Below the pieces are notes generated by a model. That model worked only from the letters and a program-made list of their open reading frames with translations, made no database searches and was not told the origin of the DNA. Below, one piece after another: positions 1 through 32,000 of a DNA stretch of 32,000 bases. This stretch comes from Desulfobulbus propionicus (GTDB lineage: Bacteria; Desulfobacterota; Dissulfuribacteria; Dissulfuribacterales; DYLC01). Numbering within the stretch: position 1 is the first letter of the stretch; the number at the start of each line of letters is the position of its first letter. Where the stretch lies: assembly GCA_020722285.1 (NCBI GenBank), contig DYLC01000001.1:21984-53983 (forward strand), written 5' to 3'. The position numbers were made by a program, and so were the translations under genes.

Positions 1-1333
1 GCAACAGTGCAAGTGCCCTTTTTCTGTGAAATCGGGCTGTGGACCTCTCGCCAACCACCTTATAATACCTGTAAAAAAAATAATGCCCTTCTCCCATCTT
101 CTCCTGCGCCACTAAACACTTGCCCTTCATCAGAAAAACTTCCTCAACCTGTTCAAGCTGTTCATCAATTCCCTTCAATAGCTCCATGGTTTTATTACAA
201 TTTCCCTGGCGCTGCCATGCACGGGCAAGTTGAAAACGAGCCGCCACATCATCCGGATTTTTCCGGACATGACTATCCAGCATCTGTATGGCCTGTTCAT
301 ATCTGCCTGCAAGCACAAGGGTTTCGCCGAAATCAGCATAAACCGAAGATGATATTACTGTCTCTATGGCAGGAAAGTCAAAAAGCTTTTCAAACGTAGC
401 AACGGCTTCATCCAATTGCTGAGTAGCCTTGAGCGCCAAGGCAAGGCCATATATATCCATAAGGCTATCCGGTTTAGCTTGCAGTGTTTCACGATAGTTT
501 TCGATAAGTTCGTAGGGGTCATTATTTATAGCCTTAATCTTCATCTGGACATATTGCAGCGTAGCTGTATTCCTTTCCCCTTGCATCGGACATTTTTTAA
601 TCAACACAATGTCCTCGAGATATGATAATCTTTGGCTTGAAGACGGATGAGTGGAAAGATAGCTTGGGATAGCTCCCCCACCTATCCATCTGTACTGTAG
701 TATCTTTTTCATCACGTTTGCAAGCCCGTCTGGATTATAACCTGCCTTGCACAGCCACTGACATGCCCGCCTGTCAGCCTCTTCTTCATCCTCACGGCTG
801 TACTTCAGCGCAAGAGATGTACTCAGGGCGCCAGCGCTTATCATTGCAGCAGTTCCTGCCCGCCCACCGCCACCGAGAAACAGGCCTGCCACAGCTGTGA
901 CAGCCGTTGCAATACCAGTATACTTCATGGTTTCAAGCCGTTTGGCGATATGTCTCGCCTGAACATGCCCAATCTCATGTGCAAGCACACATGCAAGATC
1001 ATCTTCGGTATCAATGGCTTCAAGCAGGCCTGAGTGAATAAATATGATTCCACCTGGCATGGCAAAGGCATTCAGCGCCTCATCTTTCAACACAAAAAAT
1101 TCATATTCAAAATATTTGTTTTCCACAGATGCCAGAACTCGCTGCGCCACCTTGTTGACATAACCGACAACAGCTATGTCTTTGACGAGAGGAGCCCGCT
1201 TCTTGACCTGCTCAAGCAGTTCGGCCCTCATCTTTTTCTCGTCCTCTATGGACATAAGGGCATGGCTGGCTTCAGGCAAAACCAACTGAGCAGCAAAACA
1301 AAAACAAATCACAATAATCAGATGAAGTTTCAT
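1..1333 (-). CDS. M48-family zinc metalloprotease with C-terminal TPR-like region (BepA/YfgC-like); C-terminus runs off the window
   Basis: Absent from the ORF track because it is open at the window edge. Minus-strand translation from the ATG at 1333 gives MKLHLIIVICFCFAAQLVLPEA (signal peptide), then FAMPGGIIFIHSGLL, LACVLAHEIGHVQARH (HEXXH), EEEADR and STHPSSSQRL, followed by helical TPR-like repeats. The frame stays open to position 1. Confidence 0.85.
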   Translation of the reverse strand, partial: MKLHLIIVICFCFAAQLVLPEASHALMSIEDEKKMRAELLEQVKKRAPLVKDIAVVGYVNKVAQRVLASVENKYFEYEFFVLKDEALNAFAMPGGIIFIHSGLLEAIDTEDDLACVLAHEIGHVQARHIAKRLETMKYTGIATAVTAVAGLFLGGGGRAGTAAMISAGALSTSLALKYSREDEEEADRRACQWLCKAGYNPDGLANVMKKILQYRWIGGGAIPSYLSTHPSSSQRLSYLEDIVLIKKCPMQGERNTATLQYVQMKIKAINNDPYELIENYRETLQAKPDSLMDIYGLALALKATQQLDEAVATFEKLFDFPAIETVISSSVYADFGETLVLAGRYEQAIQMLDSHVRKNPDDVAARFQLARAWQRQGNCNKTMELLKGIDEQLEQVEEVFLMKGKCLVAQEKMGEGHYFFYRYYKVVGERSTARFHRKRALALL

Positions 1334-2182
1334 GAAAATATCAACACCCCTTCGATAAAACTCTCAGGCATCTCTGCATGCTCCACATCGATAAACCCAA
1401 TACGTTTAACATCTTGCAGTTTTTCCAATGTCTGTCTAATGACTGAAAGAGGCGTCTTGCGAGCAGGCCTGTAAACAAACCCAGCAACACAAAAACGGCA
1501 CCCCCTGCCCAAGCCCCGAGTCAATTCAACAAGGGCTGTATCCTTGAAATGTGTCTGTTGTGAAACAATCTGTGAGACAGTAGCAGAGTCTGGAGGCCAG
1601 ATAGCTCTGGCAATCGGCACAGGAGAAAGGTGTGGAACACATTCTTCATGTCCTCCCCCTTCAGGTAAAAAAGACGGGATGTAACCGCTTGCAATCCGGT
1701 CTTTAATGAGTCCAAGCCTGTCCTTTCTGGATACAGATTGATCAGCCAACTTATTAATAATTTAGTGGAAATTCTCTGCTTGAGTCTCAAATTCACCCAA
1801 AAGTATGACATCCAGAAAAGGCGCTACAGGCTCTGGGTTGATTATCATGGCAACGCCACCAGCAAACACAAGGGGTTCACACAGGCGAAACATTTCTCCA
1901 TTGCAAGCGTAATGCCTGCGCTTGCAATGTCAAATATGATTTGTGGATAACTTGCTTCAAAGCTTACAGAAAAAAGGATGAGATCAAAATCTCTTAAAGG
2001 CCAGACTCTTCCGACATCCATGAAAGACGGATGCCAGCATGGCCTGCCTTTGGCGCATAGTTGGAGTCAGGCTTGAAAACACGCTCCACTCCTATGTGAT
2101 CATAGGAGTGGAGTATAGAGTAAACCGCCTGAAAACCGAGATTGGACATGCCAACTTCATTGTGTTTCAGAAAACACAAGGG
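1330..2182 (-). pseudogene. Decayed, truncated paralog of a B12-binding-domain radical SAM protein (TIGR03960-like)
   Basis: Three collinear minus-strand fragments parallel the N-terminal third of the intact 885-aa gene at 4872-7529. Fragment one is CFLKHNEVGMSNLGFQAVYSIL, matching CFPDLYEVGMSHLGLHILYHIL. Fragment two is RDFDLILFSVSFEASYPQII...AGGVAMIINPEPVAPFLDVILLGEFE, reached only through frameshifts near 1990 and 1860. Fragment three follows an in-frame TAA near 1760 and reads ELTRGLGRGCRFCVAGFVYRPARK, matching EIARGCTRGCRFCQAGMIYRPVRER. About 30 aa are missing at the N-terminus (TAG at 2183-2185), and the reading frame ends about 60 aa after the CxxxCxxC motif. Confidence 0.7.
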
Positions 2183-2196
2183 CTACCGAAAATCTG

Positions 2197-2219
2197 GCTG
2201 TCCAGCGTTTGCGGACAGC
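2197..2219 (-). terminator. Hairpin downstream of the 608-aa gene; possible intrinsic terminator
   Basis: GCTGTCC-(9 nt)-GGACAGC is a perfect 7-bp stem lying 8 nt after the stop at 2227. On the minus strand it is followed by CAGATTTTCGG, only a short interrupted U-tract. Confidence 0.45.
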
Positions 2220-2226
2220 GCCCTTT

Positions 2227-4053
2227 TCAATCCTCGTCGTCCTGCTCCATTCTGGCCATGTCTTCAAACCTGATATCCAGTCCAAGCACTCCGATTATCT
2301 CATCCTCTATATTTCTTATTGGGGCGGATACCGTGATACACAATGCCCCAGTTATCTTGGAAGTGTAAAAGTGAGAGATATATATCTTACCTGTCTTGAT
2401 CGGTTCAATAAACCATGGCCGGTCAGAAAAATCATTGTAGAGCTGGAACTGGGCATACTTTGTGCGAAACTCTACATGAGTGATGTTTTCCGTAATTTTT
2501 TTGCCTTCAGTATTGACAACATACATAAACTGTACATAAGGATTTTCAGCCAGCCTCTGTTTCAGAAGAGGCTCTATCCTGGCTGGATCCATGGATGTAA
2601 TGTCTGGCAGTTCCACCAGACCTTCCACGATTTCTGTTGCCAGTTCCCGCACTTTTGCCTCAAGCCTGTCAAATTCAGAAACAAAAAACTCTGGCAAAAA
2701 TTTTCTCGCCAGCATCTCCATTTCCTCGTCGCTCATGGAAGTGATACGACCTGCATCATATTGCTGCATCACTTTCTTATACATTTTCACAATACCTGGG
2801 TGACGCTTGTCAACCTGCGCCTCACCAGCAAAACCGAGCTTCATGTTCACCCAGTGTGCAATGCCGGCCGAACCACTTTTATCTGAAATTATCACAGATA
2901 CAGGGCGATTCAGGATCTTTTCCGTATTGAAAATGTTGTAAATCTCTTCATTCTTCAAAAGGCCGTCTGCATGAATGCCCGCGCTGGTAGCATTGAAATC
3001 AGCTCCAACAAGCGGACAGTTGCGAGGTATGTGAACCCCAAGCTCCTTTTCAAAAAAGCGAGCCATATCTGTGATAGCCGTGGTATCTATTCCGTCCTGT
3101 GTGCCTCTCAAGGCTATGCGCTCTATCAAAAGCCCCTCTATCGGTGTGTTGCCTGTCCGTTCCCCAAAACCCAGAAGAGTTCCATTGACTGCGCCACAAC
3201 CGTACAGCCATGCTGAGGAGGCGTTAATTACAGATTTGTAAAAATCATTGTGACCATGCCATTCCAAAAGCTCGCCAGGTACACCTGCATCCTCAATCAC
3301 CGTGCGCACCAGCTTTGGCACACTGCGGGGCAGGCTTGCTCCAGGATATGTCACCCCATAGCCAAGGGTATCGCAAAGGCGTATCTTGATATCAATTCCG
3401 CTTTCTTCCCTTAACTTCATCAGTTCTATAGCAAATGGAATGACAAATCCATAAATATCCGCCCTTGTAATGTCCTCAAAATGACAACGAGGTCTTATGC
3501 CCTGTTCAAGGGCAGCTTTTACAATAGAAAGATACCCCTCCATTGCCTGAGAGCGAGTTTTATTGAGCTTCAAAAACACATGGTAGTCAGAGATTGAAGT
3601 TAGAATGCCCGTTTCTTCAAGCCCCATCTCTTTTACAAGCCTGAGATCCTCAGCCTTAGCCCTGATCCAGCCAGTAATCTCTGGAAATTGGTAGTCTTTT
3701 TCACGACATGCCATCAAGGCATCCCGATCCTTCTGTGTGTAGAGGAAAAACTCTGACTGCCTGATAATACCTTTTGGCCCACTTAGACGATGCAGAAAAT
3801 CAAATATCGTCGATATCTGTTCTACTGAATAGGGAGGCCTTGCCTGTTGGCCATCCCTGAAAGTTGTATCAGTAATGAACATATTATCGCATGGCTCAGG
3901 CATTGCAAACTTGTGATCAAATGTGATCTTGCAGACCTCGTCATAGGGAAACATCTCCCTCATGAGGTTTGGAGTCTCCACATCATGCAGTTTATACCAA
4001 TGTTCGCTGTGTTTATGGTCAAGGAGCTTTTTGGTTGGATTCCATTTCGCCAT
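2227..4053 (-). CDS. DRE-TIM (HMGL-like) aldolase of the isopropylmalate/homocitrate/Re-citrate synthase family, fused to a C-terminal Cache/PAS-like sensor domain
   Basis: 608-aa ORF with a strong RBS (AACAGGAGGAAAAAATG). The N-terminal ~430 aa carry FITDTTFRDGQQ, CHFEDITRAD, LCDTLGYG, EWHGHNDF and GFGERTGN, the catalytic TIM-barrel motifs. The FRDGQQ variant is what I associate with Re-citrate synthases. The C-terminal ~130 aa (FMYVVNTEGKKI...DRPWFIEPIKTGKIYISHFYTSKITGALCITVSAPI...IGVLGLDI) have the typical Cache/PDC signature. Confidence 0.8.
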   Translation of the reverse strand: MAKWNPTKKLLDHKHSEHWYKLHDVETPNLMREMFPYDEVCKITFDHKFAMPEPCDNMFITDTTFRDGQQARPPYSVEQISTIFDFLHRLSGPKGIIRQSEFFLYTQKDRDALMACREKDYQFPEITGWIRAKAEDLRLVKEMGLEETGILTSISDYHVFLKLNKTRSQAMEGYLSIVKAALEQGIRPRCHFEDITRADIYGFVIPFAIELMKLREESGIDIKIRLCDTLGYGVTYPGASLPRSVPKLVRTVIEDAGVPGELLEWHGHNDFYKSVINASSAWLYGCGAVNGTLLGFGERTGNTPIEGLLIERIALRGTQDGIDTTAITDMARFFEKELGVHIPRNCPLVGADFNATSAGIHADGLLKNEEIYNIFNTEKILNRPVSVIISDKSGSAGIAHWVNMKLGFAGEAQVDKRHPGIVKMYKKVMQQYDAGRITSMSDEEMEMLARKFLPEFFVSEFDRLEAKVRELATEIVEGLVELPDITSMDPARIEPLLKQRLAENPYVQFMYVVNTEGKKITENITHVEFRTKYAQFQLYNDFSDRPWFIEPIKTGKIYISHFYTSKITGALCITVSAPIRNIEDEIIGVLGLDIRFEDMARMEQDDED

Positions 4054-4273
4054 TTTTTCCTCCTGTTTTTCGATAAAATCTATAGAACTTTAAACAATCT
4101 GTATTTTGTTCGAGGACAAGGCGCAATAAGGTGAAAAATGCGCACACTTCCTAGGCGAAAGCATTTTTTGCTGATTAGCAAACAGATATCGGACAAAAGA
4201 ATCTTTCTTAACAACTCAGAAAGTTTAATGTAAAAAAGCCCGAAAGTCAAAGCCCTTTCACATAAAAGAGCTG

Positions 4274-4885
4274 CTATACCCTGACAACCTTTGTGGCAAG
4301 CTGAAAAGAGGTCACAATATCAAGCATATTTGTGGTCTCGCCCACTGCCTTTTGCTCAAGCAGGCCAAAATGATTAAGGCAGGTGCCGCACACTAATATG
4401 CTCACCCCAGACTCCTCCAAAGCCTTCAGGCTTTCAAGATATTCTGATCCAGTAATTGCAAGTCTGACGCCGGCATTAACAAATACAATCCGCCATAGCG
4501 CCCCACCCATTTCCTTCAGGGTCACAATAAAGCTTTTCATTAAGAGCCTGCCAAGCTCAGCATCCCCTGTGCCCATTGAGTCGGATGGTATGAAGACAAG
4601 CACCCTTTCCACCTCTGATTCTTTTTCTGAAACAGAAGGCGCAGGGTCAACAGCAATGGCGCAGCCTCCCTTGGCTGTAAGGATAAAAAAGTCGGTTGCA
4701 TTCTCTTTTACCTCAACAACCCAGCCCTGGCTCCTGAAAAATCTTTCCACATTCTGACGCGCTGCCTCATTGTCAACAGTTATCTCCACGATAGCTTCAG
4801 GATGACTCTCAATAGCCTCTTTTGCCACCAGCACAGGCTTTGGACAGGCAAGCCCCTTGCAATCATATCGTTTAATCACAGTCAA
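4274..4885 (-). CDS. yedF: YedF-type sulfurtransferase-like (selenium metabolism) protein: TusA-like N-domain plus DsrE-like C-domain
   Basis: 203 aa. The N-terminus YDCKGLACPKPVL carries the TusA CPxP motif. The C-terminal half (VLVFIPSDSMGTGDAELG...ILVCGTCLNHFG) is DsrE-fold-like. Start is TTG at 4885, 4 nt after AGGAGG (GTG at 4879 is an alternative). The gene overlaps the upstream gene by 14 nt. Confidence 0.8.
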   Translation of the reverse strand: MTVIKRYDCKGLACPKPVLVAKEAIESHPEAIVEITVDNEAARQNVERFFRSQGWVVEVKENATDFFILTAKGGCAIAVDPAPSVSEKESEVERVLVFIPSDSMGTGDAELGRLLMKSFIVTLKEMGGALWRIVFVNAGVRLAITGSEYLESLKALEESGVSILVCGTCLNHFGLLEQKAVGETTNMLDIVTSFQLATKVVRV

Positions 4886-7529
4886 AATCCCTCCTTACAA
4901 CGCGTATGCGCTGGCAATCCGACTGGCTAAGCCCAAAGATTGACTTTATCATCTCTATGGGTTTTGCAGACGGTCTGACCTCGAACGACGGCTTCATTTT
5001 CAAGAATGTTTTTTCCTGCAGATAAATGTATTCCTGCTCAATATCCGATAACCAGTTTTGAAGCTCACCTATCTCATTAACCTCCTTAAATCCAAGAGGT
5101 GCAAGTTCCTTAATCTGTTTTTTCAGGTCAAAAGAGATTATTTTTCCTTTTTTTTCAAGATCAACCTCCCACACATCCTGCACGTTGAAGTTATCTGTCA
5201 TTCTGCAAATATCTGCTGGCTCCTTTTGTAAAATCAGAAAGAAATAATCCCAGCGATCCTCAAAGGAAATCCGCTCGTCACCAGTCAGCTTTTGACAGGA
5301 TGTAAGCCTGACTCCAGGAGAAAGCTCCTGATTGAGCCTTGATATAATCTCTGAACTGTCAATGGATATCTCAAGCTCCATGCCAAGCTTCTGAGACAGA
5401 CCTTCCATTGCCATGGAAAGCGGAGAGCCAAAGGAAAGATAGGGCATTGGGTGAAAACCATGAGAATAAAGAAGCGGCAAAGCCGCCCTGCGGCATGCCC
5501 GATGAAACATGTGGGCCATGTCAAGGTGGCCAATAAAGCGCGCATCGCCTATCTTTGAGTAGTGTAGCTGATATCTGTTCCGCTTTTCCAGAGGCGCAAG
5601 ACTGATTTCTGATGACATAGAGCGTGTTTTTTTTGCCGTGGCTGAATAACAAACTACAGGCTCAAAGGAACGAGGCTTGATCTTTTTGAAATCACATACC
5701 CCACACCCCTGACATTTTCCATGTCTGCAGTCAGGCGTATAAAGCTCCTGGACAGAAGCCGGATCATCAGCCATCTTAATGGCTTTTTGCCTTTCAGAAC
5801 GCAAGTAGTCTGTGGTTACACCTGTAAAAATATACCTCCAGGCAAGCTCGGCATCAACAGAAATTGGCTCAAGGTATGCAGCAAGATCAATCCCCAACTC
5901 CCTGGCTGCATCTTCGTAAAGGTCAAATCTGAGATGGTCGCTCCATGCGTCAAGCCTAGCGCCCTTATGCCAGACCAACTCCAAAAGCCTTGTAAGTCTT
6001 CTGTCGCCCCTGGAAAAGACGCCCTCCAGAAAACTCATGACAGGGTTGTGCCACTTGAAAATAATGGAGCGGTCTTTCAGGTTGCTTCTTATCAACTCAA
6101 GCCTTCGCCTGCTCTCCTCAATGCTGATCTGCCCTTCCCACTGAAAAGGCGTATGTGATTTTGGAACGAACGTACCAACACTTATCGTAACAGTGATAGA
6201 TTTGTTGATAGATTTTCCCAACCGTACAAGCCTCCTGGCAAGCTCTGCAATAGCAAGTACGTCATCATCTGTTTCAGTTGGCAGTCCGATCATGAAATAA
6301 AGCTTCAGGCCCTTCCAGCCGTTTTCGTACACAATCCTCGCCGTTTCAAAAAGGCCCTTTTCTGTAATGCCCTTGTTGATCACCTGTCTCATTCGCTCAC
6401 TTCCTGCCTCAGGAGCAAGGGTAAAACCTGTTTTCCGTGCCTGCTTGATGCTGTCCACCATTTCCTTGCCAAGCGTGCCAACCCGAAGCGATGGCAAGGA
6501 GACAGAGACCCGGTCATCTCTGTCCATAAGCCTTGCGATCAAGGGCTGAATAGAGCTGTAATCGCCTGTGCTGAGACTTAAAAGTGAAAGCTCTTCCCAG
6601 CCTGAAGCCTTCAACCCTGCTTCGCATAGCCCGGATATAGTTTCAAAGGCACGTTCTCTTACTGGCCTATAGATCATGCCAGCCTGACAAAAACGGCACC
6701 CCCTGGTGCAGCCTCTGGCGATTTCAACCCCAAATCTGTCATGCACGATCTTAACCTGCGGAACAAGCGGTTTTATTGGAAACGAGGCTGAATCAAGTTC
6801 TGGCAGGATCCGTCTTTTGACAGGTGGCACATTCTGCTTTTGGCTACCAGGTTCTGATGGCCACCTTTCTGGCGGCGTATTGCTCTGAATCCTGTAAATT
6901 GGTCTGTAAAACGATGGCACATAAATGCCTTCAATCCCTGCAAGTATCTCAAGGAGGGCGCTTTTGCTGTCTTTGTCCCTAATCTTTCCCTTACAATCCT
7001 TAACCCTTTGGGCTATTTCGACAATTGCCTCCTCGCCATCTCCAATCAAAACAGCATCGAAGAAATCTGCCACCGGTTCAGGCTGCACAGAGGCGCTGCC
7101 TCCTCCAAGCACCAAGGGAAAAGGGGTTTCACGCCTGTCTTTGGAGTAAAAGGGTATAGACGAAAGGCTTAAAACAGTAGGGATGTTCGTGTAGCACAAC
7201 TCATAGGGCAGGGTAATACCAAGGATGTCAAATTGACTGACAGGTCGTCTGCTTTCAACTGCCCAAAGAGGTGTGCTGCTCTCCCGCATCTGATGCTCCA
7301 TGTCAGGATCAGGGGCATAGACCCTGTCTGCAAGAACCCAAGGCAGGTCATTTAAAATGTGATAAAGGATGTGAAGTCCCAGATGGGACATGCCAACCTC
7401 ATAGAGGTCAGGGAAACAGAGGCAAAACCTGACATCAGCATCCTGCCAGTTTTTTCGCCTGGCGTTTGTTTCAACCCCTGTATAGCGGGACGGCCGCTGC
7501 ACAGAGCCAAGGAGATGAGCAATATTCAT
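4872..7529 (-). CDS. Radical SAM protein of the TIGR03960 type (B12-binding-like N-domain) fused to a DUF2344/TIGR03936 C-terminal module; function unknown
   Basis: 885 aa. The CxxxCxxC cluster motif sits in EIARGCTRGCRFCQAGMIYRP. The N-terminus FPDLYEVGMSHLGLHILY and the segment LVLGGGSASVQPEPVADFFDAVLIGDGEE form the B12-binding-like fold. The C-terminus RYQLHYSKIGDARFIGHLDMAHMFHRACRRAALPLLYSHGFHPMPYLSFGSPLSMAMEG is the DUF2344 signature. The ATG directly abuts the recR stop (TAA|ATG). Confidence 0.85.
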   Translation of the reverse strand: MNIAHLLGSVQRPSRYTGVETNARRKNWQDADVRFCLCFPDLYEVGMSHLGLHILYHILNDLPWVLADRVYAPDPDMEHQMRESSTPLWAVESRRPVSQFDILGITLPYELCYTNIPTVLSLSSIPFYSKDRRETPFPLVLGGGSASVQPEPVADFFDAVLIGDGEEAIVEIAQRVKDCKGKIRDKDSKSALLEILAGIEGIYVPSFYRPIYRIQSNTPPERWPSEPGSQKQNVPPVKRRILPELDSASFPIKPLVPQVKIVHDRFGVEIARGCTRGCRFCQAGMIYRPVRERAFETISGLCEAGLKASGWEELSLLSLSTGDYSSIQPLIARLMDRDDRVSVSLPSLRVGTLGKEMVDSIKQARKTGFTLAPEAGSERMRQVINKGITEKGLFETARIVYENGWKGLKLYFMIGLPTETDDDVLAIAELARRLVRLGKSINKSITVTISVGTFVPKSHTPFQWEGQISIEESRRRLELIRSNLKDRSIIFKWHNPVMSFLEGVFSRGDRRLTRLLELVWHKGARLDAWSDHLRFDLYEDAARELGIDLAAYLEPISVDAELAWRYIFTGVTTDYLRSERQKAIKMADDPASVQELYTPDCRHGKCQGCGVCDFKKIKPRSFEPVVCYSATAKKTRSMSSEISLAPLEKRNRYQLHYSKIGDARFIGHLDMAHMFHRACRRAALPLLYSHGFHPMPYLSFGSPLSMAMEGLSQKLGMELEISIDSSEIISRLNQELSPGVRLTSCQKLTGDERISFEDRWDYFFLILQKEPADICRMTDNFNVQDVWEVDLEKKGKIISFDLKKQIKELAPLGFKEVNEIGELQNWLSDIEQEYIYLQEKTFLKMKPSFEVRPSAKPIEMIKSIFGLSQSDCQRIRVVRRDFDCD

Positions 7530-8168
7530 TTACGGCTTGCCGCAATTGAAACGATGCTCCATAGCACGTTTTAAGGTGATAGCATCCGCATATTTGACAT
7601 CCATGCCCATTGGAATGCCGCATGCAAGTCTTGTAATGACAGGTAATTTGGATGGCGTAAGCCGTTCGCCGAGCGCCTGAATCCTAGAGATGATATAAGC
7701 GCAGGTAGCCTCTCCGGCAGCAGTACTGCTGGTGGCAATTACAACCTCTGAAACCGGACTTTTTTCAATACGTTCCACAAGCTCCCTGATCCTGAGCTCA
7801 TCCGGCCCTATGCCCTCCTGCGGAGACAAGACGCCCTGCAACACATGATAAACCCCCCTGTAAGCGCCTGATGCCTCCATTGCAAGCATGTCTCCAGGCC
7901 CTTCCACCACACAAACTGTTTCATGGTTACGCCTCGAATCAGCACAGACAGGACACGGGTCAGTTTCTGAAAATGCATAACAGGCAGAACAGTAGCTTAT
8001 CCGCTTGTGCAGTTCAGCAATGGCACCTGAAAGCTCAAGGGCAACAGCCTCCTCACCTCGCAGAATATACAGGGCATATCGCGTTGCCGTCTTCTCTCCG
8101 ACCCCTGGAAATCTCTGAAGATTTCTAATAAGCCTTTCAAGGGCAGGAGGAATGACTTTGACCTGCAT
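7530..8168 (-). CDS. recR: Recombination protein RecR
   Basis: FPGVGEKTATRYALYIL (HhH), CSACYAFSETDPCPVCAD (C4 zinc finger) and VCVVEGPGDMLAME (Toprim). I prefer the ATG at 8168, which has GGAG 8 nt upstream, over the ORF-track start at 8198, which has no RBS. Confidence 0.93.
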   Translation of the reverse strand: MQVKVIPPALERLIRNLQRFPGVGEKTATRYALYILRGEEAVALELSGAIAELHKRISYCSACYAFSETDPCPVCADSRRNHETVCVVEGPGDMLAMEASGAYRGVYHVLQGVLSPQEGIGPDELRIRELVERIEKSPVSEVVIATSSTAAGEATCAYIISRIQALGERLTPSKLPVITRLACGIPMGMDVKYADAITLKRAMEHRFNCGKP

Positions 8169-8213
8169 ATCAAAGACTCCTAATTTGCCGCTGCTCATTT
8201 GTCAAAAACATCA

Positions 8214-8528
8214 TCACATCAGACCTGGTATCTTCATGCCGCCAGTTATCTTGGACATCTCCTGCTCCAGCATCTGCTTAGACCTGCTGAGGGCCTCATT
8301 CACTGCCGCCACTACCATGTCCTGCAACATCTCAACATCATCCGGGTTCACCGCTTCCTTCTCTATTGTGATAGACACAAGCTCATGCTTGCCATTGGCA
8401 ACCGCCTTGACCATTCCGCCTCCAACGCTCGCCTCAATTGTGCGATGAGAAAGCTCTTCCTGCATCTTGGTCATCTTGTTCTGAAGCATCTGCGCCTGCC
8501 GTATCATTTCCTTCATGTTGTGCTGCAT
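8214..8528 (-). CDS. ybaB: Nucleoid-associated protein YbaB/EbfC
   Basis: 104 aa with MIRQAQMLQNKMTKMQEEL...ASVGGGMVKAVANGKHELVSITI...DDVEMLQDMVVAAVNEAL. RBS AAGGAG is present. The position between dnaX and recR is the canonical one. Confidence 0.95.
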   Translation of the reverse strand: MQHNMKEMIRQAQMLQNKMTKMQEELSHRTIEASVGGGMVKAVANGKHELVSITIEKEAVNPDDVEMLQDMVVAAVNEALSRSKQMLEQEMSKITGGMKIPGLM

Positions 8529-8571
8529 TGTTTTCTCCTTAGTGAACTTGTGGGGACTAAAACTAAAAAAA

Positions 8572-10287
8572 TTATTTTTTAAAAAGGCTCACATCAACTA
8601 TTTTGGCGTCAAAGATGGCCAATGCATCCTGCACCAGTCTGTGCTGCAATAACTGTTCTTTTGTGCCGCCCTGCTGTCTATCTTGTTTTGTATCAGCAAG
8701 ATCAGCGGTCTCCTGTCGATCTACAGGAACAACAGACAAGGCTATGGTGCGGCCTGCAAACTCAGAGGCCATACCCCTGAGCTTTACAAGGTTGCCTTCA
8801 GCCTTTAGCATCTCATACTCAAAACCCGGATTGCACTCAAGGATCAATTGATCAGGCCTGTCAGTTGGCTGGATATTTTTACAGCATCTGAGATATGTTT
8901 CAAGCGGTGGATTATGCCTTCGAACAACATCACAGAAATCCTTCCAATTGTCATTGGTAATGCTGCTTGCAAGGGGCTTTTCATGTGTTTTTTCTTCTTC
9001 ACAGGAAACTGTCTGCTTGGATTCCAATGTATTTTTTCCTGTGGCAACAGTTGCTGACGGTTGAAAGTTTACAGCCTTAGTCTGCCCTCTCGCAGTATTT
9101 ACTACAATTTCTGGTCCCTCACATGTTGTTTTATGTATAAATTGAGGCCGGATATCTCCAATCTTCTCAAGAATTGAAGCAAGAGGCACCAGATTTTTTA
9201 TTGTGCAAAGACGCACCAAGAGTATCTCAGATAAAATTCTTGGGCTTGATGACCGTGAAAGTCCTTCCAGGCTTTTCATCAGCATATCAAGAAGCTGAAG
9301 AATAAAAACAGCAGATACTGTATCAAGTAAACGCTTAAGTTCTTCATCGCTGGCCAAATCAACACCGCTCACCAAAAGAGGCATAGCCTTGTCATATCCA
9401 AGCTCCTTTACCAGCAAGGTATCCCGCAAGGCATGAGCAAAATCCATAAGCAACCCTTTGAGCTCAACACCTTTCAGATAAGCTGTTTCCAGTTGTTCAA
9501 GCGCCATAGCGACATCAGACGTTAAAATCGCCTTCAATAGTCCGGTTAGCACAGTACTTTTGACAATACCAAGGGCATCACACAGATCTTCTGTGTTCAT
9601 TACCCCATAGGCGATGGCCTGGTCCAGCAAACTCAGGCTGTCACGGACACTTCCATCCGCCTCTTTGGCAATGAGAGACACAGCCTCATGCTCCATGCAT
9701 AAGCCCTCTTTTTGCAAAAGATTCTCTAAATGTCTGGCTATATCAAGATGATGTAACCGTTTAAACTCATGATGCTGACAACGAGAATGGATAGTGGCCG
9801 GAATTTTCTGAGACTCAGTAGTGGCCAGGATGAAATAGACAAAGCCAGGCGGCTCCTCAAGAGTCTTGAGCAGGGCGTTAAACGCCTCCTTGGTGAGCAT
9901 ATGCACTTCATCTATAATATAAACCCGAAAGCGGCACATGGCTGGCATGAATTTGCAGTTTTCCCTAAGCGCCCTTATCTCATCTATTCCACGATTGGAA
10001 GCACCATCAATCTCCTGGACATCAACTGCTGTGCCATTGGTGATTGCATGACATTTTGGACAGGTATTGCATGGAGTAGGAGTAGGACCGTGGTCACAAT
10101 TAAGCGCCTTGGCAAGAATGCGGGCAACAGTAGTCTTTCCCACTCCTCTAACGCCACTGAATATCTGGGCATGGGCAAGCCTTTTATTCTCTATTGCATT
10201 TTGAAGTGTTCTGGTGACAGAGGCTTGCCCGATGACATCTTCAAATGCCTGAGGTCTGTATTTTCTGGCAAGGACCAAGTATGACAT
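8572..10287 (-). CDS. dnaX: DNA polymerase III subunit gamma/tau
   Basis: MSYLVLARKYRPQAFEDVIGQ, Walker A GVRGVGKTTVARILAK, zinc module CDHGPTPTPCNTCPKCH, and Walker B YIIDEVHML. Start is set at the ATG at 10287. The ORF-track extension to 10332 overlaps the SRP RNA gene. Confidence 0.95.
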   Translation of the reverse strand: MSYLVLARKYRPQAFEDVIGQASVTRTLQNAIENKRLAHAQIFSGVRGVGKTTVARILAKALNCDHGPTPTPCNTCPKCHAITNGTAVDVQEIDGASNRGIDEIRALRENCKFMPAMCRFRVYIIDEVHMLTKEAFNALLKTLEEPPGFVYFILATTESQKIPATIHSRCQHHEFKRLHHLDIARHLENLLQKEGLCMEHEAVSLIAKEADGSVRDSLSLLDQAIAYGVMNTEDLCDALGIVKSTVLTGLLKAILTSDVAMALEQLETAYLKGVELKGLLMDFAHALRDTLLVKELGYDKAMPLLVSGVDLASDEELKRLLDTVSAVFILQLLDMLMKSLEGLSRSSSPRILSEILLVRLCTIKNLVPLASILEKIGDIRPQFIHKTTCEGPEIVVNTARGQTKAVNFQPSATVATGKNTLESKQTVSCEEEKTHEKPLASSITNDNWKDFCDVVRRHNPPLETYLRCCKNIQPTDRPDQLILECNPGFEYEMLKAEGNLVKLRGMASEFAGRTIALSVVPVDRQETADLADTKQDRQQGGTKEQLLQHRLVQDALAIFDAKIVDVSLFKK

Positions 10288-10310
10288 ATAGTATTTCAAA
10301 GACAAAAATA

Positions 10311-10404
10311 GCCAGGCACCCCCGCGGCACACAAGATTGACTGCTGCCGTTGCTTCCTTCCGGACCTAGCGGGGTTCACAGGACCATGTTGCGCAGGACC
10401 TGGC
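10311..10404 (-). ncRNA. ffs: Signal recognition particle RNA (small 4.5S type)
   Basis: The minus strand reads GCCAGGUCCUGCGC...GCUAGGUCCGGAAGGAAGCAACGGCAGC...GCCGCGGGGGUGCCUGGC. It contains the conserved domain IV motif GGUCCGGAAGGAAGCA. The 5' GCCAGG/CCUGCG segments pair with the 3' CGCGGG/CCUGGC segments, and UAUUUUUG follows. The position just upstream of dnaX is a classic synteny. Ends are accurate to about 5 nt. Confidence 0.8.
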
Positions 10405-10425
10405 TAAACAGGGGATAAAGTTAGA

Positions 10426-10518
10426 TGGCGGAGAGGGAGGGATTTGAACCCTCGGTACACCTTTTGGGCATACACACGATTTCCAATCGTGCTCCTTCAG
10501 CCGCTCGGACACCTCTCC
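10426..10518 (-). tRNA. tRNA-Ser(GGA): tRNA-Ser (anticodon GGA), long variable arm, CCA encoded
   Basis: The reverse complement is GGAGAGGUGUCCGAGCGGCUGAAGGAGCACGAUUGGAAAUCGUG...CCGAGGGUUCAAAUCCCUCCCUCUCCGCCA. The acceptor stem is GGAGAGG/CCUCUCC. The anticodon stem is CACGA/UCGUG with loop UUGGAAA. The T-loop is GGUUCAAAUCC. Confidence 0.95.
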
Positions 10519-10591
10519 ACAGAGGATTTTACAATACGCTGTATCAACTAAGTTTGCAAGTAGGGAAAGAAGATTTTTTTAGCTTTCAGAT

Positions 10592-10617
10592 GTAACCACA
10601 CAAAAAAGCCCCTCTCT
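10592..10617 (-). terminator. Rho-independent terminator downstream of tRNA-Arg
   Basis: The minus strand reads AGCCCCUC-CAAGA-GAGGGGCU followed by UUUUUUG. This is an 8-bp GC-rich stem, a short loop and a U6 tract. Confidence 0.8.
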
Positions 10618-10643
10618 TGGAGGGGCTAACCTATTGATTTTAT

Positions 10644-10720
10644 TGGTATGCCTGAAGGGATTCGAACCCCTGGCCTTCGGATTCGTAGTCCGACGCTCTA
10701 TCCAACTGAGCTACAGGCAC
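10644..10720 (-). tRNA. tRNA-Arg(ACG): tRNA-Arg (anticodon ACG), CCA encoded
   Basis: The reverse complement is GUGCCUGUAGCUCAGUUGGAUAGAGCGUCGGACUACGAAUCCGAAGGCCAGGGGUUCGAAUCCCUUCAGGCAUACCA. The D-arm is GCUC/GAGC. The anticodon stem is UCGGA/UCCGA with loop CUACGAA. The T-loop is UUCGAAU. As encoded, the acceptor stem begins with a G1-U72 wobble. Confidence 0.92.
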
Positions 10721-10753
10721 ATAACATAAAATAGTAGATTGTAAGTAACAATC

Positions 10754-10939
10754 TTACCACCAACTAATTGTCTGATCGGCCTCAAATATCATCTGAACAA
10801 GCATGTCATAATTAGGTTTATTCTTGTACAGAGCATACTCTTTTACGTCACGATCTCTATTAATTATTGCTACAAGCTTATTTACAGTTTCACAAGGCTC
10901 ATTTCTATAGATATGAAGTATTTTTTTTGTGTCACTCAT
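10754..10939 (-). CDS. Small conserved hypothetical protein, last gene of the YTD-type cluster; short DsrH/TusB-like protein by my reading
   Basis: 61 aa with RBS AAGGAG, 14 nt after the preceding gene. The N-terminus KKILHIYRNEP and C-terminus NYDMLVQMIFEADQTISWW resemble the ends of TusB/DsrH as I recall them (MLHTLHRSP... and ...YTDFVRLTVKHPSQMAW). The family assignment is an inference. Confidence 0.55.
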   Translation of the reverse strand: MSDTKKILHIYRNEPCETVNKLVAIINRDRDVKEYALYKNKPNYDMLVQMIFEADQTISWW

Positions 10940-10953
10940 CTTATCGCTCCTTA

Positions 10954-11298
10954 TTACTCGCCACAGGCAGGTGGTGGCGTCTTGGTCTGTTTTGACAAAC
11001 CATAAGGTATGATGATATCAGCCTCTCTAAGCCTTTCGCCAAGCTCTTCCAAGGTAACGGGTGTCAACTCAACACCTTCTGGAAGCTCAGCTCCATCACA
11101 ACCCATCTGCAAAACATCACCCTCCATATCCCGTATCCAATCTATATTCTCTTTCAGATAATCTGAAAAGCGAGGAAGCTCGCCATTCATAAACACTGGA
11201 TAGGCATAATGATTTTCCACTGCCTGACCTAAGGCTGAACGTACACCGTCGCCAGCATAAATCCTGTTTGGAAGAAGCATATATATCTTTTTAGACAT
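10954..11298 (-). CDS. Conserved hypothetical protein of the YTD-type cluster; DsrF/TusC-like core with a Cys-bearing C-terminal tail
   Basis: 114 aa with RBS AAAGGAG. KKIYMLLPNRIYAGDGVRSALGQA and VTLEELGERLREADIIIPY resemble the first strand-helix and the C-terminus of TusC/DsrF (recalled as ...LRRELANYDVILRF). An extra tail GLSKQTKTPPPACGE follows. The family assignment is an inference. Confidence 0.6.
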   Translation of the reverse strand: MSKKIYMLLPNRIYAGDGVRSALGQAVENHYAYPVFMNGELPRFSDYLKENIDWIRDMEGDVLQMGCDGAELPEGVELTPVTLEELGERLREADIIIPYGLSKQTKTPPPACGE

Positions 11299-11313
11299 TT
11301 TTTAATCTCCTTT

Positions 11314-11646
11314 TTAAAGGACAAGATATTTGCCGCACTCATCAAGCACAGCACCGTGATATGCCTGAGTGCGCATCTGACGAGCGGTTAACCCCTGAGG
11401 TATGTCCTTCTCAGGGTCATACCCTTCACATGTGTAGCTATCGGCACATATAGCAATATCTTCAATATCACAAAGATTCGCAAGGGTTACAAAATCAGGA
11501 CTTTTGGTCAGATGAACTGACTTGAAAGTGAAAAACACCATCACTTTTTTCCCTGCCCTCACAGCAGCCTTGGCTATGCCCACCAGATGGGACATATGCT
11601 GCGGAGAAGTTACAAATATTCCAAGCTTATTTGGATCAGCAGACAT
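11314..11646 (-). CDS. DsrE-family (DsrE/TusD-like) sulfur-relay protein
   Basis: MSADPNKLGIFVTSPQHMSHLVGIAKAAVRAGKKVMVFFTFKSVHL shows the DsrE-fold pattern, and cysteines occur in ICADSYTCEG. Start is set at the ATG at 11646, preceded by TTAAGGAGAAAAAA. The ORF-track TTG at 11673 has no RBS. Confidence 0.7.
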   Translation of the reverse strand: MSADPNKLGIFVTSPQHMSHLVGIAKAAVRAGKKVMVFFTFKSVHLTKSPDFVTLANLCDIEDIAICADSYTCEGYDPEKDIPQGLTARQMRTQAYHGAVLDECGKYLVL

Positions 11647-11711
11647 TTTTTTCTCCTTAATTTTTAAACGCAATTTTTAGAAAAAATATACCCCCCGCTC
11701 AACCCTGAGCA

Positions 11712-11969
11712 CTATTTTTTCTTTACAAAAAAACGAATAAACCCTGAATCTTCCTTCTCGCCAAGATACTCATGTCCAGAACGGGCACACCAGCCTGGTA
11801 TATCGTTTCTTGAACCAGGATCTGTGCCAAGAACCTCAAGGATTTCACCTGCATTGATCTTCTCAATCTCTTTTTTAGTGCGTAGAAGAGGCATTGGGCA
11901 GCTAAGTCCCTTTGCATCCAATGTGCGCGCTACACTAAGACCATCTGGAGCCTGTTTAATGTCACTCAT
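11712..11969 (-). CDS. tusA: TusA-family sulfurtransferase / sulfur carrier
   Basis: 85 aa. LDAKGLSCPMPLLRTKKEIEKINAGEILEVLGTDPGSRNDIPGW carries the CPxP active-site motif and the TusA fold pattern. RBS is TAGGAGGAAAAC. Confidence 0.9.
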   Translation of the reverse strand: MSDIKQAPDGLSVARTLDAKGLSCPMPLLRTKKEIEKINAGEILEVLGTDPGSRNDIPGWCARSGHEYLGEKEDSGFIRFFVKKK

Positions 11970-11998
11970 GTTTTCCTCCTAAAAATTATATTTTTTTA

Positions 11999-13159
11999 TT
12001 ACATTTCAACAACAAGAGCATTGCTGTCTTCATTCCAGTCAATCACAACATACCAAACAACCATCAAGGCTATAATCAAAAACATTGTGCCACCATAACC
12101 AAGATAATCAGGCAGATACACTGCAGAGCCAAGTTTTTCCATCCACCCATTAGCACCAAACCAGTTACGCATCAGGGAGTTTGTAAGCCCAAAGATTATG
12201 ATAACCACCCAGAGTTTAATCTGCCCCTCAGCCACACGCCACAAAGAACCACTTCCACAACCACCTGCAACAACCATTGCTGCGCCGAAGATAAATCCGC
12301 CAACCAAGCTGCCCCAACCAAATGCAGACTCAACATACATGGAAGTATCCCTGAGCTCAGTAAACTTCAGAATCGCTATTCCAAACATACCCAATATTAC
12401 ACTGACAGCAACTGCCTTTCCCATTGCAGCCTCACCTGTCATAAACGGCTCCCTGAAACCGTTTACCATACAAAGCCTGCTGCGATGAAATACATAACCG
12501 ATGCCAGCACCAATCAACAAATAACCAGGCATCAACTCTGCACCATCAACATCAGAACCAGTATATGCATAAGCAGCCCCAATCAGAGCAGCAAATCCCA
12601 CCCAGCCCAAGGCTGGAGGAAGCTTGTTAAGTATGGTTGGCCCAGCAGGACCTGGAGTAAAATGCTCCATTTCCCAGTAGATGTATCTAAGCCCCACATA
12701 CACACCGGCAATAAGACCAATCATCATAGTTATGCCACTGGCAGAAAGGTTCTGAATCGCACAGTAAAACCCTCCAACATTACAACCAAAAGCCAGAGTT
12801 GAGCCAATCCCCATCAGGATGCCAGCAATAACACCCTTCCAAATCTCAAGCATCGGAGGAAATCTGAAGGCAAACTCACGGGCGATCACAGCAGAAATCC
12901 AGGCGCCAGCCAGTATTCCAATATCAATTACAGAGGATGAGAAATACAGCGGATGCTTGGGCGCATTTTCATATAAACCAACGGCATAAAATACCCAGTC
13001 TCCCCAATTACGAATCCCGCCAACCACTCCCCAGGGCCTTGCCCACGCTACCATAAATATAGACAACAAGGCAAGCAGTATCCCCCCGGTCATAGGAGAC
13101 CAGGTACGCTTAAAAAACGAATCATAAATCTCTGAAACCTTACTTGACATTGAACTCAT
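11999..13159 (-). CDS. yeeE: YeeE/YedE-family membrane transporter (thiosulfate or sulfur-compound uptake type)
   Basis: 386 aa, polytopic and glycine-rich, with the duplicated YeeE/YedE motifs LAFGCNVGG and VVAGGCGSGSLWR. RBS is CAGGAGGGG. A tusA-like gene follows 29 nt downstream. Confidence 0.88.
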   Translation of the reverse strand: MSSMSSKVSEIYDSFFKRTWSPMTGGILLALLSIFMVAWARPWGVVGGIRNWGDWVFYAVGLYENAPKHPLYFSSSVIDIGILAGAWISAVIAREFAFRFPPMLEIWKGVIAGILMGIGSTLAFGCNVGGFYCAIQNLSASGITMMIGLIAGVYVGLRYIYWEMEHFTPGPAGPTILNKLPPALGWVGFAALIGAAYAYTGSDVDGAELMPGYLLIGAGIGYVFHRSRLCMVNGFREPFMTGEAAMGKAVAVSVILGMFGIAILKFTELRDTSMYVESAFGWGSLVGGFIFGAAMVVAGGCGSGSLWRVAEGQIKLWVVIIIFGLTNSLMRNWFGANGWMEKLGSAVYLPDYLGYGGTMFLIIALMVVWYVVIDWNEDSNALVVEM

Positions 13160-13313
13160 TTCAACCCCTCCTGCTTATGCTTTTGTATTGCATGTAATGA
13201 AAAAACAAATTAACATAATTGTTACATGGTTAGGTCGTACCAAAAATCACGCACTATGTCAAGATATTAGATGAATGACCATTCATTAGTTTGCATACAG
13301 CAGGAGGTTGAAC

Positions 13314-15980
13314 TTGAAACACAAAACATACAAAACAATTTTATTTATACTATCAATTAGTTATCTTTTTTTTACTCTTCAAAATAGCTTCGCTAAAGGA
13401 GACAACATGGACAAGCACGACCTTGTTTCTAAGAAAAAATTACAAAATGGAGTTGTTAGCATCATAAAACACAGCAACCGAGCGCCTGTTGTGGCGGTTC
13501 AGGTCTGGGTAATGGCAGGCAGCGCCTATGAAACACCTCAACAAGCCGGCATCACTCATTTGATCGAACACATGATATTTAAAGGAACTGAAAAACGGAA
13601 GCCAGGTGAAATCGCAAGCTCTATTGAGACAATTGGAGGCTCCATCAATGCCTACACCTCCCTTGACTATACAGTATATCATTGCGAAGTGCCACGAGAT
13701 GCAGCCAGACAGGCCATTGATATCCTTGCAGATGCGGTGTTTCACTCAACCTTCGACCCTGTTGAGCTTGAAAGGGAAAAACAGGTTGTGCTGGAAGAGA
13801 TCAAGATGCGTGAAGACAGACCCACGTCCAGACTCTCAAGGATTGTAATGGAAAACGCCTACACCGTACACCCCTACAAAAGGCCTGTAATAGGCTTTGA
13901 ACACACAGTCAACAGCTTTACCAGAGACGACATCCTTGCCTATATGAAGCAGCGTTATCAGCCTGAAAACATAAAAGTTGTGATAGTAGGAGATATCCCT
14001 GTAGAACAAGGCCACCTTTTGACAGAGGAATTTTTTGGAAATATCTCAGGCGCAAAGCAGGAGCAACCTAAACCCCAACGAGAAACAGCGCAGACCGCCC
14101 TAAGGCTACATGTTGAAAACATGAACATTCACGAGGGCTATCTTGCCATGGCCTTTTCCGGTCTTCCCCCATTCGACCACGAAGACACAGTAGCCCTGGA
14201 CTTGCTGGCAACGGTTCTTGGAGAAGGAACCAGCTCAAGATTAACAAAAAATCTCAAAGACAAAAAACAACTCGTCCACTCCATAAGCAGCTACTCATTT
14301 ACCCCTCAAGGCCCTGGGCTTTTCGAGATAACTTCATCAATTGAGCCAAAACTCGCCACCCAAGTAATAATAGAAACAGTTCGTGAATTGGTCTTACTGC
14401 AAAACGAACTCATTTCAGACAATGAACTGAATAGGGCAAAAACACAGGTTGAAAAAGGTTTTATATCCAGCAGAGAAACAATGGAGGGAGATGCTCAAAA
14501 ATACGGAATATTTGAGGCGCTTAAAGGGGAACCAGATGCAGAAACCGTTTACATTGCCAAACTCAGGGCTCTTACCCCTAAGGACATACAAAATGTTGCC
14601 CAAAAATATATGGCAGTATCTAATCTTACTATTGCAGCAGTATTTCCCAACGACACCAAAACTTCACTGAATGCAGATGAACTGCAACAAGAACTTGTCA
14701 AGCAAGGACTTTCGCCTGTACCTGCTTCTGATGTCCAAAGCGTCTTTGCACCTGTCGAAAAACTATCGCTCTCCAATGGCATGACGCTGCTGATCCGAGA
14801 GCTGCCAGATGTTCCAACAGTTGCAGTCAAAGCAGTTTTTCCCGGGGGATTAAGACACGAATCCCCTGAAACCAACGGGCTTTTTAACTATCTGGCGAGA
14901 TCCTGGATAAAAGGAACAGATAAATTAAGCGCCCATGAACTTGCAGACAGCATAGAAGGCCTTGGCGGAAGTATAGAAGGATTTGCAGGACAAAACACCT
15001 TTGGTCTGTCTGCCCATTTTTTAAGTCAACATCTTGACCAAAGCCTTGCTTTATTCACTGAAACCCTTACATCGCCTGCCTTTTTACAGTCCGAGGTAGA
15101 AAGCCTCAAATCATCCATGCTTGCTGAATTGAAACATCAGGAGGACTCCCTGACTTCAATAACATTGAGGGAATTCAGAAGAGAATTGTATTCGCCTCAC
15201 CCTTACAGTTTAAATCTTGTTGGAAGTGAACCTGTTTTTCAGAAAACTACCTCAAGCGATCTAAAAAGACTCTATGACACATATTGCCTGCCTGAAAAAG
15301 GCGTTATTTCCATTGTAGGCGATGTAAAATCATCAGATATCATCCAGAAACTTGAAAACCTGCTTGGAAACTGGAAACCAGCGCCGGTTGCAGTTGCAGC
15401 GCCACAAAGGCCAAAACCCAATCCTCTAAATGAACCAAGGATATTTAAACTTAAAAAAGAAAAGGAACAGACCCACGTTATTCTTGGTTTTCCTTCTGCC
15501 TCCATAGACCACCCTGACAGATTCAGTCTCGAAGTATTGAGCGCCATACTTGCAGGACAGGGGGGCAGACTTTTTACAAACCTGCGGGACAAGGAAAGCC
15601 TCGCTTACTCAGTTACATTTACCGTGGGCCTCGGGATTGAATATGGCTATGCGGCATTTTACATAGCCTGCTCCCCGGAAAAAACCAACGACGCAACCAA
15701 AGCCTTCTGGAGAGAGATATATCTGCTACTTGAAAATCCAGTTTCCCAGCAGGAAATAGACAGGGCAAAGGCATGGCTTATAGGAGAGCACGAAATAGGC
15801 CTGCAGACAAACGCATCCCAGGCGCTTGACATCGCAATCAATGAGCTTTATGGACTTGGATACAGCTTTTCCGAACAATACATCCAACGCATCAAGGATG
15901 TTACGAGAGAAGATGTGCATAGAATAGCCAGGACTTATCTTACGCCCAAAAACTATGTGTTGATACAGGTAGGGTCATAG
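13314..15980 (+). CDS. Secreted double-length M16 (pitrilysin/insulinase) family zinc peptidase
   Basis: The inverted zinc motif HxxEH sits in GITHLIEHMIFKGT, followed by REKQVVLEEIKMRED. A second M16-like half (about residues 480-890) lacks HxxEH. N-terminal signal peptide is KTILFILSISYLFFTLQNSFA. I prefer the TTG at 13314, 6 nt after AGGAGG, over the TTG at 13308, which abuts the RBS. Confidence 0.88.
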   Translation: MKHKTYKTILFILSISYLFFTLQNSFAKGDNMDKHDLVSKKKLQNGVVSIIKHSNRAPVVAVQVWVMAGSAYETPQQAGITHLIEHMIFKGTEKRKPGEIASSIETIGGSINAYTSLDYTVYHCEVPRDAARQAIDILADAVFHSTFDPVELEREKQVVLEEIKMREDRPTSRLSRIVMENAYTVHPYKRPVIGFEHTVNSFTRDDILAYMKQRYQPENIKVVIVGDIPVEQGHLLTEEFFGNISGAKQEQPKPQRETAQTALRLHVENMNIHEGYLAMAFSGLPPFDHEDTVALDLLATVLGEGTSSRLTKNLKDKKQLVHSISSYSFTPQGPGLFEITSSIEPKLATQVIIETVRELVLLQNELISDNELNRAKTQVEKGFISSRETMEGDAQKYGIFEALKGEPDAETVYIAKLRALTPKDIQNVAQKYMAVSNLTIAAVFPNDTKTSLNADELQQELVKQGLSPVPASDVQSVFAPVEKLSLSNGMTLLIRELPDVPTVAVKAVFPGGLRHESPETNGLFNYLARSWIKGTDKLSAHELADSIEGLGGSIEGFAGQNTFGLSAHFLSQHLDQSLALFTETLTSPAFLQSEVESLKSSMLAELKHQEDSLTSITLREFRRELYSPHPYSLNLVGSEPVFQKTTSSDLKRLYDTYCLPEKGVISIVGDVKSSDIIQKLENLLGNWKPAPVAVAAPQRPKPNPLNEPRIFKLKKEKEQTHVILGFPSASIDHPDRFSLEVLSAILAGQGGRLFTNLRDKESLAYSVTFTVGLGIEYGYAAFYIACSPEKTNDATKAFWREIYLLLENPVSQQEIDRAKAWLIGEHEIGLQTNASQALDIAINELYGLGYSFSEQYIQRIKDVTREDVHRIARTYLTPKNYVLIQVGS

Positions 15981-16055
15981 CTTGAACTACAACTCACAAG
16001 ATAACAATAACATGGAAAGAGAAATCCAAAATTATTTTGAAAACAAGTACGCTAA

Positions 16056-16541
16056 AAACACCAATATATCTTTATAAAAAACCGACAGAATAGACATGGC
16101 ATTGGATTCGGGTCCGAAATCAAAAAAGACCAAGCTGACAATAACCTGAAAAACATTCGTCCCGCAGATTTAATCGAATATGGTTTTGAAACAGAATTTA
16201 TTGGGCGATTTCCCGTGATTATTGTACTGAATCTACTTGGAATCCATGACCTCTACCAAATCCTAAAAAACCCAAACAGTCAGATAATTACCTCTAAAAA
16301 AATAGATTTTTTGGCTTATGGAATAGAGTTTGACATAGAGGACGACGCTATAGCAGCAATTGCAGAGCTTGCAAGCAAGGAGGAAACAGGGGCAAGGGGA
16401 CTGATTGCCGCCCTTGACATAATTCTTATGCCATTTTTAAAAAAACTACCATCCATGCAAATTAAATCTTTTATTTTGACAAAAGATATGGTTAAAAACC
16501 CCGAGAAAGATCTATCTGAAATTCTTTCTCAAAAACATTAG
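16056..16541 (+). pseudogene. clpX: 5'-truncated remnant of a ClpX-type AAA+ unfoldase gene (C-terminal ~150 aa only)
   Basis: The open frame reads IFIKNRQNRHGIGFGSEIKKDQ...IRPADLIEYGFETEFIGRFPVIIVLNLL...YQILKNPNSQI...IEFDIEDDAIAAIAELASKEETGARGLIAALDIILMPFLKKLPS. This is collinear with the ClpX C-terminal region (IGFG...PEDLIKFGLIPEFIGRLPV...ILTEPKNAL...LEF.DEAL.AIAKKA..RKTGARGLR), including the sensor-2 GARGL motif. The zinc finger and Walker A/B part (about 290 aa) is absent. An in-frame TAA lies at 16053-16055, and there is no RBS or ATG. Confidence 0.65.
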
Positions 16542-16741
16542 TAACTATCCAGTATAATGCCGAAAACGAACGAAGACCACCGTACTGTAGCTATTCAGCA
16601 GTGCCCCAGATGCAAAAAAGAGGCCTGCGAAGTGTACTTGCCTGCACATAAGCAGGCCGATGACGCAGCAGGTGGGGTGCTGATGAATAGTGACAAGCAT
16701 TATTAAACTTTTCCGACCTGTAGCTTCAGGTAATAAACACC

Positions 16742-17116
16742 ATGAAAAAAACACCTACTGTTCTTTTGATTGACCACACTCCAGACGCCCAAAACATCCT
16801 GCAACTATTATCAGATCAACTAAAATTCCAACTGATTCACATAGACGATGGGGAGGAAGGGCTGGATTTTGCCACCAAAAACCAATGCGATCTTATACTG
16901 ATACGAAAGGATACTCCTTCTCTGGACGCTCAATCATTCAGTGTGCTTCTGCGTCAAATTCCATTGAAACAGATGACCCCAATCATAGTTTTGTGCAAAA
17001 AAAACGCAGAGCAGAATCTCGACAAGTTTAAAGATGCCGGATGCAACGACTGCATGACCGACCCTTCAGATATAATTGAAGCATCCGCTATCTTGAAAAA
17101 ATGGTTATATTTTTAG
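16742..17116 (+). CDS. Stand-alone CheY-like receiver domain with degenerate phospho-acceptor pocket (pseudo-receiver)
   Basis: 124 aa with the receiver fold pattern VLLIDHTPD...[14 protein letters not shown]...PIIVLCKK...DCMTDP. Aligned to CheY, D13 is H, D57 is R, T87 is C and K109 is D. Confidence 0.75.
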
Positions 17117-17156
17117 TTTAAATCAAAAGTTATCGCCACAAAAGGAGCTTATTCCA

Positions 17157-18125
17157 ATGTTTCCAGAAGAACGACCCAGAAGACTAAGGCAAAACAGTTC
17201 GTTAAGGTCTCTTGTCAGAGAAACGGAGCTGCAGATATCTCATCTGATATATCCTTACTTTGTCATGCCAGGTTCTGGCATTAAAACCGAGATTGAGGCA
17301 ATGCCAGGTTGTTACCGTTTTTCAATAGATACGCTCGTCGAAGATGCAAGGGAAACTTTTGACATGGGCATCCCGGCAGTAATACTCTTTGGCCTTCCAG
17401 AAAAAAAGGATGAACGCGGCTCTGAAGCATGGTCACCCAAGGGAGTAGTACAGAAAACCATTGCTGAGCTGAAAAGGACAGTCCCTGAACTTTTAGTCAT
17501 CACAGATGTCTGCATGTGTGAGTACACATCACATGGCCACTGCGGACTGCTTAAAAAAAACAAGATAGACAATGACTCCACAGTGGAAATGCTTGCTAAA
17601 ATTGCCCTGTCCCATGCCAGGGCTGGGGCAGATCTTGTAGCGCCATCAGACATGATGGATGGACGAATTGGGGCAATACGCGAGGAGCTTGACGAAAATT
17701 CTTTTGAACACATTGCAATCATGTCATATGCTGTAAAATACTCATCGAGTTTTTATGGACCATTTCGCGAAGCAGCAGACTGTGCGCCAGGTTTTGGCGA
17801 CAGATCCTCATATCAGATGGACCCAGCCAACAAACGTGAGGCCCTGAAAGAGGCGTCTCTTGACATGCAGGAAGGAGCTGACATCCTGATGGTAAAACCT
17901 GCTATGGCATATCTTGACATTATCCATATTTTAAACCAGGAATTTTACCTGCCTATTGCCGCCTATCAGGTCAGCGGGGAGTACTCAATGATAAAAGCTG
18001 CGGCTCAAAAGGGATGGATTGATGAAAAAAGGGTTATGGCAGAATCCCTTATCTCCATAAAAAGAGCAGGAGCAGACATAATCCTGACATATTTTGCAAA
18101 AGAATACGCTCGCCTAAAAGGATAA
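17157..18125 (+). CDS. hemB: Porphobilinogen synthase (delta-aminolevulinate dehydratase), Zn-type
   Basis: [17 protein letters not shown], cysteine-rich zinc site [14 protein letters not shown], and the active-site lysine regions (MSYAVKYSS and ILMVKPA). RBS is AAAGGAG. Confidence 0.95.
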
Positions 18126-18129
18126 CTAA

Positions 18130-18615
18130 ATGAAAATAGGAACAGACACCATCGTAAATCTAAGCTATAAATTCAACGTGGAAGCAACAGAGCTGCCCTT
18201 GCAGATGCAACAAGAGTTTAACATGCAATTTCTCTTTGGCAGAGAAAGGGTACTGCCAGCTATAGAACGGACAATTGCAGGTCTTACTGAAAATGATTCT
18301 TTTTCTGTAATAATCCCATGCCAGGAAGCCTTTGGAGAATATGATCCTGATCTTGTAAACGAAATACCTATCACCTCAATCCAGGAGCCTTCGAAACTTA
18401 AAAAAGGCGCTATTTTTGAAGGAACAGGGCCAGGAGGAAGGCCTATAGCCTTTATAGTAAGGGATATCAAGGAAGAATCCATTGTTGCAGACTTCAACCA
18501 TCCCGCAGCAGGAAAAGACATCACTTTGTCAGGAAAAATCAACGAAGTAAAACCTGCATCCTTTCTAGACATCATGGCTGCCATGAAAATGTCAGATAAT
18601 AAAGGCGGTGGCTGA
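18130..18615 (+). CDS. slyD: FKBP-type peptidyl-prolyl cis-trans isomerase (SlyD-like, with insert-in-flap region)
   Basis: 161 aa with VNLSYKF...FLFGRERVLPAIERTIAGL...FGEYDPDLV...IVADFNHPAAGKDITLSGKINEV, the typical SlyD/FkpB pattern. Confidence 0.82.
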   Translation: MKIGTDTIVNLSYKFNVEATELPLQMQQEFNMQFLFGRERVLPAIERTIAGLTENDSFSVIIPCQEAFGEYDPDLVNEIPITSIQEPSKLKKGAIFEGTGPGGRPIAFIVRDIKEESIVADFNHPAAGKDITLSGKINEVKPASFLDIMAAMKMSDNKGGG

Positions 18616-18657
18616 GCCTGTTAATTTCCATGCTGCAGGGACTGCGGCGCAATCAAT

Positions 18658-20085
18658 GTGAAAAAACTACAATCAGACTTGACACCACATATAATCAAAA
18701 AAGTAACCTTGTTTATCCGGAAATACCAGATGATAAGCAGCGGCGACAGAGTCTTGGTAGCAGTATCTGGAGGCATAGACTCTGTATGTCTGCTAAATAT
18801 TTTGCAATCAATCAAGAAAAAACTGAATATACAGTTAGAAGTAGCACACTTGAATCACATGCTACGAGGAGAAGAAGCTGAAAGAGACGCATCTTTTGTA
18901 CAACAGCTCTGTAATAATTATCAGATACCACTTCATCTTCAAAAAACAAATATTAAAGAGAAATCAAAAGGAAGATCACTGCAAGATATAGCACGACAAA
19001 TTCGTTATGATTTTTTGCTTGCAACGAAAAACAACTTCTGTTGCACAAAAATAGCAACAGCGCACACAGGAACTGATCAGGCAGAGGAAATACTCATAAG
19101 ACTCATAAGAGGAACCAGTATGTCTGGATTAAGTGGTATAAAACCAAAGAGAGCAGACTGTATAATTCGACCTTTGCTTATACTTACAAGACAAGAGATT
19201 TTAGCTTACGCACAAAAAAATAATATAGAATTTGTTGAAGATTCGTCAAACAACAGCTTAAAATACCAGAGAAACAAGGTAAGGCAAAAATTGTTGCCAA
19301 TTATGGAAAATTTCAACAAATCTTTTGTAAAAAACACTTCAAATTTAGCTGAAATACTTTATGAAAACGAAGAGTTTATGGAGGATGAAACAAATATTGC
19401 AGAAAAACAATGCAAAATAGGGACAAATGCTATAGATATCGAAAAACTAAGTAAAATTCATCCGTCAATAAGAAAAAGAATTTACAGAAATTTAATTATA
19501 AAATCAACGGGAAGCGGAGGAACAGTTACATCTAATCATCTATCAAAAATAGACGAAATTGCCATGAATACAAATCAGTATTCTGCTTATTGCCTGCCTA
19601 ATAAAACTGTTGTTATGAGAAAGCAAAATTATATCTATTGGCAAACAACAGAACGAGGCAAAATTGAACATAATTTTACCATACCTGACAATTCACCTCT
19701 TATCAGAATAACAGCACAAGGTGTGTGGGATATCCCATGGTCAAAAAAAAAATTGATTATTGAAGAGGTTAGGCTTAATCAATCGCTAAAAAACAATGAC
19801 GATATATCAACAAACAGAATGCTTTATCTTGATGGTGGCAAGATAGATTTTCCAGTTTTTATACGCCAGAGAAGACATGGTGATATGTTTATGCCTTTTG
19901 GATCACAAAAGGAGAGACATCTAAAACATTTTTTAAACTCAAAAAAAATCCCGCTTCATGATAGAAATTCGCTTGCAGTCATGACCAGCGACAACGCTAT
20001 TGTGGCTGTGCTTGGAGTGGAAATATGTGATTCTCTCAAGGTAACAAATGAAACAAAAAAAATTTTGAGAATAAGTTTAAATTAA
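18658..20085 (+). CDS. tilS: tRNA(Ile)-lysidine synthetase
   Basis: PP-loop [42 protein letters not shown], and the C-terminal TilS domain [14 protein letters not shown]...[13 protein letters not shown]. Start is GTG. Confidence 0.9.
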
Positions 20086-20102
20086 AACAGGAGGCTTCAA
20101 AC

Positions 20103-21923
20103 TTGAACAATATAAATGTATTTCTGAAAAACCTTTCGCTTTGGTTAATAATAGGGCTTGTCGGGATATTTTTATATAATATCTTCAACTCGCCACAAAA
20201 AAATCTGCAAATTAAAGAGATATCCTACTCAGACTTTCTGAGCAATGTTGAAAAAGGAAAAGTCTCAAAGGTACACCTCATGGACAATGTCATCTCTGGC
20301 AGCTTTATTAATCAGGAACAGTTTACGACTGCAATGCCTATCAATGACACAGATGCATTGAAATTATTAAAAGAACATAATGTAGAACTTTCAGTAAAAG
20401 CGCATGAGGAACAACCGCTTTACATGAATATCCTTATTTCCTGGTTTCCAATGCTCTTGCTGATAGCTGTCTGGATTTTTTTTATGCGACAGATGCAGAT
20501 GGGGGGTGGGAACAGACCTATGGCGTTTGGAAGAAGCAAGGCCAAACTTCTATCGCAACAAAACATAAAGGTAACATTTGCAGATATTGCGGGCATTGAA
20601 GAGGCAAAGGAGGAACTCTTCGAGATAGTATCCTTTTTAAAGGACTCTCAAAAATTCACCAGGCTTGGTGGCCGTATCCCCAAAGGAATGCTACTTGTTG
20701 GCCCACCAGGCACAGGAAAAACACTGCTGGCCAAGGCAATCGCAGGAGAAGCTGATGCCCCATTTTTCAGCATCAGTGGTTCTGATTTTGTTGAAATGTT
20801 TGTGGGAGTAGGAGCTTCACGGGTCAGGGACCTTTTTACACAGGCCAAAAAAAACGCCCCTTGCATCATATTTATTGATGAAATAGATGCAGTTGGAAGA
20901 CATAGAGGTGCCGGGCTTGGAGGTGGCCACGATGAAAGGGAACAAACTCTTAACCAGCTCCTTGTGGAAATGGATGGATTTGAATCTGCAGAAGCTGTCA
21001 TTGTAATAGCAGCAACAAACAGACCTGATGTGCTTGATCCAGCACTTTTAAGGCCAGGAAGATTTGATCGCCAGATTCTGGTTTCACCCCCTGACGTAAA
21101 GGGAAGGGAAGAGATACTGAAGGTTCATGCAAAAAAAATTAAATTTGCTGAGGAAATAGACCTTTCAGTTATTGCCAAAAGCACACCTGGATTTTCCGGT
21201 GCGGATTTGGAAAATCTTGTCAATGAGGCAGCTCTTCTGGCCGCCCGTCAGGAAAAAGAATCTGTAAGCTTGGATGATTTTGAAAAGGCAAAAGACAAGG
21301 TTCTTATGGGCGCTGAAAGAAAAAGTCTTGTGCTTTCTGAAAAAGAAAAACGAATCACAGCGTATCATGAAGCAGGCCATGCGCTTGTTGCAAAACTTTT
21401 GCCTGGCGCTGATCCTGTTCACAAAGTTACAATCATACCACGCGGAAGCGCCCTTGGCCTGACACAACAGCTTCCCCAGGATGACCGGCACACCTATCCC
21501 AAAAACTACCTGCTTAACAATCTCGCCATACTGATGGGAGGAAGGGTAGCAGAAGAAATAGTAATGAATGAACAGACAACTGGGGCAGGAAATGACATTG
21601 AAAGGGCATCTTCTGTCGCCAGAAAAATGGTATGCGAATGGGGCATGAGTGATGCAATTGGACCTGTTGCATTTGGGAAAAAGGAGGATCATATATTTTT
21701 GGGCAAAGACTTCGGCCAGGTAAAGGACTACAGCGAAGAAACTGCCAGAAAAATAGATGAAGAGATCAGAAAAATTGTCACAGATGCGCACCAAAAAGCA
21801 TATGACTTGATCTCTAACTCAATAGATTGCCTACATCAACTTTCAAAAGAACTTCTGGAAAAAGAATCTCTTGATGCCAAAATGATAGACGACATAGTAA
21901 TCAAATACGCTAAAACAAACTAA
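20103..21923 (+). CDS. ftsH: ATP-dependent zinc metalloprotease FtsH
   Basis: Two N-terminal TM segments, Walker [14 protein letters not shown], Walker [33 protein letters not shown], and the zinc site HEAGHAL. Start is TTG, 8 nt after GGAGG. Confidence 0.97.
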
Positions 21924-21938
21924 TCTGAAACTGATAAT

Positions 21939-22772
21939 ATGACCGGTTTTTCACACTCCCCTCGTATAATGGCTATAATAAACGCTACCCCAGATTCTTT
22001 TTCTGATGGAGGAAAGCATAAAAACCTCAACGATGCTGTAAACTGGGCTTTACAGCTTGCAGAAGAAGGGGCGGATATTCTTGACATTGGTGGGGAGTCC
22101 TCCCGGCCATTTTCTGAACCTGTTCGTGTTGATGAAGAACTAAGCAGGGTTATCCCTTTGATAAAATCTATAAGACAAAAAACAAACCTGCCTATCTCTA
22201 TTGACACGACAAAGGCTGAAGTGGCAAAAGAGGCAATATTTGCAGGGGCAAATATGATCAATGACATTTCAGCTCTGCGTTTTGACCCTATCATGGCTGA
22301 AACAGTCGCACAACACCAATTGCCTGTGGTGATAATGCACATGCTTGGAACCCCTAAGACGATGCAGAAATCGCCATACTATGAGGATGTCATCTTGGAT
22401 ATTCTTAATTTTTTTGACGAAAGAGTCTCATTTGCTCTTTCACAAGGGATAGACAAACATAATATCTTGCTTGACCCTGGGATTGGATTTGGAAAAACTA
22501 CTGAGCATAACCTGAAAATCCTGAACCATCTCGACCAATTCAAAAAAACAGGGTTTCCACTACTAATAGGACTTTCCAGAAAGGCTTTTCTTGGAACAAT
22601 TACAGGTGAGAAAGAACCCTCCAACAGAGATATTGAAACTCTCTGCGCAAATATCTGGGCAATAATGAAAGGTGCCGACATCCTCAGGGTTCACAATGTA
22701 AGGCAATGCAAAAAAGCCATTCAGATTATTGACGCTATTAAAAAAGAAATGGTGACTGATGGAAGCGCTTAA
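21939..22772 (+). CDS. folP: Dihydropteroate synthase
   Basis: IMAIINATPDSFSDGG, GADILDIGGESSRP, ISIDT, INDISA, DPGIGFGK and LLIGLSRK. Confidence 0.95.
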   Translation: MTGFSHSPRIMAIINATPDSFSDGGKHKNLNDAVNWALQLAEEGADILDIGGESSRPFSEPVRVDEELSRVIPLIKSIRQKTNLPISIDTTKAEVAKEAIFAGANMINDISALRFDPIMAETVAQHQLPVVIMHMLGTPKTMQKSPYYEDVILDILNFFDERVSFALSQGIDKHNILLDPGIGFGKTTEHNLKILNHLDQFKKTGFPLLIGLSRKAFLGTITGEKEPSNRDIETLCANIWAIMKGADILRVHNVRQCKKAIQIIDAIKKEMVTDGSA

Positions 22773-23553
22773 TAGATATCTAAGCACACTACGGTGGCAG
22801 GATATACTTGATATAATAGTTGTAAGCTATATTATTTACAGAATAATCCTTCTAGTAAAGGGTACAAGGGCTGTGCAGATGGCATCAGGGCTTGCAGTGC
22901 TTGTACTGATATATTTTGTAGCAAGAGAACTGGAACTACTGACGCTTCACTGGCTTCTTGGAACTATCCTGAGTTCGTTATTTATATTGATTATTATAAT
23001 ATTTCAAGACGATATCAGGCGAGTTTTAATGCAAATGGGGCAAACTCCATTTACAAAGACAAAAGCAAAAACATTTCAGGCAATAGAAGAAATAGCAAAA
23101 GCAGCAGCAATCTTTTCCGAAGATAAAATTGGAGCATTGGTAATCATAGAAAGAGAGGTGGGCCTTGGCGACTATGTAGCAACAGGGATAAAACTTGATG
23201 CTGAAGTAACGAGATATCTCCTTGCAACAATTTTTTATAAAGGCACATCTCTCCACGATGGCGCTGTAATAATACAAAACGGGAAAATAAGCTCTGCTGC
23301 AAGCATGCTTCCACTTACTACCAATCCAGATGTAAGTCGAAGATTGGGAACAAGACACAGGGCAGCTATAGGAATAACAGAACAAACAGATGCTGTAGCA
23401 ATTATAGTTTCAGAAGAAACAGGCAATATATCTGTAGCTATAGGTGGAAAAATTACAAGAGAGATAGACATTAATACACTTAGACGTATTCTCTATAACG
23501 CTTTTTCCTATAATGAAAAAGATAAAAACTGGTGGAAGCGGAGATTTAGTTAG
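22759..23553 (+). CDS. cdaA: Diadenylate cyclase CdaA (c-di-AMP synthase), membrane-anchored
   Basis: Three N-terminal TM helices followed by the DAC domain: GALVIIERE, LHDGAVII, GTRHRAAIGITEQTDAVAIIVSEETG. The gene overlaps folP by 14 nt. Confidence 0.92.
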   Translation: MEALNRYLSTLRWQDILDIIVVSYIIYRIILLVKGTRAVQMASGLAVLVLIYFVARELELLTLHWLLGTILSSLFILIIIIFQDDIRRVLMQMGQTPFTKTKAKTFQAIEEIAKAAAIFSEDKIGALVIIEREVGLGDYVATGIKLDAEVTRYLLATIFYKGTSLHDGAVIIQNGKISSAASMLPLTTNPDVSRRLGTRHRAAIGITEQTDAVAIIVSEETGNISVAIGGKITREIDINTLRRILYNAFSYNEKDKNWWKRRFS

Positions 23554-23555
23554 AG

Positions 23556-24470
23556 ATGGCTTCTAAATTATTCAAAAGTGATCTAATATTAAAAATACTC
23601 TCATTATTATTTGCTGTAATACTATGGTTCTTTGTGGTGGCAGAGCAAAAGGCAGAAATTTCCACATCTATTCCTATAGAACTAATCAATCTCCCTAAAG
23701 ACATTATTGTTTCAAGTGATCTGCCATCACAGATAGACATAAGAATATACGGACCTAGAAGCAGATTACGAGAACTGTCGGCACAAAATCTATCATATAT
23801 TTTAGATATGAAAACTGCTTTTCCTGGAGAAAGCACATATCATATAACACCTGATGTATTAACAATACCTGCAGGTCTTAAAATTACAAGGATACATCCA
23901 AGTGAACTTAAACTCAATATCCAACGTCTTATTACAAAAAGCGTAACAATAAAACCAAAACTTATAGGTGAAATAGAAAAAGATTTTAAAATAGATTCAA
24001 TAACAGTAGATCCTAAAACAATTAAAATTTCAGGACCAGAGGATCTAATACACAACATTAAGGAATTACACACAACACCTGTAACAATAAACAATATATC
24101 AGAAGAGTTCACACAAAAGGTCGGTATTGACTTTCCTCAATCAATCATATCAGAAAATAATTTTTTAACTGCAACCATAAAACTAAAAGTCAGCCCCATT
24201 ATTGAAACAAGAACAAAATCAATCCCGATAGTTCTTGATAACAAAAACATATCTTACTGGCCAAAAAATATTAACTGTGAAATCGAAGGACCTATAAAAG
24301 TATTAAATGAAATCGACACAAAAAACGTTTTAGTTTCAATAGAAACAAAAAATCTATCAAAAGGCTTGCATAAAATTACACCTAAACTTGAAATTAATCT
24401 AACCAATTGCGTAATAAAAAAATGCAATCCAGATAAAATAAACATACAGGTCAGGAAAAATTTACCTTGA
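23556..24470 (+). CDS. cdaR: YbbR-domain protein CdaR (CdaA regulator)
   Basis: N-terminal TM segment ([18 protein letters not shown]) followed by repeated YbbR-like beta modules ([10 protein letters not shown]..., [15 protein letters not shown]...). The position between cdaA and glmM is the canonical one. Confidence 0.85.
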
Positions 24471-25819
24471 AAAAACTATTCGGAACAGATGGCATTAGAG
24501 GACTTGCCAATAAATATCCAATGACAGCCGAAGTTGCCACACAGATTGGCTTGGCTGTTTCATATTTATTCAGAAACACCACCCAAAAACACAAAAAGAT
24601 ACTAATAGGGAAAGATACCAGACTTTCATGCTATATATTTGAAAACGCGCTGGCTGCCGGTATATGCTCAATGGGTGTTGATACCTTATTTGTAGGGCCA
24701 ATGCCGACACCTGCGATTGCATTCCTAACTTCAAGCATGAGGGCTGATGCAGGAATAGTTATATCCGCATCCCACAATCCATTTTACGATAACGGAATTA
24801 AGATATTTTCAGGCAATGGCTTCAAGCTTGACGATGAAATTGAATACAAAATAGAACAACTTCTTGATACTGATATACTACTTAACAACAGACCAAGAGA
24901 AAAAGAAATTGGAAAGGCATACAGAATAGAAGATGCAAACGGCAGATACATAGTTTTTCTAAAAAATACCTTTCCAAAAACACTTACACTGGAAGGTATA
25001 AAAATAGTGCTTGATTGTGCAAACGGAGCGGCCTATAAAGTAGCTCCATCAGTGTTTGAAGAACTCGGCGCTGATGTCATTAAGATCGGAATAACACCTG
25101 ATGGAACGAATATAAATAGCAATTGCGGCGCGCTTTATCCTGAATTGATAAAATCAGAAGTAATAAAAAACAGAGCTGATATTGGAATAGCTTTCGATGG
25201 CGATGCTGACAGATTAATCGTAGTTGATGAAAAGGGTAATATTATAGATGGCGATCATATTTTAGCAATTTGTGCTAATAACTTAAAAATTAAAAACAAA
25301 TTAAATAAAAACACTGTAGTTTCTACTGTTATGAGCAACATAGGACTTGAAATTTTTCTTAAGGAAAATGGTATAAAATTATTACGAACAAAGGTTGGAG
25401 ATAGGTATGTTGTTGAATCAATGAAAAACAATGACTACAACCTTGGAGGTGAGCAATCAGGACATATTATATTTTTAGACCATAACACAACAGGAGATGG
25501 AATACTAGCAGCGCTGCAATTACTCGGCATAATGATATCTAATGAAAAACCTATTTCTGAGCTTGCAGCTTCAATGAAATCATTACCTCAAATACTTCAC
25601 AACATTAAAACATCAAAAAAAACAGATCTATCTACCATAGAAGGACTTCCAAAAATAGAAAAAAAAGTGCTTAAGGAACTCGGTAAAAACTCAAGAATTT
25701 TAATAAGAAATTCAGGAACAGAGCCCTTAATAAGAATAATGGTCGAAGGTGAAAATGAGGATAAAATTAAACATGCTGTGAATATATTAACTGAATATAT
25801 TAAATCAAATTGTCTATAG
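24467..25819 (+). CDS. glmM: Phosphoglucosamine mutase
   Basis: [10 protein letters not shown], active-site serine loop [15 protein letters not shown], metal loop AFDGDADR, and GGEQSGH. The TTG start overlaps the cdaR stop (TTGA). Confidence 0.95.
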
Positions 25820-26434
25820 GTTTAACTCCAATATATCTATAACTTCATAATGATGTTCTATATAATAATCCGCATCTAATTTTTTATTTTTATATGCTAC
25901 AAAATCTATATCTGCTGATTTAGCTGTATGTTCGTCTATATATGAATCACCTATAAACAATACCTCATTATTAACCAAATTAAACGAATTCATTAAAAGA
26001 AAAAGACCTTCTGAATCAGGTTTAGGTTTGACATCCAATGCACATAAAATCATATCGAAATAATTCGTAAACCCCATGAGCTTCATAAGTTCAATAGTGG
26101 TCGTAGTTCTGTTTGTAAAAACAGCAGTTTTTACAGGCGGCCTTATTTTAGATATAACTTCTTTAATCCCTGGCTCTGGTATGTGATAAGGTAAATAAGA
26201 AAAATAATCCATGGATGATAACATATCCTTTGCTTCGCCAAGTTTTTCCTGATAATTACTAAAAAGAAACTCTACTGACTGTATTGCGGTATGGCAATGT
26301 ACAAAGTCAAGTTCTTCTTCAGACATTAACTGTCTACCAATTTTAGATAATAAATCATTATAAAACAATCTATTAGACTCTTTTGAATCAACCAGCACCC
26401 CATCGCAATCATAAACAATCAATGAATATTTCAT
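25814..26434 (-). CDS. HAD-superfamily hydrolase (subfamily IA, phosphatase-like)
   Basis: Motif I is [12 protein letters not shown], motif II is AVFTNR, and motif IV is [13 protein letters not shown]. The start overlaps the upstream gene by 4 nt (ATGA). Confidence 0.85.
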
Positions 26435-27549
26435 AACTTATGTTTAATGTTTTTCAATTTAAATCCCTTTAAAGTCTTAACATTCATGTTTTTGGATTGT
26501 ATGAGAACCTTATGGGTTTCTCCCATCCCCTGTGGAAAAATCAATGCTTTTATCCCTGCAAGCTCAGGCGAAAAAGGGGTTATTTCTGGATAAAGCGTTT
26601 TCAGTATTATTTCGAAATCAAGCGCTGCCAAAAAAGCCCATTGATTTGTATAACCAACAGTATTAAGACCAACCTCACTGCCCCATGTTGAAAGATCAGA
26701 AAAATTTACATGAGATGTAATATCTTGTTCACCAGGGTTTTGCAAAATATCATCTGTTACAACATGCGATTTATAAGACAACAATGTTCCTCTATTTCTG
26801 ACCGGGCTGAAGTACTCTGACCTTACATAACCATAATCAATAGTTAAAACAAAACCCTTCTTTATTTTTTTAGATAACATATCTAAAAAAATTTTTATCT
26901 CAAGATTAACTTCTGTCTGATAATCATCAGATTTTATCTCAAATTGAGAGAGATAATTTAATATCTCTTTATTTGTTATAGCTGTATTTTTAAAACAAAA
27001 CCTACTATTATTATATGTAACAGCCAATTCATAATAAAAATCCCTTACTTTTTTTACTAAAAAAACAGGAAATGAATCCAAAAGTTCATTTGATATAAAA
27101 CAGCCGTTAACCTCTGGCATATCCTCAATTTTATCAAACCAAACAACCTTGCCAGATATATTTCCTAAAATCTTCTTTTGATATTCAATATATTTTTTAT
27201 TAGGTTCAATAATTACATATAAAATTTTATCATAAAAATCATATTTACTCAAGGCATGCAAAATATCATAAGCAAGGTAACCAGCCCCTGCCCCCATTTC
27301 AACAATTGTCATTTCAGGAACCTGCAACAGACTCCAAAATTCTTCTATTTGATTTGCAAGCAATGCACCAAAAAGTCTGTTCGAGTGCGGTGACGTGACA
27401 AAATCGCCATTAACTCCTATTGGAGGTATGCTTCCTCGATAATAGCCATATTTATCGTGATACAAACAGATGTCCATGAAATCACGAAATGAGATATGAC
27501 CATTTTTTAAGATTTGTTCCTTGATTAAATCTGCAAGTATGGATGACAT
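26431..27549 (-). CDS. Class I SAM-dependent methyltransferase, MidA/NDUFAF7-like (DUF185, COG1565)
   Basis: 372 aa with ISFRDFMDICLYHDKYGYY, GDFVTSPHSNRLFG, and the SAM-binding loop IVEMGAGAGYLAYDIL. Confidence 0.8.
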   Translation of the reverse strand: MSSILADLIKEQILKNGHISFRDFMDICLYHDKYGYYRGSIPPIGVNGDFVTSPHSNRLFGALLANQIEEFWSLLQVPEMTIVEMGAGAGYLAYDILHALSKYDFYDKILYVIIEPNKKYIEYQKKILGNISGKVVWFDKIEDMPEVNGCFISNELLDSFPVFLVKKVRDFYYELAVTYNNSRFCFKNTAITNKEILNYLSQFEIKSDDYQTEVNLEIKIFLDMLSKKIKKGFVLTIDYGYVRSEYFSPVRNRGTLLSYKSHVVTDDILQNPGEQDITSHVNFSDLSTWGSEVGLNTVGYTNQWAFLAALDFEIILKTLYPEITPFSPELAGIKALIFPQGMGETHKVLIQSKNMNVKTLKGFKLKNIKHKL

Positions 27550-27758
27550 AATAGATTTGTGTTATAGTTTATTATTTGTTGATAATCAATATGCAGCTTG
27601 TTAAAAAAACAAATGGCGTTTTTTATTTTTTAAGATAAAAACAATATTACCTAAATTTTACTAACATATATTTTTCTGAAAATTCAATAAGTTATACTTA
27701 TAATAACAAGATAAACAATATTATTAATTATAGTTTTTATATATAAGGAGATAAAATT

Positions 27759-31290
<3,532 letters not shown>

Positions 31291-32000
31291 ATGGGTGGAA
31301 ATACCTTTGGAAAATTTTTTTCAGTGACAACATGGGGTGAATCTCACGGTCCTGCTCTTGGAGTGGTTGTTGATGGGTTTCCTCCAGGTCTTCCTTTGTC
31401 AGAAGAAGTCATACAGGTTGAGCTGGATAAAAGAAGGCCTGGCGCCGGAGGTATATCCTCAACTCCAAGAAAGGAGTCTGACAGGGTGGAACTGCTTTCT
31501 GGTGTGTTTGAAGGGGTTACAACTGGCACAAGCATAAGTATGTTGGTCAGAAATCAGGATGCCAAGAGCTCATCCTATGAACACCTGAAAGAGATATTTC
31601 GTCCTGGTCATGGCGATTTTACCTATTGGAAAAAGTATGGGATACGGGATCACAGAGGTGGAGGTCGCTCTTCAGGAAGAGAAACAGTTGCAAGGGTTGC
31701 TGCAGGGGCTGTTGCAAAGGTATTGCTTGATAAACATAATGTAGATGTTATAGCTTATACTTATTGCTATGGCGGTGTCTGTGTGAAACAGGTGGATTTG
31801 AACCATATCAATATCAATCCATTTTTTACACCAGATTTAGAATTGGTTGAAACCTTTGAGGGTCTTGCTAAGCAAGCAAGGGCTGAAGGAGACTCCCTTG
31901 GAGGTGTTGTAGAAATAATAGTAAAAGGAGCGCCTGCAGGACTTGGTGAGCCTGTTTTTGACAAACTGGATGCGGATTTGGCCAAGGCGCTTATGTCTAT
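31291..32000 (+). CDS. aroC: Chorismate synthase, N-terminal ~236 aa (runs off the window)
   Basis: Absent from the ORF track because it is open at the edge. The ATG immediately follows the gyrB TAA. Translation gives MGGNTFGKFFSVTTWGESHGPALGVVVDGFPPGL...KRRPG...SGVFEGVTTGTSISM...RPGHGDFTYWKKYG...GGGRSSGRETVARVAAGA...GDSLGGVVE, with no stop through position 32000. Confidence 0.93.
   Translation, partial: MGGNTFGKFFSVTTWGESHGPALGVVVDGFPPGLPLSEEVIQVELDKRRPGAGGISSTPRKESDRVELLSGVFEGVTTGTSISMLVRNQDAKSSSYEHLKEIFRPGHGDFTYWKKYGIRDHRGGGRSSGRETVARVAAGAVAKVLLDKHNVDVIAYTYCYGGVCVKQVDLNHININPFFTPDLELVETFEGLAKQARAEGDSLGGVVEIIVKGAPAGLGEPVFDKLDADLAKALMS

Follow-up and report, generated by a model that had tools for sequence, protein, structure and literature searches.

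A probable Re-citrate synthase with a single cytoplasmic Cache module at its C-terminus

Cache domains count as sensors of the extracellular side, and the occurrence of such a domain at the end of a cytoplasmic enzyme raises the questions of which reaction the enzyme catalyses and what the domain may do there. The window analysed, a stretch of 32,000 nucleotides of Desulfobulbus propionicus DNA, includes a minus strand gene for a protein of 608 aa (69.4 kDa; Table 1), which an earlier note, made from the sequence alone and giving no strand, had described as a central-metabolism aldolase fused to a Cache-like domain. The gene very probably encodes the Re-face citrate synthase (EC 2.3.3.3) of this organism, belonging to the clade of the Clostridium kluyveri and Syntrophus aciditrophicus enzymes, and the best explanation overall is probably that of a Re-citrate synthase bearing an allosteric, ligand-sensing Cache tail. 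The enzyme is known, and the gene in this window is an ordinary orthologue of the characterised enzyme, while interest centres on the role of its Cache tail.

Table 1. Features of the gene and its product, with positions in the window
Feature	Position	Strand	Location or extent	Basis
Probable Re-citrate synthase with C-terminal Cache domain, whole coding sequence (P0001)	2227..4053	minus	ATG at 4053; 608 aa plus stop	Open reading frame and translation; homologues of equal length and architecture
N-terminal extension, typical for the clade	3889..4053	minus	Residues 1-55 (MAKWNP...FPYDEV)	Leader also in SYN_02536 and most loci
Catalytic region	2683..3888	minus	Residues 56-457	Pfam, invariant columns, AF2, Foldseek
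Cache/PDC domain	2230..2682	minus	Residues 458-608	PF22673 and PF02743, profile against PDB, AF2, Foldseek
Predicted ligand-pocket stretch (R545, W547, F548, Y563, S565, T568, D593)	2275..2421	minus	Residues 545-593	Conservation, PctA alignment
Shine-Dalgarno sequence AGGAGG	4059-4064	minus	5 nt upstream of ATG	Direct sequence reading
Promoter-like site TTGACT-17-TAAACT	4222..4250	minus	220-nt gap upstream	Consensus match only
Terminator-like hairpin, 13-bp	2084..2113	minus	About 115 nt past the stop	Consensus match only

The gene and the enzyme it encodes

The encoded protein is matched by more than 8000 clusters (90% identity), the best 120 of which without exception agree with it in length and in the three Pfam domains, and a chance open reading frame can thus be excluded. 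The four motifs quoted in the earlier note, FRDGQQ (residues 65-70), DRPWF (544-548), YISHFYTSKITGALCITVSAPI and GVLGLDI, were all located in the translation. A single promoter-like consensus site occurs in the upstream gap against 4.1 expected by chance, so that the promoter call is weak, and no Rfam family indicative of a riboswitch or leader RNA was found in the 220-nt gap upstream of the gene. The neighbours in the window comprise a TusA-DsrE fusion, a radical SAM gene, recR, dnaX and an M48 protease; as these include no metabolic partners, a metabolic operon context in the window was rejected. Public annotation of the homologues is poor, with "histone-lysine N-methyltransferase" and "triose-phosphate isomerase" among the names assigned, while the shorter homologues are mostly contig-end fragments, some of which have been named "citrate (Re)-synthase" by JGI.

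The catalytic region incorporates an HMGL-like TIM barrel (residues 60-332; Pfam HMGL-like, E 1.4e-28), an HCS_D2-like subdomain (355-403) and a helical end (405-457), and is preceded by an extension in which P28, L30, F35, P36, Y37 and F45 are near-invariant. The DRE-TIM barrel contains the substrate and metal motifs of the clade (TxTTFRDGQQ and EWHGHND), with T61, T63-Q70 and E264-D270 invariant in 54 sequences and D62 conserved in at least 90%. The best Foldseek matches of this region, in an AF2 model of the protein with a pLDDT of 90.3, are homocitrate, isopropylmalate and citramalate synthases. Comparison with the LeuA, CimA and NifV equivalog models gave scores of at most 136 bits against cut-offs of 229-950, while the true LeuA of the genome scores 767 bits, and an ordinary LeuA, CimA or NifV identity is ruled out by scores so far under the cut-offs. 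The earlier reading of the catalytic part as a Re-citrate/homocitrate-synthase-like DRE-TIM enzyme, reaching none of these equivalog cut-offs, is thus borne out, and the protein falls within the characterised Re-citrate synthase clade, far from the CimA models.

Neither S. aciditrophicus nor C. kluyveri is among the 80 loci kept from the genome scan, and their enzymes, SYN_02536 and CKL_0973, were compared via fragments of up to 80 aa taken from Table S1 of PMC12016533, where both are printed. A 79-aa stretch of CKL_0973 shares 60% identity with residues 95-172 (E 3e-31), as opposed to 21% with the genome's own LeuA (E 0.9), while a 78-aa stretch of the SYN_02536 Cache core shares 50% identity with residues 517-594 (E 8e-25). 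Judged by these fragments and the model scores, the protein resembles the characterised Re-citrate synthases more closely in sequence than it does LeuA, CimA or NifV.

An enzyme of this type would be a Mn/Co-dependent, Claisen-condensing DRE-TIM enzyme forming citrate from acetyl-CoA and oxaloacetate, and would feed the oxidative branch towards 2-oxoglutarate and glutamate in an anaerobe devoid of Si-citrate synthase. No match to the Si-citrate synthase family (PF00285) was found in the organism's own genome (90%-complete assembly in 100 contigs), which encodes an NADP-isocitrate dehydrogenase equivalog. A dedicated aconitase was not found in this 90%-complete assembly, and the pathway is therefore not closed on paper. 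Across 121 genomes of the phylum, the Re-citrate synthase gene and Si-citrate synthase show a largely complementary distribution, with the former alone in 51, PF00285 alone in 52, both in 12 and neither in six. An isocitrate dehydrogenase is encoded close downstream of Re-citrate synthase in nine loci, and one locus (L046) comprises an operon of aspS, Re-citrate synthase, the aconitase large and small subunits and isocitrate dehydrogenase.

The Cache module and its predicted pocket

In line with the earlier note, which had claimed that the protein lacks a membrane-spanning segment, no transmembrane helix was found in its 608 aa (highest Kyte-Doolittle 19-residue mean 1.02), and the N-terminus is hydrophilic. 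A secreted or membrane-bound Cache protein is ruled out by this absence of a hydrophobic segment. Instead of occupying an extracytoplasmic site between transmembrane helices, upstream of a signalling output, the domain is located C-terminally on an enzyme. It consists of long N-terminal helices (460-503), a PDC core (506-600) and a terminal helix with an acidic tail. Two Pfam models score above their cut-offs, namely MCP-like_PDC_1 (PF22673; residues 493-600, 62.9 bits against 27) and dCache_1 (PF02743; 474-598, 56.5 bits against 45). The former, a single-module model, is matched end to end (positions 1-112 of 113), whereas only positions 31-154 of the 240 in the dCache_1 profile are matched; a double module is not present, and the protein ends eight residues past the Cache module.

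Comparison of the family profile against the PDB recovered Tlp3 (6e-11), KinD (1e-9) and PctA (1.6e-8), and the AF2 model of the domain (pLDDT 89.1, pTM 0.85) was matched by Foldseek to KinD (E 4e-9, TM 0.68) and Tlp3 (E 7e-7), with further matches to WalK, YkuI, DctB, CitA and DcuS. The AF2 model of the full protein (pTM 0.74) is that of a monomer, in which the domain placement carries no information on the oligomer. The tail is a single cytoplasmic Cache (PDC) module and corresponds to the membrane-distal one of the two in dCache_1 receptors, which binds the ligand. Searches of the 608-aa protein yielded no Pfam match to a LeuA_dimer-type or RAM domain at E values up to 1, and a LeuA-type regulatory domain at the C-terminus was rejected on these grounds and on those of the PDC fold seen with AF2 and Foldseek. 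The Cache/PDC assignment made from the letters alone thus stands on profile and structure comparisons alike.

The most conserved residues of the tail are those of the pocket predicted from the alignments. Among 54 sequences, W547, S565 and D593 are found in all, F548 in 53, T568 in 52, R545 in 48 (with lysine in three others) and Y563 in 43 (with phenylalanine in eight others). In the HMM alignment to PctA, R545, W547, F548, Y563 and D593 correspond to R126, W128, Y129, Y144 and D173, respectively. The AA_motif of the dCache_1AA domains comprises Y121, R126, W128, Y144 and D173 (PMC8915833), of which four of the five residues align with the Cache tail at a fitting spacing (15 residues W-Y and 29 residues Y-D, as in dCache_1AA). 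The Y121 equivalent, at position 540, is not conserved and is occupied by E, T, S, D or N. The Asp of this motif contacts the ligand's amino group, and the D173N substitution in PctA abolishes binding (PMC8915833); KinD has neither the W nor the D at the aligned positions. As the R-x-W and Y...D with which amino-acid-sensing Cache domains bind the carboxylate and the amine, respectively, are retained in the predicted pocket, an amino acid may tentatively be put forward as the most likely class of ligand.

The fusion of Cache to Re-citrate synthase is old and common, occurring in at least 592 species genomes of about ten phyla, and in the tree the Cache domain is kept in 79/81 members of a clade of this breadth. 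Deeper relatives contain other regulatory additions, including ACT-like C-terminal matches and an N-terminal receiver domain.

Possible roles of the Cache tail

The literature search found no publications treating Re-citrate synthase together with Cache, and no relevant literature on cytoplasmic Cache domains or DVU0398. Orthologues without the Cache domain exist and work, as in the C. kluyveri enzyme and in three of the 63 phylum genomes carrying the gene, and the tail is thus dispensable for catalysis. The PDC fold, the conserved predicted pocket, the retention of the domain in 79/81 clade members and the other regulatory additions in deeper relatives are consistent with a sensing module, and somewhat favour the view that the tail is a small-molecule-sensing allosteric domain, which would fulfil a role analogous to those of the leucine-binding domain of LeuA and the RAM domain of Sulfolobus homocitrate synthase. 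More speculatively, the single cytoplasmic module could represent an amino-acid-sensing allosteric switch, placing Re-citrate synthase under the control of glutamate as end product or aspartate as precursor. Glutamate, as the pathway end product, would in this case exert feedback inhibition; a second obvious candidate is aspartate, with which oxaloacetate is linked by transamination. Counterpoints to an amino acid ligand are the variable residue at the Y121 position and the fact that the ligand of KinD, the best match in structure, is pyruvate.

It is unlikely that the module is ligand-free and purely structural, holding a homotetramer together or stabilising the enzyme. Oligomerisation had already been proposed in the earlier note, the long helices at 460-503 are of the kind through which Cache/PDC domains often dimerise, and the Syntrophus enzyme was reportedly found to be a homotetramer by Kim et al. 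2013. However, the invariant or near-invariant R545, W547, Y563 and D593 match the pocket where ligand is bound in PctA and Tlp3 and not a surface, a buried Arg-Trp...Tyr...Asp set across about ten phyla is not obviously kept by structure alone, and structural and sensing roles can coexist.

Sensing of a metabolite other than an amino acid, resulting in product inhibition or feed-forward control, is similarly improbable. The candidates would be pyruvate (the ligand of KinD), citrate or C4-dicarboxylates (compare CitA, DcuS and DctB) and 2-oxoglutarate. The place of KinD with its pyruvate (E 4e-9, TM 0.68) as best structural match, the further matches to CitA, DctB and DcuS, the missing Y121 of the motif, and the fact that citrate, oxaloacetate and 2-oxoglutarate are obvious pathway metabolites all point in this direction. 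By contrast, D593 is invariant and aligned with the amino-group-binding Asp, whose D173N substitution in PctA leads to loss of binding, KinD lacks the W and D at the aligned positions, and the single conserved basic residue in the pocket is a poor fit for a tri- or dicarboxylate.

Lastly, the enzyme is very unlikely to be, exclusively or additionally, another 2-oxoacid:acetyl-CoA condensing enzyme, such as a citramalate synthase for isoleucine, for although neither cimA nor ilvA (nor, likewise, a dedicated aconitase) was found in the 90%-complete assembly and an HMGL-like domain occurs in only two of its genes, those for LeuA and Re-citrate synthase, the assembly is merely 90% complete and in 100 contigs, the protein falls inside the characterised Re-citrate synthase clade and far from the CimA models, its gene is distributed in complement to Si-citrate synthase, and in other genomes there is linkage with the genes for isocitrate dehydrogenase and aconitase.

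A Re-citrate synthase with a sensing Cache tail would be of wider relevance, as many strict anaerobes enter the oxidative branch of the TCA cycle through this enzyme, namely sulfate reducers (with Desulfovibrio and Bilophila of the gut among them), syntrophs and Nitrospirota. A conserved putative ligand-binding domain on it provides a direct, testable handle on the regulation of flux through this branch. Since Cache is usually seen as an extracellular sensor, a widespread cytoplasmic, enzyme-fused form would add to the uses known for this fold. If the amino-acid-sensing role is true, this would, by the literature searched, be the first Cache with a regulatory function in a metabolic enzyme and not in a signalling protein, and the third independent solution to feedback control in the LeuA/HCS superfamily, beside the LeuA and RAM domains.

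Comparison with known systems

The S. aciditrophicus enzyme SYN_02536 was reportedly characterised by Kim et al. 2013, including its substrate range and metal dependence, with GroEL co-expression reportedly of help, and C. kluyveri CKL_0973 is said to have been characterised by Li et al. 2007. SYN_02536 has in common with the present protein the N-terminal leader (MAKWNPQKRVL...), the motifs of the catalytic part and the Cache domain at the C-terminus, with a printed length of about 640 aa compared to 608 aa here, and the unusually long Re-citrate synthase of a syntrophic deltaproteobacterium mentioned in the earlier note can thus be recognised in it, with the same Cache tail. Relatives from Syntrophales MAGs show 59-63% identity overall, but Syntrophales proteins (629 aa) continue for about 20 residues beyond Cache in an ATQIAL...W tail, which is missing here. 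CKL_0973 belongs to the same catalytic clade (60% identity over 79 aa, FRDGQQ-type loop), but ends after about 455 aa without a Cache domain; the tree, which does not include CKL_0973 itself, has Cache-less rows to which it is similar.

The C-terminal allosteric domains of LeuA, CimA and homocitrate synthase are appended at an equivalent place, after the barrel and helical subdomain. The regulatory domain of LeuA binds leucine, and the RAM domain of Sulfolobus homocitrate synthase (entry 6ktq) binds lysine; these domains are of an unrelated fold, and the sensing role suggested for the Cache tail is drawn by analogy. For the Re-citrate synthases of the Dehalococcoides and Heliomicrobium type (CAI83711 and HM1_2993), the same reaction and stereochemistry have been reported (PMC12016533). 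They constitute a separate clade nearer to NifV, with a TLRDGEQ-type loop, no Cache domain and about 28% identity to the enzymes of Syntrophus and C. kluyveri.

The dCache_1AA domains of the chemoreceptors PctA, Tlp3, Mlp24 and Mlp37 (Gumerov et al. 2022, PMC8915833) share with the Cache tail the PDC fold, the R-x-W...Y...D residues and their spacing. They differ in the conserved Y121, the equivalent of which varies here, and in the Y129 position, which is F in the tail. Furthermore, they comprise two modules, while the tail is a single cytoplasmic module without transmembrane helices, fused to an enzyme and not to a signalling domain.

Identity and genomic setting of the Re-citrate synthase gene

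Translation bore out the coordinates of the 608-aa open reading frame proposed in the earlier note, as well as all of the motifs quoted there. The gene starts with ATG, with AGGAGG 5 nt upstream, and stands alone in the window, with one weak promoter-like site in the 220-nt gap upstream and a 13-bp hairpin ~115 nt downstream; an Rfam search of the leader returned no family. NCBIfam equivalog comparison rejected LeuA, CimA and NifV/HCS identities, the best score being 136 bits against cut-offs of 229-950, while the real LeuA of this genome scored 767 bits. The sequences of both biochemically characterised enzymes of the Re-citrate synthase (Re-CS) clade are printed in Table S1 of PMC12016533. 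A 79-aa piece of the barrel of the Clostridium kluyveri enzyme (CKL_0973) shares 60 % identity with residues 95-172 (E 3e-31), compared with 21 % (E 0.9) for the genome's own LeuA, and a 78-aa piece of the Syntrophus aciditrophicus enzyme (SYN_02536) is 50 % identical to residues 517-594 (E 8e-25). On these sequence matches, the window gene is assigned as an orthologue of the characterised Re-citrate synthases. NCBI names for the homologues are misleading, including 'histone-lysine N-methyltransferase' and 'triose-phosphate isomerase' (proteins P0012, P0047 and others), while JGI labels some fragments of the family 'citrate (Re)-synthase'.

Features of the window (nucleotide positions) and of the Re-CS protein (residues), with conservation among 54 sequences and equivalents in an HMM alignment to PctA
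Feature	Position	Strand	Remarks
Re-CS gene	2227-4053	minus	ORF 4053 to 2227
Radical SAM (Radical_SAM_N2-type) remnant	1342-2267	minus	frameshifted
TusA-DsrE/DsrF-like fusion	4274-4885	minus	203 aa; directly upstream of Re-CS
Radical SAM paralogue	4872-7529		intact
SRP RNA	10307-10405	minus	just upstream of dnaX
tRNA gene	10429-10518	minus	just upstream of dnaX
tRNA gene	10647-10720	minus	just upstream of dnaX
Sulfur-transport gene	11999-13159		PF04143
HMGL-like	60-332		Pfam
HCS_D2	355-403		Pfam, weak match
dCache_1	474-598		Pfam, 56.5 bits (cut-off 45)
MCP-like_PDC_1 (PF22673)	493-600		Pfam, 62.9 bits (cut-off 27)
R545	545		48/54, plus 3 K; PctA R126
W547	547		54/54; PctA W128
F548	548		53/54; PctA Y129
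Y563	563		43/54, plus 8 F; PctA Y144
S565	565		54/54
T568	568		52/54
L571	571		54/54
T574	574		53/54
D593	593		54/54; PctA D173

Neighbouring genes in the window comprise the TusA-DsrE fusion, a radical SAM gene, recR, dnaX and an M48 protease. The two frames of the radical SAM remnant match residues 1-120 and 129-320 of an intact 581-aa gene which directly follows Re-CS in close relatives (loci L025, L007 and L008); the intact paralogue in the window is more distant (32 % identical). The longest dnaX ORF has its start (GTG at 10332) within the SRP RNA, and the true dnaX start thus probably lies further in.

Of 78 loci of relatives, 37 (L006-L056 and others) have a nearby upstream aspS in the same orientation, ending a median of ~100 nt before Re-CS (range 3-954 nt), with hisS before aspS in 29, and an isocitrate dehydrogenase (IDH) gene follows in 9/78. 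Locus L046 of a Syntrophorhabdales MAG (L046:2119-8697) has the order aspS, Re-CS, LeuC-like aconitase large subunit (419 aa), small subunit (165 aa) and IDH (391 aa), with overlapping or 4-nt junctions. This linkage to aconitase and IDH genes in relatives supports a role for Re-CS in the citrate-to-2-oxoglutarate branch, and the two-subunit LeuCD/HacAB-like enzyme seems to be the aconitase of the pathway in L046. Neither the hisS-aspS-Re-CS nor the IDH/aconitase linkage is kept among the neighbour genes inspected in the window, the former being lost in this genome.

Occurrence relative to Si-citrate synthase and history of the fusion

No Si-citrate synthase (PF00285) was found in the source assembly (1.69 Mb, 100 contigs, 90.4 % complete), in which LeuA and Re-CS are the only HMGL-like genes. 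It encodes LeuB, an NADP-isocitrate dehydrogenase that passes the equivalog cut-off, and one LeuCD pair, adjoining leuA, as its only aconitase-family genes; no dedicated aconitase, ilvA or cimA was found in this 90.4 %-complete assembly. As its LeuC shares only 42 % identity with the operon aconitase of L046, a dedicated aconitase is either unassembled or replaced. For aconitase, cimA and ilvA together, either the assembly lacks the genes, or LeuA and LeuCD each serve more than one function.

In a sample of 121 genomes from the phylum, all with a completeness of 90 % or more, Re-CS occurs in 63 (60 with the Cache part, three without) and PF00285 in 64. Counted by genome handle, 51 contain Re-CS only, 52 PF00285 only, twelve both and six neither, related genomes being non-independent samples, with the pattern seen across many families. 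Among the twelve, the PF00285 matches of two are no more than weak and partial, and two carry the Cache-less form. This distribution is as expected of alternative citrate synthases.

Relatives are encoded in at least 592 species genomes. The 80 loci retained include Desulfobacterales, Syntrophales, Syntrophobacterales, Syntrophorhabdales, Desulfomonilales, Desulfovibrionaceae (Desulfovibrio, Bilophila, Mailhella), Thermodesulfatator, Nitrospirota, Omnitrophota, Armatimonadota, Auribacterota, Spirochaetota, Elusimicrobiota, Lentisphaerota and Margulisbacteria. In a FastTree phylogeny of the catalytic columns (104 rows, LeuA outgroup), 79 Cache-bearing rows fall in a single clade of 81 (support 94), within which two Cache-less rows are nested, a Bacillota protein and one with an N-terminal receiver domain instead. 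Deeper branches are Cache-less or have weak ACT-like matches, and the tree requires a minimum of four changes. One early gain with a few losses is the simplest reading of these sequences, pending a better-rooted tree. Other arrangements among relatives include an N-terminal response-regulator receiver (P0243; 55 % identical), weak C-terminal ACT-domain matches (P0280, P0320) and an ATP-grasp/L-amino-acid-ligase fusion to the catalytic domain (P0274). The 311-aa 'pyruvate carboxyltransferase' of Syntrophobacter fumaroxidans (P0219; complete genome), matching 49 % of the Re-CS query, may come from a gene that is split or truncated.

Fold and putative ligand of the C-terminal domain

The C-terminus covers the single-module PF22673 model end to end, while its match to the two-module dCache_1 model stops after the first half; Re-CS therefore contains one PDC module. 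Lacking any hydrophobic segment (Kyte-Doolittle mean over 19 residues at most 1.02) and having a hydrophilic N-terminus, the protein (69.4 kDa, pI 5.4) is cytoplasmic, Cache domain included. The full-length AlphaFold2 model (54-sequence alignment; mean pLDDT 90.3, pTM 0.74) best matches homocitrate synthase (6ktq), methylthioalkylmalate synthase, isopropylmalate synthases and citramalate synthase in the PDB, all on the catalytic part. Residues 458-608, modelled in isolation (pLDDT 89.1, pTM 0.85), gave Foldseek matches that include the KinD sensor domains, among them the pyruvate complex (E 4e-9, TM 0.68), amino-acid-bound Tlp3 (E about 7e-7), WalK, the cytoplasmic C-terminal domain of YkuI, DctB, CitA, DcuS and Mlp24/37. 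As these are PDC sensor domains, the region has the PDC fold that the earlier note had read in it, and not that of an ordinary LeuA-type regulatory domain. A profile of the family also matched KinD in the PDB (1.2e-9).

In the amino-acid motif of Gumerov et al., Y121, R126 and W128 bind the ligand carboxylate and Y144 and D173 the amino group, with 13-17 residues separating the two halves; R126A weakens binding 61-fold, while D173A or D173N abolishes it (PMC8915833). Among the 54 sequences (43-76 % identity), the Re-CS tail keeps four of these five residues with matching spacing (W-Y 15 residues, Y-D 29 residues), the Y121-equivalent position 540 being variable. The Cache domain may thus bind a small molecule bearing both carboxylate and amine, for which glutamate, in which the branch ends, and aspartate, which pairs with oxaloacetate in transamination, are both obvious candidates. 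By analogy with the leucine-binding LeuA domain and the lysine-binding RAM domain of Sulfolobus homocitrate synthase, the domain would regulate the enzyme. Alternatively, the ligand may have no amino group, KinD (pyruvate) and CitA (citrate) being among the fold matches, or the tail may be purely structural or serve oligomerisation. Pocket conservation makes the function of the tail directly testable.

Comparison with the characterised enzymes

Among the papers searched, none treats Re-citrate synthase together with Cache. The Cache domain is already tagged in public databases. The gene itself is ordinary, and the hypothesis attached to its tail is moderately interesting. CKL_0973 ends after ~455 aa, without a Cache domain, whereas SYN_02536 (~640 aa) shares the Re-CS leader (MAKWNPQKRVL...) and its C-terminal domain reads ...SDREWF...TGKLHVTDFYISKMTGALCFTVSEPI...GIFGVDI... 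(PMC12016533). Judged from these residues, the Cache tail is already present in the characterised Syntrophus enzyme, and the window gene, whose architecture matches that of this enzyme, adds a new member to a known and characterised family.

Follow-up and report, generated by a model that had tools for sequence, protein, structure and literature searches.

MiaB and MtaB modify the anticodon loop of tRNA, RimO modifies ribosomal protein S12, and radical SAM enzymes that insert sulfur typically carry a conserved extra cysteine cluster. In E. coli, tRNA thiolation draws on the TusA/TusBCD relay. The carrier protein YedF is defined by two motifs, CPxP (TusA/SirA-like) and CGxC (DsrE-like), and is tied statistically to selD (PMC5322559). 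DUF2344 is grouped by its Pfam clan with pseudouridine-synthase families (PMC7955657). For the TIGR03960/TIGR03936/DUF2344 family itself, our literature search found no functional study, in keeping with an earlier note on this DNA, which had described the family as having no established function. Here we analyze a 32-kb stretch of DNA (hereafter, the window) in which a gene of this family lies between recR and yedF, and we compare the encoded protein and its gene neighborhood with these systems.

Results

The gene at 4872..7529 (minus strand) encodes an 885-aa radical SAM protein in which a TIGR03960 part (aa 6-615) is fused to a TIGR03936/DUF2344 part (aa 652-813), as the earlier note had proposed: TIGR03960 scores 668.5 bits (cut-off 462.3) and TIGR03936 scores 133.7 bits (cut-off 71.9) with the NCBIfam HMMs. 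Because HMM scores amount to hundreds of bits, we reject the reading of 4872..7529 as a chance ORF. Pfam recognizes three domains: Radical_SAM_N2, Radical_SAM, and DUF2344. Radical_SAM_N2 (aa 51-205; 6915..7379) is an N-terminal Rossmann, B12-binding-like domain that matches the structure of MgmA; the radical SAM core (aa 268-431; 6237..6728) contains C274-x3-C278-x2-C281, three positions that are Cys in all 72 aligned family members; and a further motif, C601-x4-C606-x2-C609-x2-C612 (5694..5729), is a candidate auxiliary Fe-S cluster site, with all four Cys present in the window protein and each position Cys in 65-70 of the 72 members. The nearest relative, P0001, is 68% identical, and the remaining relatives are at most 53% identical. 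All of the best 120 database matches have the fused form; the split form, that is, a TIGR03960 ORF of ~630 aa followed by a separate DUF2344 ORF of ~211-233 aa, occurs in four loci (L051, L059, L061, and L071), which bears out the earlier statement that the two parts are separate adjacent genes elsewhere. The lineage of the window and P0001 carries the substitutions G707A/S710G/E713Q in the most conserved DUF2344 motif of the family. We conclude that the 885-aa protein, judged by its sequence, is a regular member of the widespread TIGR03960/TIGR03936 family. The window also holds a pseudogene of an unfused TIGR03960-like paralog (1381..2173, minus strand), with two frameshifts and the C-terminal half missing; three frames of 2173..1381 match aa 2-52, 55-90, and 95-256 of the intact 531-aa paralog of L001, and this remnant is the decayed paralog that had been placed at 1330-2182.

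The DUF2344 region (aa 650-885; 4875..5582) has a predicted TruA/Pus1/Pus3-type fold. A PDB sequence search with the region returned nothing, even at E<=10, and the 885-aa protein has no match to the Pfam family PseudoU_synth. An AF2 model of the region (pLDDT 90.7) has, in a Foldseek search, top 21 PDB matches that are all TruA, Pus1, or Pus3 (probability 1.0; E 1.5e-6 to 3.4e-4; TM about 0.45-0.54), several of them solved with tRNA, and the matches after rank 21 are inactive PUS-like mitoribosome assembly factors (e.g., PDB 6sga). The RTD-type catalytic motif (RTD-x-GVH, with its Asp) is not recognizable in the DUF2344 family alignment, whose conserved acidic positions are E709 (in 50 of 72 members) and E713 (in 70 of 72, with Q in the window protein). 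A truA gene, sought in 172 sequences for a profile that would locate the equivalent of the catalytic Asp, was found in none of them. From the model, we confidently predict that the DUF2344 domain adopts a TruA/Pus1-type pseudouridine-synthase fold. By itself this fold is no proof that the domain binds RNA; as with RimO, a ribosomal protein could be the substrate.

For the N-terminal part of the protein, the top structural match is MgmA (PDB 9ccb; E 6.6e-15), followed by MtaB, MiaB, AprD4, RimO, CysS, and OxsB, and MgmA is also the top PDB sequence match of the 885-aa enzyme (E 6.4e-6). The B12-type HMMs TIGR04013 and TIGR04014 match the enzyme with E 1e-17 and 1e-13, respectively, and the MiaB/RimO models match with E ~1e-4. 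The B12-binding model PF02310 scores 17.1 bits (E 0.005), under its cut-off of 32.1, and His49, a candidate residue for cobalamin binding, is replaced by Tyr in 14 of 72 homologs. We conclude that the N-terminal Rossmann domain resembles those of MiaB-type enzymes and of radical SAM methylases that depend on B12. Membership in the MiaB/RimO/MtaB group was considered and is rejected on three grounds: the methylthiotransferase model TIGR00089 scores 21.4 bits against a cut-off of 251; Pfam finds no TRAM domain in the 885-aa protein; and the conserved N-domain three-Cys site is missing, the sole N-domain Cys of the window enzyme being C112, a position where just 17 of 72 homologs have Cys.

On the minus strand, the gene order is SRP RNA (ffs; 10307-10405; RF00169, 70.9 bits), dnaX (8572..10287), ybaB/ebfC (8214..8528), recR (7530..8198), the radical SAM fusion, and yedF, with dnaX, ybaB, and recR identified by HMM. 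Translation of dnaX probably starts at M16 of the listed ORF, since a start at GTG 10332 would run into the SRP RNA; the HMM alignments set in at aa 16-21. The segment ffs-dnaX-ybaB-recR is thus the classic conserved block, with ffs at its head. The recR stop codon TAA (7532-7530) is followed at once by the radical SAM ATG at 7529, exactly as had been noted before. A consensus scan detected no terminator-like site at any junction in this gene run and no internal promoter at the junctions of the radical SAM gene with recR and yedF, and consensus matches for promoters and terminators in the gene run were not commoner than in shuffled sequence. One terminator-like site (10627..10607) precedes the block of tRNA-Ser, SRP RNA, and dnaX and sits just 3' of tRNA-Arg (10644-10720); another, weak site (4272..4251) follows yedF. 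The 93-nt tRNA upstream of ffs was considered as a tRNA-Sec, which would have been a link to selenium; it is tRNA-Ser(GGA), and tRNA-Sec is ruled out. The radical SAM gene, recR, and yedF are tightly packed and probably co-transcribed.

The gene downstream of the radical SAM gene (4274..4879, minus strand) was correctly recognized earlier as yedF, with a TusA-like and a DsrE-like part: TIGR03527 scores 219.5 bits (cut-off 110), and the protein contains C14-P-K-P (CPxP) and C166-G-T-C (CGxC), which are invariant in 5 orthologs. The reported overlap between the end of the radical SAM gene and the start of yedF also stands, but its length does not: the overlap is most likely 8 nt (GTGATTAA), from a start at GTG 4879, and not 14 nt, from TTG 4885, because yedF of the closest relative begins at an ATG homologous to GTG 4879 (MIKKYDC vs. 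VIKRYDC) and a ribosome-binding site, aaggaggg, lies ~10 nt upstream. YedF shows higher conservation than the enzyme (61-73% vs. 49-68%). No selD was seen within the 32-kb window. The nearby YedE-like gene (109 vs. 350 bits) is under both the YedE and the TsuA cut-offs and is part of a YTD cluster.

The gene neighborhood was compared in two sets of loci. The out-of-clade set comprised 160 loci from other lineages, that is, 80 species genomes and 80 metagenome contigs, in which YedF and TusA-like neighbors were sought within 6-8 kb of the enzyme (with E<0.1 applied to the genome set). None of the 160 loci had such a neighbor. In 81 of the 124 informative loci (37/70 and 44/54), the next gene downstream, read from the same strand, encodes RNase E/G (PF10150); the window, with yedF in this place, departs from this typical, although not defining, context. 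After the RNase E/G gene there typically follow, across phyla, the genes for L21, L27, and Obg (rplU-rpmA-obg) or the genes rnpA-yidD-yidC-jag; Pfam confirms the identity of L21, L27, Obg, RNase P protein, and Jag/KhpB.

The in-clade set comprised the closest relatives (45-68% identity; Dissulfurimicrobium-like), with 12 informative loci, the window included. In five of the 12 (the window, L001, L083, L169, and L172) yedF is directly downstream of the enzyme gene; in L171 it is 3 kb away on the opposite strand; and in L082, L084/85, L166, L168, L170, and L173 it is absent near the enzyme. Only the window, L001, and L166 have recR directly upstream, and L166 keeps recR and the radical SAM gene with an MFS gene in the place of yedF. 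L169 has the dnaX-ybaB-recR block a few kb downstream of the enzyme gene, and L169 and L172 have an RlmN gene directly upstream of it. The pair of radical SAM gene and yedF has outlived these rearrangements of its flanks (window/L001 vs. L083 vs. L169/L172) at an enzyme identity of only 49%, a persistence somewhat above that usual for neutral synteny. The yedF-linked Dissulfurimicrobium enzymes keep the canonical form of the most conserved DUF2344 motif, and therefore no enzyme signature tracks with yedF. The earlier note had made conservation of the yedF adjacency in related genomes one test of its proposal; we find adjacency that is patchy within one clade but absent outside it. We conclude that the yedF pairing is real and is limited to a single small group of sulfur-cycling bacteria, and that it is therefore a weak clue to the function of the enzyme.

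Discussion

The reading that we favor, to which we assign a probability of about one half, is that this radical SAM enzyme is RNA-directed and binds RNA through a TruA-like module, and that the link to yedF is clade-specific synteny. According to this proposal, the TruA-like module would bind a structured RNA (rRNA or tRNA), perhaps flipping out the target base, and would present the RNA to the radical SAM site, which would carry out C-H functionalization; methylation, of the MgmA or class B type, would be likelier than sulfur insertion, and the four-Cys motif would hold an auxiliary Fe-S cluster. In the clade around Dissulfurimicrobium, the gene has left the rng context, in the window it lies behind ffs-dnaX-ybaB-recR and ahead of yedF, and the yedF pairing is best explained as inherited, clade-specific gene order, with a functional hand-off of sulfur or selenium possible but not required. 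A nucleic-acid substrate had been suggested before, from the position behind DNA replication and repair genes; the suggestion gains from the TruA-type fold and from the neighbors RNase E/G, L21, L27, and Obg or rnpA and jag, but the dnaX/recR adjacency that prompted it is clade-limited. The TIGR03960/TIGR03936 radical SAM family is large, spans many bacterial phyla, and is kept beside the genes for RNase E/G and L21-L27-Obg. The TruA-type RNA-binding fold predicted for its partner domain narrows the search for its substrate to RNA, most likely rRNA or tRNA. The YedF neighbor in one clade is a weak, testable hint about the chemistry: if true, the link would tie the selenium/sulfur carrier YedF to RNA modification; if not, the locus would be a housekeeping operon, tightly packed by happenstance.

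The proposal of the earlier note, that YedF serves as a dedicated sulfur or selenium donor, would make the enzyme a MiaB-like one that inserts sulfur, selenium, or a methylthio or methylseleno group into RNA, with the four-Cys cluster as acceptor or relay. The overlap of the two genes, the five loci that retain the pair in three flank arrangements (with yedF 3 kb off in a sixth), the higher conservation of YedF, the strong structural matches to MiaB, MtaB, and RimO, the conservation of the four-Cys motif, and the precedent of the E. coli TusA/TusBCD relay in tRNA thiolation speak for it. Against this stand the 160 out-of-clade loci, all without a YedF or TusA neighbor; the half of the in-clade loci that have no yedF, including L166, with its MFS gene after recR and the radical SAM gene; the missing MiaB-type N-terminal three-Cys site; a sequence nearer to B12-type methylases than to methylthiotransferases; and the lack of any enzyme signature that tracks with yedF. 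YedF also occurs in organisms such as E. coli that are not known to have an enzyme of the TIGR03960/TIGR03936 family. YedF is widespread, with its statistical tie being to selD (PMC5322559). We regard a dedicated donor role as quite unlikely. Bolder still, and in our estimate highly improbable, is that the enzyme of the Dissulfurimicrobium-related clade, or perhaps of the whole family, modifies RNA as a radical SAM enzyme of a new type: the TruA-like domain would present an rRNA or tRNA nucleotide, and in these sulfur-disproportionating bacteria sulfur or selenium would pass from YedF through the C-terminal four-Cys cluster, yielding a thio-, methylthio-, or seleno-nucleoside to which no enzyme is assigned.

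A RimO-like modification of a ribosomal or other protein (possibly L21 or L27), with DUF2344 as a protein- or ribosome-docking module, would fit the recurrence of rplU and rpmA downstream and the presence of the protein-modifying RimO and MgmA among the best matches. We consider it distinctly unlikely: the immediate and most frequent neighbor is RNase E/G and not L21 or L27, the matches of DUF2344 at ranks 1-21 are all RNA-binding pseudouridine synthases, and the rnpA/jag and rlmN contexts are likewise RNA-centered. It is also doubtful that yedF works in dissimilatory sulfur trafficking and merely shares a transcript with an unrelated enzyme. For this account one can cite the separate TusA/DsrE cluster at 10754-13159, noted before, which is a known YTD cluster (yedE-like, tusA, DsrEFH type II) and lies upstream on the same strand, with ~5.9 kb between its end (10754) and the start of yedF (4879). 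For YTD proteins, sulfurtransferase activity and a response to disproportionation conditions are documented (PMC13490349; PMC8780430), and the yedF-linked relatives are Dissulfurimicrobium, obligate disproportionators. However, yedF of D. hydrothermale (LGS26_04730) still adjoins the radical SAM gene even though the YTD cluster (LGS26_02865-02885) is distant from it, and in the window the YTD cluster is set off from the dnaX block by two tRNA genes and a terminator-like site.

The favored reading, an RNA-directed enzyme with clade-specific yedF synteny, can be set against the known systems part by part. Window YedF, for which the nearest known systems are YedF with its YedE/SelD-linked selenium metabolism and the TusA-TusBCD sulfur relay, exceeds its HMM cut-off and has both motifs; it differs in that neither selD nor a bona fide yedE adjoins the gene. 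The predicted DUF2344 fold matches TruA, Pus1, and Pus3, and the catalytically dead PUS-like factors, over about 230-300 aligned columns, but identity to TruA, Pus1, and Pus3 is 9-12%, and the DUF2344 module is here fused to a radical SAM enzyme. MiaB, MtaB, and RimO match strongly in structure (E about 1e-10 to 1e-9) and have their domains in the same order as the window enzyme, from a Rossmann-like N-domain through the radical SAM core to a C-terminal substrate-binding domain; the extra Cys motif of the window enzyme, however, comes after the core and is not in the N-domain. MgmA (methyl-coenzyme M reductase glutamine C-methyltransferase; TIGR04014), with which we compared the enzyme alongside the class B (cobalamin) radical SAM methylases CysS and OxsB, likewise has a radical SAM barrel behind an N-terminal Rossmann domain, but identity is only 18%, the window enzyme scores 50.9 bits against a family cut-off of 360, and MgmA acts on a protein and has no counterpart of the predicted TruA-like module. 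In comparison with typical members of the family defined by TIGR03960 (B12-binding radical SAM, 'rSAM_fuse_unch') and TIGR03936/DUF2344 (PF10105; 'radical SAM-associated protein'), the window gene is set apart by its place between recR and yedF, not adjoining rng/rne, whereas its product has the same architecture and the same CX3CX2C and CX4CX2CX2C motifs.

Family membership and operon context of the 885-aa protein

The 885-aa protein (window 7529..4872, minus strand) scores 668.5 bits against TIGR03960 (cut-off 462.3) and 133.7 bits against TIGR03936 (cut-off 71.9), and it contains the Pfam domains Radical_SAM_N2, Radical_SAM, and DUF2344. We conclude that the protein is a TIGR03960/TIGR03936 member with all defining features of that family. 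The family is large: at least 8000 candidates were obtained, every one scored at E ≤ 1e-10, and the best 120 of these are fused proteins throughout, 781–963 aa in length. Among the matches listed, the nearest relative, P0001, shows 68% identity, and all others show at most 53%. The split arrangement mentioned in the earlier note also occurs: that is, in loci L051, L059, L061, and L071, a protein of ~630 aa precedes a DUF2344 part that has its own ORF (~211–233 aa). The same note held that the family has no established function, and the literature searched yielded no publication on TIGR03960/TIGR03936 function.

The gene lies in a compact run on the minus strand comprising tRNA-Arg (10644–10720), tRNA-Ser (10426–10518), SRP RNA (ffs; 10307–10405), dnaX (listed ORF 10332..8572), ybaB (8528..8214), recR (8198..7530), the radical SAM gene, and yedF (ending at 4274). 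The real dnaX start is probably at 10287, since the GTG start at 10332 would overlap SRP RNA and HMM alignments begin only at residue 16; recR may start at its second Met codon (8168). Terminator-like sites are present just downstream of tRNA-Arg (10627..10607), upstream of the tRNA-Ser/ffs/dnaX block, and, weakly, after yedF; none was found at any junction of the gene run. The gene arrangement noticed from the sequence holds, apart from one small correction. As claimed, the recR TAA abuts the ATG of the 885-aa ORF, and the overlap with yedF, given as 14 nt, is more likely 8 nt (GTGATTAA). The yedF start is most likely GTG 4879, as judged from homology with the ATG start in the closest relative (MIKKYDC vs. 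VIKRYDC in the window), and an aaggaggg ribosome-binding site is located ~10 nt before this GTG. The TIGR03527 score of the encoded protein is 219.5 bits (cut-off 110), and CPxP and CGxC, the motifs reported for the YedF family (PMC5322559), are both present. We conclude that it is a bona fide YedF.

Adjacency to yedF is a trait of one clade

We analyzed 160 loci from outside the clade of closest relatives, comprising 80 species genomes (L002–L081, ±8 kb) and 80 metagenome contigs (L086–L165, ±6 kb). No tblastn match to the window YedF, RecR, YbaB, or DnaX, to the TusA encoded elsewhere in the window, or to the HMGL/dCache protein described below was detected in any of the 160 loci (thresholds: genome set, E < 0.1; combined set, E < 1e-4). 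Twelve contig look-ups covered the closest relatives (45–68% identity). The gene order in L001, the contig encoding P0001, is the same as in the window (ybaB, recR, radical SAM gene, yedF, HMGL/dCache gene, paralog). In L001, L083, L169, and L172, yedF is directly downstream of the radical SAM gene; in L171, a bona fide yedF is located 3 kb away on the opposite strand; L082, L084/85, L166, L168, L170, and L173 are without yedF; and L167, a contig that ends at the gene, is uninformative. The YedF of L083 (Dissulfurimicrobium hydrothermale) is 62% identical to that of the window (E 3e-79).

The yedF-linked loci differ in their flanks, with recR upstream in the window and L001, purL on the opposite strand in L083, and rlmN upstream and dnaX-ybaB-recR a few kb downstream in L169 and L172. 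In L166, ybaB-recR and the radical SAM gene are kept and an MFS transporter gene occupies the place of yedF. In a neighbor-joining tree, the clade sequences group together vs. the outgroups, and yedF-linked and unlinked lineages are interspersed. From the patchy occurrence, the varied flanks, the interspersed tree, and the absence from the 160 loci, we conclude that the adjacency is ancestral to one clade, has repeatedly been lost there, and is not a property of the family. The interpretation in the earlier note is partly supported as a whole, and its functional link to YedF weakly: the adjacency is real but is restricted to one clade.

Other features of the window

The decayed paralog noted at 1330–2182 is indeed a pseudogene, a frameshifted and truncated copy of an unfused paralog that is intact in the closest relative (531 aa; L001 6373–7968). 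Window positions 2173..1381 (minus strand) match residues 2–52, 55–90, and 95–256 of the intact protein in three different frames, and no counterpart of residues 257–531 was found at the pseudogene. The 531-aa protein resembles TIGR03960 but is divergent (328 bits, below cut-off; 31% identity to the fused enzyme), and it retains a Cys motif near its C terminus. The two radical SAM paralogs of L001 lie on either side of yedF and the HMGL/dCache gene.

The HMGL/dCache gene (window 2227–4053, minus strand; L001 4494–6323) encodes a 608-aa protein of unusual architecture, in which an HMGL-like catalytic domain of the homocitrate/citramalate/isopropylmalate-synthase type is fused to a dCache/PDC sensor domain at the C terminus. 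The window and L001 versions share 90% identity, as against just 68% for the adjoining radical SAM enzyme, and the protein was found in no other locus searched for it.

The separate TusA/DsrE cluster at 10754–13159 (minus strand) is the YTD cluster, comprising genes for a YedE-like Sulf_transp protein (11999–13159), TusA (11712–11969), a DsrE-like protein (11314–11673), and two small conserved hypothetical proteins (10954–11298 and 10754–10939). The cluster is known from sulfur-disproportionating bacteria and has been proposed as a marker of disproportionation (PMC8780430), and a recent report describes its small proteins as forming a sulfurtransferase of the DsrEFH type II (PMC13490349). The presence of the cluster suggests a sulfur-disproportionating member of the Desulfobacterota as the source organism.

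Between ~23000 and 31300, G+C content drops from ~45% to 26–35%, and GC skew switches sign near 27–28 kb. The region contains dnaN (27759–28901) and gyrB (28894–31290), with dnaA and recF absent between them. The window probably spans or abuts a replication origin.

Predicted structure of the 885-aa protein

The CX3CX2C triad is conserved in 72/72 aligned homologs, and a further motif following the core, C601-x4-C606-x2-C609-x2-C612, has Cys in 65–70 of the 72. An AlphaFold model of residues 1–640 (pLDDT 87) has MgmA (9ccb), a B12-type enzyme that C-methylates a glutamine of methyl-CoM reductase, as its best match (E 6.6e-15), followed by MtaB, MiaB, AprD4, RimO, CysS, and OxsB, and the sequence-level ranking agrees. 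The match to the Pfam B12-binding model is sub-threshold (17.1 bits), and the candidate lower-ligand residue His49 is Tyr in 14/72 homologs; the protein is at most a candidate class B methylase. Methylthiotransferase identity was also considered and was rejected, since comparison of the 72 homologs showed that the three conserved cysteines of those enzymes are not present in the N-domain.

The model of residues 620–885 (pLDDT 90.7) matches TruA, Pus1, and Pus3 (Foldseek probability 1.0, E 1.5e-6 upward, TM about 0.5), which fill the top 21 ranks, several as tRNA complexes, with PUS-like mitoribosome assembly factors next. Pfam likewise groups DUF2344 with pseudouridine synthases (PMC7955657), in agreement with the model. 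No sequence-level match to PUS families was found and the RTD motif is absent, and the predicted relationship to TruA is one of fold only. In the most conserved DUF2344 motif (window 5391–5411, aa 707–713), PLPxG[TM]ESLxE is replaced by PLSMAMEGLSQ in both the window protein and P0001, which share G707A, S710G, and E713Q; position 713 is Glu in 70/72 homologs. These changes do not track with yedF, since the canonical motif is retained in the Dissulfurimicrobium enzymes whose genes are linked to yedF. They may be a sign that function has relaxed or shifted in this lineage.

Gene contexts and proposed function

The dominant neighbor in the sample is an RNase E/G-family gene (PF10150), which comes immediately after it on the same strand in 37/70 and 44/54 informative loci and is followed by genes for L21, L27, and Obg, or for RNase P protein, YidD, YidC, and Jag/KhpB. 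In two Dissulfurimicrobium-like contigs, rlmN, which encodes a dual-specificity rRNA/tRNA m2A radical SAM methylase, is directly upstream of the radical SAM gene (L169 3953–5011; L172 257–1285), which adds to the RNA-related contexts of the family a further one of RNA modification; in L169, RlmN scores 396 bits and its gene overlaps the radical SAM gene by 11 nt.

We propose, with a probability of about 0.5, that the 885-aa protein is an RNA-directed radical SAM enzyme. Its TruA-like module would be the part that binds a structured RNA, with the chemistry carried out at the radical SAM site and an auxiliary cluster housed by the four-Cys motif. The assignment to RNA is based on the fold together with four independent RNA-centered contexts (rng/rne, rplU-rpmA-obg, rnpA-jag, and rlmN), and we regard a protein as a rather improbable substrate. 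The type of chemistry is inferred: the likeness to MgmA and other members of the B12 class somewhat favors methylation. Sulfur insertion is kept alive by the similarity to MiaB and RimO, by the additional cluster of Cys residues, and by a YedF neighbor that is limited to one clade; however, with no YedF or TusA match in the out-of-clade loci, it is rather improbable that YedF is a genuine donor for the enzyme. YedF might instead serve dissimilatory sulfur trafficking unrelated to the radical SAM enzyme, a reading that is unlikely but compatible with an RNA-directed enzyme.

The family-level question is worthwhile, and this locus contributes a weak, clade-restricted clue to it. We conclude that the locus is not a new kind of system: the family is already known, though uncharacterized, and what is specific to the lineage is its position in the operon.

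Follow-up and report, generated by a model that had tools for sequence, protein, structure and literature searches.

The five minus-strand genes described here very probably form a yeeE-tusA-dsrEFH type II operon (previously called the 'YTD cluster') that encodes a cytoplasmic sulfane-sulfur relay. Within it, the 114-aa and 61-aa proteins are assigned by sequence as the DsrF and DsrH subunits of a DsrEFH type II sulfur transferase. An earlier sequence-only reading of this DNA had taken the cluster for a DsrEFH-type relay in which two hypothetical proteins act as compact DsrF and DsrH partners in a complex served by YeeE and TusA; this is correct, but it was already published in 2026 (PMC13293266), and the locus is one more orthologue. 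Plum-Jensen et al. (ISME J 2026, PMC13293266) reported that the dsrE-like gene and both hypothetical genes of the YTD cluster encode a heterotrimeric "DsrEFH type II", on the evidence of an AlphaFold heterotrimer, 1:1:1 co-purification and in vitro passage of sulfur from TusA to DsrE-Cys67 and on to DsrC. Given that work, the earlier statement that the cluster lacks biochemical characterization is out of date. As established in 2026, the cluster supplies what had been missing for organisms with a 'reductive-type' Dsr system to run it oxidatively, and recognition of DsrEFH type II changes the interpretation of genomes from sulfate reducers, cable bacteria and disproportionators.

Within the window, by which we mean the whole 32,000-nt stretch of DNA that was analyzed, the cluster comprises genes for a YeeE-like protein (386 aa), TusA (85 aa), a DsrE-like protein (110 aa) and the 114-aa and 61-aa proteins (Table 1). 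On three public contigs with an identical 61-aa protein, independent gene callers returned the same five genes with the same lengths. The ORFs, their common direction and their spacers (29, 65, 15 and 14 nt in cluster order) are as first described, and so is the AGGAG-type ribosome binding site of each gene: all five start with ATG, preceded by AGGAGG, AGGAGG, AAGGAGA, AGGAG and AAGGAG, respectively. The DsrE-like protein had been given as 111 aa; its actual length is 110 aa, as it is in 79 of 80 orthologues. With five co-directional genes and a 29-nt yeeE-tusA spacer, a five-gene operon is likely from the gene layout. Nothing upstream of yeeE matched the sigma-70 promoter consensus. Downstream, 33 nt separate the dsrH stop codon from a tRNA-Arg(ACG) gene; the terminator scan detected nothing in this interval, and the first terminator-like element that it recorded downstream of the cluster is the hairpin listed in Table 1.

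Table 1. Positions of the cluster genes, key residues and downstream elements in the window
Feature	Coordinates	Strand	Basis
yeeE/yedE-like membrane sulfur transporter, 386 aa	11999..13159	-	Pfam Sulf_transp 5.7e-49
tusA sulfur carrier, 85 aa	11712..11969	-	Pfam TusA 8.4e-26
Active Cys24 of TusA, CPMP motif	11898-11900	-	Codon position
dsrE type II, 110 aa	11314..11646	-	79 % identity to E. aureum GS DsrE
Active-site Cys67 of DsrE	11446-11448	-	Motif AIC67ADSY
dsrF type II, 114 aa, ending KTPPPACGE	10954..11298	-	64 % identity to E. aureum GS DsrF
DsrF C-terminal extension, residues 101-114 LSKQTKTPPPACGE	10957..10998	-	Tail present in 87/170 DsrF sequences
Cys112 of DsrF	10963-10965	-	Codon position
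dsrH type II, 61 aa	10754..10939	-	54 % identity to E. aureum GS DsrH
tRNA-Arg(ACG)	10644..10720	-	ARAGORN + Rfam
Terminator-like hairpin, 8 bp, 6 G-C, then T run	10607..10627	-	Terminator scan

When the cluster is compared with that of the cable bacterium Candidatus Electronema aureum GS (E. aureum GS), its identity becomes clear. The DsrEFH type II locus of E. aureum GS has the same tusA-dsrE-dsrF-dsrH set and order beside yeeE, and the encoded proteins are 77 % (TusA), 79 % (DsrE), 64 % (DsrF) and 54 % (DsrH) identical to those of the window. Both systems share the DsrE active-site Cys67 in an AICADSY motif, three further DsrE cysteines (C59, C73 and C104), a DsrF tail with PPPAC and a DsrH some 60 aa long. 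Across 167 loci Cys67 never varies, and Cys24 of TusA, the first residue of the C24-P-M-P motif that had been noted from the sequence, is kept in 79 of 79 orthologues. The YTD gene cluster is attributed to Umezawa et al. 2020 where it is cited in PMC13293266 and PMC9751629; its composition is no different from that of the cluster in the window, as the earlier reading had it, and its name is superseded by yeeE-tusA-dsrEFH type II.

The gene neighborhoods of relatives tell the same story. Proteins related to the 114-aa protein are encoded at 472 loci in genomes and 499 in metagenomes; synteny was counted on the 80 genome loci that were retained. Every one of these has the order tusA-dsrE-dsrF-dsrH, as do all 160 related loci sampled; a YeeE gene adjoins in 77 of the 80, and the other three loci end less than 100 bases upstream of tusA. 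This five-gene arrangement is far beyond chance. The orientation of yeeE varies among related loci (36 co-directional, 41 divergent): in the window it is co-directional with tusA and 29 nt away, whereas it is divergent in cable bacteria and most Desulfobulbaceae. The window YeeE is moreover of a different subtype from that of E. aureum GS, to which it is only 48 % identical.

Direct comparison with the canonical DsrEFH and TusBCD proteins is far less informative. The E-F-H gene order does match the E-F-H/D-C-B order of type I DsrEFH (Allochromatium vinosum, PDB 2HY5) and TusBCD (E. coli, PDB 2D1P), as the sequence-only reading had pointed out, but sequence identity to these proteins is below 25 %. 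Against Pfam, the window DsrE matched only DrsE_2 (E=0.069) and the 114-aa and 61-aa proteins matched nothing; in the wider type II DsrE family, 8 of 16 members match Pfam DsrE, with a best E of 4.8e-05. Thus the curated PF02635 (DsrE/DsrF), DsrH and TusB/C/D models fail to recognize the window DsrE, DsrF and DsrH, none of 18,950 NCBIfam models, a set in which any TusB/C/D model would be found, matches the three proteins, and profile searches of the PDB were empty. A link from sequence to canonical DsrF/TusC and DsrH/TusB was accordingly dropped, as nothing significant came from Pfam, NCBIfam, PDB profiles or hhalign against E. coli TusB/C/D. The local hhalign matches of type II proteins to E. 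coli TusB/C/D are positionally sensible but weak. DsrE C67 is set on TusD Cys78 (E 0.23). The motif resemblances proposed earlier for the 114-aa protein (to TusC/DsrF) and the 61-aa protein (to TusB/DsrH) fall exactly where hhalign places its matches, but with E-values of only 0.042, over 18 C-terminal residues, and 0.54, respectively, they are leads rather than proof.

Structure comparison gave a similarly divided answer. The AF2 model of DsrF (pLDDT 91) retrieves members of the DsrE family, 3pnx (prob 1.0, TMq 0.6) and 2qs7 (prob 0.95), when searched against the PDB with Foldseek, although the E-values are only about 0.03 (at least 0.026). The DsrH model adopts a beta-alpha-beta-alpha-beta fold (pLDDT 82), but DsrH/TusB structures are absent from its top 50 Foldseek matches. 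DsrH has 1656 homologue clusters, with lengths of 57-63 aa among the 120 matches listed. Because our own fold and profile tests are weak for DsrF and uninformative for DsrH, membership in DsrEFH type II rests on orthology.

What types I and II have in common is a heterotrimer, whose three subunits in type II too would have the DsrE fold, and a single catalytic cysteine, located on E/D, with TusA donating sulfur and a protein of the DsrC/TusE type accepting it. They differ in that the type II complex is mostly a trimer, whereas type I and TusBCD form hexamers, and that the subunits are smaller (110/114/61 aa in the window, compared with 128/119/95 aa in E. coli TusD/C/B). Unlike type I, type II is tied to reductive-type dsrAB and, in one clade, has a cysteine-bearing DsrF tail. 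Across genomes, dsrEFH type II was counted in 985, of which 73.9 % have reductive dsrAB (PMC13293266).

The relay proposed for the window follows this scheme. The YeeE-like permease would import reduced sulfur species, polysulfide being favored in the literature; in vitro, thiosulfate did not persulfidate cable-bacterial TusA, DsrEFH type II or DsrC (PMC13293266). TusA would accept the imported sulfur as a persulfide on Cys24 and hand it to Cys67 of DsrE, held in a 1:1:1 heterotrimer in which the 114-aa DsrF and 61-aa DsrH would serve as non-catalytic scaffold subunits, and DsrE would then pass the sulfur on to DsrC, to be oxidized by DsrAB run in reverse. For the window itself, the sequence analysis establishes the gene anatomy, the orthology and the conservation of cysteines and synteny; that this organism forms the complex and carries out the transfers known from the orthologue is inferred, and so are the substrate imported and the direction in which the relay runs in the cell. 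As dsrAB, dsrC, other dsr, apr and sat genes were all absent from the 32-kb window, where the context is housekeeping, the downstream acceptor for this genome is assigned only by analogy with the orthologue.

The C-terminal extension of DsrF suggests that this scheme may be incomplete for part of the family. The C-terminal arm of DsrC/TusE is flexible, rich in proline and small residues, and carries a cysteine two to three residues from its end. The sequence-only reading suggested that the DsrF tail could be a persulfide-carrying arm of this kind. The tail may be compared with the DsrC/TusE arm in its flexible, proline-rich end (pLDDT 63-73 in the AF2 model) and near-terminal cysteine; unlike the arm, it has no second cysteine about 10 residues upstream, and the fold of the host protein differs. 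The tail, with the motif ...PPxAC[AGS][ED], is clade-specific. The conservation expected for its cysteine holds within the tailed clade, where it is invariant (87/87, in 170 DsrF sequences) even though pairwise identity among tailed DsrF falls to 53 %, but does not extend to the sister clade, which has no tail. Column entropy is 0.65 bits for the tail against 0.75 for the DsrF core, the cysteine is encoded by TGT in 52 cases and TGC in 34, and all four proline codons are used. By these sequence measures the tail is evidently under purifying selection, as conserved as the folded core. This cysteine tail is undescribed in PMC13293266.

The tail also co-varies with two cysteines of DsrE. In a recount anchored on motifs (a cysteine +6 from the active cysteine and another -7 from the DsrE C-terminus), C73 and C104 accompany the tail in 86 of 86 tailed loci and in 0 of 79 tail-less loci, where Lys, Asn or Arg mostly stands at the first position and Tyr or Phe at the second. 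C59 was considered as a further co-varying residue and discarded as an alignment artefact, since a cysteine lies 6-13 residues upstream of the active one in both clades (84/86 and 76/79). In the tailed clade, which includes the window and the cable bacteria, DsrF Cys112 and DsrE Cys73/Cys104 might therefore constitute a second functional site, an extension of the type II reading that we regard as a real but tentative possibility; invariance despite divergence, core-like conservation with synonymous turnover at the Cys and Pro codons, the perfect co-variation and the replacement of the DsrE pair in the tail-less clade all speak for it. Such a site could take the form of a mobile persulfide arm to DsrC, a redox di- or trisulfide, or a metal/Fe-S clamp of the tail onto DsrE.

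The published biochemistry bears on this in both directions. Polysulfide persulfidates the tailed DsrF of E. aureum at an exposed cysteine, and from the DsrE-C67S variant sulfur still reaches DsrC, though not TusA (PMC13293266), which a second site, if it exists, would explain. On the other hand, the authors considered the DsrF labeling nonspecific, and persulfidated TusA loads DsrE only, with TusA-derived sulfur absent from DsrF and no relay from C67 to the tail seen in vitro (PMC13293266). The sister clade has the same gene set without the tail (the inspected tail-less loci keep the tusA-dsrE-dsrF-dsrH block, and of the 170 loci nearly all yielded dsrE, dsrF and dsrH). The family can thus do without the tail, and as the co-variation divides two clades it may reflect a single evolutionary event. 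The metal version is further disfavored by the accessible, persulfidatable tail cysteine, which argues against tight metal binding; a stable four-cysteine metal cluster is unlikely, given that the tail cysteine of the recombinant orthologue is open to polysulfide. The fuller proposal, that throughout a large clade (the window, cable bacteria, Desulfobulbaceae and Dissulfuribacter-like lineages) the three cysteines act as a swinging persulfide arm or a redox/metal switch gating delivery to DsrC, is possible but rather doubtful. If the three-cysteine feature is functional, the relay with a single catalytic cysteine on DsrE would need revision for a clade that includes the model organism. A possible addition to the published picture is a conserved three-cysteine feature that separates the two DsrEFH type II clades and includes the DsrF cysteine whose labeling was called nonspecific.

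The original YTD hypothesis offers another reading, in which the cluster serves as a module for sulfur disproportionation and does not mark a capacity for sulfur oxidation. Among named organisms, Dissulfurirhabdus thermomarina and Dissulfurimicrobium, both disproportionators, have the proteins most closely related to the window DsrF and DsrH. In Desulfolithobacter dissulfuricans, whose GF1_30720 is 67 % identical to the window DsrF, proteomics detected the full set of five YTD proteins, which were more abundant during thiosulfate disproportionation (PMC9751629), a condition under which TusA of Dissulfuribacter thermophilus is also up (PMC13490349). Nonetheless, dsrEFH type II is present in only 25 of 63 cultured disproportionators, is also found in many sulfate reducers that do not disproportionate, and is uncorrelated with which sulfur species an organism disproportionates (PMC13293266). 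The two roles also overlap in mechanism, because disproportionation includes an oxidative branch. A module dedicated to disproportionation therefore seems unlikely.

The 386-aa permease satisfies only the general Pfam Sulf_transp domain; its scores against the NCBIfam equivalogs for selenium YedE/FdhT (109 bits, cut-off 350) and thiosulfate TsuA/YeeE (99 bits, cut-off 400) lie far below the cut-offs, and it therefore represents a separate subfamily. A YedE/YedF-related selenium-trafficking set, or a TusBCD-like biosynthetic relay for tRNA 2-thiouridine or cofactor sulfur, is very improbable and was rejected on model cut-offs and gene context: YedE/FdhT is the top NCBIfam match of the transporter, a genuine YedF is encoded elsewhere in the window, at a distance of 6 kb, and the gene order mirrors tusDCB, but the YedE/FdhT score is too low, the DsrE/F/H proteins match no NCBIfam model, neither tusE nor mnmA is nearby, and the orthologous complex feeds DsrC and co-occurs with dsrAB (PMC13293266). 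Two cysteines of the permease, Cys126 and Cys301, sit in GCxxG motifs. At the other end of the cluster, the window DsrH differs from that of E. aureum GS by a 4-residue N-terminal extension and by a terminal xWW motif that has Ser rather than Cys.

When the cluster is read against recent work, it is apparent that it represents an already known system, DsrEFH type II or YTD. Plum-Jensen et al. (ISME J 2026; PMC13293266) took as their starting point hypothetical genes that adjoin yeeE and tusA in cable bacteria and are both conserved and highly expressed, and explicitly equate the YTD dsrE-like gene and both conserved hypotheticals with 'dsrEFH type II'. The central deduction of the sequence-only reading, made from raw sequence, that the two hypotheticals are DsrF and DsrH is correct and matches this account, while its statement that the cluster lacks biochemical characterisation is outdated. 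In PMC13293266 the recombinant proteins co-purify 1:1:1, mainly as a heterotrimer; DsrE Cys67 is loaded by persulfidated TusA, which is abolished in a C67S variant, and sulfur passes unidirectionally from the complex to DsrC. The genes occur in 985 genomes, and reductive-type dsrAB accompany them in 73.9 % of these. The name dsrEFH type II has since been taken up in a proteomics study (PMC13490349), and proteomics of Desulfolithobacter dissulfuricans detected all five YTD proteins (PMC9751629).

The gene arrangement is as the sequence-only reading described it, with spacers of 29, 65, 15 and 14 nt and an AGGAG-type Shine-Dalgarno sequence upstream of each ATG start, except that the DsrE-like protein has 110 rather than 111 residues. 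Identical calls for all five genes are found on three public contigs carrying an identical 61-aa protein. Pfam gave no match for the 114-aa and 61-aa ORFs, and NCBIfam no model for these two or the DsrE-like protein.

Features of the window discussed in the text
Feature	Coordinates	Strand	Details
YeeE/YedE-like permease	11999-13159	-	386 aa; Pfam Sulf_transp 5.7e-49
TusA	11712-11969	-	85 aa; Cys24 in CPMP; Pfam TusA 8.4e-26
DsrE-like protein	11314-11646	-	110 aa; Pfam DrsE_2 E=0.069 only
114-aa ORF (DsrF)	10954-11298	-	C-terminus ...KTPPPACGE
DsrF Cys67	11098-11100	-	MGCDG
61-aa ORF (DsrH)	10754-10939	-
DsrH C-terminus	10754-10762	-	ends in WW
Terminator-like hairpin	10607-10627	-
Small SRP RNA (bacterial)	10307-10405	-	70.9 bits
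Longest dnaX ORF	8572-10332	-	586 aa; GTG start 10332
B12-binding radical SAM fusion	4872-7529	-	885 aa; TIGR03960-type
YedF	4274-4885	-	203 aa
HMGL-like/dCache ORF	2227-4053	-	608 aa
M16 peptidase	13308-15980	+	~888 aa; two-domain

A search with the 114-aa protein matched 87 clusters, including Dissulfurirhabdus, Desulfogranum, Desulfolithobacter (GF1_30720, 67 % identical) and Electronema. Scanning species-representative genomes gave 472 loci, of which 80 were kept, among them that of Ca. Electronema aureum GS, whose complex is the experimentally characterised reference. The order tusA-dsrE-dsrF-dsrH is unchanged in all 80 (tblastn with the five window proteins), and YeeE adjoins in 77; the remaining three loci stop <100 bases upstream of tusA. 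Window and GS proteins are 79 % (DsrE), 64 % (DsrF), 54 % (DsrH) and 77 % (TusA) identical. DsrE Cys67 (AIC67ADSY) is invariant across 167 loci, and TusA Cys24 is kept in 79/79 orthologues. The 61-aa family comprises 1656 clusters at 90 % identity, the best 120 of which are 57-63 aa long. Synteny, orthology and the catalytic residue therefore place the window cluster in DsrEFH type II.

Links to canonical DsrEFH/TusBCD are of uneven quality. The DsrF AF2 model is confident (pLDDT 91) and Foldseek places it with the DsrE-family structures 3pnx and 2qs7 (probability 0.95-1.0, TM ~0.5-0.6, E only ~0.03), with 2HY5 and 2D1P absent from its top 50 PDB matches; the DsrH model (pLDDT 82, beta-alpha-beta-alpha-beta) gave no informative PDB match. 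On these comparisons alone, a DsrE-like fold is possible for the small ORFs. The TusC and TusB motif resemblances pointed out in the sequence-only reading are exactly those aligned by hhalign, at weak significance: ...LEELGERLREADIIIPY with ...LRRELANYDVILRF of E. coli TusC (E 0.042), and YRNEP... with HRSP... of E. coli TusB (E 0.54). For DsrE, Pfam DsrE is matched by 8/16 type II family members (best E 4.8e-05), and hhalign places Cys67 on TusD Cys78 (weak, E 0.23). These profiles suggest a better canonical-family link for DsrE than for the small subunits, whose weak links agree with the remark in PMC13293266 that the family escapes sequence tools.

The best-supported model is a relay in which the YeeE-type permease would import sulfur, to be carried as a persulfide on TusA Cys24, handed to DsrE Cys67 within the DsrEFH type II trimer, and passed through DsrC to DsrAB. 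The closest named relatives of the window DsrF and DsrH, among the matches listed, are sulfur disproportionators, and therefore the relay may serve the oxidative branch of disproportionation in this lineage, which is compatible with the model. In the window, yeeE runs in the same direction as tusA at a distance of 29 nt, which makes a five-gene operon likely; yeeE is divergent in 41/77 related loci. A scan upstream of yeeE gave no consensus promoter. Within 10607-10753, a tRNA-Arg(ACG) gene starts 33 nt past the dsrH stop on the same strand with no terminator between, and because the first terminator-like hairpin lies beyond it, the tRNA may share the operon's transcript. The transporter itself appears exchangeable: YeeE is >=70 % identical to the window protein in only 9/77 loci, the others being 41-50 % identical, often longer (matches ~440 aa), and co-directional in 27 or divergent in 41, at loci where TusA is 70-95 % and DsrE 67-85 % identical.

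What interest remains is modest and concerns a clade-specific DsrF cysteine tail with two co-varying DsrE cysteines. The tail is the sole part of the finding that goes beyond PMC13293266, whose text and supplements mention no tail, proline, zinc or disulfides. It comprises 13-15 residues (consensus L[PS]KQ[ST]xxPP[PAG]AC[ASG][ED]) and is confined to one clade, which includes the window and cable bacteria; more distantly related type II DsrF sequences terminate in ...IPF/IPY(G), as do canonical DsrF/TusC. Across 80 genome loci, 80 metagenome loci (tail-less profile) and a few look-ups, the Cys highlighted in the sequence-only reading is present in 87/87 tailed DsrF sequences, and the tail is missing from 83 others. 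Although pairwise DsrF identity falls to 53 % within the tailed clade, the tail matches the folded core in conservation (column entropy 0.65 vs 0.75 bits). At its Cys and Pro positions synonymous codons are fully exchanged (Cys TGT 52, TGC 34), which indicates purifying selection. The tail's lower AF2 confidence (63-73) is consistent with flexibility. DsrE C73 (+6 from the active Cys) and C104 (-7 from the C-terminus) occur in 86/86 tailed and 0/79 tail-less loci, the latter having mostly Lys, Asn or Arg, and Tyr or Phe, at these positions. C59, considered as a fourth co-varying Cys, was rejected as an alignment artefact, an upstream Cys being present in both clades.

We regard a real function of the tail, whether as a relay arm or as a redox or metal site, as rather unlikely: the co-variation separates two clades and may reflect a single event, and the sister clade manages without a tail. 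The complex used for biochemistry in PMC13293266 is tailed. There, DsrF acquired a single persulfide from polysulfide, at 'an exposed' Cys, the C67S complex continued to donate sulfur to DsrC but not to TusA, and TusA-derived sulfur was found on DsrE only; the authors consider the DsrF chemistry nonspecific, a label that the conservation makes less comfortable.

Other cysteines differ as well. The residue before the invariant terminal WW of type II DsrH is Cys in 79/83 tail-less and 48/85 tailed sequences and Ser in the window, a further clade-linked cysteine difference within the complex. DsrF internal Cys67 is found only in the window sequence among 81 orthologues, 49 of which have a Cys two residues earlier, and is probably irrelevant.

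Housekeeping genes surround the cluster (dnaX, recR, SRP RNA, tRNA-Ser, M16 peptidase, hemB, tilS, ftsH, folP, cdaA, glmM, dnaN, gyrB), and no dsr, apr or sat genes accompany it within the 32-kb window. Another sulfur/selenium-trafficking gene is found 6 kb from the cluster: YedF, a TusA-domain and DsrE-domain fusion passing the NCBIfam equivalog TIGR03527 (219.5 bits, cut-off 110), overlaps the end of the radical SAM fusion by 14 nt. The SRP RNA overlaps the longest dnaX ORF over the ORF's initial 26 nt; given a 571-aa dnaX in one public gene call, the shorter start is probably the true one. In the 608-aa ORF, which scores far below the cut-off of every synthase equivalog model, residues 60-332 form an HMGL-like catalytic domain (isopropylmalate/homocitrate synthase-type) and residues 474-600 a C-terminal dCache/PDC sensor domain, an unusual pairing. 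The divergent M16 peptidase is conserved beside the cluster, both in the window and on several related contigs (L081-L083, L089-L091), some of them without an adjacent yeeE.
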